IMG/VR virus record: IMGVR_UViG_2895663684_000002
Reading direction: 5' to 3' (one strand)
Length of the DNA stretch: 64,000 nt
DNA from: a virus
Numbering within the stretch: position 1 is the stretch's first letter; every line of letters starts with the position of its first letter. The notes beneath the pieces are model-generated. The model did not search any database, had not been told where the DNA came from, and worked only from the letters and a program-made list of their open reading frames with translations. Shown here piece after piece: positions 1 to 64,000 of the stretch. A program made the translations under genes and the position numbers.

Positions 1-758
1 CCATTTGAATTAACAAGATGTTGGGTGCTGACACCTAAGTTTTGAGCGATGATACTTAAAACATCACCAGATTTAACTGTATATGATCCACCTGTTGAGT
101 TACCACTACCAGATACTTGCAAAACTTGTCCTGGATAAATCAAGTTTGGATTACTGATATTGTTCATACTAGCAAGTTGACTTGTGGCCATTCCAAACTT
201 TTGAGCAATTAAACTTAATGCATCGCCTGATTGGACGGTATAAGTTCCATTTGATGGTTGAGGTGTGGGCTGTGGTGCTGGTGCTGGACTTCCACCTAAT
301 ACTTCTGTATCCCAAGCAGTCAAACTGTTTGCGTTGATTGTTGACATGATTTTGCCTACATAGTTTGGGTCTGTGGCATAGCCAGCACGCCAGATAGCTG
401 TAATTTGTGCGTTAGGGTCTTTTAGTCCCAAAGCTCCATCATAACGATTAGGTTTGTTTCCATAGTTAGTCAAAAAACCGCCGTAGTCTAAAATAGATGT
501 ATTCCAGTTCGGATACACTCGGAAGCTATCTACAATGCCGATAGGCGTTTTGCCATCGTAATATTCTGTGGTTGGCAATGAAACGCCGGCGCCTTTAATA
601 CCGAATAGATTATTGTATTTCGATGCTAGTGAACTACTTCCCCATCCACTTTCAAGCGCTGCTTGCGCTGCTGCAACACTTGGCAAAATACCGTACAATT
701 TCCATAAAGATAAACACCCTGGTTTGATTTGATTTAAAAAATTAGTTGCATTACTCAT
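1..758 (-). CDS. Endolysin (GH73 glucosaminidase + LysM), truncated by window start
   Basis: Same sequence as the full copy at 33311..34117; ATG at 758 overlaps the holin stop. Confidence 0.9.
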   Translation of the reverse strand, partial: MSNATNFLNQIKPGCLSLWKLYGILPSVAAAQAALESGWGSSSLASKYNNLFGIKGAGVSLPTTEYYDGKTPIGIVDSFRVYPNWNTSILDYGGFLTNYGNKPNRYDGALGLKDPNAQITAIWRAGYATDPNYVGKIMSTINANSLTAWDTEVLGGSPAPAPQPTPQPSNGTYTVQSGDALSLIAQKFGMATSQLASMNNISNPNLIYPGQVLQVSGSGNSTGGSYTVKSGDVLSIIAQNLGVSTQHLVNSN

Positions 759-1153
759 TATTTTTCATCCTCCTTGTTTTCAATAGTATCTTGCAAGATT
801 CCTAGATATTTTTTTAAGAATCCAATGTTTACACCCATTTCACCCATATTTTCTAAAATGCTTCCCAACTCATAGATGGTTAAAATAATCGTCCACCAAA
901 AAGCGATATTAATTGGAATGCTAATACTCATTAGTGGTGCTAGATCATCAATGATTCCAGCAGCAATAATTGTAAAGAAGGTTACGAACTTAATTAGTAA
1001 TCCTTCGATATTTAATGCTGAACGCCAGTTGTGGTCTTTTAGAGCTTTGATATAACCAGTGACTAAATCTAATAGTAAAGCTGTTAAATACAATGACATA
1101 ACGGGACTTCCTCCTTTAAAAATAAATTCTAGTAAGTGATTGATAAATTGCAT
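758..1153 (-). CDS. Holin (phage_holin_4 / TcdE-like)
   Basis: 131 aa with hydrophobic TM segments, D-x-x-TG and E-x-x-SI-x-EN motifs; directly upstream of the endolysin. Confidence 0.88.
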   Translation of the reverse strand: MQFINHLLEFIFKGGSPVMSLYLTALLLDLVTGYIKALKDHNWRSALNIEGLLIKFVTFFTIIAAGIIDDLAPLMSISIPINIAFWWTIILTIYELGSILENMGEMGVNIGFLKKYLGILQDTIENKEDEK

Positions 1154-1172
1154 TTGATGACCCTCTTTTCAT

Positions 1173-1206
1173 AAAATTAAAAGAAGCTACTGTTTAGCAG
1201 CTTCTT
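1173..1206 (-). terminator. Intrinsic terminator between tail genes and lysis cassette
   Basis: Minus strand AAGAAGCTGCT-AAAC-AGTAGCTTCTT followed by TTAATTTT. Confidence 0.6.
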
Positions 1207-1321
1207 TGTTTTCTTCAACTATTTTCTTTACTTTCTCTCTAATTGGCAATGGTACTTGTTCAATCGTACGCTTTCCACTAATCACATGATCCGCATAGAG
1301 TTCAATCAAATTATTCAACAT
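1187..1321 (-). CDS. Small 44-aa tail-end protein (XkdX/CD1375-like), not in ORF track
   Basis: Manual translation MLNNLIELYADHVISGKRTIEQVPLPIREKVKKIVEENKEAAKQ; start overlaps the end of the upstream gene; typical position. Confidence 0.75.
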   Translation of the reverse strand: MLNNLIELYADHVISGKRTIEQVPLPIREKVKKIVEENKEAAKQ

Positions 1322-1598
1322 TTGTCTCACCACCAGAAAGAATTAAATCTGCTAATTCTAAAACCGTATTTTCTAAACTTTCCACTCTGTCTTTTTCTGT
1401 TTGTTCATTTTCAAAAGGCGGATTCATCTCTGCTTCTGTTGCTGTTTCCGTCCATTGATTTGTTCTGAAACTGAACTTGGGTTTCCAACAAGGTTGTGGC
1501 GGTTGAATATCAGTCCACGGTCTCTCACATGAAACATCATCTTCAACTAGCTGTGTTTCTGAAAATCCTATTTTTTCAACTTTATAGATTTCCTTCAT
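1311..1598 (-). CDS. Hypothetical tail-end phage protein
   Basis: 95-aa ORF with GGAGG RBS, between RBP and the XkdX-like gene. Confidence 0.7.
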   Translation of the reverse strand: MKEIYKVEKIGFSETQLVEDDVSCERPWTDIQPPQPCWKPKFSFRTNQWTETATEAEMNPPFENEQTEKDRVESLENTVLELADLILSGGETNVE

Positions 1599-1609
1599 AT
1601 TTTGACCTC

Positions 1610-3238
1610 CTAATCCACGTAATATATAGCTTCAATGTAGCAATAATCACCAGATGAATTATTATATACTGATAACATTTTCCCACCCCAAAAACGTACA
1701 ATGGCAGTCCGAGTTGTGTCTGAATTTGAGAAAGTTACCCTAACTAGCGATTGATATTTCGGTGCATATCCTGGTGGTGGCGTCCAAATTACAGCCCCTC
1801 CACCTTCTGGAACTCTTAAATATCCACTTATAATAACTAGATTGTTCACTTTTCGATAGTATACTGGATCATCGTTGTTGTTAATTGCTCCACCTGTTAA
1901 TGTGGCTTTTATCAAACCGCTATCTGTAATTTTATCTTGTTTTTTTGCTAATTCAGTATTAGTGTATTTTTTAAAGTCATCAATATCTTTCTTAATTTCA
2001 TTTTTGGTTACTTCCATTTGTGTTTCTACAGCTTTTTTAAAGATATCCAATTCTTCTTTAGTTGCAAAAATATCTCTTAGCGATAATTCGACTGTGTATT
2101 CTAAACTTGCATAGTCAATATAAATCGCACTAGCTGTTTTTCCGTCTGAAGGTTCAGCATAAACAAGCGCATATGCATAGCCGTCATTTTGAATATATTT
2201 TTGAGCAATACTTGCGTTTAATTGATTATATTTAAGTTCTTTTGTTTTATCGGTTACGTTTGTTTCAGACCCAGTCCAACCACTGTTTACGAATACCTTA
2301 AAACTTGCTTTATTTCCTGCGCTGTTTCTCCCTCTTGTATGCGTTGATATTGATATCGCACGTATATACCCATTAAACTTATTAACATCAATATCAAAGT
2401 TAGAAAGTTTACGTTTAAAATCTTCTAAGACGTTATATTTAAATAACATTTGACTACTGTAATTACCTGAATTTATTGTAATTGTTGTAATGACATCATC
2501 TTTATAACTGATATTCTTATACAGTCCTGCGTCTAATTCTAACGTACCTTTTAATGTATTTGGATCAATTAAATCTATTAATCCAACACCGCTATATGGC
2601 GTACGATACGCTATATTAGGATTTTCAACTAATGACCCAACTACTTTATCTTTATAATCCATCGTAAACGTAGCGCTTATTTTTTCGCCAGCTATCAGTT
2701 TAATAAGCATACGGTCTATTTCTTCTTTGCTGTATGTGTTCATGGCTTTGAACATTTCTAGAAGTACGTCTAGTCGTTCTTTGAAATCTTTGTAGTCATT
2801 GGCTAAATTTAGTCCCATTTCTTCGAGTTTACGTTTAAGTTCTTCAAACTCCCAAATATAATTTCCTTGATTTACTTCTTTACAATGACCTTGAATCACA
2901 CGATACTCAAAGTTTGCTGTACTATCACGAGTACCATTAATTTCAAAGCTAAACCATAGTGAAATGTCACCTAGACATTGCCAAAAGCTATCAATCAAAG
3001 TATAAGAAAAATGACCATTTTTAGGATTGATTAAATCAGTCACTTTATCCCTAACAGTTGACTGGTTCGGCATTTTACTATTTAAATAAATATCATAGCC
3101 TGTCAAATCAACTAATTTGTCATGTTCGTATACCGTTACGGATAACTGTTGGGTCATCGTATCATCTTGGCGTATTTTGATTAACCCAACGTCATTATTC
3201 GGTTCAGTTGTGCTTAAATTGAGTTTATATGTTGTCAT
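1610..3238 (-). CDS. BppU-family baseplate / receptor-binding protein
   Basis: N-terminal RQDD...DUF2479-like region, coiled-coil neck, beta-rich C-terminal head (VYYRKVNNLVIISG...PPGYAP); follows Tal. Confidence 0.8.
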   Translation of the reverse strand: MTTYKLNLSTTEPNNDVGLIKIRQDDTMTQQLSVTVYEHDKLVDLTGYDIYLNSKMPNQSTVRDKVTDLINPKNGHFSYTLIDSFWQCLGDISLWFSFEINGTRDSTANFEYRVIQGHCKEVNQGNYIWEFEELKRKLEEMGLNLANDYKDFKERLDVLLEMFKAMNTYSKEEIDRMLIKLIAGEKISATFTMDYKDKVVGSLVENPNIAYRTPYSGVGLIDLIDPNTLKGTLELDAGLYKNISYKDDVITTITINSGNYSSQMLFKYNVLEDFKRKLSNFDIDVNKFNGYIRAISISTHTRGRNSAGNKASFKVFVNSGWTGSETNVTDKTKELKYNQLNASIAQKYIQNDGYAYALVYAEPSDGKTASAIYIDYASLEYTVELSLRDIFATKEELDIFKKAVETQMEVTKNEIKKDIDDFKKYTNTELAKKQDKITDSGLIKATLTGGAINNNDDPVYYRKVNNLVIISGYLRVPEGGGAVIWTPPPGYAPKYQSLVRVTFSNSDTTRTAIVRFWGGKMLSVYNNSSGDYCYIEAIYYVD

Positions 3239-3250
3239 GTTTTACCTCCT

Positions 3251-5869
3251 TTATTCATTTAAATTGAGATATCCAGATGGGTCCTGGTTAAAACCATCCT
3301 TATTTTTCAGAGAAAAATGTAAATGCGCTCCATCAGAATTACCAGTATTTCCAAGTTCTCCAATTTGTTGACCTCTAGCAACTTTATCCCCTTTATTGAC
3401 AAATCTTTTGTTTAAATGAGCGTATGTTGTTTGGTTACCATCTTCATGTGCAATAACGACATACTCCCCTAAATCATCTTTAAAATCGGATTTAAGAACA
3501 TAGCCATCTTGTACCGAAAACACTGGAACACCTAACTCATCGGTTAAATCAATTGCTTCATGGTCTAATGAGTAATGTTGTGATATATAAAATCCATCAA
3601 CTAGTGGCAATCCATAACCAATTCTTGCTGATCTCTTTGATCGTGATTTACTTCTTAACTTATCGTACCAACGTTGAGCTTGTGTTACACGAATCGGTTG
3701 ATTTGGGTCTCCTGGTCGCTCGTAGCACTTAATAAATGCCAATGCACATTCACTAATAGATGTTTTTTGAGTGAATTCTCTAAATGAATAGTAATACGGT
3801 GAAATTGCAATCCATTGTTGATTGTTTTCAACTTCCCATTGAATTCTCTTACATTGAGTATCAAGTGTTCTGTAATCTAAGCCATTAGCATTCGCCCAAT
3901 TGACTAATTTAGATTTAGGGGTCCACTGTACAAGACCATAACCAGTACCTCCACCTATTTCATCAATATCTGGTCTGATACCACTTTCAGTCTCCATGTT
4001 ACCCAACATCCCAGCAATTGATTGTTCAGTCCATCCACGTTGTTTAAAGAACGTCCAAATTGACCATGCATTCTTTTCCTGTTCAGTAGTTAGCCCAGGA
4101 GGAACTTCACCACCAGTACCAGGAATGACTGGTTTACCGTTAACAATTAGATTACCTTGAATTCCTATATTTCCAGCATGTGACCAGTCGCCTTTTGAAT
4201 CAATATTTCCATTCTTACTAAACTGCATCCCGAAATTAGGAGCTGGGGAAATTTGAATAATCTCTCCTGCAGCTTCAAGATTAATAAAGATTGATTTATC
4301 CGTATAAGCTTCACTACCAGCAACCCAATCAAATTGATAGCCACTTGTACCCATTCGACCAAGTGAGGTATTTCCTTTCCAAAACTGCATCCCTTGCTTT
4401 GTTAATTCCATAATTCGAGTGCCAGCATTTTTTATTACTAATGCATTGTTTACTAGTTCTAAAGTATCACCAATACCATTAAATCCAACACGTAACATTT
4501 CAGCGTTAAACCTTCCAGCAGTGACAACTGTAGCCACAATTTGACCGTCTGCAGTCATAGCAACTTCATATGGACCATTTACACCGTTTTTAGAATGACC
4601 TAATCCACCTAGATTCCAACGCCATACATTTTTTGCAGTATTAACATTTTCAGTATCCATGATAAGGATTTCAGAAGGTTTATTTTTCGGTCTAAATCTT
4701 ACATATCCGCCAACTGATCCAGTGATTTGATTGGTGGCATTGATAATTTTGTCTGTTAAAATATTGGACGTCTCTTTTAAATTTTTAAGAACGTCATTAA
4801 CTTGCGAATTGACAGTATTAGAGTACATTTCCAAATCATTGCCAAGTACCATGTCCTTATATTGAGCCAAACGTGGAAAGAAATTATATTCAATCATTCG
4901 TTCCTCAATATCATCAAAGCCATCAATTGAGACATGAATTGTATCACCGATTTGTAATTCTACTAAATTACTAAATTCTTTATATTCTTCTGTTTTAGCT
5001 AAATCAATAATAGAAATCTCATGAGTGATACGTGGTAAGTGAATTTTACTTTTATCAAATAAATCTTGTCCCCACTTCTTCAGTTCATCAAGGTTCTTAC
5101 AATCTGAGTTTGTTCTCGTTCCAATGATTCGATTTTTATTTGTTGTCCCTTCAACTTCTAAATACTTATATACAATCGGGTCTTGTTCACCTTCGTAATC
5201 GGAACCTTCTGGAACTGCGCCAATAAGATACAAACTATTGACGATACTTTGGTGGTCTGTAGTTTCTTTAATTGAATCTAAATTGATTCCAAAATCAACT
5301 CTAAACCCACGATCTGATCCAAGTTGTTTTTTTAAAGATAAATTGAAATTATCCATATCCAGTTCGCCACCAGTTACGCCAGTTAAGTTCTGTCCTCCAT
5401 TGTTAGAACCTATCAGAATGTCAATAGGATTGCCTTCCTTAGCGGTAAACTGATGATTGGTAATAATATCAGAAGAGTAGTTAAAACGTTGTTCAAACGC
5501 TAATGATTGCTCCAAACCACTCATGATTTTAGCACCACTTCCGTTACTTTCAAAAAAAGATTCAATAAAATTTCGTTTTGCATCGTAACAGATATGAAAG
5601 GCAAAAATTTCTATGGTTGTCAGTGTTTTTTCTGCTAACAATATTCTAAATAATTGCCAACTACGGTCTGGGCAATAAGCCTTAATAATCCCACCATTTT
5701 TAATGTACTTCGCATTTTGACCAATTAATGAATATATACCATTGAAGGTGAATTCGTTGTTAATGACACGTTTTATAACTGGTTCATCTTCAAAATCAAT
5801 CAAAGTGATCCCATTATGATTGAAATCCGTTTCTACTTCTTCATATAAATAAATATGATTCACAACCAT
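3251..5869 (-). CDS. Tail-associated lysin / tail spike (Tal) with phage-lysozyme and M23 peptidase domains
   Basis: Prophage-tail endopeptidase-like N-terminus; IAGMLGNMETESG and GYGLVQWT lysozyme motifs; M23 HxxxD (HEAID) and HxH (HLH); follows Dit. Confidence 0.88.
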   Translation of the reverse strand: MVVNHIYLYEEVETDFNHNGITLIDFEDEPVIKRVINNEFTFNGIYSLIGQNAKYIKNGGIIKAYCPDRSWQLFRILLAEKTLTTIEIFAFHICYDAKRNFIESFFESNGSGAKIMSGLEQSLAFEQRFNYSSDIITNHQFTAKEGNPIDILIGSNNGGQNLTGVTGGELDMDNFNLSLKKQLGSDRGFRVDFGINLDSIKETTDHQSIVNSLYLIGAVPEGSDYEGEQDPIVYKYLEVEGTTNKNRIIGTRTNSDCKNLDELKKWGQDLFDKSKIHLPRITHEISIIDLAKTEEYKEFSNLVELQIGDTIHVSIDGFDDIEERMIEYNFFPRLAQYKDMVLGNDLEMYSNTVNSQVNDVLKNLKETSNILTDKIINATNQITGSVGGYVRFRPKNKPSEILIMDTENVNTAKNVWRWNLGGLGHSKNGVNGPYEVAMTADGQIVATVVTAGRFNAEMLRVGFNGIGDTLELVNNALVIKNAGTRIMELTKQGMQFWKGNTSLGRMGTSGYQFDWVAGSEAYTDKSIFINLEAAGEIIQISPAPNFGMQFSKNGNIDSKGDWSHAGNIGIQGNLIVNGKPVIPGTGGEVPPGLTTEQEKNAWSIWTFFKQRGWTEQSIAGMLGNMETESGIRPDIDEIGGGTGYGLVQWTPKSKLVNWANANGLDYRTLDTQCKRIQWEVENNQQWIAISPYYYSFREFTQKTSISECALAFIKCYERPGDPNQPIRVTQAQRWYDKLRSKSRSKRSARIGYGLPLVDGFYISQHYSLDHEAIDLTDELGVPVFSVQDGYVLKSDFKDDLGEYVVIAHEDGNQTTYAHLNKRFVNKGDKVARGQQIGELGNTGNSDGAHLHFSLKNKDGFNQDPSGYLNLNE

Positions 5870-6570
5870 GCACTCCTTTTTACTATCGTTGCGCTTTTTA
5901 TGTTTCCATCAATCGTAATTAAATTCTTTCCTGGATTTAACTTTAATCCGTTATAAGTTCCACGAGTTTTCACAATTGAACCGTCAAAAATAGCCAGACC
6001 CTTTTCACTATCCAAAGTGATAAGTCCAGCTTGCGTATTTAACAATGTAAAAATATTATTTTCTATTTCAATCGTGATATCACCACCACTACTCATAAAC
6101 TCAAAATAAGGATAAGAAGGGATATCACCAGGATTTATAATAGTATTTTCTCCTTTATTCAATAAGGAAGTATTTTCAACAACCTTATATCTAAAAGGCT
6201 GACAATCAAAATTAACCTCAAATTTATAAAATACTCCCCATTCATTTTCAAATTCAATTGGTTTACTCATGACAACTCGCGCAAGTCTGTATTTATCCAC
6301 ATCATTATGAGTAATTAATTTTCCAGAACCTCTAAAGATTTTTTTAAAGCTATGAATTTTTTCATAGGGAATACTCATTTCAATTGAATAATCAAAAGAA
6401 TCATAGTCTCCTAAGCTTTGATGTAACGATCCATTACGACCTCTCAACTTTATGACTTCAACACGTTCATTTGCCATCATTTCGGCTAGTTCGTCCTCTA
6501 TGACCGCATGCAAATCAATTAATGAATTGTATCCATTCCAGATAATAAAAGGTGTATAGTGACCTAACAT
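5860..6570 (-). CDS. Distal tail protein (Dit)
   Basis: Between TMP and Tal; GRNGSL and VNFDCQPFRY motifs typical of siphophage Dit. Confidence 0.85.
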   Translation of the reverse strand: MLGHYTPFIIWNGYNSLIDLHAVIEDELAEMMANERVEVIKLRGRNGSLHQSLGDYDSFDYSIEMSIPYEKIHSFKKIFRGSGKLITHNDVDKYRLARVVMSKPIEFENEWGVFYKFEVNFDCQPFRYKVVENTSLLNKGENTIINPGDIPSYPYFEFMSSGGDITIEIENNIFTLLNTQAGLITLDSEKGLAIFDGSIVKTRGTYNGLKLNPGKNLITIDGNIKSATIVKRSAWL

Positions 6571-8820
6571 TTAAGCACCTCCTAAAGCAAATCTTGATTT
6601 TTTAGAAGCCTTTGCGATATTTCGATTTAAGCGGTCAACTTCATTCATTGAGTTCGTATTTACAGCCCCAATATGAATATGTTGTTCAACTGTTCCGCCT
6701 TCTAATTTTCCAGTGATTCCTTTTTTCTTTTCATTCTCATTTAAAGGTGTTACGGTAGTTTTACCACCTCGGTTACTCAATAACTCAGGACCCGCTTCAC
6801 CAACAATCGCCTGACCATTTAATAAGTGTCCACCACTTGCCAACATTGGAATTTGCGGAATACTAAAACCTTTGCCACCGATGCCAGGTACCCATTTTGG
6901 AATTTTTATTTTACTAAGACCACCAATGAAACCATTAATCATACCAATCATCGCATTAATCGGAGCTTTCATTCCGTTTGGTAACATCTTCATTACGCCT
7001 TGAAAAATATCTTTAATTCCATCCCAAGCTTTAGACCAATTACCTGTAAATACACCCGTTAAAAAGTCTATTAAACCTCCAAAATATTGCTTTATTCCAT
7101 CAATTTTGCTCCCAATTAAATCCATCATTGATGTAAATATTTTACTTGCAAAATCACCAATCCAACTAAATGCACTATTAACTCCATCTCTAAACCATTC
7201 TACATTATTATACGCCCAAACTAATCCAGCGATAAATGCAGCGATAGCAATTACTATTAAACCAAATGGACTAGTTAGGAATCCTAAAACAGTTCCAAGC
7301 ATTTTAACGCCTGTAATAATTTTAGTGACACTACCCATAACAGTTCCTAAAACTACCAATAAAGGACCCACTGCTGCAATTATTCCAGCAACTTTAACAA
7401 TTGTTTGTTTCTGTTCATCAGATAATCCACGAAACCATTCAGTCAAAGATGATATAGCCTTACTCGCAGCTTCAAATGTAGGTAAAAGAGCTATTTGAAC
7501 CTGTTCACCTAACTCTCCCATCCCTACTTTCATTTGATTTTGAGCTAGTTTTGCCTGGTCGATAGGGTCTAAAATAGCGGTAAATGTTTGGTCCACAGTA
7601 CCAGCAGCATTAGCTGCTGAATTACCTAATCCATCCATACTTAATGCACCACTATCAATAGCTTCAACCATTTTAGGCGCTGCTTTTGCTCCAAATACTT
7701 CACTAGCCACAGTTAACTTATCCTGTTCATTAGTTGCACTTCTAATAGATTCTATCGTACCATTCAAGCCATCCTGCATCGTTTTACCATCTTTAGCATA
7801 ATTAACATTAGCCTTAGCTAAATATCCAATAGCACCAGCAGAATCAATACCTGCTTTTTCCATTTGACCAATTAATGTAGTTGATTCTGCAAAACCTAAC
7901 CCCATATTTTTAAGTTGAGGTGCCCCTTTATTTACAGCATCAAATAATTGATCCACACTTACACCAGTATCTTGACTTGTTTTACTCATAACGTCTAGTA
8001 CCATTGGAACGTCTTTTACCGATAATCTGAACAAATCTACAGATTTTTTTGCATTAATTGTAGATTGAGATACATCAGATTCATTAATTTCAGAAAACTT
8101 AAGCATTCGTTCAGTAGTTCCTTCTAGTTCATCTCCCATTAACCCAAATTGAGTATTAACTTCCCCAATTCCAGTAGATATATCCTCCATCTCGGCAGGA
8201 ATTACGTTAACTACATTTTTAAAACTTTCTTGTAACGAATCTAATTGATCTCCTCTGGCACCTGTCGCTGTAGTTATACTGTCTAGTGAATTATCTAACT
8301 CTTTAAATGCAGACAATGAGGCTGCTCCTATTGCTAATATAGGAGCAGTTAGAGCCACTGACATCCCTTTACCTACACCTTTTACTTTTTCGCCAGCTTC
8401 TTCAATTTTTTTAATTTTTTCAGCTGTTGAAACAGAAACATCACCTTGTTTTTTCAAGGCTTCGTTCGTGTCCTCTAAAGCACTTTTTAACTTATTCTCT
8501 CCTGTTTCACTATCGAGTAAAGCTTTATAAAGTTTTTGAGATTCTTTTGAATATTCACCAGTTTCTTTTACAGATTCCTCGTATTCTTTCCGCAACATTT
8601 CAGTACGTTTTTCAGCACCTTCGAGTTGTATTTCAAGTTTCTTTTTAGCTGCAGTTAACTTAGCAGTTTCGCTTGCATCTTGCCCCATTGCTGAAATTTG
8701 AGTTTTATACTCTTTGGCAGCAGTGTTCATTACTCCGTTGATTTCTTTTAGGGTAGTTGCATATTGTACTTGACCGTCCATCTTAAAATTAAGGACTACA
8801 TCTGATTCTTTTTTTCCCAT
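6571..8820 (-). CDS. Tail tape measure protein
   Basis: 749 aa, Ala/Gly-rich helical repeats, hydrophobic W/F repeats, ASGG...VGEAGPE C-terminal motif. Confidence 0.93.
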   Translation of the reverse strand: MGKKESDVVLNFKMDGQVQYATTLKEINGVMNTAAKEYKTQISAMGQDASETAKLTAAKKKLEIQLEGAEKRTEMLRKEYEESVKETGEYSKESQKLYKALLDSETGENKLKSALEDTNEALKKQGDVSVSTAEKIKKIEEAGEKVKGVGKGMSVALTAPILAIGAASLSAFKELDNSLDSITTATGARGDQLDSLQESFKNVVNVIPAEMEDISTGIGEVNTQFGLMGDELEGTTERMLKFSEINESDVSQSTINAKKSVDLFRLSVKDVPMVLDVMSKTSQDTGVSVDQLFDAVNKGAPQLKNMGLGFAESTTLIGQMEKAGIDSAGAIGYLAKANVNYAKDGKTMQDGLNGTIESIRSATNEQDKLTVASEVFGAKAAPKMVEAIDSGALSMDGLGNSAANAAGTVDQTFTAILDPIDQAKLAQNQMKVGMGELGEQVQIALLPTFEAASKAISSLTEWFRGLSDEQKQTIVKVAGIIAAVGPLLVVLGTVMGSVTKIITGVKMLGTVLGFLTSPFGLIVIAIAAFIAGLVWAYNNVEWFRDGVNSAFSWIGDFASKIFTSMMDLIGSKIDGIKQYFGGLIDFLTGVFTGNWSKAWDGIKDIFQGVMKMLPNGMKAPINAMIGMINGFIGGLSKIKIPKWVPGIGGKGFSIPQIPMLASGGHLLNGQAIVGEAGPELLSNRGGKTTVTPLNENEKKKGITGKLEGGTVEQHIHIGAVNTNSMNEVDRLNRNIAKASKKSRFALGGA

Positions 8821-8835
8821 TTTCTCACCTCACTT

Positions 8836-9090
8836 TTACCAAAAAGGACTTTGACTTATCGACATTGTTTCTGGTTGTTTGTCATTAAAATCGGTATTAG
8901 CATTTAGCCAATGGATATAACTTTTAAGCCACAAGTTTGGAGTTGATTTTAATAAAAAATCAACATCCCAACCTAACAAGGTTATTGCAACATATAAATA
9001 AAAATCCCAAGGAGTACCTACTTCTTGGGATTCTTGATTTGATTTTTTTTGTTGCTTCTCTGAAAATCTTGTGGCTTCTTGGATTTTTTT
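8836..9090 (-). CDS. Tail assembly chaperone -1 frameshift extension (gpGT-like)
   Basis: The -1 frame of the chaperone reads ...PWDFYLYVAITLLGWDVDFLLKSTPNLWLKSYIHWL...SPFW*. It has no ATG/RBS of its own. Slippery A-AAA-AAA at 9090..9084 and A-AAA-AAT at 9048..9042. Confidence 0.75.
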   Translation of the reverse strand, partial: KKIQEATRFSEKQQKKSNQESQEVGTPWDFYLYVAITLLGWDVDFLLKSTPNLWLKSYIHWLNANTDFNDKQPETMSISQSPFW

Positions 9091-9476
9091 AGGTCACCAA
9101 CTTGGAAATTATTATTTGAGAAAATTTTCATACAAACTGAATATATTTCAAGCATATCATTACCAACTCCAACCAATTTGCTAACTGTCTCACAGTCTTC
9201 TTCTAATCCACCTGTTTTCAGCATTGCGAATATTAAACTACGCATAATTTTTAGATCATTAGCAGTTAATTTACTTGAAGTTAATTCGCCATCTAAACGT
9301 TTTAGCATATCGTTTGTATCTTTTTCAAATTTTGAATAATCATCATCATACACATCCGCAATATATTCCATAGATTCCATATGAAAATCTACAGGGAAAA
9401 ATTGACCACGAATTTTTACTTTTTCACTCGAATCAATATCATCTAATTTTATACCGTAATCAGATAATTTAGCCAT
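9018..9476 (-). CDS. Tail assembly chaperone (gpG-like)
   Basis: Between MTP and TMP; carries slippery sequences near its 3' end. Confidence 0.8.
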   Translation of the reverse strand: MAKLSDYGIKLDDIDSSEKVKIRGQFFPVDFHMESMEYIADVYDDDYSKFEKDTNDMLKRLDGELTSSKLTANDLKIMRSLIFAMLKTGGLEEDCETVSKLVGVGNDMLEIYSVCMKIFSNNNFQVGDLKKSKKPQDFQRSNKKNQIKNPKK

Positions 9477-10116
9477 TTTTCTTGTCCTCCTTAAGTTTCC
9501 CAGTTGGTGGCACTTCTTCTAATTGTGCTTCTTCAAAAATTGGAGTTGTAATAAATTTTTCTAGTGTGATTAGATTAGCACTTTCACGTGTTGAATCAAA
9601 AGCCGAATTAATAACATCATTATAAAGTAATCCAACCGCCACAAATGCTGCACTTACATCTTTAATTTCGGTTTCCTCTTCGGCTGTAGTATATTCAGAA
9701 TCAACTGTATTCGACAACTGAACTTTTGGATACCATACAGCCATCCGCTCGCCACCTTCAATTCTTCCAACAAATCCAAAAGCAAAGTAAGGAAGTTCCT
9801 TAGCTTTACTTGTATTAAATACAACACCTTTTGTAGCGATTAAATCATTCATTTTATCTAATATTTCAATAGGCATACCTACGTGATCTAATGACAATTC
9901 ATGTTTAGTTTGACGTCCAACTCGTCTAAATAATTTACTTGATGCCCATTTTTCTAAAACTGAACCATTTCCTTTAACACCTAATTTAGTAGCAATCGGC
10001 AAACGATAAATTTCTTTATCATAAACTGGCGCACTTGTCGGTGTATCAGGCGTTGTCATGAAATTAATTAAAATATCATCAATTCCCTCAAAATAAAGAA
10101 CTTTGTTACTCATCAA
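9469..10116 (-). CDS. Major tail protein (phi13-like family)
   Basis: 215 aa, YFEGID start, VWYPKVQL motif, upstream of the chaperone. Confidence 0.88.
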   Translation of the reverse strand: MMSNKVLYFEGIDDILINFMTTPDTPTSAPVYDKEIYRLPIATKLGVKGNGSVLEKWASSKLFRRVGRQTKHELSLDHVGMPIEILDKMNDLIATKGVVFNTSKAKELPYFAFGFVGRIEGGERMAVWYPKVQLSNTVDSEYTTAEEETEIKDVSAAFVAVGLLYNDVINSAFDSTRESANLITLEKFITTPIFEEAQLEEVPPTGKLKEDKKNG

Positions 10117-10119
10117 TAA

Positions 10120-10491
10120 TCACCCTTCCATTTCCTTAATAATTTTTTCAGTCATAATATTTTCAATTTGTTTTTGATTTTGTTCCCATGTACTCGCTGC
10201 AAAGTGTTGTGCTTTTTGTTGTTTCGTTCCATTTTCAGCAAACCTCCAATAAAAAGCAGTCCCTTCAAAAGTGACCGTCACTTGTTCATTTTCAAGGGTT
10301 ACCTTGATGTGATCTATCATGTGTTTTTTCTTTAACAATGATTTAGGAATTACAGGAAGTAACTTGGAAACATAAAAATTTGCAGCTTCTTCTAAAGATT
10401 CAAGAGTTACTTTTTTCGATACCTTTGCTAATTCTCCAAGTTTTCCAGACATTTCCTCAAATCCATTCTGATTAGTCGGCATTTTCAACAC
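10120..10491 (-). CDS. HK97 gp10-like tail/neck protein
   Basis: FYWRFAENGT...AQHF motif; neck module position. Confidence 0.75.
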   Translation of the reverse strand: MLKMPTNQNGFEEMSGKLGELAKVSKKVTLESLEEAANFYVSKLLPVIPKSLLKKKHMIDHIKVTLENEQVTVTFEGTAFYWRFAENGTKQQKAQHFAASTWEQNQKQIENIMTEKIIKEMEG

Positions 10492-10810
10492 ACCTCACAT
10501 TTGTATAAAAATTTGTAATAGTCGCATCATTTTCATCACCTTGGATTGAACCAAACGGACTAAAAGGGATACAATATTCATTTAATATTGAACGTATTGG
10601 TTTCAAATCATTTTCTTTTCCACTGGTAAATAAAGAAATTTGATACAGCGGTAATGACCTAAATATTCGATTACTGGCTCTTTTTTCTGACTCACCAATA
10701 AATGAATAAACAATATAGGGATAAACAGCAGTTGTAGGAGCATAATCCCGATAGACTTTGTAGGGTGTTTTTTTCAGAATAGAAACCAACTCTTTTAAAT
10801 TAATCGACAT
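10472..10810 (-). CDS. Tail completion/terminator protein
   Basis: APTTAVYPYIVY motif; neck module position. Confidence 0.7.
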   Translation of the reverse strand: MSINLKELVSILKKTPYKVYRDYAPTTAVYPYIVYSFIGESEKRASNRIFRSLPLYQISLFTSGKENDLKPIRSILNEYCIPFSPFGSIQGDENDATITNFYTNVRCVENAD

Positions 10811-11129
10811 GTGCCAAGCTCAACTCCATTTCGTGGTCATCTTCATTCCAAAATATACGTGTAATTTGATAAACAACGTCTAAAATTTTAATTCTATTTC
10901 TCGTTTCTGTAATCGAACGATCCATTGATATTTTGATTCGTTTAACAACCTCACGCTTATCTTGTCTCGATTGATATTTTTCAGTTGATGTAATACCCAA
11001 AGAGTTATAAAAAACTACTCTCTTAAATTTATATGCAATAATTGGACGGTCATCTTCATCCACTTCATCATCATTTAAAATTAATAAATCAGCTTTCCAT
11101 TTCTTTTTATTCGTCAGTCTCTTCGGCAT
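10800..11129 (-). CDS. Head closure / head-tail adaptor protein
   Basis: 109 aa, directly after the head-tail connector. Confidence 0.7.
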   Translation of the reverse strand: MPKRLTNKKKWKADLLILNDDEVDEDDRPIIAYKFKRVVFYNSLGITSTEKYQSRQDKREVVKRIKISMDRSITETRNRIKILDVVYQITRIFWNEDDHEMELSLAHVD

Positions 11130-11367
11130 CGTATACCTCCAAAATAAAAAATGGTGTCATTGCATTTAAAGCTTCATCAAGTTCTTTTTCTGCAACTCGA
11201 TAGTCATAAAAAATACCAGCACACATGATAACCAAGTATTCACTTTGTTTACCAGTTGCTTTTTGCACATATTTTTGACCTTGTTCAAGATAAAAAGAAA
11301 GCATAGAATCATCCATGCCTTCTTCAAATTGAATATGGGATTTTAGTTTCTTAACTAAGTTATCCAT
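11107..11367 (-). CDS. Head-tail connector (gp6-like)
   Basis: LKSHI..E..DDSML..YL..A..YV motif; follows the capsid gene. Confidence 0.8.
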   Translation of the reverse strand: MDNLVKKLKSHIQFEEGMDDSMLSFYLEQGQKYVQKATGKQSEYLVIMCAGIFYDYRVAEKELDEALNAMTPFFILEVYDAEETDE

Positions 11368-11369
11368 AA

Positions 11370-12728
11370 TTATTCACCGCCAGATGGTGGCGTTACTTTT
11401 TTAATTTCATATTTGTAAACAGCTGGTTCAAACGGTGAATAAATCAATTGACCATCTAATAAATTGTAGATTTGGAAACCAACTTTATTTGTTCCGCTAA
11501 ATTTCTCAATTAATTTTTGAATTTCCATAGCACCAATGACATCTTGAATTTTAAATGCTGAAAAATCACCAAAGTATAAGATTGGCGTATCTGGTTCGCC
11601 CTTTTTATCTGCTGCATCAGTAAATTCAACTGGATAACCAACTAATGTTCCACCAATACCACTTTCCGCTTGTGTCATAGGACGTAATAATGGGAACCCA
11701 TCGGTTGTTTTCATTTTTTCAATTACAGTTAAAGCAGCACGATTAATGATAAAACGACCTTTTTTCATTACTTCTGTAACTGGTGTGTTTTTGAATTCAA
11801 TCAATGCATCATACATTTTTTGTCCTGCATCTGCAGCTGTTAAATCTACTGCAATTGACGGTGTAAATTCAACTGCTTTTTTAGCTAATGCTCCTGGGTT
11901 TTCATTTCCTGAATCATCACCATTAAACATGTAGTTAATTTCTTTACGCACGTAAGCTTTTTTCAATTCTTCGATTACGATATCTTCAATAGGTGCGCCA
12001 GTCATTTTTAATAATTTTTTTGTAACAGTTGCCAATGCATCAAATTCAGCTGGATCAAGAGCAACTTCATCAAATTCGATATCAGTCTCTTTAATTTCAG
12101 CACCACGTTCTTTTTTATTAACGTTTGCCTCTGCTTTTTTAACTAGGAATGGATACTTAACATCCCCAGCAGTTTTTACAACAGTGCCGTATTTTCGTAA
12201 TAAATTTTCTTCTTGTGCATAGGTAATGATTTCACTAGCAATAATTTCTGGAACAGTTACCGAACCGTTACCAGTTACGATACCAAGTGAACGAGCTTCT
12301 GTTTCATCAATTTGACCCACAACAAATTTTGCAAACGCTGAACGTATTTGTTTATTTTTATTTTCATCTCTTTGATGACCACGAGCATTTAAACCTTCTG
12401 CAATGTTTGCATTAATGCGACTACGTTGTTCAGGCGTTAACATTCCAGAACGATTTTCAGCTGAATCATTTTCATCATCACGTGTTGCATCATCGTTTTC
12501 ATCTGTTGTATTATCTTCGGTAGTCGTGTCTTCATTATCATCAGTAGTATCATCCAAATTAGCAATTTCATCTGCCAATGCTTGAACTTCCTCTACTAAT
12601 GTTGTCACTTCTTCTTCAACTGCTGCAATGTCATCTTCACGAATTTCATTTTTTTCTAATTTAGTACGTAATTCTCCTAGTCGTTTTTCGCTACGAGCTT
12701 TCATTTGTGCTAATAATTTTTTATTCAT
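11370..12728 (-). CDS. Major capsid protein, HK97 fold, with N-terminal delta domain
   Basis: Coiled-coil N-terminus, GSVTVPE, YMFNGD and LYFGDFS motifs. Confidence 0.93.
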   Translation of the reverse strand: MNKKLLAQMKARSEKRLGELRTKLEKNEIREDDIAAVEEEVTTLVEEVQALADEIANLDDTTDDNEDTTTEDNTTDENDDATRDDENDSAENRSGMLTPEQRSRINANIAEGLNARGHQRDENKNKQIRSAFAKFVVGQIDETEARSLGIVTGNGSVTVPEIIASEIITYAQEENLLRKYGTVVKTAGDVKYPFLVKKAEANVNKKERGAEIKETDIEFDEVALDPAEFDALATVTKKLLKMTGAPIEDIVIEELKKAYVRKEINYMFNGDDSGNENPGALAKKAVEFTPSIAVDLTAADAGQKMYDALIEFKNTPVTEVMKKGRFIINRAALTVIEKMKTTDGFPLLRPMTQAESGIGGTLVGYPVEFTDAADKKGEPDTPILYFGDFSAFKIQDVIGAMEIQKLIEKFSGTNKVGFQIYNLLDGQLIYSPFEPAVYKYEIKKVTPPSGGE

Positions 12729-13308
12729 TTGGCAAAACTCCCTTAATTTTTTTTATTAGTTTTAATCGTGTTTCAATTGCATTTTTATCTTGTTTCCCAC
12801 GCATTACTGCCGCTTCTGTATCGTCATAAGCTGGAATCGATACAATCGAAACCTCATATAATTCAACTTCTAAAATGGTTCGCAATACTGGGTCAGAATC
12901 CCAATCAAGTTCTTCTTTTGTAATAAAAAAACCAAAGCTACATTGATTGATGTCACCACGTTCCATCGATTCAACTAAGTCATTGGCATATGAATTATTC
13001 GGAATATCTACTTCAAACTTCAAACCACGTTCATCTTCAAATAGTCTTAACGTTCCAGACTTTGTACGACCAAGAACTTTAGACCAATCGTGATTAAATA
13101 AACAACGGACATCCCCTTGTTCTGATAACGTCTTTGAAAATGCATTGGGTACAATAATTTCGTCAAACCCTTCCCACAAAGTTGTTCGAGAATTGAACAT
13201 GGCAGCATAACCACCTAATGTGATGGAATTAGAACCTTCTTCTAAACTACGTGTTTTCAATTCTGAAATATCAAACGTCCGCATCATCTGTTTTGGCATT
13301 ATTTTCAC
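12721..13308 (-). CDS. HK97-family prohead protease (probable true start 13299)
   Basis: GYAAMFN, LFNHD, SFGF and LYEVSIVSIPAY motifs; GGAGGTG RBS before ATG 13299. Confidence 0.93.
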   Translation of the reverse strand: MKIMPKQMMRTFDISELKTRSLEEGSNSITLGGYAAMFNSRTTLWEGFDEIIVPNAFSKTLSEQGDVRCLFNHDWSKVLGRTKSGTLRLFEDERGLKFEVDIPNNSYANDLVESMERGDINQCSFGFFITKEELDWDSDPVLRTILEVELYEVSIVSIPAYDDTEAAVMRGKQDKNAIETRLKLIKKIKGVLPNE

Positions 13309-14476
13309 CTCCCTTCAACGAATCATCCGTAGCGTTCTTCTCTCCGATTTTCGATAAATCATTTGAGATATAAATCGCTTGTGATTGTGGTGTATTTTGT
13401 TTTGGCAATCCAAGAAACTCATCAGCAACAATATCTGGGCTTGTAATACCAGTTCTAACAATGTTATATGCGATATTTGTTTTAACTGAATAAGGAACAA
13501 AATCAAGGATATTGATTTTCCATTCCACTCGATATCCACTTTTTGGGTCAAAAAAAAGAGCCGAGTAATGCTCGCTCTTGTTTTTTAATATTGGTTTAAT
13601 TGATTTGTTGTGTAGATACATCATCGCTTTTTCAAGGTCACTCTTCATCAATGATTGGTAAGTGTCTACGTTGATTCCTAAAAATTTCCCTAAATCTTTT
13701 TTGTATACTCCCAAATAATTTAATATCACTGCATCATCTACAGGGCTTTTTAAAATGTCAATATTGTATCCTTTACCAAGCGGAATCATCTTGACAGAAT
13801 TAGAATCATCAATGGATTCTAACTGATTCAATATTTTTTTAACTAGTTTTGATTGCGCTCCATTAGACGGGTTTATGTGGGCATCTAGTTTAAGCATAAA
13901 AGCTAGTAAACCACCTTTTGTGTATTTATCCGTCAAAACTTTTTCGGCGCTCATAACGCCTGATAATGTGTTTTTTGCAAGCTGTAAAATACCCACACCT
14001 TGTTGTGCATTTACTCCCATATTTTTTACATGTCGGATCTTATGCCCTGGCACTGCTTGACCATTTATTTTAAAATGTTCAATTAAATTATCATCCAATT
14101 CGGTATAAACGTTTGTGGCTAAATGTAAATTATCACCATCTAAGATTGGAAAATTTTCACCATTAATTAATAGAGCATTTGTTTCCAACTTTGCGAATTC
14201 ATGACCTGTTAAATAATTATTTGGATTCCGCAATATTTTTAATAGAAAATGATTAGGAACTTCGTTGCCATCTGGACCAATTACAACTGGTTCAGCAAGG
14301 GCAACTTGATTTGAAATATCTTGCATCAATTCATAAACATCACTTGATTCCAAAATAGATTCATCGTTAACAATGCGACCACTATATCGAATTGAATTTC
14401 CAAACATATCTTCAAACCAACCACGTTGTTCAACTTTTTTCATTAAATAATTTGAGAAGCTATCTCGTAAACCCAA
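13271..14476 (-). CDS. Portal protein, HK97 family
   Basis: 401 aa, between terL and protease; LRNPNNYLTG..F..L..N.LLINGE motif. Confidence 0.9.
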   Translation of the reverse strand: MGLRDSFSNYLMKKVEQRGWFEDMFGNSIRYSGRIVNDESILESSDVYELMQDISNQVALAEPVVIGPDGNEVPNHFLLKILRNPNNYLTGHEFAKLETNALLINGENFPILDGDNLHLATNVYTELDDNLIEHFKINGQAVPGHKIRHVKNMGVNAQQGVGILQLAKNTLSGVMSAEKVLTDKYTKGGLLAFMLKLDAHINPSNGAQSKLVKKILNQLESIDDSNSVKMIPLGKGYNIDILKSPVDDAVILNYLGVYKKDLGKFLGINVDTYQSLMKSDLEKAMMYLHNKSIKPILKNKSEHYSALFFDPKSGYRVEWKINILDFVPYSVKTNIAYNIVRTGITSPDIVADEFLGLPKQNTPQSQAIYISNDLSKIGEKNATDDSLKGGENNAKTDDADV

Positions 14477-14496
14477 TTAATTTCACCTCCTCCCTA

Positions 14497-14554
14497 AATT
14501 TATTGTTCGGTTATTGACACATTAATTTTTTTGGCCATAATTTATTGTTCGGTT
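14497..14554 (+). promoter_or_regulatory. Putative antisense sigmaA promoter flanked by 16-bp direct repeats
   Basis: TTGACA 14514-14519, 16-bp spacer, CATAAT 14536-14541; AATTTATTGTTCGGTT at 14497-14512 and 14539-14554. Confidence 0.5.
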
Positions 14555-16282
14555 TTACCGATACAATTCATCTAAATAGTCATCCATATTATCTAAATCA
14601 ATATCTTCCATCTGCATCATGGTTTCTTTATGGGCAATTACAAAAGCAATATAGCCATCAATTTTCTTTTCTGATTTATTCTTACTTGCAGCTTTCATCC
14701 CATTAAAATTACGCCCCATAATTACATTCAAGGTACAATAAATAAACAGCGGATTGTCTGTCTTTATCCGTTGCTTATAAAATAATATTTCCGAATCATC
14801 AATTGGTGCATTCACCACATTTGGATATTGTGCAACTGAAAAACAATCAATACCTAAGTTTTCGCATTTATCAATTAAAGTAGCTGCCATCGCTGGATCA
14901 TAATTTATTTGTTGAATGTCGTACAATTCCATACATTCTTTGATGTATTCTAGAACCATATTTTGGTCAATCATTTTCCCATCACATAACATGACAAAAC
15001 CTTTTTCAGCTAATTCACCATACGGAACATTGTCCGCTGCTTCTCGTTCCTCCAAGTTATCATCTGGAATGAAATACATTTGCTTAACTTTTAGAAAAGC
15101 CTTTCCTTCATCGTCAATAACTGGAAAATTTAAATTGACACATGTTAAATCGTTGATTTTTGAAAGGTCCAATCCCATCCAACAAGATTCACCTTCCAAA
15201 TTTCCCAATTCTGCGGTACTTACCAAACATGGTTCCACTTGTTCGTTATCAAAATAATTTTCAGACGAGTTAACAAATACATCTAAATGCTTCGCTAAAA
15301 ACTCACCTTTACTATTACTTGATTTGTTAGCTGAAATAAAAGCACTTTCCAATGCTTCCATAGAAACAGACACGCCAATGTTTGGGTTAACCATTTGCCA
15401 AACGTTACGATCTTCCCAATCATATCCTTTATCTGGTTCATAGATTAAAACCAATTTAGTATCATCGTCATCATTTTTAAGTGTGTCTTTTGCTTCTTTA
15501 TAGATTCGCATACCAACACTTGTTGAACCTTTACCAGCTGTACTAATATTAAACATGATAGGTTCATCACGATTTATCTGTGCAGATTTAAAGTTATCGT
15601 ATTGTTCCATATTTTTTTGAATATGAAGCTCATCATTTAAAACAAAGTGAGGATTTGAACCCTCAATTGATGCGATATTTTTTGACATTACAATGAACTT
15701 ATTTTCATAAGCTATTCCCTCGATGGTGTAACGATAAATCGCACTTGATATTGCGCCTTTTTGGCCTTTAAAAATTTGACTACAGTTATAAAGTGAATCA
15801 TTATTCATTATGGTTTGTGCAAAAGGACTAGCAGCAGCTTGTGCTTGTTCAAAGTTGGAAGCACAACAATAACAATCTGCTCCTTTTTCGCCTTCACCAT
15901 ACATGGCGTAAGCTAAACCACCGATAGCCAGTAATGTTTTACCGTTTTTCTTTGGAACTTGCCAATAGACTTCTCGAATTACACGTACTGCTTTACCATG
16001 TTCATTGTATTTTTGCCAACCATATAGTTGAGAATAACCAAACTTTTGCCAGGGTTCTAAAACTAAATACTCCCCAGCTAAACTTCCTTTGATATGGCGG
16101 ATATAAGATTCCATGAAATCCATTGCTTCATTTGCCTTATCAACATCAAACCAGATATCCTTACGCTTTTTCCATTTCTTATAGCGTTTAACAGCATCTT
16201 TAATTGTTTTAGAGTGTTTCTTAGGATTTTTCGTCACCATTTTTGCATATTGATCCGCATAATTAACGCCACGTTCAATCAC
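14555..16282 (-). CDS. terL: Terminase large subunit
   Basis: Walker A VPKKNGKT, Walker B LNDELH, nuclease GLDLS and KIDG motifs. Confidence 0.95.
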   Translation of the reverse strand: MIERGVNYADQYAKMVTKNPKKHSKTIKDAVKRYKKWKKRKDIWFDVDKANEAMDFMESYIRHIKGSLAGEYLVLEPWQKFGYSQLYGWQKYNEHGKAVRVIREVYWQVPKKNGKTLLAIGGLAYAMYGEGEKGADCYCCASNFEQAQAAASPFAQTIMNNDSLYNCSQIFKGQKGAISSAIYRYTIEGIAYENKFIVMSKNIASIEGSNPHFVLNDELHIQKNMEQYDNFKSAQINRDEPIMFNISTAGKGSTSVGMRIYKEAKDTLKNDDDDTKLVLIYEPDKGYDWEDRNVWQMVNPNIGVSVSMEALESAFISANKSSNSKGEFLAKHLDVFVNSSENYFDNEQVEPCLVSTAELGNLEGESCWMGLDLSKINDLTCVNLNFPVIDDEGKAFLKVKQMYFIPDDNLEEREAADNVPYGELAEKGFVMLCDGKMIDQNMVLEYIKECMELYDIQQINYDPAMAATLIDKCENLGIDCFSVAQYPNVVNAPIDDSEILFYKQRIKTDNPLFIYCTLNVIMGRNFNGMKAASKNKSEKKIDGYIAFVIAHKETMMQMEDIDLDNMDDYLDELYR

Positions 16283-16316
16283 ATAAAACCACCACCTTTT
16301 GTATTTTTGGCATAAT

Positions 16317-16346
16317 AAAAAGGCTAGTCGGAATGACTAACCTTTT
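16317..16346 (-). terminator. Intrinsic terminator closing the moron upstream of terL
   Basis: Minus strand AAAAGGTTAGTC-ATTCC-GACTAGCCTTTT-TATT. Confidence 0.7.
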
Positions 16347-16357
16347 GGTAAATATTA

Positions 16358-16852
16358 TTACAACTCTTTATTTATTAATCTCCACTCTTCTTGAATGTAA
16401 TTTTTCAATGCTGAAATCAATGGTTCTGCCTCTTTTGTTAACGAATATTCAACATCTTGACCATAATTTTCATTTATTTCTGATCTTCTCTTTGAAAAAA
16501 TTTCAAGTTCTTCATTTACTTTTTCTCCTTCTGTATTTTCATAATTAATCCAAATTCCTAATTCATATTTAATAAACAATAACCTTTGGGCAATTTTTAA
16601 TTCTCTCAATCGTTCATCAGTAATATCGGTAGTATTATTACCTTTTATCATTATATTCAAAAATAGACTTTCATATGAGACTTCCCAATATTCCATTATA
16701 ATGGCAATAGTTTTATTCAAGCATTTAATTTTAAATTCTGTTAAACTTTTTAATCTTCTATTCTTTTTCCCCTGTATTAAAATCACTATTATTGAAGCTA
16801 TACTTGTAACTGCTGCAACCGTACTTGTTATCGTAGTTATCATATTATCCAT
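16358..16852 (-). CDS. Moron-encoded hypothetical membrane-anchored protein
   Basis: 164 aa, N-terminal TM followed by a K/R cluster; AT-rich; own RBS, upstream promoter-like AT tract and downstream terminator; sits between terS and terL. Confidence 0.7.
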   Translation of the reverse strand: MDNMITTITSTVAAVTSIASIIVILIQGKKNRRLKSLTEFKIKCLNKTIAIIMEYWEVSYESLFLNIMIKGNNTTDITDERLRELKIAQRLLFIKYELGIWINYENTEGEKVNEELEIFSKRRSEINENYGQDVEYSLTKEAEPLISALKNYIQEEWRLINKEL

Positions 16853-16909
16853 CTTAAACCTCCAATATTTAATAATATAATATTATCAAATATCTAGATA
16901 TATAACAAT

Positions 16910-17353
16910 CTAACCTTTCTTTCCCCATTTTTTACGATGTTCAGCTAATTCATCAACTACTGGTTCTGTTGGCTTCGTAACTTCATCACTTTTTGCTGAC
17001 GACCCACCAATGATTCTTGTCGTTGAAGATGATTTATTGGTAAGACCTAATTTTTCAAGTGCTTTTAATTTCTTGTCACTCCAAACCTCAACTTGTTGAG
17101 CTAGGGGATGTTTTGATTTATTTGTTGCTTTTGCTTTATTTGTATATTTTTGAGTTTCTGGAAAACCTAAGTCACGCCATCTCAAATACATCGTTGTGTA
17201 AATTTCAAAAGTATCCAAATAAGATTCAAGTAATGGGTCCAAAGTGAGGGTATAAATACCAGCTTTATTCATGACATTCAACACACGCTTTTTTTCATCA
17301 TTTACTTTCACATCAACGATTTCCATTAATTCTTTTTGTTTTTTTGTCGCCAA
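16910..17353 (-). CDS. terS: Terminase small subunit (P27-like)
   Basis: HPLAQQV...LEKLGLT motif; downstream of HNH, upstream of terL. Confidence 0.85.
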   Translation of the reverse strand: MATKKQKELMEIVDVKVNDEKKRVLNVMNKAGIYTLTLDPLLESYLDTFEIYTTMYLRWRDLGFPETQKYTNKAKATNKSKHPLAQQVEVWSDKKLKALEKLGLTNKSSSTTRIIGGSSAKSDEVTKPTEPVVDELAEHRKKWGKKG

Positions 17354-17460
17354 ATACCTATACCCCCCTTTTGTTTTTTATTTTTTCGGTCCTACTCAAA
17401 GTTTAACTCCCTCTACCCTATCTCCCGCGAACAAAAATAAAATTATTTTGATAGGGGGGG
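17354..17460. other. Candidate cos/packaging initiation region
   Basis: HNH-terS intergenic region; C6 (17363-17368) and G7 (17454-17460) tracts with nested imperfect inverted repeats around a pyrimidine-rich core. Confidence 0.5.
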
Positions 17461-17928
17461 ATTGATTTGAAAATAGGAAGCAAATACCTTTTTTGTTTTT
17501 TCTTCATTCTCAACAATTGCATGACATTTAGGACAAAGCAACATAATATTATTAACATCAAGCTTCAATGTCGGATTCTTTTTAATAGGAATGATGTGAT
17601 GACAATGTGCAGTCTTACCAAACACAAACTTGTGGCATCGCTGGCACTTACCTTTCTCACGCTCATACACATCAGCTCTAACATCTTGCCAAGCATCTGT
17701 TACATAGAACGATTTGTTCTCATGATGGTAGATGTCCTTGCGCTTCTTAGAACGTCTAGTAACCACATGGTCTAAACAGTAAGCACCTTTCTCAACCTTG
17801 TTTGTACACCCATTAAACTGGCAATACTTCATCGTCATCATCACTGAATAATTGAGAATCAATAAACGAGATAATCTCTTTCTTGGTTTTAATCTCATTA
17901 GGGATTTCCAATTCATTTGCTGCAGCAT
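17443..17928 (-). CDS. HNH endonuclease (packaging accessory, gp74-like); probable true start 17832
   Basis: CQRC, HHIIP, LCPKCH motifs; directly upstream of terS. Confidence 0.9.
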   Translation of the reverse strand: MLQQMNWKSLMRLKPRKRLSRLLILNYSVMMTMKYCQFNGCTNKVEKGAYCLDHVVTRRSKKRKDIYHHENKSFYVTDAWQDVRADVYEREKGKCQRCHKFVFGKTAHCHHIIPIKKNPTLKLDVNNIMLLCPKCHAIVENEEKTKKVFASYFQINPPLSK

Positions 17929-18235
17929 ATTCTTTTAATTGAGCAACCTTCATTGATTCTAAATCTGGACCATTCACTTCATCAACAACCTTACCATTGA
18001 TTGCTGTAAAATCTTTACCAGTTGCCATATCCACATTGATCGTTACATTTGCTTTTAAACCTTTATGAATCATTGTTTCTGGATCAGTTGTAACTTCAAA
18101 ATCTGGCTCGGTACCATGAGGAACAAATCTATTCTTTTTCGCTTCATTGTCCCAATACTCTTTTCCTGTTGCTGACTCTCTAACCAATACGTTCATTTTA
18201 GTATCTCCCTTCAATAGTAAAAGACAACCACCCAA
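17813..18235 (-). CDS. Hypothetical protein with C-terminal HeH/Rho_N-like motif (probable start 18196)
   Basis: LESMKVAQLKEYA...KTKKEII pattern; first gene of the late operon. Confidence 0.65.
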   Translation of the reverse strand: MGGCLLLLKGDTKMNVLVRESATGKEYWDNEAKKNRFVPHGTEPDFEVTTDPETMIHKGLKANVTINVDMATGKDFTAINGKVVDEVNGPDLESMKVAQLKEYAAANELEIPNEIKTKKEIISFIDSQLFSDDDDEVLPV

Positions 18236-18345
18236 ATTGGAGGATTGTCTTTTTATTTTTATGCGCTTTTCTATACTCTTATAATAATCGATAATTACAA
18301 TAGATTCAGCAACCTTAGGGTGAGTATCCTAAAGGTTGCTTTTTT
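18219..18345 (-). promoter_or_regulatory. Late-operon control region with two hairpins
   Basis: Directly downstream of the RinA-like gene; inverted repeat AGCAACCTT...AAGGTTGCT (~18309-18340) and terminator-like AAAAGACAA...TTGTCTTTT (18219-18253). Confidence 0.5.
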
Positions 18346-18738
18346 CTATTTAATCCATTCATCTAGTACATTTATAGTTTTGGATAAATCTGAGTGACGT
18401 CTTTTAATATAGTTATAGCTGTAATTCAATTCATAGGCGATACCTTCTAGTGTCATTCCCTCGATATACTTTTTCCTTAATATCTCTTGGTCAATTCCAT
18501 TAAAGGTATAAACAAGTTTAATTAATGTTTCTCGTTGTTCTTTTTCATATTTTAAATTACTTTCTAATTTAGCAATGACTTCTTCAACCTGAGCGCCTTT
18601 TGATTCTGCAGTAAGTCTGACATGAGATAAGTCTCCACCAGTCCATCTCTTTAGTTCATTTTTTGTTTTATCAATTTGATATTCAAGATATTTTATTCGA
18701 TCTTCAAGTTGTTGGTAATCTTTTAGCCACTCATACAA
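18346..18738 (-). CDS. RinA/ArpU-like late transcriptional activator
   Basis: C-terminal sigma-4-like HTH (ILRKKYIEGMTLEGIAYELNYSY); end of early operon. Confidence 0.8.
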   Translation of the reverse strand: MYEWLKDYQQLEDRIKYLEYQIDKTKNELKRWTGGDLSHVRLTAESKGAQVEEVIAKLESNLKYEKEQRETLIKLVYTFNGIDQEILRKKYIEGMTLEGIAYELNYSYNYIKRRHSDLSKTINVLDEWIK

Positions 18739-18750
18739 TCTCTAATCACC

Positions 18751-18927
18751 TCACTTTTCAATAAGTTTTATAACCGATTCAATCGCATCGTTAAATCCTT
18801 GTTTATAAGCCACATTAATTTCAGCATCTTGATTATGCTTCATTTCTTTAATTAATTGAAGTAAATCTATAATTGTATATACTGACCATACAATATAAAT
18901 TAAGGTGATGATATTTAAAATAAACAT
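18751..18927 (-). CDS. Small 58-aa hypothetical membrane protein, not in ORF track
   Basis: MFILNIITLIYIVWSVYTIIDLLQLIKEMKH...; ATG overlaps the upstream stop (TAATG). Confidence 0.6.
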   Translation of the reverse strand: MFILNIITLIYIVWSVYTIIDLLQLIKEMKHNQDAEINVAYKQGFNDAIESVIKLIEK

Positions 18928-19271
18928 TATTTTGTCACCTCTACTTTTTTAACGAATTCAGGAAGTGTCCTTTCAGCAACATTCATTGCGGTAAACTCTG
19001 CGGTTTTGATATGAGGAGGAAAAAAAGCATTGTCTATCACAACTATTTCATAATGAAATGTAACTCTGCATTCTAAATCGTAAAAATGAAACGAAAATTT
19101 TTCATAGTCATTTCCATTTGGAACAGATTCTCTCATTATTTTAAACATATTGTTTATATTAACAGAATGGATATCTCCATTTTCAAACATACTGACAAGA
19201 CCAGTAACCGTATGTTCAATTAACAATTGATACATATCTGGAGTTACTTTGATTTTTTCGAATTCAGCCAT
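18927..19271 (-). CDS. Hypothetical protein
   Basis: 114-aa ORF with GAGGTG RBS, coupled to neighbours. Confidence 0.65.
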   Translation of the reverse strand: MAEFEKIKVTPDMYQLLIEHTVTGLVSMFENGDIHSVNINNMFKIMRESVPNGNDYEKFSFHFYDLECRVTFHYEIVVIDNAFFPPHIKTAEFTAMNVAERTLPEFVKKVEVTK

Positions 19272-19460
19272 TATTCTTCCACCTCTTTTAATATGGTAAC
19301 TTTATAAATAATTGATTTAATGATTCTTCCAAATGCTCCCTCAATATCCGTCTCTTTGGGTTCAACCCCTAAAATAATATCCTAAGGCTTGGTAATTGGT
19401 TATGCATTCAATCAAATCATGTTTATCAATTTCTAGTACATCAATTTCTTTTAATTTCAT
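19271..19460 (-). pseudogene. Possibly frameshifted small gene
   Basis: AAGGAG RBS + 32-aa ORF (19460-19362); a second frame (DIILGVEPKE...KEVEE*) continues to a TAATG overlap with the next gene. Confidence 0.35.
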
Positions 19461-19480
19461 ATTTTTACACTCCTTTATAA

Positions 19481-19790
19481 AAAAAGTGCCACTACTTTTT
19501 GATAATGCCACTACTTTGCCACTACTTTTTTTTTGAAAGTATGGACTGGATGAGCCTTAGAGCCACATAGGATACAACCTTATTGCCACTACTTACCCTA
19601 CTTTTTTTTCTTACTTATAAAAAAATAAAAGAGAATATAGTATATATAAGTAATATAAAGAGATTTTGATAAAAAGTAGTGGCAGCACTATAAAAGTAAG
19701 ATGAACCTTAGAGCCACATGGGATTGACCAGTCCATACTTTTGTTTTAAAAGTGGTGGCAAAGTATGGACTTTTTATAAAAGTAGTGGCA
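19481..19790. other. Putative replication origin (iterons + AT-rich core) downstream of primase
   Basis: TGCCACTACT at 19487, 19506, 19517, 19584; inverted AGT(A/G)GTGGCA at 19675, 19751, 19781; AAGTATGGAC repeats; direct repeat CCTTAGAGCCACAT; AT-rich centre ~19600-19675. Confidence 0.8.
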
Positions 19791-19792
19791 TT

Positions 19793-21664
19793 TTAATTTT
19801 CTTCATTTAATTTATATACTTTGTATCTTTGACCGACCATTCTTCTTTCTTTTATATCATAACCTTTCGACTTCAACCGCTGTGTGAACTTGGTGTGGGA
19901 GAACGGTTTTGAACCAAGCGCATCGCAATACTTGCAATATTCTTCATAAGTTGCTTTTGTTGTCATATCTTCGTTTACTCCTTCGGATACGATAAACCCA
20001 ATAATAGAATCAGATTCAACAAAGTATTCTTCTGTAAATTGCTCAACGGTTTCAGATTTAGAAAGTTGGCCACCATTGTTCATAATCCGTTCCATCGCTG
20101 TTAAGGCAACATTTAAAAGATAGGACTTCGCATTTGCAGAAGAAAGCTTTTCATCAATTTTTGGATCACTTTTTTTCACTTTATTTTCACATGGAATAAC
20201 GACAATGCGCCTGGCAATTCCGCCTGTCTTATCTTTAAAGGTCGGCATTTCATTAGCGGTAAATATTAGAGTTGCTTTATTTTTTAGTTTGTATGGTTTT
20301 GAATAAATGGGCCGAACCATGATAGTATTTCCAGAAGCCAATGTTTTAAAGTTCATTGATTTTTCCATGTATCCAGAATCGATATCATCACCAACGTTGA
20401 CAAGCTTACCTTCCATCTCCATTACACTGGTTTGGTCATTAAATTGTTCCAGGGCTAAGTTCAACCCTAAGTCACCAACAAAACTATTAATCATTTCTAA
20501 AAAGGTAGATTTACCATTTGCTGCAGTTTGGCCAATTAAGAAAAATACTTTATGAGGAAACCCTTTGGTCATTAAAATATGACCAAGTAGTTCCTCCACA
20601 ATCAATCTTAAATCTTGTTTATCACTGACTAAAAAGTCCAAGAACTCATCTACCGTTTTATCATAAGCTTCTGGATCATAATCAACATCTAATTTAAACG
20701 GTGTAAATTCTTTAGAAGACATAGGAATAATTTCCCCACCATCTAACATATAATTATTATTGAACTGTATTGGAAAATCTGTTTTTTCAATTAGTTCACC
20801 TTTGATTGGCAATAGGTCCATTAAGTTTTTATGCTTCGCTGGTAAAAGCTTAATTCTCTTATCGATAGCTCTCAATAACTTGTTCTTGTCATTTATCCAA
20901 TAATTATCTTCCTTATGAAAGATGGACCCATTAAATATTTTAATGTCTAATTCCTGGGCCAATGCTTCACTGGTCATAATCATGTCTTTGGGATTTAAAA
21001 ATAATTTTTCTCTTACTTCTTTATCTAAAACCGAATTAATCAATGCGCTTATTTCAGTTTGCTTTAATGATTCTTTAAAAACATGTTCATTAATAAAAGT
21101 TGCAATTCGTGACAATGTATCAGCATCCACCTCATACATTTCACGAACTGCTAGCAAGTGAGTAAATAAAGCTGTGTTTCTACCACCTTCACCTAAATCA
21201 GATAAAATTGTTTTTAATTTGTGAGGAAACAATTCAACTGGTAAATATGGAAGGTCGTTCCACATTTCAAAGGTTCCGCTAATTTTACGCATGACACCAT
21301 TTCTTTTAATGGTGACCGTTGCTTTGTTACCTGTCTTATAATCTACTTGACACCCAACGTTTGTAATGTGAGCTGTTTTTTTACCAGACCAGTTTTTTAT
21401 CACAATCGGATGACCGTTGATTTGCTCTGGCTTTTTATAGTAAAGGTGGATTCCCTTTTCTGTTTCCACTGTAAAGGTTGGGTATCGCTTAGCTAATTCT
21501 CGACCAATCTCTGGATACTCATCGAAATCAACGACTACTGTTTCATTGTTTAATACAACAGCAGCATCTGAAAGTTTGGTTACATCGGTATAGAAATCAC
21601 TTAAACTTTTTTGATCTGGAACTTTTTTATCTGGATGCAATTTTATAAAATTTAACACATTCAA
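19793..21664 (-). CDS. P4-family primase-helicase (Prim-Pol + PriCT + SF3/D5 helicase)
   Basis: VVDFD, GIHLYY and EGGRNTALF motifs; Walker A GQTAANGKST; GDDI and FTAN motifs. Confidence 0.9.
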   Translation of the reverse strand: MNVLNFIKLHPDKKVPDQKSLSDFYTDVTKLSDAAVVLNNETVVVDFDEYPEIGRELAKRYPTFTVETEKGIHLYYKKPEQINGHPIVIKNWSGKKTAHITNVGCQVDYKTGNKATVTIKRNGVMRKISGTFEMWNDLPYLPVELFPHKLKTILSDLGEGGRNTALFTHLLAVREMYEVDADTLSRIATFINEHVFKESLKQTEISALINSVLDKEVREKLFLNPKDMIMTSEALAQELDIKIFNGSIFHKEDNYWINDKNKLLRAIDKRIKLLPAKHKNLMDLLPIKGELIEKTDFPIQFNNNYMLDGGEIIPMSSKEFTPFKLDVDYDPEAYDKTVDEFLDFLVSDKQDLRLIVEELLGHILMTKGFPHKVFFLIGQTAANGKSTFLEMINSFVGDLGLNLALEQFNDQTSVMEMEGKLVNVGDDIDSGYMEKSMNFKTLASGNTIMVRPIYSKPYKLKNKATLIFTANEMPTFKDKTGGIARRIVVIPCENKVKKSDPKIDEKLSSANAKSYLLNVALTAMERIMNNGGQLSKSETVEQFTEEYFVESDSIIGFIVSEGVNEDMTTKATYEEYCKYCDALGSKPFSHTKFTQRLKSKGYDIKERRMVGQRYKVYKLNEEN

Positions 21665-21696
21665 TTCTCACCGCCTTACTTATAAAATAATTTGAA

Positions 21697-21957
21697 TCAT
21701 TTGTTTTTTATTTCTTTATCAACGTACCAACTAATCAATGTTAGCAGTAAGAACAAAGCAACTGCTGATAAGAGCAATAATGAATACGCCCCTAAAAAAC
21801 TAATAATACTTACAACAACTAAAACTAAGAAACTTGCTAAAACACTTCCAACCAGTCCATAAACAACATGTCTCATTTTTCTATTCTCCCTCCAACAGTT
21901 CAAAATTATCAAACTTGTTGCCGATGACTTCAATTTCACGACCTTTATTATGCCCAT
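21697..21957 (-). CDS. Small membrane protein (probable start ~21873)
   Basis: Two hydrophobic segments after MRHVV. Confidence 0.55.
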   Translation of the reverse strand: MGIIKVVKLKSSATSLIILNCWRENRKMRHVVYGLVGSVLASFLVLVVVSIISFLGAYSLLLLSAVALFLLLTLISWYVDKEIKNK

Positions 21958-22303
21958 TAGCTAAATGATATAAACTCCAACAGCCATGATTTCTAACTCC
22001 TACCGCATCAAAACCGCATGACGTTTCAGAATATCCAACTTTCCATTTTTCTTTACCATCATGAATAAAGTCTTTATCAAAAATATCTTCGCGATTTTTA
22101 TCATCTATCCCAGTGTACTGACTCACTGTCTCAGGAATCACTTCACGACAAAATTCATGTAACTTTTCCATCGGATAGGCGACATCGTCACCTAAAATCA
22201 GAGTAATCATAAAAACTCTTGTTCCAAAACCATTAGGAACAGGAACACCATAAACCCATTCGTCAGTATCGATTGCTTTCCCTCTAAACTTAATTTCTCT
22301 CAT
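21881..22303 (-). CDS. YopX-family protein
   Basis: MREIKFRGK, QYTGIDDKN..IF..D and EVIGN motifs. Confidence 0.9.
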   Translation of the reverse strand: MREIKFRGKAIDTDEWVYGVPVPNGFGTRVFMITLILGDDVAYPMEKLHEFCREVIPETVSQYTGIDDKNREDIFDKDFIHDGKEKWKVGYSETSCGFDAVGVRNHGCWSLYHLANGHNKGREIEVIGNKFDNFELLEGE

Positions 22304-22322
22304 GACCTAACCCCTCCATAAT

Positions 22323-23915
22323 TTAAAATATTTCTTTCTCTGCTACTTCAACGTACCAGCTTAAATCAATGTCTTTTTTTGTTGCTAAAGTGCTAGTTAA
22401 AAAATGCTCTGGACTATTTCTTATTTTTGAATACAGTTCATCTTTGATTTGAAATACTCCACCAAATTTATTTTTAGTAGTGGCTACTCCACAAACAGTA
22501 CTGTCCATATTCTTGTATTGCGTATTTGATCCACTGCCTATTTTTTGAACAATCTTTTCAGTATCTTTTGATTTAGTTCCTACAAAATAAAAGTCTTCTA
22601 TGCCTTTATCTTTAAATTGCTGTACCATAAAATCTTGAACTTTGGTACCATTTAACGCATTCTCTAAAAGTGAATTCCGAATAATAGGCATTGAATTATT
22701 TAAATAATTTGAATCTTTGTAAATTCCAGTTTTAATAAACTTTCCATCTTCTGTTTTAAAAATATAATTGTTTACATTTCGTTGATGGACCATTGTAATT
22801 TTTTTAAATGATAAGTCTAAGCCATAATGGCTAGCCCACATATTGCTCACATCCACGATTAAATCGTAAAATTCAACATTGTACTTAACCACAATGCCAT
22901 CGGTGTTGGTTTGAACAACTTCACTGATAAAGTTTTCCAGTAATACAATTAAATGTGTCATGATTAATTGTCCGTTGACGGTCACATTATAAAATTTATT
23001 TGGATCATACAATGCGGAATAAGGATTGTTCATTGCTCCTATCGTAGCGTTAATGATTGTTTTATATATTTCTGACTTTTTTGTGTCTACCTCTTCGTAC
23101 TCTTTTTTCTTTTGATAAATTTCTCGGTAGATTTCTTTATTTTTGATACCACTGCTAAACCAATCATTTTTCAATGCTAGTGTTGGATAAAATGCTTTTG
23201 CATCTATATATAAGAAGAAACCTTTTCTTTTATATTTCTCTTTGGCCCCATGTGATCCACCAAATCCAAAAGTATGCGTTAAATTATTTAAAGTCATTTT
23301 AATATTTTCATTCTTTAAAGAATCATCAAAGCTAGCTTTATACTTTGTCTTGATTCGCTCATAAAAATGAATCAAATCTTTTGGCAACTCATTTAGTGGG
23401 ATACGTTCATCAAAAGTATATAAAAGTGTATCAGCTCGTTTGGGTTGTTTAACAGCTCCTAAAATTTCTGCAGCTAAACCAGCACGAGTTTTTTTTATTG
23501 ATTGTGCATTTAAATTAAATTCTGAAACAATTTCAAATTTCGTTTCAAAATATTCTTCCCGTTCTTTCAAGATGTGTTCGCAAATTTCAATCCGATTCAT
23601 ACAGTAGTCATAAACAGTATTAGAAATTTTTAATAGCTTAGTGTAATAACCGATTTCTTCTATTGAAGCATTTCTAATTTCTTGAGATAAATCAATTGAA
23701 AGGTTTTGTTTTAAATATTTGTTTTTTCCATCGGATAAAAGTAAAGCAATTTCACGATCAAAAGTTGCATAATTATCATAGCTGACTAAGATGCCAGCAG
23801 ATTCAAGAGCCTTTAATAGGCTCTCTTTATCTGTAGCTTTTTCAATTCTTTCACCAGTTTTGAAGACAAACATAAATTGATCGTTCCTTTTAAAAAACCA
23901 GTAAAACGTGAACAT
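22323..23915 (-). CDS. Family B DNA polymerase-like protein with degenerate motifs
   Basis: Motif A IDAKAFYP, motif B KTIINATIG, motif C QTNTDG, FGFGGSHG; N-terminal exonuclease motifs look degraded. Confidence 0.75.
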   Translation of the reverse strand: MFTFYWFFKRNDQFMFVFKTGERIEKATDKESLLKALESAGILVSYDNYATFDREIALLLSDGKNKYLKQNLSIDLSQEIRNASIEEIGYYTKLLKISNTVYDYCMNRIEICEHILKEREEYFETKFEIVSEFNLNAQSIKKTRAGLAAEILGAVKQPKRADTLLYTFDERIPLNELPKDLIHFYERIKTKYKASFDDSLKNENIKMTLNNLTHTFGFGGSHGAKEKYKRKGFFLYIDAKAFYPTLALKNDWFSSGIKNKEIYREIYQKKKEYEEVDTKKSEIYKTIINATIGAMNNPYSALYDPNKFYNVTVNGQLIMTHLIVLLENFISEVVQTNTDGIVVKYNVEFYDLIVDVSNMWASHYGLDLSFKKITMVHQRNVNNYIFKTEDGKFIKTGIYKDSNYLNNSMPIIRNSLLENALNGTKVQDFMVQQFKDKGIEDFYFVGTKSKDTEKIVQKIGSGSNTQYKNMDSTVCGVATTKNKFGGVFQIKDELYSKIRNSPEHFLTSTLATKKDIDLSWYVEVAEKEIF

Positions 23916-23930
23916 CAGAACACCTCATCC

Positions 23931-24461
23931 TTAAAATGGAATATCTTCATCTGATATATCGATTGTTTGGCCACCAGCTGTAGCGAATGGATCATCGTTA
24001 TTTTCCTCATCTTCGTATCCAATAAAATCAAAGTTACGATACGGATTTGATGGGTCTTTTTTATTCGGACTAGAAACAATTTTTAATAAAAACTGACTGC
24101 CAATTGCTGGTTGTAATCCTTCAACTAGTGAGTGTTCATCTTCCCAATCATCATTACTTAACTCAACTTCAAATACAGAAGCTGCTTGTGCCATCGATTT
24201 AATGGCTTTATTTGTAACAAATTCACTACCTGTTCCAAAAAACATACCAACAAATTCTTTACGTCCAGCTAGCTCCCCAGCAATTACTTCACATTCTAAA
24301 CTTACCCATTCAGTTCCTGTACGATCTGATACTTTGTGACTGACACTATTCAATACCATGTCATACTCACCATCTGGCAAGTTGTTGTTAGAGTTGTTTG
24401 GGCTATCTTTTTTTGGATCAAACCCTTGTAAAATTTCTTGTGCTTTATCTGCTAATCCCAT
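23931..24461 (-). CDS. DUF669-like ssDNA-binding protein
   Basis: LPDGEY motif; acidic C-terminal tail ending DEDIPF. Confidence 0.8.
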   Translation of the reverse strand: MGLADKAQEILQGFDPKKDSPNNSNNNLPDGEYDMVLNSVSHKVSDRTGTEWVSLECEVIAGELAGRKEFVGMFFGTGSEFVTNKAIKSMAQAASVFEVELSNDDWEDEHSLVEGLQPAIGSQFLLKIVSSPNKKDPSNPYRNFDFIGYEDEENNDDPFATAGGQTIDISDEDIPF

Positions 24462-24504
24462 TAATAAAATCTCCTATTCATAATTAATTTATTTTTTTGA
24501 TTAC

Positions 24505-25431
24505 TTAAATCTTTGGTTTAATTCGTTTTGTTGCGATTCCACTTGCAGCAGGTTTATTCTTTTCAATTTTATTAATTGGTGCGGAAACTTTTTCTTTTTT
24601 GTTATCAACCTGTTCTTTGGGTTGTACTGCTTCTGATTTTGGTTCTGATTTTGTTGGTTCACTTTCTTCTGTTGCTGCTAAAATATCTTCACGTTTTTCA
24701 AGTTCTTTTACGATTTCGTCTTGTTGTTTCTTAGTTGTTTTAGCTGACTTACCGAATACACCAGTAATCGTATCAAGAATTTTAAGAATCTTTTTATCAT
24801 CGACTTGTGAACGATCATAGTCTTTTCGTCTTGCTTTCACTACTCGGATATAATTTTTCCCAACTTTTTTACATTGAATAGATAAATCACAATTTCCGTT
24901 TACAATGTTTTGATGTTTTTCTTTTAGTGATGGAATTTCAATTTCTGTTTGGCCTTCCATTTTTGAAGCGTTACGTGAAATATAAATGACATTCATTGGT
25001 AAAGCTTTCAGTTCAATTACCAACTGTTGGAAAATATTAGTAAATGCTGCATAGCCTTTTCCGTATCCGATATCTCCCAAAGTTTCCACGCCTTCTTTGT
25101 CACAAATATACTGTTCAATCATTACGATAATATCATCGATAACATCTAAAATAATTGTTTCGTAGCTGTGCTTTTCACTTTGCAAGGCAGTTAACAATTT
25201 ATCTAACTGATCAATGACACTTCTTGTGATTTTTCCATTCTTATCCTTAATGTTCCGCAATTGAACACTTGGAATTGTGTTTGCTTCTGCATTACCATCT
25301 GTATTAAATACCAATGCATTGGGAAACTGTGAAGCAAGGAATGATTTTCCTCCCATAGTTGGACCCCAGATAAAGAAATTGCGTGGTGTATCTTTTGGCG
25401 TTTGTGGTTTGTTTGGTGGTAAAATACTCAT
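24505..25431 (-). CDS. AAA_24 / Sak4-like NTP-binding recombination protein
   Basis: Walker A WGPTMGGKS, Walker B IILDVID, GYGKGY motif. Confidence 0.85.
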   Translation of the reverse strand: MSILPPNKPQTPKDTPRNFFIWGPTMGGKSFLASQFPNALVFNTDGNAEANTIPSVQLRNIKDKNGKITRSVIDQLDKLLTALQSEKHSYETIILDVIDDIIVMIEQYICDKEGVETLGDIGYGKGYAAFTNIFQQLVIELKALPMNVIYISRNASKMEGQTEIEIPSLKEKHQNIVNGNCDLSIQCKKVGKNYIRVVKARRKDYDRSQVDDKKILKILDTITGVFGKSAKTTKKQQDEIVKELEKREDILAATEESEPTKSEPKSEAVQPKEQVDNKKEKVSAPINKIEKNKPAASGIATKRIKPKI

Positions 25432-25646
25432 TAATAAATTCCTCCTTCAACAACATCTTTTACTGCAGCAAATTCTTCTACATAAGTGACCAAGCAATAT
25501 ACTCCAAATTCTTTATGGACTTTTTCATCATAAGTGACACGATTAATGGTTCCTTTTGTGTCTTTATGATTTTTTTTCATATCCTCTTCTGCTTCCTTTC
25601 GTGTTGATGCATAAAATTGGGTAGTCGTTTTTAATGGTTTGATCAA
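25431..25646 (-). CDS. Hypothetical protein
   Basis: 71-aa ORF with RBS, coupled to the next gene. Confidence 0.6.
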   Translation of the reverse strand: MIKPLKTTTQFYASTRKEAEEDMKKNHKDTKGTINRVTYDEKVHKEFGVYCLVTYVEEFAAVKDVVEGGIY

Positions 25647-25659
25647 TTTATTTTCCTCC

Positions 25660-26583
25660 TCAAATTTCCATATTATTTTTAACTGTAATTTTTACAAAAC
25701 CTTTTTTATTTGAAACTTTTGTATAAGAATCGTAAACATCTGGTTTTTCTTTTTTTAATCTGGAACTATCAATTGTTCTTGATGTTGTAGGTAGTACACG
25801 AGTAATTGATAGTAAATCCGTTTCAAACTTCTTGATATCGTTCTCTTCCATTTTTGTGTACAATTCTTGTTTTAATATCTTTTGTTGCGCTTCAATATGC
25901 TTGGCTTGTTCTTTGATATTGACAATCTTCATTTCAAAACGTTCAACCCTTTTGGCCAATTTCTCCATATCGTTTCCGTACGTATAAAATTCAGTTTCAT
26001 TCATTTTAGGATTATCTTTTATAGCTTGTACTCGAATCCAAAATGTTTCTATAGAATCTAGTATTTTTTGAATGTAATCATCGTCTCGTTCAATTTCTTT
26101 TATTTGTAAATTTTCACGATCAAATTCTAAATCAAAATCACTAGGTCTTTTATACATCGCAAGCCAACCGACCTCTATATTCATTTGTTTCATATAAAGT
26201 TGCATTTGCGCTTCATAAACTTTAATAGTAGGAGATGCGCCATGTGTTTTGATTTCTAGCAACAATCCTGTATCTTCATCGTAGCCATCAACATTAGATC
26301 GTATCCAATTTTCTTCATCAACAAATGTTTCTGGTCTAAAATGTAGACTGTTAACAGTATTGATGTATTCTCTAATCATTGGCTCCATCTTATTACCATA
26401 ATTTATATATGGGTTCGATTGAAAATCTGATTTTACTATTTCAGCTTTTTCTTTAGCTAGCTCATATTGTGTTTTATACTTGGATAATCCTAAAATAACT
26501 GGCACATCTGAACCACCTACATATACATTACGATTCTCTGTTACATTTGGATCAACCTTTTCTACTCCGAATAAATTACTCAT
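25660..26583 (-). CDS. YqaJ-like (lambda-exo family) exonuclease
   Basis: GGSD, GNKMEP, SNVDG, LLEIKT and YEAQMQLYM motifs. Confidence 0.9.
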   Translation of the reverse strand: MSNLFGVEKVDPNVTENRNVYVGGSDVPVILGLSKYKTQYELAKEKAEIVKSDFQSNPYINYGNKMEPMIREYINTVNSLHFRPETFVDEENWIRSNVDGYDEDTGLLLEIKTHGASPTIKVYEAQMQLYMKQMNIEVGWLAMYKRPSDFDLEFDRENLQIKEIERDDDYIQKILDSIETFWIRVQAIKDNPKMNETEFYTYGNDMEKLAKRVERFEMKIVNIKEQAKHIEAQQKILKQELYTKMEENDIKKFETDLLSITRVLPTTSRTIDSSRLKKEKPDVYDSYTKVSNKKGFVKITVKNNMEI

Positions 26584-26837
26584 AAGCTTTCACCAACTTT
26601 TTCAACTTCATCTATGCTGACAACTACCCTATCTCTGTTGTCTAGTTCTACTACAACACTGCAGTTTAAAACTTTGAATACTTTAGCTTTGAACATACTT
26701 CCATTTTTTTTAGAACAAGTGACAATATCCCCACTTTCTAAGTCTGTATCTATTTTAATTCTCGGCTTCTTTGAATTAGTAATGGACGGTTGCGTGTTCA
26801 CTACTGCAGATTCAAATTGTTTTGGCATTGAAACCAC
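26580..26837 (-). CDS. Hypothetical protein (KOW/SH3-like)
   Basis: 85 aa; LESGDIV...FKAKVFKVL..SVVVE beta pattern. Confidence 0.55.
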   Translation of the reverse strand: MVSMPKQFESAVVNTQPSITNSKKPRIKIDTDLESGDIVTCSKKNGSMFKAKVFKVLNCSVVVELDNRDRVVVSIDEVEKVGESL

Positions 26838-26844
26838 CTACCTT

Positions 26845-28185
26845 TTACATTTTAGTTTTCATATACAAGTTTTCAGAAAAATCTTCTTTGTTCTCTAATG
26901 CTTGATATATGGCTTGTTCAATTGTATTTTTTGTGATAAACCGATACATGGTGACTTTTCTAGTTTGGCCATTACGATATGCTCGGCCCATTGCCTGTGA
27001 ATAATCTTGATAACTATAAGTTGGTGTATAAAAAACGACTTCATTAGCGTATTGCAACTCTATTCCAGCACTACCAGCCATATATTGAATGAGTGTTACC
27101 GTATTTTTTAACTGTGCCCAACTCTCTTTTTTAGGCAGTGAACTAACATGGCCATTTACTTCAAATATTTTTTTGTTTTTAATTACTGTTTTTAGTGCTT
27201 CAAGTTCTGACTGATAATAATAAAAGATGACAATATTATTTTTAGTCCCCTCACAAAGCATTGAAATGTAATCAAGTTTATCTTTAACGTTTGCATACTG
27301 ACGTAACCCATGTGCTAATTTAGGAGCTGTATCATAATCAATTTCATTAAATACTCGGTCTTTTAAAATCCTTGCATATTCAACTGATTTCTTGAATGGT
27401 ACATCTTTAATAATTAATGGTGGTAAGTCCAACGCTTCATTCTTATTAATTGAAACGGTAAATGAATTGTAATAAGATTCTAAAATATCCTCATTTTTCC
27501 AACCGCTGATTTTAGGAATATTCCGAGTGCCTAAATACATGGTTCCCCATTCTGCAAATTCATTTGTCATTTCTTTTTTATTTTTGAAATATCCAAAAGC
27601 AATCATATAAGTGAAGGTGTCTTCCCATCCGTTGCTTGCTGGTGTAGCAGTCAATAAACAAAAATTAGTTGCATAGCTCATAATTTTTAATGCGGCTTTA
27701 CCTCGTTCACTAGTTGGGTTCTTGATATAATGAGCTTCATCAAAAATAATATGCCAACCTTTGTATCGATCTAGTGATTTATTAATTTCTCTTTTTCCAT
27801 TACGTGTTCGGCCATTAAATAGTTTTCCATAACTCAATTGTTCAAATTCAATAGAAACACCATAATAATCACAAAACATTTGTATATCTCTTTCCCATCC
27901 ACCTTCATTTATTTTTTGAGGTGGCGCTACAATGAGTAGTGGTTCTCCATCAGACCACTTTGCATAATGATGGATTGCTGTTAAGGTTTTGCCTGTTCCT
28001 GTATCCATCGCTAATAAATAAGAAGGGTCTATTTCATCAAGAATTTTCTTCTGAAATTTATATAACATTGTTGGATTTGAGCATTGAGGAAACATCTTCC
28101 ACACTTCTTGCAACAAAAGCAATCCCTCCTGCCTTGTTGATTTTTTTAATTTTACTTTTTTGAAGTTCGGAAACAACACCGCCAT
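26845..28185 (-). CDS. SNF2/DEAD-like SF2 helicase (probable true start 28068)
   Basis: MDTGTGKT, IFDEAH, LTATP, AGIELQ and QAMGRAYRNGQ motifs. Confidence 0.9.
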   Translation of the reverse strand: MAVLFPNFKKVKLKKSTRQEGLLLLQEVWKMFPQCSNPTMLYKFQKKILDEIDPSYLLAMDTGTGKTLTAIHHYAKWSDGEPLLIVAPPQKINEGGWERDIQMFCDYYGVSIEFEQLSYGKLFNGRTRNGKREINKSLDRYKGWHIIFDEAHYIKNPTSERGKAALKIMSYATNFCLLTATPASNGWEDTFTYMIAFGYFKNKKEMTNEFAEWGTMYLGTRNIPKISGWKNEDILESYYNSFTVSINKNEALDLPPLIIKDVPFKKSVEYARILKDRVFNEIDYDTAPKLAHGLRQYANVKDKLDYISMLCEGTKNNIVIFYYYQSELEALKTVIKNKKIFEVNGHVSSLPKKESWAQLKNTVTLIQYMAGSAGIELQYANEVVFYTPTYSYQDYSQAMGRAYRNGQTRKVTMYRFITKNTIEQAIYQALENKEDFSENLYMKTKM

Positions 28186-28351
28186 TGGGTCTTTTAACTT
28201 CTACCGCAATAAATCTTCCGTTAACACAAGCTAGAATATCTGGCGTACCAGACGGTTGATAAGCTGAACCATGAACTTTTAAATAATAAGCTCCAATTGA
28301 ATCCAAGTATTTTTTTATTTTTTGTTCAACTAGTTTTTCTGAACCAGCCAT
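28058..28351 (-). CDS. VRR-NUC domain nuclease
   Basis: E-x3-Q, GTPDI, FIAVEVKRP and SELQK motifs. Confidence 0.9.
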   Translation of the reverse strand: MAGSEKLVEQKIKKYLDSIGAYYLKVHGSAYQPSGTPDILACVNGRFIAVEVKRPNGGVVSELQKSKIKKINKAGGIAFVARSVEDVSSMLKSNNVI

Positions 28352-28945
28352 TTATTCTTCATTCACTTTAATTTGTTTAAAGAAGCTTGTTTTAAATGGC
28401 ATAGCTGAAATTTCTGATTGTGTGAATTTAGATTGAAAAGCTTGTATTTCAAATTTATCATCTAGAGAATATTTTTTTAATTCTTTATCATAATTTAAAT
28501 AAACAGAATACATTTCAAAAGAGTCTGGTGCTTTTAAATAAAATTGCTCTTCTTTAGGAAGCTTGATAGTCCAAAGTTCTCTAAAAGCTAAATTCATATT
28601 AAATCTAATGCAAGCATTACCATGTTGATCAATTAAGTTATTTCCGTTTGTTCCTTTTCCTACTATTAAATAATCAAATACGTTATGTGGTGCTACTTTA
28701 GTTCCCACTGGTAACTTATCACTTTCTACCATTGCTACAATCTCACTAAATTTATAATGTTTCGATTCATCAATTTTTGTCATTTTTTCTAACTCCTCTA
28801 AATAATATTTCATCATGTTTGAAAACATTGTTTTTCCTTGATTTCTTGGCATTACCATATAGGCACGATCAGTAGGCAACTTCGTACATCTACGTACAAT
28901 ATCTTGCCACTGTTCGTCATTATAAAATGCGTTAGGATTAAACAT
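28352..28945 (-). CDS. Hypothetical protein, possibly a two-gene fusion
   Basis: Internal GAGGAG RBS + ATG at 28783; C-terminal KEEQFYLK...LNY...QSKFTQSEI pattern seen in phage early proteins. Confidence 0.6.
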   Translation of the reverse strand: MFNPNAFYNDEQWQDIVRRCTKLPTDRAYMVMPRNQGKTMFSNMMKYYLEELEKMTKIDESKHYKFSEIVAMVESDKLPVGTKVAPHNVFDYLIVGKGTNGNNLIDQHGNACIRFNMNLAFRELWTIKLPKEEQFYLKAPDSFEMYSVYLNYDKELKKYSLDDKFEIQAFQSKFTQSEISAMPFKTSFFKQIKVNEE

Positions 28946-28968
28946 TATTTACTCACTCCCATTTTCTG

Positions 28969-29038
28969 TGGTATACTTTATTCAAATAATTTTTACTAAC
29001 TGACTGACTAGGGCTGGTATCCTTAGTTGGTCTTTTTT
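28969..29038 (+). ncRNA. Candidate ~55-nt antisense sRNA (promoter to terminator)
   Basis: Extended -10 TG-G-TATACT at 28969-28977; 12-bp hairpin 29002-29032 followed by T6. Confidence 0.4.
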
Positions 29039-29298
29039 ATATCTAAATGCCAATAATTAGATTCAAAGAATATTTGCTTAAATCCATTCATACAATATGA
29101 TTCTTTTATCTTTTCTTTTAATTTTCTTTTTTCAGCCATAGCACTATTGGATCCACCAACGTTTCCAAATCGTTTTAGAAATCTGATTTTAAACTCAGAA
29201 TAGTTATCCGCTGTAAATGATAATATAGTCGGTGCGTTTAACAGTCGGCTACCTGCTGTAATTTTTAACGTGTACATATTTTCTTCACCTCCCTTCAT
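29023..29298 (-). CDS. Hypothetical early protein (probable start MYTLK)
   Basis: GGAGGTG RBS before the internal ATG. Confidence 0.6.
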   Translation of the reverse strand: MKGGEENMYTLKITAGSRLLNAPTILSFTADNYSEFKIRFLKRFGNVGGSNSAMAEKRKLKEKIKESYCMNGFKQIFFESNYWHLDIKKTN

Positions 29299-29459
29299 AA
29301 TTCTTCAATCCGATTCATTAAGTCTTGATGCATCATGCTTGCGTAACTATCTTCTGGATAAGCTGTAGATAAATCGTTTGCTATTAATTCCAAACGTTTC
29401 TTATTTGCTCTTGCTTCATTGATACGTTTCTTAAAAGTGCTGATATCACTCACTGTCAT
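29295..29459 (-). CDS. Small 54-aa early protein, not in ORF track
   Basis: MTVSDISTFKKRINEARANKKRLELIANDLSTAY...RIEEL*; GAGGG RBS. Confidence 0.6.
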   Translation of the reverse strand: MTVSDISTFKKRINEARANKKRLELIANDLSTAYPEDSYASMMHQDLMNRIEEL

Positions 29460-29481
29460 TGGTCATTCCCTCTTTCTTAAT

Positions 29482-29499
29482 TAATACCGCCCAGTATTA
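29482..29499 (-). promoter_or_regulatory. Hairpin with TGGGCG loop downstream of the xis-like gene
   Basis: Minus strand TAATAC-TGGGCG-GTATTA; the same 14-mer occurs in the integrase leader. Confidence 0.45.
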
Positions 29500-29503
29500 T
29501 TTT

Positions 29504-29797
29504 TTAATTCCATTCAGAAATTACTTTAATAATTTCGTCTCTTAAATATCGTTTCTCTTTACCGAATGATAATTCAGTCAACCAGTAAGGTTTGCGACCA
29601 TTAGGACGTACTCTCTTAAATGGTTTGATTCGTGTATCATCCAAAATATTATCTTCCAAATACTGTTCATCCATATCCGTCATCTTACAAAGGGTTTCTT
29701 TATTCACTGAAATGTAATCAATTGGATCAAGTAATTCTTTAATCGTATCTTGAATGACTGATTTTATTTCTTTCTCGTTTGCTGTGACTTGAAACAT
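29504..29797 (-). CDS. Excisionase-like winged-HTH protein (DUF771-like)
   Basis: VNKETLCKMTDM...ILDD.RIK...GRKPYW pattern; directly after cro. Confidence 0.55.
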   Translation of the reverse strand: MFQVTANEKEIKSVIQDTIKELLDPIDYISVNKETLCKMTDMDEQYLEDNILDDTRIKPFKRVRPNGRKPYWLTELSFGKEKRYLRDEIIKVISEWN

Positions 29798-29814
29798 TGT
29801 TAATCACCTCCACA

Positions 29815-30006
29815 TCATCTTATTTTGTAATACTCAATAAGTGCTGTTAGTGTTTCATGAGCTTTCTTACTTTGATTCTTTCCTGTTAGATAATCATTTA
29901 AGTCTTGTTTATTAACATTGAAATAAGTAGCTACACTGATAAGTGAAATCCCCTTATTATCAAAATAATTACGAATCTTCTCTCTCGCTGTACTTGTATC
30001 TGGCAC
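29815..30006 (-). CDS. Cro-like HTH regulator
   Basis: 63-aa HTH (ISLISVATYFNVNKQDLNDYLTG), divergent from the repressor; AGGAGG RBS, GTG start. Confidence 0.75.
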   Translation of the reverse strand: MPDTSTAREKIRNYFDNKGISLISVATYFNVNKQDLNDYLTGKNQSKKAHETLTALIEYYKIR

Positions 30007-30282
30007 AATTAAGACCTCCTTTTTTATAATTTGTAAGTTAATTTAATAGAATTCAACAATTTTGTTGACTTGAATTATAAAATACGATACTATTAATACA
30101 TAGTTAATAAGCCTAATGCATTAACCTTTTAATTACGTTGGGGAACGTTTTAAGGTCTATTTAGTCGCTTTTTTTCTATCAAATTAACTTACACGATTAG
30201 TATATTATAAAATAAGATACTTGTAAAGTGTTTTGTTGTAAAATACGATACTTATTTTGTAAGATATTAGGAGAATGCTGAT
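30007..30282. promoter_or_regulatory. Genetic switch: three promoters, three operator-like repeats, structured leader
   Basis: TAAAATA(C/A)GATACT at 30078, 30208, 30239. Promoters: TTGACT-17-TACTAT (+, 30065-30093), TTTACA-17-TATACT (-, 30227-30199), TTGTAA-18-TAAGAT (+, 30236-30265). 20-bp inverted repeat 30032-30051/30174-30193. Confidence 0.7.
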
Positions 30283-30597
30283 ATGTCGCTGTTAGAACGA
30301 GTAAAATTTTTAGCTAATAAACAAAAAATATCTCTAAAAGAACTAGCTTTAAAATTAGGAATGGGTGAAAGTGCAATTTACAAATGGGACAAAAGTGCTC
30401 CTTCAACTGACAATCTAAAAAAAGTTGCTGATTACTTTGGAGTTTCTACTGACTACTTGTTAGGCAGAGACGAACCAGAAATAATTGAGGATGAAAAATT
30501 AAAAGTTATTGCATCGCATATAGATGATGATGTGACTGAAGATGATATGGAAGAAATATTAAACTTTATTGAATTTATTAAAAGTAAAAATAAGTAG
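30283..30597 (+). CDS. CI-like Xre repressor (ImmR-type, no S24 domain)
   Basis: HTH_3 pattern SLKELALKLGMGESAIYKW...KKVADYFGVSTDYLLG. Confidence 0.9.
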   Translation: MSLLERVKFLANKQKISLKELALKLGMGESAIYKWDKSAPSTDNLKKVADYFGVSTDYLLGRDEPEIIEDEKLKVIASHIDDDVTEDDMEEILNFIEFIKSKNK

Positions 30598-30599
30598 GT

Positions 30600-31067
30600 G
30601 TGTGGATGAATCGATTAGAAAAAATAGTAGATGATAATCAACATTTGGATTTCAAATTTAACACTTCTATGAATAGTAAGCATGGTGCTTTTATTTACGG
30701 AAATAATGTTTACGTTAATTCAAAACGTGGATATAAACAAAATATAGCTGATATTGCTGAAGAAGTCGGTCATGATAAAACATCAGTTGGTGATCTATCT
30801 TGTTTAAATACTATTGAAAAATGCCAACAAGAAGCACGTGCTAGACAATGGGGTTACAGATACTTAGTCCCATTAGATGATTTAATCGTATGTTATAAGC
30901 TGGGGTTGCGTGAGTATTGGGAGGTTGCAGAATTTTTAGAAATACCACCTGCTTATTTATGGGAAACAATTAATTATTACCGCGATACAAAAGGATTAGT
31001 ATTTTACTATAAAGACTGCCAATTTGTCTTTGGAAGGTCAGATAGTTTAAAAATTTATTTTAATTAA
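30600..31067 (+). CDS. ImmA/IrrE-family metalloprotease (anti-repressor)
   Basis: AEEVGH zinc-site variant and QEARARQWG motif; adjacent to the repressor. Confidence 0.85.
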   Translation: MWMNRLEKIVDDNQHLDFKFNTSMNSKHGAFIYGNNVYVNSKRGYKQNIADIAEEVGHDKTSVGDLSCLNTIEKCQQEARARQWGYRYLVPLDDLIVCYKLGLREYWEVAEFLEIPPAYLWETINYYRDTKGLVFYYKDCQFVFGRSDSLKIYFN

Positions 31068-31079
31068 AAGGAGATTGTA

Positions 31080-31775
31080 ATGAAAAATAAAAAAATTACT
31101 ATTATAAGTTTAATTGGTATTTTATTAGTTGGTGGTTCTACATTTTACGCTTTTAATAAAGCTCAAGAAACAAATAGAGAAAAAACAGAATTAGCACAAA
31201 ATAAAATTGATAAAGCTAATAAAAAGAAACAGAATAAAATTTTAGCTGAAAAGAAAAAGTTAGAAGTTGAAAAGAAAAAACTTGAAGATGAACAGAAAGC
31301 TAAACAAGGAGAGCTAGATCTTTTAAAAGCTGAAAATAAATCAACTGAAAGTATCCAAGAAGAGTCAGACTCAAAAGAAAATTCTGCTAATGAATCTGAA
31401 ATAAGCACAGTTAATGACAATACAGTAGATAACACAGATGTTGGAAAAGAAACTATTAATGATATTCCTCAAAGAAAAGGACCTATTGTGTCAGATTCAA
31501 CCACTGTAGATGATTCACAATCAGTAATAAAAGAAATTGAAAACTACTATAACTTAAAAAGAACTGAAACAATAAATAAAAAAAGAAATCAAGTAATGCA
31601 GTGGAAAATAAATGGTGAAGTAAATTGGAGTGATGAGTTAATTAATTCCTCACTCCAGGACTTTGAAAATTCACTACCGACTATCACTTCTTATCGTGCA
31701 GAAACATTAGAGTATGCAAAAGTCTTAATCGACAAAGCCTTTGATGATAGTTATAACTATATGTTAAATAAATAA
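31080..31775 (+). CDS. Membrane-anchored extracytoplasmic protein (superinfection-exclusion candidate)
   Basis: Basic N-terminus + TM, coiled coil, S/E/D-rich linker, helical C-terminal domain; between immA and int. Confidence 0.6.
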   Translation: MKNKKITIISLIGILLVGGSTFYAFNKAQETNREKTELAQNKIDKANKKKQNKILAEKKKLEVEKKKLEDEQKAKQGELDLLKAENKSTESIQEESDSKENSANESEISTVNDNTVDNTDVGKETINDIPQRKGPIVSDSTTVDDSQSVIKEIENYYNLKRTETINKKRNQVMQWKINGEVNWSDELINSSLQDFENSLPTITSYRAETLEYAKVLIDKAFDDSYNYMLNK

Positions 31776-31815
31776 TTACAACCAATTGAAAGGATGTGGT
31801 TCTACCTACACCCCA

Positions 31816-31849
31816 CTCGTTTAATATACCGCCCAGTATAGAATGAGGG
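31816..31849 (+). promoter_or_regulatory. Integrase leader hairpin sequestering the RBS
   Basis: CTCGTTT-AA-TATAC-CGCCCA-GTATA-GAATGAG; right arm overlaps the TGAGGG SD ahead of ATG 31856. Confidence 0.5.
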
Positions 31850-33007
31850 ATGAACATGACAAAATTAATAGCTTCAAAAAAATACAAATATATTTACACT
31901 TACCGCAATACTAAAAATGAAGAAAAATGGAAAATTCGTTGGACCTATTATGATATTTACGGAAAAAGAAAAGAGTTATCTCGTGAAGGTTTATCCAGTG
32001 AGAATGAAGCCTACAAACTATTATTAGAAGCACAATCAATGGTTCAACAAGGACAATCTAAGATGATTGATTATGATAATATGAAGGTTAATACGTGGAT
32101 GCAACTGTGGTATGAATCTCATTCTGAATGGAGTGAAAGTACCAAACGACAACGAGAAATGGCAATTCGTTTACAGATTAATCCATTGATAGGTGATTAC
32201 AAATTATCTAAGTTGGATAAAATCACCTATAAGCAAGTATTCATCAATAGGCTTCTGGAAGACTACAAACCATCAACGGTTAGATTACTGCATTCTTTAT
32301 TTAAAATAGCAGTCAATGAAGCAGTTGAGGATGAAATTATTAGTCGTAATAGGTTTGGTCGTATTAAGATTCCAAAACCTAATAAAAAAGTAAAACACTT
32401 AACTGCAGCTGAATTAAGTACTTTTATAAGCACTGCTAAACGTATTGAGAACTTAACGAATTATGTATGTGTTTTGGTACTTGCTTATTCTGGTATACGA
32501 CGTGGTGAACTATTAGGTTTACAATGGGAAAATATTGATTTTAGTAACAATCAAATTACTATCAATTCTACTCGTGATAACAAAGGAAACCGTAAACCAA
32601 AAACAGATAACTCTTACCGTACTGTATTAATGGATAGTCAGATAATGGATGAACTGAAAAAATATAAATTATGGTGCCAAAAGAAACATTTATCTTTTGG
32701 TCTTAAATTTAAAGAATCTAACTTTGTTTTTATATCTGATCAAAAAGGTACACCTATAGCAGATAATACAATGATGTATTCATTTCGTAGAATTGTTAAA
32801 CATTGTGATTTAGACAATGTTCATCCTCATATGATGAGACATACACATGCGACCTTACTTTTAGAATCAAATAATCGACCAAGTATCAACTCGGTTGCAG
32901 AACGTTTAGGATGTACTCCAGAAATGATAATGAATGTTTACGCTCATGTACTAGAATCGATGCATCAAGAATTGGTATCAGCTTTTAGCAGTTCAATCGC
33001 ATTGTGA
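31850..33007 (+). CDS. int: Tyrosine integrase (probable true start 31856)
   Basis: Arm-binding N-terminus, SAM-like domain, SGIRRGE, K, HMMRHTHAT, RLG and YAH catalytic residues. Confidence 0.95.
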   Translation: MNMTKLIASKKYKYIYTYRNTKNEEKWKIRWTYYDIYGKRKELSREGLSSENEAYKLLLEAQSMVQQGQSKMIDYDNMKVNTWMQLWYESHSEWSESTKRQREMAIRLQINPLIGDYKLSKLDKITYKQVFINRLLEDYKPSTVRLLHSLFKIAVNEAVEDEIISRNRFGRIKIPKPNKKVKHLTAAELSTFISTAKRIENLTNYVCVLVLAYSGIRRGELLGLQWENIDFSNNQITINSTRDNKGNRKPKTDNSYRTVLMDSQIMDELKKYKLWCQKKHLSFGLKFKESNFVFISDQKGTPIADNTMMYSFRRIVKHCDLDNVHPHMMRHTHATLLLESNNRPSINSVAERLGCTPEMIMNVYAHVLESMHQELVSAFSSSIAL

Positions 33008-33254
33008 GGAACTCTGTGGGGATAAAAATATAAAACACCTATAATCATTGATATAACAGACTTTTGACGTTGAATAAAATTCTACAACCGTTAATTGAAT
33101 TAGCTCATGTAGAGTGATGTCAAAAGTCGTCAAATCCTTATTATAAAAGGGTTTGATGGCTTTTTGCTTTTTATTTATAAAGTGTAGAAAAGTATTAAAA
33201 AGTATTAGTTTGTGGGGATATTTGTGAGGGAAATACAAAATAATGTGGCGGTAT
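33003..33254. other. attP-like region
   Basis: Between int and lysin. Arm-like direct repeats TGTG(A/G)GG(A/G) at 33003, 33015, 33211, 33223 and TGTGGCGG at 33244; 10-bp inverted repeat GACTTTTGAC (33059-33068)/GTCAAAAGTC (33119-33128). Confidence 0.7.
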
Positions 33255-33272
33255 ATTAAATACATAATCAAA

Positions 33273-33312
33273 AAAAATAAGCCCTACTCGATTAAGAGTA
33301 AGGCTTATTTTT
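33273..33312. terminator. Bidirectional terminator at the end of the lysis cassette
   Basis: AAAAATAAGCC-CTACTC-GATTAA-GAGTA-AGGCTTATTTTT. Confidence 0.75.
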
Positions 33313-34117
33313 AATATTTAAGAACTTGACCTGGATAGATTAAGTTTGGATTGCTAATCCCATTTGAATTAACAAGATGTTGGGTGCTGACACCTAAGTT
33401 TTGAGCGATGATACTTAAAACATCACCAGATTTAACTGTATATGATCCACCTGTTGAGTTACCACTACCAGATACTTGCAAAACTTGTCCTGGATAAATC
33501 AAGTTTGGATTACTGATATTGTTCATACTAGCAAGTTGACTTGTGGCCATTCCAAACTTTTGAGCAATTAAACTTAATGCATCGCCTGATTGGACGGTAT
33601 AAGTTCCATTTGATGGTTGAGGTGTGGGCTGTGGTGCTGGTGCTGGACTTCCACCTAATACTTCTGTATCCCAAGCAGTCAAACTGTTTGCGTTGATTGT
33701 TGACATGATTTTGCCTACATAGTTTGGGTCTGTGGCATAGCCAGCACGCCAGATAGCTGTAATTTGTGCGTTAGGGTCTTTTAGTCCCAAAGCTCCATCA
33801 TAACGATTAGGTTTGTTTCCATAGTTAGTCAAAAAACCGCCGTAGTCTAAAATAGATGTATTCCAGTTCGGATACACTCGGAAGCTATCTACAATGCCGA
33901 TAGGCGTTTTGCCATCGTAATATTCTGTGGTTGGCAATGAAACGCCGGCGCCTTTAATACCGAATAGATTATTGTATTTCGATGCTAGTGAACTACTTCC
34001 CCATCCACTTTCAAGCGCTGCTTGCGCTGCTGCAACACTTGGCAAAATACCGTACAATTTCCATAAAGATAAACACCCTGGTTTGATTTGATTTAAAAAA
34101 TTAGTTGCATTACTCAT
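33311..34117 (-). CDS. Endolysin: GH73 glucosaminidase + Pro-rich linker + 2 LysM
   Basis: AQAALESGWG, NNLFGIK and GYATDPNY motifs; two YTV.SGD.LS.IA...N.I.NPNLIYPGQVL repeats. Confidence 0.93.
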   Translation of the reverse strand: MSNATNFLNQIKPGCLSLWKLYGILPSVAAAQAALESGWGSSSLASKYNNLFGIKGAGVSLPTTEYYDGKTPIGIVDSFRVYPNWNTSILDYGGFLTNYGNKPNRYDGALGLKDPNAQITAIWRAGYATDPNYVGKIMSTINANSLTAWDTEVLGGSPAPAPQPTPQPSNGTYTVQSGDALSLIAQKFGMATSQLASMNNISNPNLIYPGQVLQVSGSGNSTGGSYTVKSGDVLSIIAQNLGVSTQHLVNSNGISNPNLIYPGQVLKY

Positions 34118-34512
34118 TATTTTTCATCCTCCTTGTTTTCAATAGTATCTTGCAAGATTCCTAGATATTTTTTTAAGAATCCAATGTTTACACCCATTTC
34201 ACCCATATTTTCTAAAATGCTTCCCAACTCATAGATGGTTAAAATAATCGTCCACCAAAAAGCGATATTAATTGGAATGCTAATACTCATTAGTGGTGCT
34301 AGATCATCAATGATTCCAGCAGCAATAATTGTAAAGAAGGTTACGAACTTAATTAGTAATCCTTCGATATTTAATGCTGAACGCCAGTTGTGGTCTTTTA
34401 GAGCTTTGATATAACCAGTGACTAAATCTAATAGTAAAGCTGTTAAATACAATGACATAACGGGACTTCCTCCTTTAAAAATAAATTCTAGTAAGTGATT
34501 GATAAATTGCAT
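34117..34512 (-). CDS. Holin (copy 2)
   Basis: Identical to 758..1153. Confidence 0.88.
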   Translation of the reverse strand: MQFINHLLEFIFKGGSPVMSLYLTALLLDLVTGYIKALKDHNWRSALNIEGLLIKFVTFFTIIAAGIIDDLAPLMSISIPINIAFWWTIILTIYELGSILENMGEMGVNIGFLKKYLGILQDTIENKEDEK

Positions 34513-34545
34513 TTGATGACCCTCTTTTCATAAAATTAAAAGAAG

Positions 34546-34680
34546 CTACTGTTTAGCAGCTTCTTTGTTTTCTTCAACTATTTTCTTTACTTTCTCTCTA
34601 ATTGGCAATGGTACTTGTTCAATCGTACGCTTTCCACTAATCACATGATCCGCATAGAGTTCAATCAAATTATTCAACAT
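34546..34680 (-). CDS. XkdX/CD1375-like small protein (copy 2)
   Basis: Matches 1187..1321. Confidence 0.75.
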   Translation of the reverse strand: MLNNLIELYADHVISGKRTIEQVPLPIREKVKKIVEENKEAAKQ

Positions 34681-34957
34681 TTGTCTCACCACCAGAAAGA
34701 ATTAAATCTGCTAATTCTAAAACCGTATTTTCTAAACTTTCCACTCTGTCTTTTTCTGTTTGTTCATTTTCAAAAGGCGGATTCATCTCTGCTTCTGTTG
34801 CTGTTTCCGTCCATTGATTTGTTCTGAAACTGAACTTGGGTTTCCAACAAGGTTGTGGCGGTTGAATATCAGTCCACGGTCTCTCACATGAAACATCATC
34901 TTCAACTAGCTGTGTTTCTGAAAATCCTATTTTTTCAACTTTATAGATTTCCTTCAT
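34670..34957 (-). CDS. Hypothetical tail-end protein (copy 2)
   Basis: Identical to 1311..1598. Confidence 0.7.
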   Translation of the reverse strand: MKEIYKVEKIGFSETQLVEDDVSCERPWTDIQPPQPCWKPKFSFRTNQWTETATEAEMNPPFENEQTEKDRVESLENTVLELADLILSGGETNVE

Positions 34958-34968
34958 ATTTTGACCTC

Positions 34969-36597
34969 CTAATCCACGTAATATATAGCTTCAATGTAGC
35001 AATAATCACCAGATGAATTATTATATACTGATAACATTTTCCCACCCCAAAAACGTACAATGGCAGTCCGAGTTGTGTCTGAATTTGAGAAAGTTACCCT
35101 AACTAGCGATTGATATTTCGGTGCATATCCTGGTGGTGGCGTCCAAATTACAGCCCCTCCACCTTCTGGAACTCTTAAATATCCACTTATAATAACTAGA
35201 TTGTTCACTTTTCGATAGTATACTGGATCATCGTTGTTGTTAATTGCTCCACCTGTTAATGTGGCTTTTATCAAACCGCTATCTGTAATTTTATCTTGTT
35301 TTTTTGCTAATTCAGTATTAGTGTATTTTTTAAAGTCATCAATATCTTTCTTAATTTCATTTTTGGTTACTTCCATTTGTGTTTCTACAGCTTTTTTAAA
35401 GATATCCAATTCTTCTTTAGTTGCAAAAATATCTCTTAGCGATAATTCGACTGTGTATTCTAAACTTGCATAGTCAATATAAATCGCACTAGCTGTTTTT
35501 CCGTCTGAAGGTTCAGCATAAACAAGCGCATATGCATAGCCGTCATTTTGAATATATTTTTGAGCAATACTTGCGTTTAATTGATTATATTTAAGTTCTT
35601 TTGTTTTATCGGTTACGTTTGTTTCAGACCCAGTCCAACCACTGTTTACGAATACCTTAAAACTTGCTTTATTTCCTGCGCTGTTTCTCCCTCTTGTATG
35701 CGTTGATATTGATATCGCACGTATATACCCATTAAACTTATTAACATCAATATCAAAGTTAGAAAGTTTACGTTTAAAATCTTCTAAGACGTTATATTTA
35801 AATAACATTTGACTACTGTAATTACCTGAATTTATTGTAATTGTTGTAATGACATCATCTTTATAACTGATATTCTTATACAGTCCTGCGTCTAATTCTA
35901 ACGTACCTTTTAATGTATTTGGATCAATTAAATCTATTAATCCAACACCGCTATATGGCGTACGATACGCTATATTAGGATTTTCAACTAATGACCCAAC
36001 TACTTTATCTTTATAATCCATCGTAAACGTAGCGCTTATTTTTTCGCCAGCTATCAGTTTAATAAGCATACGGTCTATTTCTTCTTTGCTGTATGTGTTC
36101 ATGGCTTTGAACATTTCTAGAAGTACGTCTAGTCGTTCTTTGAAATCTTTGTAGTCATTGGCTAAATTTAGTCCCATTTCTTCGAGTTTACGTTTAAGTT
36201 CTTCAAACTCCCAAATATAATTTCCTTGATTTACTTCTTTACAATGACCTTGAATCACACGATACTCAAAGTTTGCTGTACTATCACGAGTACCATTAAT
36301 TTCAAAGCTAAACCATAGTGAAATGTCACCTAGACATTGCCAAAAGCTATCAATCAAAGTATAAGAAAAATGACCATTTTTAGGATTGATTAAATCAGTC
36401 ACTTTATCCCTAACAGTTGACTGGTTCGGCATTTTACTATTTAAATAAATATCATAGCCTGTCAAATCAACTAATTTGTCATGTTCGTATACCGTTACGG
36501 ATAACTGTTGGGTCATCGTATCATCTTGGCGTATTTTGATTAACCCAACGTCATTATTCGGTTCAGTTGTGCTTAAATTGAGTTTATATGTTGTCAT
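34969..36597 (-). CDS. BppU/RBP (copy 2)
   Basis: Identical to 1610..3238. Confidence 0.8.
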   Translation of the reverse strand: MTTYKLNLSTTEPNNDVGLIKIRQDDTMTQQLSVTVYEHDKLVDLTGYDIYLNSKMPNQSTVRDKVTDLINPKNGHFSYTLIDSFWQCLGDISLWFSFEINGTRDSTANFEYRVIQGHCKEVNQGNYIWEFEELKRKLEEMGLNLANDYKDFKERLDVLLEMFKAMNTYSKEEIDRMLIKLIAGEKISATFTMDYKDKVVGSLVENPNIAYRTPYSGVGLIDLIDPNTLKGTLELDAGLYKNISYKDDVITTITINSGNYSSQMLFKYNVLEDFKRKLSNFDIDVNKFNGYIRAISISTHTRGRNSAGNKASFKVFVNSGWTGSETNVTDKTKELKYNQLNASIAQKYIQNDGYAYALVYAEPSDGKTASAIYIDYASLEYTVELSLRDIFATKEELDIFKKAVETQMEVTKNEIKKDIDDFKKYTNTELAKKQDKITDSGLIKATLTGGAINNNDDPVYYRKVNNLVIISGYLRVPEGGGAVIWTPPPGYAPKYQSLVRVTFSNSDTTRTAIVRFWGGKMLSVYNNSSGDYCYIEAIYYVD

Positions 36598-36609
36598 GTT
36601 TTACCTCCT

Positions 36610-39228
36610 TTATTCATTTAAATTGAGATATCCAGATGGGTCCTGGTTAAAACCATCCTTATTTTTCAGAGAAAAATGTAAATGCGCTCCATCAGAATTA
36701 CCAGTATTTCCAAGTTCTCCAATTTGTTGACCTCTAGCAACTTTATCCCCTTTATTGACAAATCTTTTGTTTAAATGAGCGTATGTTGTTTGGTTACCAT
36801 CTTCATGTGCAATAACGACATACTCCCCTAAATCATCTTTAAAATCGGATTTAAGAACATAGCCATCTTGTACCGAAAACACTGGAACACCTAACTCATC
36901 GGTTAAATCAATTGCTTCATGGTCTAATGAGTAATGTTGTGATATATAAAATCCATCAACTAGTGGCAATCCATAACCAATTCTTGCTGATCTCTTTGAT
37001 CGTGATTTACTTCTTAACTTATCGTACCAACGTTGAGCTTGTGTTACACGAATCGGTTGATTTGGGTCTCCTGGTCGCTCGTAGCACTTAATAAATGCCA
37101 ATGCACATTCACTAATAGATGTTTTTTGAGTGAATTCTCTAAATGAATAGTAATACGGTGAAATTGCAATCCATTGTTGATTGTTTTCAACTTCCCATTG
37201 AATTCTCTTACATTGAGTATCAAGTGTTCTGTAATCTAAGCCATTAGCATTCGCCCAATTGACTAATTTAGATTTAGGGGTCCACTGTACAAGACCATAA
37301 CCAGTACCTCCACCTATTTCATCAATATCTGGTCTGATACCACTTTCAGTCTCCATGTTACCCAACATCCCAGCAATTGATTGTTCAGTCCATCCACGTT
37401 GTTTAAAGAACGTCCAAATTGACCATGCATTCTTTTCCTGTTCAGTAGTTAGCCCAGGAGGAACTTCACCACCAGTACCAGGAATGACTGGTTTACCGTT
37501 AACAATTAGATTACCTTGAATTCCTATATTTCCAGCATGTGACCAGTCGCCTTTTGAATCAATATTTCCATTCTTACTAAACTGCATCCCGAAATTAGGA
37601 GCTGGGGAAATTTGAATAATCTCTCCTGCAGCTTCAAGATTAATAAAGATTGATTTATCCGTATAAGCTTCACTACCAGCAACCCAATCAAATTGATAGC
37701 CACTTGTACCCATTCGACCAAGTGAGGTATTTCCTTTCCAAAACTGCATCCCTTGCTTTGTTAATTCCATAATTCGAGTGCCAGCATTTTTTATTACTAA
37801 TGCATTGTTTACTAGTTCTAAAGTATCACCAATACCATTAAATCCAACACGTAACATTTCAGCGTTAAACCTTCCAGCAGTGACAACTGTAGCCACAATT
37901 TGACCGTCTGCAGTCATAGCAACTTCATATGGACCATTTACACCGTTTTTAGAATGACCTAATCCACCTAGATTCCAACGCCATACATTTTTTGCAGTAT
38001 TAACATTTTCAGTATCCATGATAAGGATTTCAGAAGGTTTATTTTTCGGTCTAAATCTTACATATCCGCCAACTGATCCAGTGATTTGATTGGTGGCATT
38101 GATAATTTTGTCTGTTAAAATATTGGACGTCTCTTTTAAATTTTTAAGAACGTCATTAACTTGCGAATTGACAGTATTAGAGTACATTTCCAAATCATTG
38201 CCAAGTACCATGTCCTTATATTGAGCCAAACGTGGAAAGAAATTATATTCAATCATTCGTTCCTCAATATCATCAAAGCCATCAATTGAGACATGAATTG
38301 TATCACCGATTTGTAATTCTACTAAATTACTAAATTCTTTATATTCTTCTGTTTTAGCTAAATCAATAATAGAAATCTCATGAGTGATACGTGGTAAGTG
38401 AATTTTACTTTTATCAAATAAATCTTGTCCCCACTTCTTCAGTTCATCAAGGTTCTTACAATCTGAGTTTGTTCTCGTTCCAATGATTCGATTTTTATTT
38501 GTTGTCCCTTCAACTTCTAAATACTTATATACAATCGGGTCTTGTTCACCTTCGTAATCGGAACCTTCTGGAACTGCGCCAATAAGATACAAACTATTGA
38601 CGATACTTTGGTGGTCTGTAGTTTCTTTAATTGAATCTAAATTGATTCCAAAATCAACTCTAAACCCACGATCTGATCCAAGTTGTTTTTTTAAAGATAA
38701 ATTGAAATTATCCATATCCAGTTCGCCACCAGTTACGCCAGTTAAGTTCTGTCCTCCATTGTTAGAACCTATCAGAATGTCAATAGGATTGCCTTCCTTA
38801 GCGGTAAACTGATGATTGGTAATAATATCAGAAGAGTAGTTAAAACGTTGTTCAAACGCTAATGATTGCTCCAAACCACTCATGATTTTAGCACCACTTC
38901 CGTTACTTTCAAAAAAAGATTCAATAAAATTTCGTTTTGCATCGTAACAGATATGAAAGGCAAAAATTTCTATGGTTGTCAGTGTTTTTTCTGCTAACAA
39001 TATTCTAAATAATTGCCAACTACGGTCTGGGCAATAAGCCTTAATAATCCCACCATTTTTAATGTACTTCGCATTTTGACCAATTAATGAATATATACCA
39101 TTGAAGGTGAATTCGTTGTTAATGACACGTTTTATAACTGGTTCATCTTCAAAATCAATCAAAGTGATCCCATTATGATTGAAATCCGTTTCTACTTCTT
39201 CATATAAATAAATATGATTCACAACCAT
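36610..39228 (-). CDS. Tal with lysozyme and M23 domains (copy 2)
   Basis: Identical to 3251..5869. Confidence 0.88.
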   Translation of the reverse strand: MVVNHIYLYEEVETDFNHNGITLIDFEDEPVIKRVINNEFTFNGIYSLIGQNAKYIKNGGIIKAYCPDRSWQLFRILLAEKTLTTIEIFAFHICYDAKRNFIESFFESNGSGAKIMSGLEQSLAFEQRFNYSSDIITNHQFTAKEGNPIDILIGSNNGGQNLTGVTGGELDMDNFNLSLKKQLGSDRGFRVDFGINLDSIKETTDHQSIVNSLYLIGAVPEGSDYEGEQDPIVYKYLEVEGTTNKNRIIGTRTNSDCKNLDELKKWGQDLFDKSKIHLPRITHEISIIDLAKTEEYKEFSNLVELQIGDTIHVSIDGFDDIEERMIEYNFFPRLAQYKDMVLGNDLEMYSNTVNSQVNDVLKNLKETSNILTDKIINATNQITGSVGGYVRFRPKNKPSEILIMDTENVNTAKNVWRWNLGGLGHSKNGVNGPYEVAMTADGQIVATVVTAGRFNAEMLRVGFNGIGDTLELVNNALVIKNAGTRIMELTKQGMQFWKGNTSLGRMGTSGYQFDWVAGSEAYTDKSIFINLEAAGEIIQISPAPNFGMQFSKNGNIDSKGDWSHAGNIGIQGNLIVNGKPVIPGTGGEVPPGLTTEQEKNAWSIWTFFKQRGWTEQSIAGMLGNMETESGIRPDIDEIGGGTGYGLVQWTPKSKLVNWANANGLDYRTLDTQCKRIQWEVENNQQWIAISPYYYSFREFTQKTSISECALAFIKCYERPGDPNQPIRVTQAQRWYDKLRSKSRSKRSARIGYGLPLVDGFYISQHYSLDHEAIDLTDELGVPVFSVQDGYVLKSDFKDDLGEYVVIAHEDGNQTTYAHLNKRFVNKGDKVARGQQIGELGNTGNSDGAHLHFSLKNKDGFNQDPSGYLNLNE

Positions 39229-39929
39229 GCACTCCTTTTTACTATCGTTGCGCTTTTTATGTTTCCATCAATCGTAATTAAATTCTTTCCTGGATTTAAC
39301 TTTAATCCGTTATAAGTTCCACGAGTTTTCACAATTGAACCGTCAAAAATAGCCAGACCCTTTTCACTATCCAAAGTGATAAGTCCAGCTTGCGTATTTA
39401 ACAATGTAAAAATATTATTTTCTATTTCAATCGTGATATCACCACCACTACTCATAAACTCAAAATAAGGATAAGAAGGGATATCACCAGGATTTATAAT
39501 AGTATTTTCTCCTTTATTCAATAAGGAAGTATTTTCAACAACCTTATATCTAAAAGGCTGACAATCAAAATTAACCTCAAATTTATAAAATACTCCCCAT
39601 TCATTTTCAAATTCAATTGGTTTACTCATGACAACTCGCGCAAGTCTGTATTTATCCACATCATTATGAGTAATTAATTTTCCAGAACCTCTAAAGATTT
39701 TTTTAAAGCTATGAATTTTTTCATAGGGAATACTCATTTCAATTGAATAATCAAAAGAATCATAGTCTCCTAAGCTTTGATGTAACGATCCATTACGACC
39801 TCTCAACTTTATGACTTCAACACGTTCATTTGCCATCATTTCGGCTAGTTCGTCCTCTATGACCGCATGCAAATCAATTAATGAATTGTATCCATTCCAG
39901 ATAATAAAAGGTGTATAGTGACCTAACAT
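39219..39929 (-). CDS. Dit (copy 2)
   Basis: Identical to 5860..6570. Confidence 0.85.
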   Translation of the reverse strand: MLGHYTPFIIWNGYNSLIDLHAVIEDELAEMMANERVEVIKLRGRNGSLHQSLGDYDSFDYSIEMSIPYEKIHSFKKIFRGSGKLITHNDVDKYRLARVVMSKPIEFENEWGVFYKFEVNFDCQPFRYKVVENTSLLNKGENTIINPGDIPSYPYFEFMSSGGDITIEIENNIFTLLNTQAGLITLDSEKGLAIFDGSIVKTRGTYNGLKLNPGKNLITIDGNIKSATIVKRSAWL

Positions 39930-42179
39930 TTAAGCACCTCCTAAAGCAAATCTTGATTTTTTAGAAGCCTTTGCGATATTTCGATTTAAGCGGTCAACTT
40001 CATTCATTGAGTTCGTATTTACAGCCCCAATATGAATATGTTGTTCAACTGTTCCGCCTTCTAATTTTCCAGTGATTCCTTTTTTCTTTTCATTCTCATT
40101 TAAAGGTGTTACGGTAGTTTTACCACCTCGGTTACTCAATAACTCAGGACCCGCTTCACCAACAATCGCCTGACCATTTAATAAGTGTCCACCACTTGCC
40201 AACATTGGAATTTGCGGAATACTAAAACCTTTGCCACCGATGCCAGGTACCCATTTTGGAATTTTTATTTTACTAAGACCACCAATGAAACCATTAATCA
40301 TACCAATCATCGCATTAATCGGAGCTTTCATTCCGTTTGGTAACATCTTCATTACGCCTTGAAAAATATCTTTAATTCCATCCCAAGCTTTAGACCAATT
40401 ACCTGTAAATACACCCGTTAAAAAGTCTATTAAACCTCCAAAATATTGCTTTATTCCATCAATTTTGCTCCCAATTAAATCCATCATTGATGTAAATATT
40501 TTACTTGCAAAATCACCAATCCAACTAAATGCACTATTAACTCCATCTCTAAACCATTCTACATTATTATACGCCCAAACTAATCCAGCGATAAATGCAG
40601 CGATAGCAATTACTATTAAACCAAATGGACTAGTTAGGAATCCTAAAACAGTTCCAAGCATTTTAACGCCTGTAATAATTTTAGTGACACTACCCATAAC
40701 AGTTCCTAAAACTACCAATAAAGGACCCACTGCTGCAATTATTCCAGCAACTTTAACAATTGTTTGTTTCTGTTCATCAGATAATCCACGAAACCATTCA
40801 GTCAAAGATGATATAGCCTTACTCGCAGCTTCAAATGTAGGTAAAAGAGCTATTTGAACCTGTTCACCTAACTCTCCCATCCCTACTTTCATTTGATTTT
40901 GAGCTAGTTTTGCCTGGTCGATAGGGTCTAAAATAGCGGTAAATGTTTGGTCCACAGTACCAGCAGCATTAGCTGCTGAATTACCTAATCCATCCATACT
41001 TAATGCACCACTATCAATAGCTTCAACCATTTTAGGCGCTGCTTTTGCTCCAAATACTTCACTAGCCACAGTTAACTTATCCTGTTCATTAGTTGCACTT
41101 CTAATAGATTCTATCGTACCATTCAAGCCATCCTGCATCGTTTTACCATCTTTAGCATAATTAACATTAGCCTTAGCTAAATATCCAATAGCACCAGCAG
41201 AATCAATACCTGCTTTTTCCATTTGACCAATTAATGTAGTTGATTCTGCAAAACCTAACCCCATATTTTTAAGTTGAGGTGCCCCTTTATTTACAGCATC
41301 AAATAATTGATCCACACTTACACCAGTATCTTGACTTGTTTTACTCATAACGTCTAGTACCATTGGAACGTCTTTTACCGATAATCTGAACAAATCTACA
41401 GATTTTTTTGCATTAATTGTAGATTGAGATACATCAGATTCATTAATTTCAGAAAACTTAAGCATTCGTTCAGTAGTTCCTTCTAGTTCATCTCCCATTA
41501 ACCCAAATTGAGTATTAACTTCCCCAATTCCAGTAGATATATCCTCCATCTCGGCAGGAATTACGTTAACTACATTTTTAAAACTTTCTTGTAACGAATC
41601 TAATTGATCTCCTCTGGCACCTGTCGCTGTAGTTATACTGTCTAGTGAATTATCTAACTCTTTAAATGCAGACAATGAGGCTGCTCCTATTGCTAATATA
41701 GGAGCAGTTAGAGCCACTGACATCCCTTTACCTACACCTTTTACTTTTTCGCCAGCTTCTTCAATTTTTTTAATTTTTTCAGCTGTTGAAACAGAAACAT
41801 CACCTTGTTTTTTCAAGGCTTCGTTCGTGTCCTCTAAAGCACTTTTTAACTTATTCTCTCCTGTTTCACTATCGAGTAAAGCTTTATAAAGTTTTTGAGA
41901 TTCTTTTGAATATTCACCAGTTTCTTTTACAGATTCCTCGTATTCTTTCCGCAACATTTCAGTACGTTTTTCAGCACCTTCGAGTTGTATTTCAAGTTTC
42001 TTTTTAGCTGCAGTTAACTTAGCAGTTTCGCTTGCATCTTGCCCCATTGCTGAAATTTGAGTTTTATACTCTTTGGCAGCAGTGTTCATTACTCCGTTGA
42101 TTTCTTTTAGGGTAGTTGCATATTGTACTTGACCGTCCATCTTAAAATTAAGGACTACATCTGATTCTTTTTTTCCCAT
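39930..42179 (-). CDS. Tape measure protein (copy 2)
   Basis: Identical to 6571..8820. Confidence 0.93.
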   Translation of the reverse strand: MGKKESDVVLNFKMDGQVQYATTLKEINGVMNTAAKEYKTQISAMGQDASETAKLTAAKKKLEIQLEGAEKRTEMLRKEYEESVKETGEYSKESQKLYKALLDSETGENKLKSALEDTNEALKKQGDVSVSTAEKIKKIEEAGEKVKGVGKGMSVALTAPILAIGAASLSAFKELDNSLDSITTATGARGDQLDSLQESFKNVVNVIPAEMEDISTGIGEVNTQFGLMGDELEGTTERMLKFSEINESDVSQSTINAKKSVDLFRLSVKDVPMVLDVMSKTSQDTGVSVDQLFDAVNKGAPQLKNMGLGFAESTTLIGQMEKAGIDSAGAIGYLAKANVNYAKDGKTMQDGLNGTIESIRSATNEQDKLTVASEVFGAKAAPKMVEAIDSGALSMDGLGNSAANAAGTVDQTFTAILDPIDQAKLAQNQMKVGMGELGEQVQIALLPTFEAASKAISSLTEWFRGLSDEQKQTIVKVAGIIAAVGPLLVVLGTVMGSVTKIITGVKMLGTVLGFLTSPFGLIVIAIAAFIAGLVWAYNNVEWFRDGVNSAFSWIGDFASKIFTSMMDLIGSKIDGIKQYFGGLIDFLTGVFTGNWSKAWDGIKDIFQGVMKMLPNGMKAPINAMIGMINGFIGGLSKIKIPKWVPGIGGKGFSIPQIPMLASGGHLLNGQAIVGEAGPELLSNRGGKTTVTPLNENEKKKGITGKLEGGTVEQHIHIGAVNTNSMNEVDRLNRNIAKASKKSRFALGGA

Positions 42180-42194
42180 TTTCTCACCTCACTT

Positions 42195-42449
42195 TTACCA
42201 AAAAGGACTTTGACTTATCGACATTGTTTCTGGTTGTTTGTCATTAAAATCGGTATTAGCATTTAGCCAATGGATATAACTTTTAAGCCACAAGTTTGGA
42301 GTTGATTTTAATAAAAAATCAACATCCCAACCTAACAAGGTTATTGCAACATATAAATAAAAATCCCAAGGAGTACCTACTTCTTGGGATTCTTGATTTG
42401 ATTTTTTTTGTTGCTTCTCTGAAAATCTTGTGGCTTCTTGGATTTTTTT
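42195..42449 (-). CDS. Tail chaperone -1 frameshift extension (copy 2)
   Basis: Matches 8836..9090. Confidence 0.75.
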   Translation of the reverse strand, partial: KKIQEATRFSEKQQKKSNQESQEVGTPWDFYLYVAITLLGWDVDFLLKSTPNLWLKSYIHWLNANTDFNDKQPETMSISQSPFW

Positions 42450-42835
42450 AGGTCACCAACTTGGAAATTATTATTTGAGAAAATTTTCATACAAACTGAA
42501 TATATTTCAAGCATATCATTACCAACTCCAACCAATTTGCTAACTGTCTCACAGTCTTCTTCTAATCCACCTGTTTTCAGCATTGCGAATATTAAACTAC
42601 GCATAATTTTTAGATCATTAGCAGTTAATTTACTTGAAGTTAATTCGCCATCTAAACGTTTTAGCATATCGTTTGTATCTTTTTCAAATTTTGAATAATC
42701 ATCATCATACACATCCGCAATATATTCCATAGATTCCATATGAAAATCTACAGGGAAAAATTGACCACGAATTTTTACTTTTTCACTCGAATCAATATCA
42801 TCTAATTTTATACCGTAATCAGATAATTTAGCCAT
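42377..42835 (-). CDS. Tail assembly chaperone (copy 2)
   Basis: Identical to 9018..9476. Confidence 0.8.
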   Translation of the reverse strand: MAKLSDYGIKLDDIDSSEKVKIRGQFFPVDFHMESMEYIADVYDDDYSKFEKDTNDMLKRLDGELTSSKLTANDLKIMRSLIFAMLKTGGLEEDCETVSKLVGVGNDMLEIYSVCMKIFSNNNFQVGDLKKSKKPQDFQRSNKKNQIKNPKK

Positions 42836-43475
42836 TTTTCTTGTCCTCCTTAAGTTTCCCAGTTGGTGGCACTTCTTCTAATTGTGCTTCTTCAAAAATT
42901 GGAGTTGTAATAAATTTTTCTAGTGTGATTAGATTAGCACTTTCACGTGTTGAATCAAAAGCCGAATTAATAACATCATTATAAAGTAATCCAACCGCCA
43001 CAAATGCTGCACTTACATCTTTAATTTCGGTTTCCTCTTCGGCTGTAGTATATTCAGAATCAACTGTATTCGACAACTGAACTTTTGGATACCATACAGC
43101 CATCCGCTCGCCACCTTCAATTCTTCCAACAAATCCAAAAGCAAAGTAAGGAAGTTCCTTAGCTTTACTTGTATTAAATACAACACCTTTTGTAGCGATT
43201 AAATCATTCATTTTATCTAATATTTCAATAGGCATACCTACGTGATCTAATGACAATTCATGTTTAGTTTGACGTCCAACTCGTCTAAATAATTTACTTG
43301 ATGCCCATTTTTCTAAAACTGAACCATTTCCTTTAACACCTAATTTAGTAGCAATCGGCAAACGATAAATTTCTTTATCATAAACTGGCGCACTTGTCGG
43401 TGTATCAGGCGTTGTCATGAAATTAATTAAAATATCATCAATTCCCTCAAAATAAAGAACTTTGTTACTCATCAA
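42828..43475 (-). CDS. Major tail protein (copy 2)
   Basis: Identical to 9469..10116. Confidence 0.88.
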   Translation of the reverse strand: MMSNKVLYFEGIDDILINFMTTPDTPTSAPVYDKEIYRLPIATKLGVKGNGSVLEKWASSKLFRRVGRQTKHELSLDHVGMPIEILDKMNDLIATKGVVFNTSKAKELPYFAFGFVGRIEGGERMAVWYPKVQLSNTVDSEYTTAEEETEIKDVSAAFVAVGLLYNDVINSAFDSTRESANLITLEKFITTPIFEEAQLEEVPPTGKLKEDKKNG

Positions 43476-43478
43476 TAA

Positions 43479-43850
43479 TCACCCTTCCATTTCCTTAATA
43501 ATTTTTTCAGTCATAATATTTTCAATTTGTTTTTGATTTTGTTCCCATGTACTCGCTGCAAAGTGTTGTGCTTTTTGTTGTTTCGTTCCATTTTCAGCAA
43601 ACCTCCAATAAAAAGCAGTCCCTTCAAAAGTGACCGTCACTTGTTCATTTTCAAGGGTTACCTTGATGTGATCTATCATGTGTTTTTTCTTTAACAATGA
43701 TTTAGGAATTACAGGAAGTAACTTGGAAACATAAAAATTTGCAGCTTCTTCTAAAGATTCAAGAGTTACTTTTTTCGATACCTTTGCTAATTCTCCAAGT
43801 TTTCCAGACATTTCCTCAAATCCATTCTGATTAGTCGGCATTTTCAACAC
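43479..43850 (-). CDS. HK97 gp10-like protein (copy 2)
   Basis: Identical to 10120..10491. Confidence 0.75.
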   Translation of the reverse strand: MLKMPTNQNGFEEMSGKLGELAKVSKKVTLESLEEAANFYVSKLLPVIPKSLLKKKHMIDHIKVTLENEQVTVTFEGTAFYWRFAENGTKQQKAQHFAASTWEQNQKQIENIMTEKIIKEMEG

Positions 43851-44169
43851 ACCTCACATTTGTATAAAAATTTGTAATAGTCGCATCATTTTCATCACCT
43901 TGGATTGAACCAAACGGACTAAAAGGGATACAATATTCATTTAATATTGAACGTATTGGTTTCAAATCATTTTCTTTTCCACTGGTAAATAAAGAAATTT
44001 GATACAGCGGTAATGACCTAAATATTCGATTACTGGCTCTTTTTTCTGACTCACCAATAAATGAATAAACAATATAGGGATAAACAGCAGTTGTAGGAGC
44101 ATAATCCCGATAGACTTTGTAGGGTGTTTTTTTCAGAATAGAAACCAACTCTTTTAAATTAATCGACAT
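43831..44169 (-). CDS. Tail completion protein (copy 2)
   Basis: Identical to 10472..10810. Confidence 0.7.
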   Translation of the reverse strand: MSINLKELVSILKKTPYKVYRDYAPTTAVYPYIVYSFIGESEKRASNRIFRSLPLYQISLFTSGKENDLKPIRSILNEYCIPFSPFGSIQGDENDATITNFYTNVRCVENAD

Positions 44170-44488
44170 GTGCCAAGCTCAACTCCATTTCGTGGTCATC
44201 TTCATTCCAAAATATACGTGTAATTTGATAAACAACGTCTAAAATTTTAATTCTATTTCTCGTTTCTGTAATCGAACGATCCATTGATATTTTGATTCGT
44301 TTAACAACCTCACGCTTATCTTGTCTCGATTGATATTTTTCAGTTGATGTAATACCCAAAGAGTTATAAAAAACTACTCTCTTAAATTTATATGCAATAA
44401 TTGGACGGTCATCTTCATCCACTTCATCATCATTTAAAATTAATAAATCAGCTTTCCATTTCTTTTTATTCGTCAGTCTCTTCGGCAT
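44159..44488 (-). CDS. Head closure protein (copy 2)
   Basis: Identical to 10800..11129. Confidence 0.7.
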   Translation of the reverse strand: MPKRLTNKKKWKADLLILNDDEVDEDDRPIIAYKFKRVVFYNSLGITSTEKYQSRQDKREVVKRIKISMDRSITETRNRIKILDVVYQITRIFWNEDDHEMELSLAHVD

Positions 44489-44726
44489 CGTATACCTCCA
44501 AAATAAAAAATGGTGTCATTGCATTTAAAGCTTCATCAAGTTCTTTTTCTGCAACTCGATAGTCATAAAAAATACCAGCACACATGATAACCAAGTATTC
44601 ACTTTGTTTACCAGTTGCTTTTTGCACATATTTTTGACCTTGTTCAAGATAAAAAGAAAGCATAGAATCATCCATGCCTTCTTCAAATTGAATATGGGAT
44701 TTTAGTTTCTTAACTAAGTTATCCAT
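44466..44726 (-). CDS. Head-tail connector (copy 2)
   Basis: Identical to 11107..11367. Confidence 0.8.
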   Translation of the reverse strand: MDNLVKKLKSHIQFEEGMDDSMLSFYLEQGQKYVQKATGKQSEYLVIMCAGIFYDYRVAEKELDEALNAMTPFFILEVYDAEETDE

Positions 44727-44728
44727 AA

Positions 44729-46087
44729 TTATTCACCGCCAGATGGTGGCGTTACTTTTTTAATTTCATATTTGTAAACAGCTGGTTCAAACGGTGAATA
44801 AATCAATTGACCATCTAATAAATTGTAGATTTGGAAACCAACTTTATTTGTTCCGCTAAATTTCTCAATTAATTTTTGAATTTCCATAGCACCAATGACA
44901 TCTTGAATTTTAAATGCTGAAAAATCACCAAAGTATAAGATTGGCGTATCTGGTTCGCCCTTTTTATCTGCTGCATCAGTAAATTCAACTGGATAACCAA
45001 CTAATGTTCCACCAATACCACTTTCCGCTTGTGTCATAGGACGTAATAATGGGAACCCATCGGTTGTTTTCATTTTTTCAATTACAGTTAAAGCAGCACG
45101 ATTAATGATAAAACGACCTTTTTTCATTACTTCTGTAACTGGTGTGTTTTTGAATTCAATCAATGCATCATACATTTTTTGTCCTGCATCTGCAGCTGTT
45201 AAATCTACTGCAATTGACGGTGTAAATTCAACTGCTTTTTTAGCTAATGCTCCTGGGTTTTCATTTCCTGAATCATCACCATTAAACATGTAGTTAATTT
45301 CTTTACGCACGTAAGCTTTTTTCAATTCTTCGATTACGATATCTTCAATAGGTGCGCCAGTCATTTTTAATAATTTTTTTGTAACAGTTGCCAATGCATC
45401 AAATTCAGCTGGATCAAGAGCAACTTCATCAAATTCGATATCAGTCTCTTTAATTTCAGCACCACGTTCTTTTTTATTAACGTTTGCCTCTGCTTTTTTA
45501 ACTAGGAATGGATACTTAACATCCCCAGCAGTTTTTACAACAGTGCCGTATTTTCGTAATAAATTTTCTTCTTGTGCATAGGTAATGATTTCACTAGCAA
45601 TAATTTCTGGAACAGTTACCGAACCGTTACCAGTTACGATACCAAGTGAACGAGCTTCTGTTTCATCAATTTGACCCACAACAAATTTTGCAAACGCTGA
45701 ACGTATTTGTTTATTTTTATTTTCATCTCTTTGATGACCACGAGCATTTAAACCTTCTGCAATGTTTGCATTAATGCGACTACGTTGTTCAGGCGTTAAC
45801 ATTCCAGAACGATTTTCAGCTGAATCATTTTCATCATCACGTGTTGCATCATCGTTTTCATCTGTTGTATTATCTTCGGTAGTCGTGTCTTCATTATCAT
45901 CAGTAGTATCATCCAAATTAGCAATTTCATCTGCCAATGCTTGAACTTCCTCTACTAATGTTGTCACTTCTTCTTCAACTGCTGCAATGTCATCTTCACG
46001 AATTTCATTTTTTTCTAATTTAGTACGTAATTCTCCTAGTCGTTTTTCGCTACGAGCTTTCATTTGTGCTAATAATTTTTTATTCAT
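44729..46087 (-). CDS. Major capsid protein (copy 2)
   Basis: Identical to 11370..12728. Confidence 0.93.
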   Translation of the reverse strand: MNKKLLAQMKARSEKRLGELRTKLEKNEIREDDIAAVEEEVTTLVEEVQALADEIANLDDTTDDNEDTTTEDNTTDENDDATRDDENDSAENRSGMLTPEQRSRINANIAEGLNARGHQRDENKNKQIRSAFAKFVVGQIDETEARSLGIVTGNGSVTVPEIIASEIITYAQEENLLRKYGTVVKTAGDVKYPFLVKKAEANVNKKERGAEIKETDIEFDEVALDPAEFDALATVTKKLLKMTGAPIEDIVIEELKKAYVRKEINYMFNGDDSGNENPGALAKKAVEFTPSIAVDLTAADAGQKMYDALIEFKNTPVTEVMKKGRFIINRAALTVIEKMKTTDGFPLLRPMTQAESGIGGTLVGYPVEFTDAADKKGEPDTPILYFGDFSAFKIQDVIGAMEIQKLIEKFSGTNKVGFQIYNLLDGQLIYSPFEPAVYKYEIKKVTPPSGGE

Positions 46088-46667
46088 TTGGCAAAACTCC
46101 CTTAATTTTTTTTATTAGTTTTAATCGTGTTTCAATTGCATTTTTATCTTGTTTCCCACGCATTACTGCCGCTTCTGTATCGTCATAAGCTGGAATCGAT
46201 ACAATCGAAACCTCATATAATTCAACTTCTAAAATGGTTCGCAATACTGGGTCAGAATCCCAATCAAGTTCTTCTTTTGTAATAAAAAAACCAAAGCTAC
46301 ATTGATTGATGTCACCACGTTCCATCGATTCAACTAAGTCATTGGCATATGAATTATTCGGAATATCTACTTCAAACTTCAAACCACGTTCATCTTCAAA
46401 TAGTCTTAACGTTCCAGACTTTGTACGACCAAGAACTTTAGACCAATCGTGATTAAATAAACAACGGACATCCCCTTGTTCTGATAACGTCTTTGAAAAT
46501 GCATTGGGTACAATAATTTCGTCAAACCCTTCCCACAAAGTTGTTCGAGAATTGAACATGGCAGCATAACCACCTAATGTGATGGAATTAGAACCTTCTT
46601 CTAAACTACGTGTTTTCAATTCTGAAATATCAAACGTCCGCATCATCTGTTTTGGCATTATTTTCAC
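46080..46667 (-). CDS. Prohead protease (copy 2)
   Basis: Identical to 12721..13308. Confidence 0.93.
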   Translation of the reverse strand: MKIMPKQMMRTFDISELKTRSLEEGSNSITLGGYAAMFNSRTTLWEGFDEIIVPNAFSKTLSEQGDVRCLFNHDWSKVLGRTKSGTLRLFEDERGLKFEVDIPNNSYANDLVESMERGDINQCSFGFFITKEELDWDSDPVLRTILEVELYEVSIVSIPAYDDTEAAVMRGKQDKNAIETRLKLIKKIKGVLPNE

Positions 46668-47835
46668 CTCCCTTCAACGAATCATCCGTAGCGTTCTTCT
46701 CTCCGATTTTCGATAAATCATTTGAGATATAAATCGCTTGTGATTGTGGTGTATTTTGTTTTGGCAATCCAAGAAACTCATCAGCAACAATATCTGGGCT
46801 TGTAATACCAGTTCTAACAATGTTATATGCGATATTTGTTTTAACTGAATAAGGAACAAAATCAAGGATATTGATTTTCCATTCCACTCGATATCCACTT
46901 TTTGGGTCAAAAAAAAGAGCCGAGTAATGCTCGCTCTTGTTTTTTAATATTGGTTTAATTGATTTGTTGTGTAGATACATCATCGCTTTTTCAAGGTCAC
47001 TCTTCATCAATGATTGGTAAGTGTCTACGTTGATTCCTAAAAATTTCCCTAAATCTTTTTTGTATACTCCCAAATAATTTAATATCACTGCATCATCTAC
47101 AGGGCTTTTTAAAATGTCAATATTGTATCCTTTACCAAGCGGAATCATCTTGACAGAATTAGAATCATCAATGGATTCTAACTGATTCAATATTTTTTTA
47201 ACTAGTTTTGATTGCGCTCCATTAGACGGGTTTATGTGGGCATCTAGTTTAAGCATAAAAGCTAGTAAACCACCTTTTGTGTATTTATCCGTCAAAACTT
47301 TTTCGGCGCTCATAACGCCTGATAATGTGTTTTTTGCAAGCTGTAAAATACCCACACCTTGTTGTGCATTTACTCCCATATTTTTTACATGTCGGATCTT
47401 ATGCCCTGGCACTGCTTGACCATTTATTTTAAAATGTTCAATTAAATTATCATCCAATTCGGTATAAACGTTTGTGGCTAAATGTAAATTATCACCATCT
47501 AAGATTGGAAAATTTTCACCATTAATTAATAGAGCATTTGTTTCCAACTTTGCGAATTCATGACCTGTTAAATAATTATTTGGATTCCGCAATATTTTTA
47601 ATAGAAAATGATTAGGAACTTCGTTGCCATCTGGACCAATTACAACTGGTTCAGCAAGGGCAACTTGATTTGAAATATCTTGCATCAATTCATAAACATC
47701 ACTTGATTCCAAAATAGATTCATCGTTAACAATGCGACCACTATATCGAATTGAATTTCCAAACATATCTTCAAACCAACCACGTTGTTCAACTTTTTTC
47801 ATTAAATAATTTGAGAAGCTATCTCGTAAACCCAA
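46630..47835 (-). CDS. Portal protein (copy 2)
   Basis: Identical to 13271..14476. Confidence 0.9.
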   Translation of the reverse strand: MGLRDSFSNYLMKKVEQRGWFEDMFGNSIRYSGRIVNDESILESSDVYELMQDISNQVALAEPVVIGPDGNEVPNHFLLKILRNPNNYLTGHEFAKLETNALLINGENFPILDGDNLHLATNVYTELDDNLIEHFKINGQAVPGHKIRHVKNMGVNAQQGVGILQLAKNTLSGVMSAEKVLTDKYTKGGLLAFMLKLDAHINPSNGAQSKLVKKILNQLESIDDSNSVKMIPLGKGYNIDILKSPVDDAVILNYLGVYKKDLGKFLGINVDTYQSLMKSDLEKAMMYLHNKSIKPILKNKSEHYSALFFDPKSGYRVEWKINILDFVPYSVKTNIAYNIVRTGITSPDIVADEFLGLPKQNTPQSQAIYISNDLSKIGEKNATDDSLKGGENNAKTDDADV

Positions 47836-47913
47836 TTAATTTCACCTCCTCCCTAAATTTATTGTTCGGTTATTGACACATTAATTTTTTTGGCCATAAT
47901 TTATTGTTCGGTT

Positions 47914-49641
47914 TTACCGATACAATTCATCTAAATAGTCATCCATATTATCTAAATCAATATCTTCCATCTGCATCATGGTTTCTTTATGGGCAATTAC
48001 AAAAGCAATATAGCCATCAATTTTCTTTTCTGATTTATTCTTACTTGCAGCTTTCATCCCATTAAAATTACGCCCCATAATTACATTCAAGGTACAATAA
48101 ATAAACAGCGGATTGTCTGTCTTTATCCGTTGCTTATAAAATAATATTTCCGAATCATCAATTGGTGCATTCACCACATTTGGATATTGTGCAACTGAAA
48201 AACAATCAATACCTAAGTTTTCGCATTTATCAATTAAAGTAGCTGCCATCGCTGGATCATAATTTATTTGTTGAATGTCGTACAATTCCATACATTCTTT
48301 GATGTATTCTAGAACCATATTTTGGTCAATCATTTTCCCATCACATAACATGACAAAACCTTTTTCAGCTAATTCACCATACGGAACATTGTCCGCTGCT
48401 TCTCGTTCCTCCAAGTTATCATCTGGAATGAAATACATTTGCTTAACTTTTAGAAAAGCCTTTCCTTCATCGTCAATAACTGGAAAATTTAAATTGACAC
48501 ATGTTAAATCGTTGATTTTTGAAAGGTCCAATCCCATCCAACAAGATTCACCTTCCAAATTTCCCAATTCTGCGGTACTTACCAAACATGGTTCCACTTG
48601 TTCGTTATCAAAATAATTTTCAGACGAGTTAACAAATACATCTAAATGCTTCGCTAAAAACTCACCTTTACTATTACTTGATTTGTTAGCTGAAATAAAA
48701 GCACTTTCCAATGCTTCCATAGAAACAGACACGCCAATGTTTGGGTTAACCATTTGCCAAACGTTACGATCTTCCCAATCATATCCTTTATCTGGTTCAT
48801 AGATTAAAACCAATTTAGTATCATCGTCATCATTTTTAAGTGTGTCTTTTGCTTCTTTATAGATTCGCATACCAACACTTGTTGAACCTTTACCAGCTGT
48901 ACTAATATTAAACATGATAGGTTCATCACGATTTATCTGTGCAGATTTAAAGTTATCGTATTGTTCCATATTTTTTTGAATATGAAGCTCATCATTTAAA
49001 ACAAAGTGAGGATTTGAACCCTCAATTGATGCGATATTTTTTGACATTACAATGAACTTATTTTCATAAGCTATTCCCTCGATGGTGTAACGATAAATCG
49101 CACTTGATATTGCGCCTTTTTGGCCTTTAAAAATTTGACTACAGTTATAAAGTGAATCATTATTCATTATGGTTTGTGCAAAAGGACTAGCAGCAGCTTG
49201 TGCTTGTTCAAAGTTGGAAGCACAACAATAACAATCTGCTCCTTTTTCGCCTTCACCATACATGGCGTAAGCTAAACCACCGATAGCCAGTAATGTTTTA
49301 CCGTTTTTCTTTGGAACTTGCCAATAGACTTCTCGAATTACACGTACTGCTTTACCATGTTCATTGTATTTTTGCCAACCATATAGTTGAGAATAACCAA
49401 ACTTTTGCCAGGGTTCTAAAACTAAATACTCCCCAGCTAAACTTCCTTTGATATGGCGGATATAAGATTCCATGAAATCCATTGCTTCATTTGCCTTATC
49501 AACATCAAACCAGATATCCTTACGCTTTTTCCATTTCTTATAGCGTTTAACAGCATCTTTAATTGTTTTAGAGTGTTTCTTAGGATTTTTCGTCACCATT
49601 TTTGCATATTGATCCGCATAATTAACGCCACGTTCAATCAC
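47914..49641 (-). CDS. terL: Terminase large subunit (copy 2)
   Basis: Identical to 14555..16282. Confidence 0.95.
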   Translation of the reverse strand: MIERGVNYADQYAKMVTKNPKKHSKTIKDAVKRYKKWKKRKDIWFDVDKANEAMDFMESYIRHIKGSLAGEYLVLEPWQKFGYSQLYGWQKYNEHGKAVRVIREVYWQVPKKNGKTLLAIGGLAYAMYGEGEKGADCYCCASNFEQAQAAASPFAQTIMNNDSLYNCSQIFKGQKGAISSAIYRYTIEGIAYENKFIVMSKNIASIEGSNPHFVLNDELHIQKNMEQYDNFKSAQINRDEPIMFNISTAGKGSTSVGMRIYKEAKDTLKNDDDDTKLVLIYEPDKGYDWEDRNVWQMVNPNIGVSVSMEALESAFISANKSSNSKGEFLAKHLDVFVNSSENYFDNEQVEPCLVSTAELGNLEGESCWMGLDLSKINDLTCVNLNFPVIDDEGKAFLKVKQMYFIPDDNLEEREAADNVPYGELAEKGFVMLCDGKMIDQNMVLEYIKECMELYDIQQINYDPAMAATLIDKCENLGIDCFSVAQYPNVVNAPIDDSEILFYKQRIKTDNPLFIYCTLNVIMGRNFNGMKAASKNKSEKKIDGYIAFVIAHKETMMQMEDIDLDNMDDYLDELYR

Positions 49642-49716
49642 ATAAAACCACCACCTTTTGTATTTTTGGCATAATAAAAAGGCTAGTCGGAATGACTAAC
49701 CTTTTGGTAAATATTA

Positions 49717-50211
49717 TTACAACTCTTTATTTATTAATCTCCACTCTTCTTGAATGTAATTTTTCAATGCTGAAATCAATGGTTCTGCCTCTTTTGTTAA
49801 CGAATATTCAACATCTTGACCATAATTTTCATTTATTTCTGATCTTCTCTTTGAAAAAATTTCAAGTTCTTCATTTACTTTTTCTCCTTCTGTATTTTCA
49901 TAATTAATCCAAATTCCTAATTCATATTTAATAAACAATAACCTTTGGGCAATTTTTAATTCTCTCAATCGTTCATCAGTAATATCGGTAGTATTATTAC
50001 CTTTTATCATTATATTCAAAAATAGACTTTCATATGAGACTTCCCAATATTCCATTATAATGGCAATAGTTTTATTCAAGCATTTAATTTTAAATTCTGT
50101 TAAACTTTTTAATCTTCTATTCTTTTTCCCCTGTATTAAAATCACTATTATTGAAGCTATACTTGTAACTGCTGCAACCGTACTTGTTATCGTAGTTATC
50201 ATATTATCCAT
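49717..50211 (-). CDS. Moron membrane-anchored protein (copy 2)
   Basis: Identical to 16358..16852. Confidence 0.7.
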   Translation of the reverse strand: MDNMITTITSTVAAVTSIASIIVILIQGKKNRRLKSLTEFKIKCLNKTIAIIMEYWEVSYESLFLNIMIKGNNTTDITDERLRELKIAQRLLFIKYELGIWINYENTEGEKVNEELEIFSKRRSEINENYGQDVEYSLTKEAEPLISALKNYIQEEWRLINKEL

Positions 50212-50268
50212 CTTAAACCTCCAATATTTAATAATATAATATTATCAAATATCTAGATATATAACAAT

Positions 50269-50712
50269 CTAACCTTTCTTTCCCCATTTTTTACGATGTT
50301 CAGCTAATTCATCAACTACTGGTTCTGTTGGCTTCGTAACTTCATCACTTTTTGCTGACGACCCACCAATGATTCTTGTCGTTGAAGATGATTTATTGGT
50401 AAGACCTAATTTTTCAAGTGCTTTTAATTTCTTGTCACTCCAAACCTCAACTTGTTGAGCTAGGGGATGTTTTGATTTATTTGTTGCTTTTGCTTTATTT
50501 GTATATTTTTGAGTTTCTGGAAAACCTAAGTCACGCCATCTCAAATACATCGTTGTGTAAATTTCAAAAGTATCCAAATAAGATTCAAGTAATGGGTCCA
50601 AAGTGAGGGTATAAATACCAGCTTTATTCATGACATTCAACACACGCTTTTTTTCATCATTTACTTTCACATCAACGATTTCCATTAATTCTTTTTGTTT
50701 TTTTGTCGCCAA
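50269..50712 (-). CDS. terS: Terminase small subunit (copy 2)
   Basis: Identical to 16910..17353. Confidence 0.85.
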   Translation of the reverse strand: MATKKQKELMEIVDVKVNDEKKRVLNVMNKAGIYTLTLDPLLESYLDTFEIYTTMYLRWRDLGFPETQKYTNKAKATNKSKHPLAQQVEVWSDKKLKALEKLGLTNKSSSTTRIIGGSSAKSDEVTKPTEPVVDELAEHRKKWGKKG

Positions 50713-50801
50713 ATACCTATACCCCCCTTTTGTTTTTTATTTTTTCGGTCCTACTCAAAGTTTAACTCCCTCTACCCTATCTCCCGCGAACAAAAATAAA
50801 A

Positions 50802-51287
50802 TTATTTTGATAGGGGGGGATTGATTTGAAAATAGGAAGCAAATACCTTTTTTGTTTTTTCTTCATTCTCAACAATTGCATGACATTTAGGACAAAGCAA
50901 CATAATATTATTAACATCAAGCTTCAATGTCGGATTCTTTTTAATAGGAATGATGTGATGACAATGTGCAGTCTTACCAAACACAAACTTGTGGCATCGC
51001 TGGCACTTACCTTTCTCACGCTCATACACATCAGCTCTAACATCTTGCCAAGCATCTGTTACATAGAACGATTTGTTCTCATGATGGTAGATGTCCTTGC
51101 GCTTCTTAGAACGTCTAGTAACCACATGGTCTAAACAGTAAGCACCTTTCTCAACCTTGTTTGTACACCCATTAAACTGGCAATACTTCATCGTCATCAT
51201 CACTGAATAATTGAGAATCAATAAACGAGATAATCTCTTTCTTGGTTTTAATCTCATTAGGGATTTCCAATTCATTTGCTGCAGCAT
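50802..51287 (-). CDS. HNH endonuclease (copy 2)
   Basis: Identical to 17443..17928. Confidence 0.9.
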   Translation of the reverse strand: MLQQMNWKSLMRLKPRKRLSRLLILNYSVMMTMKYCQFNGCTNKVEKGAYCLDHVVTRRSKKRKDIYHHENKSFYVTDAWQDVRADVYEREKGKCQRCHKFVFGKTAHCHHIIPIKKNPTLKLDVNNIMLLCPKCHAIVENEEKTKKVFASYFQINPPLSK

Positions 51288-51594
51288 ATTCTTTTAATTG
51301 AGCAACCTTCATTGATTCTAAATCTGGACCATTCACTTCATCAACAACCTTACCATTGATTGCTGTAAAATCTTTACCAGTTGCCATATCCACATTGATC
51401 GTTACATTTGCTTTTAAACCTTTATGAATCATTGTTTCTGGATCAGTTGTAACTTCAAAATCTGGCTCGGTACCATGAGGAACAAATCTATTCTTTTTCG
51501 CTTCATTGTCCCAATACTCTTTTCCTGTTGCTGACTCTCTAACCAATACGTTCATTTTAGTATCTCCCTTCAATAGTAAAAGACAACCACCCAA
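51172..51594 (-). CDS. HeH/Rho_N-like hypothetical protein (copy 2)
   Basis: Identical to 17813..18235. Confidence 0.65.
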   Translation of the reverse strand: MGGCLLLLKGDTKMNVLVRESATGKEYWDNEAKKNRFVPHGTEPDFEVTTDPETMIHKGLKANVTINVDMATGKDFTAINGKVVDEVNGPDLESMKVAQLKEYAAANELEIPNEIKTKKEIISFIDSQLFSDDDDEVLPV

Positions 51595-51704
51595 ATTGGA
51601 GGATTGTCTTTTTATTTTTATGCGCTTTTCTATACTCTTATAATAATCGATAATTACAATAGATTCAGCAACCTTAGGGTGAGTATCCTAAAGGTTGCTT
51701 TTTT

Positions 51705-52097
51705 CTATTTAATCCATTCATCTAGTACATTTATAGTTTTGGATAAATCTGAGTGACGTCTTTTAATATAGTTATAGCTGTAATTCAATTCATAGGCGAT
51801 ACCTTCTAGTGTCATTCCCTCGATATACTTTTTCCTTAATATCTCTTGGTCAATTCCATTAAAGGTATAAACAAGTTTAATTAATGTTTCTCGTTGTTCT
51901 TTTTCATATTTTAAATTACTTTCTAATTTAGCAATGACTTCTTCAACCTGAGCGCCTTTTGATTCTGCAGTAAGTCTGACATGAGATAAGTCTCCACCAG
52001 TCCATCTCTTTAGTTCATTTTTTGTTTTATCAATTTGATATTCAAGATATTTTATTCGATCTTCAAGTTGTTGGTAATCTTTTAGCCACTCATACAA
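51705..52097 (-). CDS. RinA/ArpU-like activator (copy 2)
   Basis: Identical to 18346..18738. Confidence 0.8.
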   Translation of the reverse strand: MYEWLKDYQQLEDRIKYLEYQIDKTKNELKRWTGGDLSHVRLTAESKGAQVEEVIAKLESNLKYEKEQRETLIKLVYTFNGIDQEILRKKYIEGMTLEGIAYELNYSYNYIKRRHSDLSKTINVLDEWIK

Positions 52098-52109
52098 TCT
52101 CTAATCACC

Positions 52110-52286
52110 TCACTTTTCAATAAGTTTTATAACCGATTCAATCGCATCGTTAAATCCTTGTTTATAAGCCACATTAATTTCAGCATCTTGATTATGCTTC
52201 ATTTCTTTAATTAATTGAAGTAAATCTATAATTGTATATACTGACCATACAATATAAATTAAGGTGATGATATTTAAAATAAACAT
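52110..52286 (-). CDS. Small membrane protein (copy 2)
   Basis: Matches 18751..18927. Confidence 0.6.
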   Translation of the reverse strand: MFILNIITLIYIVWSVYTIIDLLQLIKEMKHNQDAEINVAYKQGFNDAIESVIKLIEK

Positions 52287-52630
52287 TATTTTGTCACCTC
52301 TACTTTTTTAACGAATTCAGGAAGTGTCCTTTCAGCAACATTCATTGCGGTAAACTCTGCGGTTTTGATATGAGGAGGAAAAAAAGCATTGTCTATCACA
52401 ACTATTTCATAATGAAATGTAACTCTGCATTCTAAATCGTAAAAATGAAACGAAAATTTTTCATAGTCATTTCCATTTGGAACAGATTCTCTCATTATTT
52501 TAAACATATTGTTTATATTAACAGAATGGATATCTCCATTTTCAAACATACTGACAAGACCAGTAACCGTATGTTCAATTAACAATTGATACATATCTGG
52601 AGTTACTTTGATTTTTTCGAATTCAGCCAT
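52286..52630 (-). CDS. Hypothetical protein (copy 2)
   Basis: Identical to 18927..19271. Confidence 0.65.
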   Translation of the reverse strand: MAEFEKIKVTPDMYQLLIEHTVTGLVSMFENGDIHSVNINNMFKIMRESVPNGNDYEKFSFHFYDLECRVTFHYEIVVIDNAFFPPHIKTAEFTAMNVAERTLPEFVKKVEVTK

Positions 52631-52839
52631 TATTCTTCCACCTCTTTTAATATGGTAACTTTATAAATAATTGATTTAATGATTCTTCCAAATGCTCCCT
52701 CAATATCCGTCTCTTTGGGTTCAACCCCTAAAATAATATCCTAAGGCTTGGTAATTGGTTATGCATTCAATCAAATCATGTTTATCAATTTCTAGTACAT
52801 CAATTTCTTTTAATTTCATATTTTTACACTCCTTTATAA

Positions 52840-53149
52840 AAAAAGTGCCACTACTTTTTGATAATGCCACTACTTTGCCACTACTTTTTTTTTGAAAGTA
52901 TGGACTGGATGAGCCTTAGAGCCACATAGGATACAACCTTATTGCCACTACTTACCCTACTTTTTTTTCTTACTTATAAAAAAATAAAAGAGAATATAGT
53001 ATATATAAGTAATATAAAGAGATTTTGATAAAAAGTAGTGGCAGCACTATAAAAGTAAGATGAACCTTAGAGCCACATGGGATTGACCAGTCCATACTTT
53101 TGTTTTAAAAGTGGTGGCAAAGTATGGACTTTTTATAAAAGTAGTGGCA
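52840..53149. other. Putative replication origin (copy 2)
   Basis: Matches 19481..19790. Confidence 0.8.
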
Positions 53150-53151
53150 TT

Positions 53152-55023
53152 TTAATTTTCTTCATTTAATTTATATACTTTGTATCTTTGACCGACCATT
53201 CTTCTTTCTTTTATATCATAACCTTTCGACTTCAACCGCTGTGTGAACTTGGTGTGGGAGAACGGTTTTGAACCAAGCGCATCGCAATACTTGCAATATT
53301 CTTCATAAGTTGCTTTTGTTGTCATATCTTCGTTTACTCCTTCGGATACGATAAACCCAATAATAGAATCAGATTCAACAAAGTATTCTTCTGTAAATTG
53401 CTCAACGGTTTCAGATTTAGAAAGTTGGCCACCATTGTTCATAATCCGTTCCATCGCTGTTAAGGCAACATTTAAAAGATAGGACTTCGCATTTGCAGAA
53501 GAAAGCTTTTCATCAATTTTTGGATCACTTTTTTTCACTTTATTTTCACATGGAATAACGACAATGCGCCTGGCAATTCCGCCTGTCTTATCTTTAAAGG
53601 TCGGCATTTCATTAGCGGTAAATATTAGAGTTGCTTTATTTTTTAGTTTGTATGGTTTTGAATAAATGGGCCGAACCATGATAGTATTTCCAGAAGCCAA
53701 TGTTTTAAAGTTCATTGATTTTTCCATGTATCCAGAATCGATATCATCACCAACGTTGACAAGCTTACCTTCCATCTCCATTACACTGGTTTGGTCATTA
53801 AATTGTTCCAGGGCTAAGTTCAACCCTAAGTCACCAACAAAACTATTAATCATTTCTAAAAAGGTAGATTTACCATTTGCTGCAGTTTGGCCAATTAAGA
53901 AAAATACTTTATGAGGAAACCCTTTGGTCATTAAAATATGACCAAGTAGTTCCTCCACAATCAATCTTAAATCTTGTTTATCACTGACTAAAAAGTCCAA
54001 GAACTCATCTACCGTTTTATCATAAGCTTCTGGATCATAATCAACATCTAATTTAAACGGTGTAAATTCTTTAGAAGACATAGGAATAATTTCCCCACCA
54101 TCTAACATATAATTATTATTGAACTGTATTGGAAAATCTGTTTTTTCAATTAGTTCACCTTTGATTGGCAATAGGTCCATTAAGTTTTTATGCTTCGCTG
54201 GTAAAAGCTTAATTCTCTTATCGATAGCTCTCAATAACTTGTTCTTGTCATTTATCCAATAATTATCTTCCTTATGAAAGATGGACCCATTAAATATTTT
54301 AATGTCTAATTCCTGGGCCAATGCTTCACTGGTCATAATCATGTCTTTGGGATTTAAAAATAATTTTTCTCTTACTTCTTTATCTAAAACCGAATTAATC
54401 AATGCGCTTATTTCAGTTTGCTTTAATGATTCTTTAAAAACATGTTCATTAATAAAAGTTGCAATTCGTGACAATGTATCAGCATCCACCTCATACATTT
54501 CACGAACTGCTAGCAAGTGAGTAAATAAAGCTGTGTTTCTACCACCTTCACCTAAATCAGATAAAATTGTTTTTAATTTGTGAGGAAACAATTCAACTGG
54601 TAAATATGGAAGGTCGTTCCACATTTCAAAGGTTCCGCTAATTTTACGCATGACACCATTTCTTTTAATGGTGACCGTTGCTTTGTTACCTGTCTTATAA
54701 TCTACTTGACACCCAACGTTTGTAATGTGAGCTGTTTTTTTACCAGACCAGTTTTTTATCACAATCGGATGACCGTTGATTTGCTCTGGCTTTTTATAGT
54801 AAAGGTGGATTCCCTTTTCTGTTTCCACTGTAAAGGTTGGGTATCGCTTAGCTAATTCTCGACCAATCTCTGGATACTCATCGAAATCAACGACTACTGT
54901 TTCATTGTTTAATACAACAGCAGCATCTGAAAGTTTGGTTACATCGGTATAGAAATCACTTAAACTTTTTTGATCTGGAACTTTTTTATCTGGATGCAAT
55001 TTTATAAAATTTAACACATTCAA
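53152..55023 (-). CDS. P4-family primase-helicase (copy 2)
   Basis: Identical to 19793..21664. Confidence 0.9.
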   Translation of the reverse strand: MNVLNFIKLHPDKKVPDQKSLSDFYTDVTKLSDAAVVLNNETVVVDFDEYPEIGRELAKRYPTFTVETEKGIHLYYKKPEQINGHPIVIKNWSGKKTAHITNVGCQVDYKTGNKATVTIKRNGVMRKISGTFEMWNDLPYLPVELFPHKLKTILSDLGEGGRNTALFTHLLAVREMYEVDADTLSRIATFINEHVFKESLKQTEISALINSVLDKEVREKLFLNPKDMIMTSEALAQELDIKIFNGSIFHKEDNYWINDKNKLLRAIDKRIKLLPAKHKNLMDLLPIKGELIEKTDFPIQFNNNYMLDGGEIIPMSSKEFTPFKLDVDYDPEAYDKTVDEFLDFLVSDKQDLRLIVEELLGHILMTKGFPHKVFFLIGQTAANGKSTFLEMINSFVGDLGLNLALEQFNDQTSVMEMEGKLVNVGDDIDSGYMEKSMNFKTLASGNTIMVRPIYSKPYKLKNKATLIFTANEMPTFKDKTGGIARRIVVIPCENKVKKSDPKIDEKLSSANAKSYLLNVALTAMERIMNNGGQLSKSETVEQFTEEYFVESDSIIGFIVSEGVNEDMTTKATYEEYCKYCDALGSKPFSHTKFTQRLKSKGYDIKERRMVGQRYKVYKLNEEN

Positions 55024-55055
55024 TTCTCACCGCCTTACTTATAAAATAATTTGAA

Positions 55056-55316
55056 TCATTTGTTTTTTATTTCTTTATCAACGTACCAACTAATCAATGT
55101 TAGCAGTAAGAACAAAGCAACTGCTGATAAGAGCAATAATGAATACGCCCCTAAAAAACTAATAATACTTACAACAACTAAAACTAAGAAACTTGCTAAA
55201 ACACTTCCAACCAGTCCATAAACAACATGTCTCATTTTTCTATTCTCCCTCCAACAGTTCAAAATTATCAAACTTGTTGCCGATGACTTCAATTTCACGA
55301 CCTTTATTATGCCCAT
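55056..55316 (-). CDS. Small membrane protein (copy 2)
   Basis: Identical to 21697..21957. Confidence 0.55.
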   Translation of the reverse strand: MGIIKVVKLKSSATSLIILNCWRENRKMRHVVYGLVGSVLASFLVLVVVSIISFLGAYSLLLLSAVALFLLLTLISWYVDKEIKNK

Positions 55317-55662
55317 TAGCTAAATGATATAAACTCCAACAGCCATGATTTCTAACTCCTACCGCATCAAAACCGCATGACGTTTCAGAATATCCAACTT
55401 TCCATTTTTCTTTACCATCATGAATAAAGTCTTTATCAAAAATATCTTCGCGATTTTTATCATCTATCCCAGTGTACTGACTCACTGTCTCAGGAATCAC
55501 TTCACGACAAAATTCATGTAACTTTTCCATCGGATAGGCGACATCGTCACCTAAAATCAGAGTAATCATAAAAACTCTTGTTCCAAAACCATTAGGAACA
55601 GGAACACCATAAACCCATTCGTCAGTATCGATTGCTTTCCCTCTAAACTTAATTTCTCTCAT
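55240..55662 (-). CDS. YopX-family protein (copy 2)
   Basis: Identical to 21881..22303. Confidence 0.9.
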   Translation of the reverse strand: MREIKFRGKAIDTDEWVYGVPVPNGFGTRVFMITLILGDDVAYPMEKLHEFCREVIPETVSQYTGIDDKNREDIFDKDFIHDGKEKWKVGYSETSCGFDAVGVRNHGCWSLYHLANGHNKGREIEVIGNKFDNFELLEGE

Positions 55663-55681
55663 GACCTAACCCCTCCATAAT

Positions 55682-57274
55682 TTAAAATATTTCTTTCTCT
55701 GCTACTTCAACGTACCAGCTTAAATCAATGTCTTTTTTTGTTGCTAAAGTGCTAGTTAAAAAATGCTCTGGACTATTTCTTATTTTTGAATACAGTTCAT
55801 CTTTGATTTGAAATACTCCACCAAATTTATTTTTAGTAGTGGCTACTCCACAAACAGTACTGTCCATATTCTTGTATTGCGTATTTGATCCACTGCCTAT
55901 TTTTTGAACAATCTTTTCAGTATCTTTTGATTTAGTTCCTACAAAATAAAAGTCTTCTATGCCTTTATCTTTAAATTGCTGTACCATAAAATCTTGAACT
56001 TTGGTACCATTTAACGCATTCTCTAAAAGTGAATTCCGAATAATAGGCATTGAATTATTTAAATAATTTGAATCTTTGTAAATTCCAGTTTTAATAAACT
56101 TTCCATCTTCTGTTTTAAAAATATAATTGTTTACATTTCGTTGATGGACCATTGTAATTTTTTTAAATGATAAGTCTAAGCCATAATGGCTAGCCCACAT
56201 ATTGCTCACATCCACGATTAAATCGTAAAATTCAACATTGTACTTAACCACAATGCCATCGGTGTTGGTTTGAACAACTTCACTGATAAAGTTTTCCAGT
56301 AATACAATTAAATGTGTCATGATTAATTGTCCGTTGACGGTCACATTATAAAATTTATTTGGATCATACAATGCGGAATAAGGATTGTTCATTGCTCCTA
56401 TCGTAGCGTTAATGATTGTTTTATATATTTCTGACTTTTTTGTGTCTACCTCTTCGTACTCTTTTTTCTTTTGATAAATTTCTCGGTAGATTTCTTTATT
56501 TTTGATACCACTGCTAAACCAATCATTTTTCAATGCTAGTGTTGGATAAAATGCTTTTGCATCTATATATAAGAAGAAACCTTTTCTTTTATATTTCTCT
56601 TTGGCCCCATGTGATCCACCAAATCCAAAAGTATGCGTTAAATTATTTAAAGTCATTTTAATATTTTCATTCTTTAAAGAATCATCAAAGCTAGCTTTAT
56701 ACTTTGTCTTGATTCGCTCATAAAAATGAATCAAATCTTTTGGCAACTCATTTAGTGGGATACGTTCATCAAAAGTATATAAAAGTGTATCAGCTCGTTT
56801 GGGTTGTTTAACAGCTCCTAAAATTTCTGCAGCTAAACCAGCACGAGTTTTTTTTATTGATTGTGCATTTAAATTAAATTCTGAAACAATTTCAAATTTC
56901 GTTTCAAAATATTCTTCCCGTTCTTTCAAGATGTGTTCGCAAATTTCAATCCGATTCATACAGTAGTCATAAACAGTATTAGAAATTTTTAATAGCTTAG
57001 TGTAATAACCGATTTCTTCTATTGAAGCATTTCTAATTTCTTGAGATAAATCAATTGAAAGGTTTTGTTTTAAATATTTGTTTTTTCCATCGGATAAAAG
57101 TAAAGCAATTTCACGATCAAAAGTTGCATAATTATCATAGCTGACTAAGATGCCAGCAGATTCAAGAGCCTTTAATAGGCTCTCTTTATCTGTAGCTTTT
57201 TCAATTCTTTCACCAGTTTTGAAGACAAACATAAATTGATCGTTCCTTTTAAAAAACCAGTAAAACGTGAACAT
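55682..57274 (-). CDS. PolB-like DNA polymerase (copy 2)
   Basis: Identical to 22323..23915. Confidence 0.75.
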   Translation of the reverse strand: MFTFYWFFKRNDQFMFVFKTGERIEKATDKESLLKALESAGILVSYDNYATFDREIALLLSDGKNKYLKQNLSIDLSQEIRNASIEEIGYYTKLLKISNTVYDYCMNRIEICEHILKEREEYFETKFEIVSEFNLNAQSIKKTRAGLAAEILGAVKQPKRADTLLYTFDERIPLNELPKDLIHFYERIKTKYKASFDDSLKNENIKMTLNNLTHTFGFGGSHGAKEKYKRKGFFLYIDAKAFYPTLALKNDWFSSGIKNKEIYREIYQKKKEYEEVDTKKSEIYKTIINATIGAMNNPYSALYDPNKFYNVTVNGQLIMTHLIVLLENFISEVVQTNTDGIVVKYNVEFYDLIVDVSNMWASHYGLDLSFKKITMVHQRNVNNYIFKTEDGKFIKTGIYKDSNYLNNSMPIIRNSLLENALNGTKVQDFMVQQFKDKGIEDFYFVGTKSKDTEKIVQKIGSGSNTQYKNMDSTVCGVATTKNKFGGVFQIKDELYSKIRNSPEHFLTSTLATKKDIDLSWYVEVAEKEIF

Positions 57275-57289
57275 CAGAACACCTCATCC

Positions 57290-57820
57290 TTAAAATGGAA
57301 TATCTTCATCTGATATATCGATTGTTTGGCCACCAGCTGTAGCGAATGGATCATCGTTATTTTCCTCATCTTCGTATCCAATAAAATCAAAGTTACGATA
57401 CGGATTTGATGGGTCTTTTTTATTCGGACTAGAAACAATTTTTAATAAAAACTGACTGCCAATTGCTGGTTGTAATCCTTCAACTAGTGAGTGTTCATCT
57501 TCCCAATCATCATTACTTAACTCAACTTCAAATACAGAAGCTGCTTGTGCCATCGATTTAATGGCTTTATTTGTAACAAATTCACTACCTGTTCCAAAAA
57601 ACATACCAACAAATTCTTTACGTCCAGCTAGCTCCCCAGCAATTACTTCACATTCTAAACTTACCCATTCAGTTCCTGTACGATCTGATACTTTGTGACT
57701 GACACTATTCAATACCATGTCATACTCACCATCTGGCAAGTTGTTGTTAGAGTTGTTTGGGCTATCTTTTTTTGGATCAAACCCTTGTAAAATTTCTTGT
57801 GCTTTATCTGCTAATCCCAT
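57290..57820 (-). CDS. DUF669-like SSB (copy 2)
   Basis: Identical to 23931..24461. Confidence 0.8.
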   Translation of the reverse strand: MGLADKAQEILQGFDPKKDSPNNSNNNLPDGEYDMVLNSVSHKVSDRTGTEWVSLECEVIAGELAGRKEFVGMFFGTGSEFVTNKAIKSMAQAASVFEVELSNDDWEDEHSLVEGLQPAIGSQFLLKIVSSPNKKDPSNPYRNFDFIGYEDEENNDDPFATAGGQTIDISDEDIPF

Positions 57821-57863
57821 TAATAAAATCTCCTATTCATAATTAATTTATTTTTTTGATTAC

Positions 57864-58790
57864 TTAAATCTTTGGTTTAATTCGTTTTGTTGCGATTCCA
57901 CTTGCAGCAGGTTTATTCTTTTCAATTTTATTAATTGGTGCGGAAACTTTTTCTTTTTTGTTATCAACCTGTTCTTTGGGTTGTACTGCTTCTGATTTTG
58001 GTTCTGATTTTGTTGGTTCACTTTCTTCTGTTGCTGCTAAAATATCTTCACGTTTTTCAAGTTCTTTTACGATTTCGTCTTGTTGTTTCTTAGTTGTTTT
58101 AGCTGACTTACCGAATACACCAGTAATCGTATCAAGAATTTTAAGAATCTTTTTATCATCGACTTGTGAACGATCATAGTCTTTTCGTCTTGCTTTCACT
58201 ACTCGGATATAATTTTTCCCAACTTTTTTACATTGAATAGATAAATCACAATTTCCGTTTACAATGTTTTGATGTTTTTCTTTTAGTGATGGAATTTCAA
58301 TTTCTGTTTGGCCTTCCATTTTTGAAGCGTTACGTGAAATATAAATGACATTCATTGGTAAAGCTTTCAGTTCAATTACCAACTGTTGGAAAATATTAGT
58401 AAATGCTGCATAGCCTTTTCCGTATCCGATATCTCCCAAAGTTTCCACGCCTTCTTTGTCACAAATATACTGTTCAATCATTACGATAATATCATCGATA
58501 ACATCTAAAATAATTGTTTCGTAGCTGTGCTTTTCACTTTGCAAGGCAGTTAACAATTTATCTAACTGATCAATGACACTTCTTGTGATTTTTCCATTCT
58601 TATCCTTAATGTTCCGCAATTGAACACTTGGAATTGTGTTTGCTTCTGCATTACCATCTGTATTAAATACCAATGCATTGGGAAACTGTGAAGCAAGGAA
58701 TGATTTTCCTCCCATAGTTGGACCCCAGATAAAGAAATTGCGTGGTGTATCTTTTGGCGTTTGTGGTTTGTTTGGTGGTAAAATACTCAT
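57864..58790 (-). CDS. AAA_24/Sak4-like protein (copy 2)
   Basis: Identical to 24505..25431. Confidence 0.85.
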   Translation of the reverse strand: MSILPPNKPQTPKDTPRNFFIWGPTMGGKSFLASQFPNALVFNTDGNAEANTIPSVQLRNIKDKNGKITRSVIDQLDKLLTALQSEKHSYETIILDVIDDIIVMIEQYICDKEGVETLGDIGYGKGYAAFTNIFQQLVIELKALPMNVIYISRNASKMEGQTEIEIPSLKEKHQNIVNGNCDLSIQCKKVGKNYIRVVKARRKDYDRSQVDDKKILKILDTITGVFGKSAKTTKKQQDEIVKELEKREDILAATEESEPTKSEPKSEAVQPKEQVDNKKEKVSAPINKIEKNKPAASGIATKRIKPKI

Positions 58791-59005
58791 TAATAAATTC
58801 CTCCTTCAACAACATCTTTTACTGCAGCAAATTCTTCTACATAAGTGACCAAGCAATATACTCCAAATTCTTTATGGACTTTTTCATCATAAGTGACACG
58901 ATTAATGGTTCCTTTTGTGTCTTTATGATTTTTTTTCATATCCTCTTCTGCTTCCTTTCGTGTTGATGCATAAAATTGGGTAGTCGTTTTTAATGGTTTG
59001 ATCAA
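58790..59005 (-). CDS. Hypothetical protein (copy 2)
   Basis: Identical to 25431..25646. Confidence 0.6.
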   Translation of the reverse strand: MIKPLKTTTQFYASTRKEAEEDMKKNHKDTKGTINRVTYDEKVHKEFGVYCLVTYVEEFAAVKDVVEGGIY

Positions 59006-59018
59006 TTTATTTTCCTCC

Positions 59019-59942
59019 TCAAATTTCCATATTATTTTTAACTGTAATTTTTACAAAACCTTTTTTATTTGAAACTTTTGTATAAGAATCGTAAACATCT
59101 GGTTTTTCTTTTTTTAATCTGGAACTATCAATTGTTCTTGATGTTGTAGGTAGTACACGAGTAATTGATAGTAAATCCGTTTCAAACTTCTTGATATCGT
59201 TCTCTTCCATTTTTGTGTACAATTCTTGTTTTAATATCTTTTGTTGCGCTTCAATATGCTTGGCTTGTTCTTTGATATTGACAATCTTCATTTCAAAACG
59301 TTCAACCCTTTTGGCCAATTTCTCCATATCGTTTCCGTACGTATAAAATTCAGTTTCATTCATTTTAGGATTATCTTTTATAGCTTGTACTCGAATCCAA
59401 AATGTTTCTATAGAATCTAGTATTTTTTGAATGTAATCATCGTCTCGTTCAATTTCTTTTATTTGTAAATTTTCACGATCAAATTCTAAATCAAAATCAC
59501 TAGGTCTTTTATACATCGCAAGCCAACCGACCTCTATATTCATTTGTTTCATATAAAGTTGCATTTGCGCTTCATAAACTTTAATAGTAGGAGATGCGCC
59601 ATGTGTTTTGATTTCTAGCAACAATCCTGTATCTTCATCGTAGCCATCAACATTAGATCGTATCCAATTTTCTTCATCAACAAATGTTTCTGGTCTAAAA
59701 TGTAGACTGTTAACAGTATTGATGTATTCTCTAATCATTGGCTCCATCTTATTACCATAATTTATATATGGGTTCGATTGAAAATCTGATTTTACTATTT
59801 CAGCTTTTTCTTTAGCTAGCTCATATTGTGTTTTATACTTGGATAATCCTAAAATAACTGGCACATCTGAACCACCTACATATACATTACGATTCTCTGT
59901 TACATTTGGATCAACCTTTTCTACTCCGAATAAATTACTCAT
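59019..59942 (-). CDS. YqaJ-like exonuclease (copy 2)
   Basis: Identical to 25660..26583. Confidence 0.9.
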   Translation of the reverse strand: MSNLFGVEKVDPNVTENRNVYVGGSDVPVILGLSKYKTQYELAKEKAEIVKSDFQSNPYINYGNKMEPMIREYINTVNSLHFRPETFVDEENWIRSNVDGYDEDTGLLLEIKTHGASPTIKVYEAQMQLYMKQMNIEVGWLAMYKRPSDFDLEFDRENLQIKEIERDDDYIQKILDSIETFWIRVQAIKDNPKMNETEFYTYGNDMEKLAKRVERFEMKIVNIKEQAKHIEAQQKILKQELYTKMEENDIKKFETDLLSITRVLPTTSRTIDSSRLKKEKPDVYDSYTKVSNKKGFVKITVKNNMEI

Positions 59943-60196
59943 AAGCTTTCACCAACTTTTTCAACTTCATCTATGCTGACAACTACCCTATCTCTGTTGT
60001 CTAGTTCTACTACAACACTGCAGTTTAAAACTTTGAATACTTTAGCTTTGAACATACTTCCATTTTTTTTAGAACAAGTGACAATATCCCCACTTTCTAA
60101 GTCTGTATCTATTTTAATTCTCGGCTTCTTTGAATTAGTAATGGACGGTTGCGTGTTCACTACTGCAGATTCAAATTGTTTTGGCATTGAAACCAC
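59939..60196 (-). CDS. Hypothetical protein (copy 2)
   Basis: Identical to 26580..26837. Confidence 0.55.
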   Translation of the reverse strand: MVSMPKQFESAVVNTQPSITNSKKPRIKIDTDLESGDIVTCSKKNGSMFKAKVFKVLNCSVVVELDNRDRVVVSIDEVEKVGESL

Positions 60197-60203
60197 CTAC
60201 CTT

Positions 60204-61544
60204 TTACATTTTAGTTTTCATATACAAGTTTTCAGAAAAATCTTCTTTGTTCTCTAATGCTTGATATATGGCTTGTTCAATTGTATTTTTTGTGATAAAC
60301 CGATACATGGTGACTTTTCTAGTTTGGCCATTACGATATGCTCGGCCCATTGCCTGTGAATAATCTTGATAACTATAAGTTGGTGTATAAAAAACGACTT
60401 CATTAGCGTATTGCAACTCTATTCCAGCACTACCAGCCATATATTGAATGAGTGTTACCGTATTTTTTAACTGTGCCCAACTCTCTTTTTTAGGCAGTGA
60501 ACTAACATGGCCATTTACTTCAAATATTTTTTTGTTTTTAATTACTGTTTTTAGTGCTTCAAGTTCTGACTGATAATAATAAAAGATGACAATATTATTT
60601 TTAGTCCCCTCACAAAGCATTGAAATGTAATCAAGTTTATCTTTAACGTTTGCATACTGACGTAACCCATGTGCTAATTTAGGAGCTGTATCATAATCAA
60701 TTTCATTAAATACTCGGTCTTTTAAAATCCTTGCATATTCAACTGATTTCTTGAATGGTACATCTTTAATAATTAATGGTGGTAAGTCCAACGCTTCATT
60801 CTTATTAATTGAAACGGTAAATGAATTGTAATAAGATTCTAAAATATCCTCATTTTTCCAACCGCTGATTTTAGGAATATTCCGAGTGCCTAAATACATG
60901 GTTCCCCATTCTGCAAATTCATTTGTCATTTCTTTTTTATTTTTGAAATATCCAAAAGCAATCATATAAGTGAAGGTGTCTTCCCATCCGTTGCTTGCTG
61001 GTGTAGCAGTCAATAAACAAAAATTAGTTGCATAGCTCATAATTTTTAATGCGGCTTTACCTCGTTCACTAGTTGGGTTCTTGATATAATGAGCTTCATC
61101 AAAAATAATATGCCAACCTTTGTATCGATCTAGTGATTTATTAATTTCTCTTTTTCCATTACGTGTTCGGCCATTAAATAGTTTTCCATAACTCAATTGT
61201 TCAAATTCAATAGAAACACCATAATAATCACAAAACATTTGTATATCTCTTTCCCATCCACCTTCATTTATTTTTTGAGGTGGCGCTACAATGAGTAGTG
61301 GTTCTCCATCAGACCACTTTGCATAATGATGGATTGCTGTTAAGGTTTTGCCTGTTCCTGTATCCATCGCTAATAAATAAGAAGGGTCTATTTCATCAAG
61401 AATTTTCTTCTGAAATTTATATAACATTGTTGGATTTGAGCATTGAGGAAACATCTTCCACACTTCTTGCAACAAAAGCAATCCCTCCTGCCTTGTTGAT
61501 TTTTTTAATTTTACTTTTTTGAAGTTCGGAAACAACACCGCCAT
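60204..61544 (-). CDS. SNF2-like helicase (copy 2)
   Basis: Identical to 26845..28185. Confidence 0.9.
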   Translation of the reverse strand: MAVLFPNFKKVKLKKSTRQEGLLLLQEVWKMFPQCSNPTMLYKFQKKILDEIDPSYLLAMDTGTGKTLTAIHHYAKWSDGEPLLIVAPPQKINEGGWERDIQMFCDYYGVSIEFEQLSYGKLFNGRTRNGKREINKSLDRYKGWHIIFDEAHYIKNPTSERGKAALKIMSYATNFCLLTATPASNGWEDTFTYMIAFGYFKNKKEMTNEFAEWGTMYLGTRNIPKISGWKNEDILESYYNSFTVSINKNEALDLPPLIIKDVPFKKSVEYARILKDRVFNEIDYDTAPKLAHGLRQYANVKDKLDYISMLCEGTKNNIVIFYYYQSELEALKTVIKNKKIFEVNGHVSSLPKKESWAQLKNTVTLIQYMAGSAGIELQYANEVVFYTPTYSYQDYSQAMGRAYRNGQTRKVTMYRFITKNTIEQAIYQALENKEDFSENLYMKTKM

Positions 61545-61710
61545 TGGGTCTTTTAACTTCTACCGCAATAAATCTTCCGTTAACACAAGCTAGAATATCT
61601 GGCGTACCAGACGGTTGATAAGCTGAACCATGAACTTTTAAATAATAAGCTCCAATTGAATCCAAGTATTTTTTTATTTTTTGTTCAACTAGTTTTTCTG
61701 AACCAGCCAT
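61417..61710 (-). CDS. VRR-NUC nuclease (copy 2)
   Basis: Identical to 28058..28351. Confidence 0.9.
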   Translation of the reverse strand: MAGSEKLVEQKIKKYLDSIGAYYLKVHGSAYQPSGTPDILACVNGRFIAVEVKRPNGGVVSELQKSKIKKINKAGGIAFVARSVEDVSSMLKSNNVI

Positions 61711-62304
61711 TTATTCTTCATTCACTTTAATTTGTTTAAAGAAGCTTGTTTTAAATGGCATAGCTGAAATTTCTGATTGTGTGAATTTAGATTGAAAAGC
61801 TTGTATTTCAAATTTATCATCTAGAGAATATTTTTTTAATTCTTTATCATAATTTAAATAAACAGAATACATTTCAAAAGAGTCTGGTGCTTTTAAATAA
61901 AATTGCTCTTCTTTAGGAAGCTTGATAGTCCAAAGTTCTCTAAAAGCTAAATTCATATTAAATCTAATGCAAGCATTACCATGTTGATCAATTAAGTTAT
62001 TTCCGTTTGTTCCTTTTCCTACTATTAAATAATCAAATACGTTATGTGGTGCTACTTTAGTTCCCACTGGTAACTTATCACTTTCTACCATTGCTACAAT
62101 CTCACTAAATTTATAATGTTTCGATTCATCAATTTTTGTCATTTTTTCTAACTCCTCTAAATAATATTTCATCATGTTTGAAAACATTGTTTTTCCTTGA
62201 TTTCTTGGCATTACCATATAGGCACGATCAGTAGGCAACTTCGTACATCTACGTACAATATCTTGCCACTGTTCGTCATTATAAAATGCGTTAGGATTAA
62301 ACAT
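61711..62304 (-). CDS. Hypothetical protein (copy 2)
   Basis: Identical to 28352..28945. Confidence 0.6.
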   Translation of the reverse strand: MFNPNAFYNDEQWQDIVRRCTKLPTDRAYMVMPRNQGKTMFSNMMKYYLEELEKMTKIDESKHYKFSEIVAMVESDKLPVGTKVAPHNVFDYLIVGKGTNGNNLIDQHGNACIRFNMNLAFRELWTIKLPKEEQFYLKAPDSFEMYSVYLNYDKELKKYSLDDKFEIQAFQSKFTQSEISAMPFKTSFFKQIKVNEE

Positions 62305-62381
62305 TATTTACTCACTCCCATTTTCTGTGGTATACTTTATTCAAATAATTTTTACTAACTGACTGACTAGGGCTGGTATCC

Positions 62382-62657
62382 TTAGTTGGTCTTTTTTATA
62401 TCTAAATGCCAATAATTAGATTCAAAGAATATTTGCTTAAATCCATTCATACAATATGATTCTTTTATCTTTTCTTTTAATTTTCTTTTTTCAGCCATAG
62501 CACTATTGGATCCACCAACGTTTCCAAATCGTTTTAGAAATCTGATTTTAAACTCAGAATAGTTATCCGCTGTAAATGATAATATAGTCGGTGCGTTTAA
62601 CAGTCGGCTACCTGCTGTAATTTTTAACGTGTACATATTTTCTTCACCTCCCTTCAT
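62382..62657 (-). CDS. Hypothetical early protein (copy 2)
   Basis: Identical to 29023..29298. Confidence 0.6.
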   Translation of the reverse strand: MKGGEENMYTLKITAGSRLLNAPTILSFTADNYSEFKIRFLKRFGNVGGSNSAMAEKRKLKEKIKESYCMNGFKQIFFESNYWHLDIKKTN

Positions 62658-62818
62658 AATTCTTCAATCCGATTCATTAAGTCTTGATGCATCATGCTTG
62701 CGTAACTATCTTCTGGATAAGCTGTAGATAAATCGTTTGCTATTAATTCCAAACGTTTCTTATTTGCTCTTGCTTCATTGATACGTTTCTTAAAAGTGCT
62801 GATATCACTCACTGTCAT
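62654..62818 (-). CDS. Small early protein (copy 2)
   Basis: Matches 29295..29459. Confidence 0.6.
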   Translation of the reverse strand: MTVSDISTFKKRINEARANKKRLELIANDLSTAYPEDSYASMMHQDLMNRIEEL

Positions 62819-62862
62819 TGGTCATTCCCTCTTTCTTAATTAATACCGCCCAGTATTATTTT

Positions 62863-63156
62863 TTAATTCCATTCAGAAATTACTTTAATAATTTCGTCTC
62901 TTAAATATCGTTTCTCTTTACCGAATGATAATTCAGTCAACCAGTAAGGTTTGCGACCATTAGGACGTACTCTCTTAAATGGTTTGATTCGTGTATCATC
63001 CAAAATATTATCTTCCAAATACTGTTCATCCATATCCGTCATCTTACAAAGGGTTTCTTTATTCACTGAAATGTAATCAATTGGATCAAGTAATTCTTTA
63101 ATCGTATCTTGAATGACTGATTTTATTTCTTTCTCGTTTGCTGTGACTTGAAACAT
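62863..63156 (-). CDS. Excisionase-like protein (copy 2)
   Basis: Identical to 29504..29797. Confidence 0.55.
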   Translation of the reverse strand: MFQVTANEKEIKSVIQDTIKELLDPIDYISVNKETLCKMTDMDEQYLEDNILDDTRIKPFKRVRPNGRKPYWLTELSFGKEKRYLRDEIIKVISEWN

Positions 63157-63173
63157 TGTTAATCACCTCCACA

Positions 63174-63365
63174 TCATCTTATTTTGTAATACTCAATAAG
63201 TGCTGTTAGTGTTTCATGAGCTTTCTTACTTTGATTCTTTCCTGTTAGATAATCATTTAAGTCTTGTTTATTAACATTGAAATAAGTAGCTACACTGATA
63301 AGTGAAATCCCCTTATTATCAAAATAATTACGAATCTTCTCTCTCGCTGTACTTGTATCTGGCAC
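63174..63365 (-). CDS. Cro-like regulator (copy 2)
   Basis: Identical to 29815..30006. Confidence 0.75.
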   Translation of the reverse strand: MPDTSTAREKIRNYFDNKGISLISVATYFNVNKQDLNDYLTGKNQSKKAHETLTALIEYYKIR

Positions 63366-63641
63366 AATTAAGACCTCCTTTTTTATAATTTGTAAGTTAA
63401 TTTAATAGAATTCAACAATTTTGTTGACTTGAATTATAAAATACGATACTATTAATACATAGTTAATAAGCCTAATGCATTAACCTTTTAATTACGTTGG
63501 GGAACGTTTTAAGGTCTATTTAGTCGCTTTTTTTCTATCAAATTAACTTACACGATTAGTATATTATAAAATAAGATACTTGTAAAGTGTTTTGTTGTAA
63601 AATACGATACTTATTTTGTAAGATATTAGGAGAATGCTGAT
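63366..63641. promoter_or_regulatory. Genetic switch region (copy 2)
   Basis: Matches 30007..30282. Confidence 0.7.
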
Positions 63642-63956
63642 ATGTCGCTGTTAGAACGAGTAAAATTTTTAGCTAATAAACAAAAAATATCTCTAAAAGA
63701 ACTAGCTTTAAAATTAGGAATGGGTGAAAGTGCAATTTACAAATGGGACAAAAGTGCTCCTTCAACTGACAATCTAAAAAAAGTTGCTGATTACTTTGGA
63801 GTTTCTACTGACTACTTGTTAGGCAGAGACGAACCAGAAATAATTGAGGATGAAAAATTAAAAGTTATTGCATCGCATATAGATGATGATGTGACTGAAG
63901 ATGATATGGAAGAAATATTAAACTTTATTGAATTTATTAAAAGTAAAAATAAGTAG
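63642..63956 (+). CDS. CI-like repressor (copy 2)
   Basis: Identical to 30283..30597. Confidence 0.9.
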   Translation: MSLLERVKFLANKQKISLKELALKLGMGESAIYKWDKSAPSTDNLKKVADYFGVSTDYLLGRDEPEIIEDEKLKVIASHIDDDVTEDDMEEILNFIEFIKSKNK

Positions 63957-63958
63957 GT

Positions 63959-64000
63959 GTGTGGATGAATCGATTAGAAAAAATAGTAGATGATAATCAA
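63959..64000 (+). CDS. ImmA-like protease, 5' fragment cut by window end
   Basis: Matches the start of 30600..31067. Confidence 0.8.
   Translation, partial: MWMNRLEKIVDDNQ

Follow-up and report, generated by a model that had tools for sequence, protein, structure and literature searches.

Matched sequences in the integrase leader, behind a xis-like gene and in the attP arm of temperate phages of Bacilli: a candidate RNA-pairing switch for integrase translation

Results

The phage and its repeated 14-mer

The window analysed here, by which we mean the whole stretch of 64,000 nucleotides, presents a 33,359-bp circular phage nearly twice (repeat period 33,359, 0 mismatches); the phage is a circular contig within a 2.8-Mb genome. 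The early lytic genes and the integrase gene are arranged as follows.

29460..29503, minus strand: intergenic gap holding site A
29482..29499, minus strand: site A, a lytic-RNA hairpin with a G-rich loop (UGGGCG)
29504..29797, minus strand: Xis-like 97-aa protein, second early lytic gene
29815..30006, minus strand: Cro-like HTH protein, first early lytic gene
31776..31855, plus strand: 5' leader of int
31816..31849, plus strand: site B, the leader hairpin (RNAfold)
31856..33007, plus strand: tyrosine integrase, 383 aa

An initial annotation had drawn attention to an exact 14-mer, ATACCGCCCAGTAT, in two of these gaps. We recovered it within site A (29484-29497) and site B (31826-31839), both on the plus strand and in the gene context claimed, 7 nt past the stop of the 97-aa minus-strand gene and 16 nt ahead of the int ATG at 31856. 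A further match at 62843 is the first copy (29484) over again, since the circular phage recurs in the window, and is therefore not independent. The int start was placed at 31856 because an alternative ATG at 31850 reads ATA in a 97%-identical relative. As neither a terminator nor a plus-strand promoter was detected in the leader, int is probably transcribed together with cI-immA-orf231.

The annotation had cautioned that such a match could arise by chance, which is fair for the 14-mer on its own: this 33% GC genome holds 26 direct and 18 inverted repeated 14-mers, and it is the comparison with relatives, not the 14-mer alone, that excludes chance. Scans of IMG/VR with the 14-mer gave random single matches only, DNA searches of phage collections with the region retrieved no near or distant match, and the motif was not found in 25 other genomes of the host family. 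A chromosomal copy with one mismatch was set aside as chance, because it sits inside an ORF.

A third site in the attP arm

A two-site model had been proposed. Sites A and B are indeed conserved as a matched pair, but a further site in the attP arm had been missed, and this changes the model. The features downstream of int are the following.

33002..33229, plus strand: G-rich arm-type repeats flanking the att core, distinct from the motif
33078..33095: att core, 18 bp, 3' end of host rpsD
33122..33175, plus strand: T1, strong terminator-like hairpin with T-run, between the core and site C
33247..33260, plus strand: site C, inverted copy of leader positions 31820-31833
33273..33312: T2, bidirectional terminator serving minus-strand lysin and int-sense transcripts, just after site C

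The core was located from two 100% chromosomal matches that overlap at 33078-33095, where the contig ends, and from the identity to a relative's attR, which ends at 33095. The repeats around it (TTGTGAGG at 33002 and 33222, TGTGGGGATA at 33015 and 33211) are probably Int arm sites, with equivalents in G019, L152, Spoks and G770. The motif does not behave as an arm-type site, being present on one arm only with its other copies 1.2 and 3.6 kb off.

Site C is the reverse complement of 31820-31833, a partial inverted copy beyond the core, such that RNA of the int sense made here could pair with the leader at its 5' flank, 5' stem and loop. It forms no long hairpin of its own and matches the 5' leader. 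We saw the inverted attP-arm copy in five lineages, its position being kept in G019 (28 nt), L152 (30 nt), Spoks (11 nt) and G770 (11 nt). Distal to the arm sites and without the second half of the palindrome, it is separated from the core by 150-180 bp. In the window, G019, Spoks and G770, the spacing between it and the last arm-type repeat is fixed at ~14 nt. Lying past the core, site C is parted from int by integration, and in G019, L152 and G770 it is found at the far prophage end. In the lysogen, T1 is probably the terminator of rpsD; most int transcripts, too, would end there before reaching site C.

Short exact patterns did not find site C in G629, G653 or G604, genomes that may be truncated, nor was the attL of G653 and G629 located; the site is also missing from seven of eight IMG/VR provirus records, the ends of which may be trimmed. 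A candidate in G766 was coding-like and rejected as chance. The search for plus-strand promoters yielded none for int and none for a separate sRNA at site C, and Rfam returned no family match at sites A, B or C, with sub-threshold terminator-like matches at T2 only.

Conservation and turnover of the sites

That the two loops co-occur and covary in relatives, as the proposal would have it, was clearly borne out. In at least 14 phages and prophages from several families of Bacilli (those counted being the window, L143, L144, L146, L150, G019, Spoks, L284, L285, L311, L312, L313, L314 and L324), the int leader finds its longest match in the same orientation within the gap right after the Xis-like gene, with 12-27 nt against a background of 9-11 nt for the second-best match. 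The same match is present in 13 of 21 IMG/VR proviruses. At least 10 different motif sequences occur, and within any one phage the copies match; the 10-mer core of G019 is present exactly three times in 2.5 Mb, at sites A, B and C. A blind sample drawn through the Xis-like protein was likewise positive in all four strong matches with Int within 9 kb. No motif pair was seen in SEsuP-1, the B. mycoides island L281, L151 or weaker Xis-like matches, and Int-based genome scans returned mostly distant relatives.

These observations make it highly improbable that the repeat arose by chance or is a passive scar, left without function by a recombination junction or gene conversion. Repeated 14-mers are common in this genome, but chance would not be expected to hit two or three equivalent positions in at least 14 phages, with at least 10 different sequences and at lengths well above the 9-11 nt of second-best matches. 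One recent clone is excluded by Int identities of 32-58% among the relatives, and L143 keeps both sites A and B despite an exchange of the immunity module that lies between them.

Site A always has the same DNA orientation as site B and lies in the opposite transcription unit, and site C is always inverted on the int-sense strand; RNAs from both are therefore antisense to the leader. Matched lengths reach 19-30 nt in some phages (27 in L312, 28 between B and C in G019, 30 in L152), and the A-B and B-C matches extend in different directions. Compensatory changes of a stem pair, from U-A to C-G, are concordant at both sites in L342, L346 and L350. Five of seven interior differences between sites are G.U-compatible, a bias that is not significant among transitions alone. 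The loop is C-rich on the int-sense strand in all variants, and the motif keeps a constant distance of 16-22 nt from the start codon. Uncompensated changes also occur, in the loop in the closest relative and as non-wobble differences in L143 and L146. Every one of these comparative results is also predicted by co-evolving DNA sites.

Predicted folding of the leader and the lytic RNA

Both hairpins fold as the annotation had claimed. In the minimum free energy structure of the leader (RNAfold), a lower stem pairs 31816-31822 with 31841-31847 and is predicted to clamp the Shine-Dalgarno sequence (SD) GAGGG (31845-31849), and an apical stem (31825-31829 with 31836-31840) presents the C-rich loop 31830-31835. 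The lytic RNA presents a complementary hairpin, the loops of site A and of the site B apical hairpin being exact complements. The predicted probability that the SD is unpaired is 0.01 in the window, a sequestration that is unexceptional in that int lies within the lowest 10-15% of the 48 translation-initiation regions of this genome. All 14 leaders folded form a hairpin clamping the int SD (SD-unpaired probability 0.01-0.41). A conserved SD-like box further upstream had suggested a uORF, which we rejected: the ORF is not conserved and in L144 comes to one codon.

When the leader was cofolded in silico with its cognate site A RNA, the SD was freed, its exposure rising to 0.72-0.85. With site C RNA, exposure reached 0.92 (window) and 0.78 (Spoks), and barely rose in G019 (0.29). 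Non-cognate site A RNAs used as controls also lifted exposure, to 0.22-0.66, and cognate duplexes were the most stable except among close kin. Complementarity to the leader runs past the 14-mer, and site A RNA ranked first among 8,290 windows (-33.6 kcal/mol, z = -6). In L144, L146 and L312, the match includes the anti-SD strand; the window's own duplex is perfect over 14 bp only.

Together, the covariation, the predicted folds and the SD release in silico lend partial support to the annotation's reading of the pair as a candidate switch for excision; against it, the covariation fits DNA sites equally well and the loop change in the closest relative is uncompensated. Given the whole set, we put the probability that the 14-mer is the core of a three-site RNA complementarity system controlling integrase translation in temperate phages of Bacilli at roughly one half.

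Pairing could also be real and act negatively or mutually, with the leader/A or leader/C duplex as an RNase III substrate, an alternative that we regard as quite unlikely. Either an abundant lysogenic transcript would silence leaky RNA of the xis operon together with the gene after site A, or the A and C RNAs would destroy int mRNA in a sib-like down-regulation. Duplexes of 19-30 bp are predicted, and the gap behind the Xis-like gene also contains, within the predicted extended duplex, the SD (29468-29472) for the next lytic ORF (29295-29459), so that pairing would cover the SD or start of the gene downstream. That gene is of the Rha/AntA (antirepressor) type in Spoks and L150, which would suit silencing, but it is not constant among phages, encoding 51-60-aa unknowns in the window, L144, L146 and G019. 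Site C lies beyond attP, as lambda sib does, and read-through from rpsD could transcribe it in lysogens. However, the strand targeted is the anti-SD, which in itself predicts SD release, and the perfect duplex of the window is short.

The Xis-like protein and DNA-binding alternatives

The Xis-like protein is homologous across all motif-bearing phages (85-97 aa). The 97-aa protein has no Pfam or PHROG function, and one member matched DUF771 at E 0.058. The structural model of the 97-aa protein (pLDDT 79.7) gave only E > 0.2 in Foldseek and weak Z scores of 3.8-5.2 against MerR domains and four excisionases (TorI and Pukovnik Xis 4.7, GIsul2 Xis 4.1, Tn916 Xis 3.8). A MerR/excisionase-type winged helix is thus plausible from the model, and with it the label 'xis-like' given by the annotation, at Z scores as weak as about 4-5.

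In the main rival reading, a phage protein would recognise sites A, B and C as boxes in double-stranded DNA; the best candidate is the Xis-like protein encoded next to site A, in the role of recombination directionality factor (RDF) and regulator. It would direct excision from the attP arm (C), regulate int from the site before it (B) and bind also after its own gene (A); sites and protein would co-evolve, leaving the sites matched within a phage and divergent between phages. P2 Cox and P4 Vis are RDFs that also regulate int. The same double role is established for TorI at KplE1 intS (PMC2951348). The putative fold of the protein encoded next to site A and its presence in every motif-bearing phage, the fixed spacing of site C from the arm repeats and the palindromic nature of sites A and B, which resemble dimer operators, all fit such boxes. 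We nevertheless consider them rather unlikely. Each locus has a single motif copy and no tandem, helically phased boxes, and site C is distal to the arm repeats and not placed between core and arm, far from the core and lacking half of the palindrome. Identities of 19-30 nt without internal repeats exceed the footprint of a monomer or dimer and extend differently for A-B and B-C. Site B keeps its distance from the start codon within an SD-clamping helix and not at a recognisable promoter, and the strand bias of the loop would be left unexplained. A better-looking RDF box than the motif is the separate tandem pair AAAAGTATTA x2, with a 10-bp period, at 33188-33207.

Among other possible binders, cI is unlikely because that of the window and that of L143 are only 44% identical despite the shared motif. 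The Cro-like proteins of the two are 89% identical, and the Cro-like protein may be a binder of the motif.

Discussion

A model for control of the integrase leader

We propose that pairing of complementary RNAs opens the clamp on the int SD and couples Int synthesis to lytic, xis-bearing transcription and possibly also to the state of attP, which on the sequence evidence we hold to be an even bet. The int mRNA, probably read through from the cI operon, would by default be poorly translated, with the anti-SD strand clamping the SD. Site A, a few nucleotides past the Xis-like gene, is transcribed the opposite way, and early lytic RNA would therefore carry a G-rich-loop hairpin complementary to the apical hairpin of the leader; in several phages this RNA is also complementary to the anti-SD. 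Once the loops had made contact, extension of the duplex would draw the 5' strand out of the clamp and free the SD, so that Int production, confined to times when the cro-xis operon is active, would serve excision. From its place beside a terminator in the far attP arm, site C would yield an int-sense RNA with the same anti-clamp sequence. Since it is joined to int only in DNA with an intact attP, it could allow Int to be made for integration; afterwards, it would lie at the other prophage end, downstream of rpsD. Interaction as RNA, its activating sign and the timing of site C transcription are parts of the model that we infer. Three features of the locus sit awkwardly with it: the gene for a putative DNA-binding winged-helix protein adjoins site A, site C adjoins the arm repeats and T1 stands between int and site C.

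Relation to known systems

Precedent for pairing between an int leader, a xis transcript and attP was not found in Rfam or the literature searched. In DsrA/rpoS, Staphylococcus aureus RNAIII/hla and GlmZ/glmS, a trans-acting RNA pairs with the leader strand that occludes the SD and thereby frees it. The arrangement predicted here in 14 phages resembles such anti-antisense activation in having an SD-occluding leader and a complementary trans RNA. It differs in that the candidate activator is an intergenic hairpin in a divergent phage mRNA, with a copy across attP, and not a dedicated sRNA, and in that the target is an integrase, known here from sequence and predicted folds. Lambda sib, an RNase III hairpin at the int 3' end, acts negatively from beyond attP. 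Site C shares its location and its separation from int by integration, by which Int expression would sense the integrated state; unlike sib, it has its complement in the 5' leader, its predicted effect is to expose the SD, and T1 intervenes in the window. The immunity systems of P4 (CI RNA, seqA/seqC) and P1/P7 (c4 RNA), in which a processed small RNA controls early or antirepressor transcription or translation, likewise have several short complementary sites per phage that differ between phages and are matched within each, whereas here the int leader is the conserved target and no promoter that would mark a separate sRNA gene is evident. In integrative and conjugative elements (for example, the circular-form promoter of ICEclc), circularisation brings a promoter upstream of int. 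There too, the circular or integrated state alters the sequence joined to int, although the complementary RNA segment would here arrive downstream of int. In KplE1, IntS and the RDF TorI bind double-stranded DNA at the intS promoter, which overlaps attL (PMC2951348). Integrase expression is similarly tied to the excision machinery, and the TorI fold weakly resembles the Xis-like model, but the site described here is in an SD-clamping leader with matched copies kilobases off.

Significance

Integrase timing in temperate phages of Gram-positive bacteria, in which int ends the lysogeny operon, far from xis, is poorly understood; apart from lambda (cII/pI, sib) and a handful of systems that rely on proteins, KplE1 among them, little is known. 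If true, a conserved, sequence-addressable RNA connection running from the xis transcript to the int leader and the attP arm would account for the joint supply of Int and Xis on induction, and might also account for the shut-off of Int after integration. More tentatively, and at odds that we put below even, a two-input switch may be widespread in prophages of Bacilli, with the clamp released either by the hairpin of the xis transcript (excision) or by the attP-joined segment (infecting circular DNA, integration) and Int silent in the stable lysogen. Should the sites be protein boxes instead, they would show which DNA is recognised by an uncharacterised RDF family, one present in ~5% of the sampled Bacilli genomes. 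The odds being about level, in our judgement, that the three-site set is a previously undescribed RNA-pairing switch for integrase translation, its being a short, modular element with at least 10 natural variants, which may be orthogonal, makes it directly testable with compensatory mutants and a potential set of RNA-controlled recombinase switches.

Genome organization and the three sites

The 64-kb window repeats with a period of 33,359 bp and 0 mismatches, so that it holds 1.92 copies of one unit, and the unit is a separate contig (C2) within a four-contig genome assembly of 2.8 Mb. The contig ends (33095/33096) carry an 18-bp sequence, window 33078-33095, which is the overlap of two 100% chromosomal matches and the point at which identity to a relative's attR ends. 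We therefore place the att core there, at the 3' end of rpsD. The unit is one circular phage genome, assembled as its own contig with the core at its ends; the sequenced strain thus carries this temperate phage in an excised or extrachromosomal form. The relevant features are:

29295-29459, minus strand, 54-aa ORF
29504-29797, minus strand, 97-aa (Xis-like) protein
29815-30006, minus strand, Cro-like HTH protein
30283-30597, plus strand, cI-like protein
30600-31067, plus strand, ImmA-like protease
31080-31775, plus strand, 231-aa protein of unknown function
31856-33007, plus strand, tyrosine integrase (Int)
33008-33310, no strand, attP region
33311-34117, minus strand, endolysin

The cI/cro intergenic region holds a 14-nt direct repeat, TAAAATACGATACT, at 30078-30091 and 30239-30252, probably repressor operators without relation to the motif studied here. 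At the rpsD attB of the chromosome lies a ~17-kb element (within L012, G000:C1:1956500-1976400), whose att-like junctions (L012 ~1293-1390 and ~18476-18563) have the same core together with arms of 70-80 bp that match the attP of the window phage at 100% identity. Its structural-type ORFs lie on a single strand and an integrase is absent; we regard it as a possible defective prophage or satellite, potentially dependent on the Int of the window phage.

The 14-mer described in the initial annotation is exact in two intergenic gaps, at 29484-29497 and 31826-31839; a further match at 62843 merely repeats the first copy in the next round of the unit. That annotation had cautioned that a 14-bp match could be chance, rightly so, as in this AT-rich genome 26 14-mers recur in direct and 18 in inverted orientation, and the 14-mer alone is weak evidence. 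The int-distal attP arm holds an inverted 14-nt copy of 31820-31833 (33247-33260), which brings the number of sites to three: A (29484, after the Xis-like gene), B (31826, int leader) and C (33247, inverted). No Rfam family matched at any of them.

Conservation of sites A and B in relatives

We compared contigs of Int homologues, the published Psychrobacillus phage Spoks and genomes sampled blind via the Xis-like protein. Wherever a homologue of this second early gene (85-97 aa) and a related Int co-occurred, the longest same-orientation match of the int leader lay in the short gap right after that gene; the next-best leader matches in relatives were 9-11 nt.

Table. Match between sites A and B in relatives (locus or genome, match)
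L143, 13/14 nt
L144, 20 nt
L146, 25/26 nt
L150, 12 nt, with further positions wobble-compatible
G019, 19 nt
Spoks, 15 nt
L284, 13 nt
L285, 14 nt
L311, 14 nt
L312, 27 nt
L313, 12 nt
L314, 18/19 nt
L324, 15 nt

The pairing was also present in 13 of 21 IMG/VR proviruses, all from one subfamily; within this subfamily a U-A stem pair has become C-G on both hairpin sides, at sites A and B in concert. At least 10 distinct motif sequences were found, each matched at the gap after the Xis-like gene, so that the two loops co-occur and covary as a trans-acting pair was expected to. Stems vary (for example, ATAC/GTAT, TAGTC/GACTA, GCGT/ACGC and GCTT/AAGC), and the loop is C-rich on the int-sense strand in every variant. 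Position-specific matching with this many sequences, varying stems and a consistently C-rich loop rules out chance.

In the closest relative, L143 (Int 97%, Xis-like 99%), the segment between sites A and B (1873-3640, versus window 30283-31775) encodes different proteins: a cI with 44% identity, an ImmA and a DUF4352 protein. Judged from sequence, the immunity/exclusion cassette is swapped between the two phages, the xis-A and B-int-att modules being kept together.

Predicted RNA folds and pairing

In the predicted folds of all 14 leaders, the apical hairpin is formed by the shared segment, and the int ribosome-binding site (SD) is paired to a pyrimidine-rich strand upstream, in agreement with the proposal that a leader hairpin covers it. 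The site A RNAs likewise display the complement as an apical hairpin (14/14), and 16-22 nt separate the end of the motif from the start codon. In co-folds, predicted SD exposure rose from 0.01-0.41 alone to 0.72-0.85 with the cognate A-RNA (lytic, minus strand). With the int-sense RNA of site C it reached 0.92 in the window and 0.78 in Spoks, and the SD was not freed in G019 (0.29). Of 8,290 windows taken from the two strands, the lytic RNA of site A was the best hybridization partner of the window leader. Controls weaken this picture: non-cognate RNAs also partly opened the clamp in co-folds, and occlusion of the int SD is not exceptional, placing it in the lowest 10-15% of start sites in the genome.

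Upstream of the int start, at a distance of 45-55 nt, a strong SD-like box is conserved (31789-31800, GAAAGGATGTGG; in many relatives AAAGGAGGTGAT), with equivalents in L143, L144, L150, Spoks, L282, L284, L324 and L332-L345. No conserved ORF was found behind it in the window and relatives; the box might serve ribosomes as a standby site or offer the anti-SD strand an alternative partner. On the minus strand, a promoter-like match, TTGTCA-16-TATACT (10/12; 31862..31835), has the 3' stem of site B as its -10 box and, if active, would yield a cis-antisense RNA over the 5' half of the leader. In L146 (8001-8009), the annotated int start, TTG 8001, sits too near the SD; ATG 8007 is better.

Site C and the attP arm

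The 2.5 Mb of G019 contain exactly three copies of the 10-mer core of the motif: A, B and an inverted copy 38 kb off at the opposite prophage end. This site C matches the leader over 28 nt with two differences, both G.U-compatible, and is preceded by three G-rich arm repeats and then an A-rich spacer. The remnant L152 has a 30-nt site C with one G.U-compatible difference. Copies of 11 nt lie in Spoks, ~245 nt beyond int, past the arm repeats and immediately before a clean int-sense terminator, and in provirus G770, at the far end beyond the arm repeats; a 13-nt copy in Latilactobacillus phage TMW 1.706 P2 is tentative. Searches of several further genomes and trimmed provirus records did not recover a site C. 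Since the att arms carry a separate repeat family, the motif is not an Int arm site.

Between the core and site C of the window lies a strong terminator-like hairpin (T1, 33122-33164) plus a T-run, which probably serves as the rpsD terminator in the lysogen and would halt most int transcripts as well. Read-through may therefore be the only source of site C RNA, starting either in int (circular DNA) or in rpsD (lysogen). No comparable terminator was evident ahead of site C in Spoks.

Two other repeats lie in this region. AAAAGTATTA has just two exact copies genome-wide, head to tail with a 10-bp period (33188-33207), between T1 and the arm repeats; these are candidate boxes for the recombination directionality factor (RDF) or a host factor, and a more conventional RDF-box candidate than the motif. 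A perfect 10-bp inverted repeat, GACTTTTGAC / GTCAAAAGTC (33059-33068 / 33119-33128), flanks the att core, its right arm overlapping T1, and possibly represents core-type Int sites.

RNA pairing or DNA boxes

RNA and DNA models alike predict that the sites match inside each phage and diverge from one phage to another. That sites A, B and C are protein-bound DNA boxes is consistent with the 97-aa neighbour protein, which models as a MerR/excisionase-type winged helix (weak Z), with the fixed distance of site C from the arm repeats and with the palindromic form of sites A and B; we consider it the less likely of the two. In favour of RNA, the orientation of sites A and C makes the transcribed strand of each antisense to the leader. 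Identities run to 27-30 nt with no internal repeats, and matches lengthen in different directions for A-B versus B-C. Site B moreover lies within the SD clamp, its distance to the start codon is fixed, no promoter is detectable at it, and the strand bias of the loop is constant. Interior differences were G.U-compatible in 5 of 7 cases, the exceptions being L143 (C.U) and L146 (C.A), a bias that is not significant once conditioned on transitions.

RNA pairing with a negative or mutual effect appears less probable still than DNA boxes. Explanations of any other kind are improbable as a group, and chance or a passive scar, which belong to it, very much so. Literature searches did not find an RNA link among xis transcripts, int leaders and attP; KplE1 intS provides the protein-based paradigm (PMC2951348).

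Taking every form together, functional RNA pairing is reasonably likely. As for the proposal that RNA from the gap after the Xis-like gene switches on int in trans, the 14-mer pair is confirmed and much extended by the relatives; the mechanism is best supported but unproven. Activation of int by RNA pairing, as initially proposed, is the best-supported reading of these sites, putative and with a probability of about 0.5.
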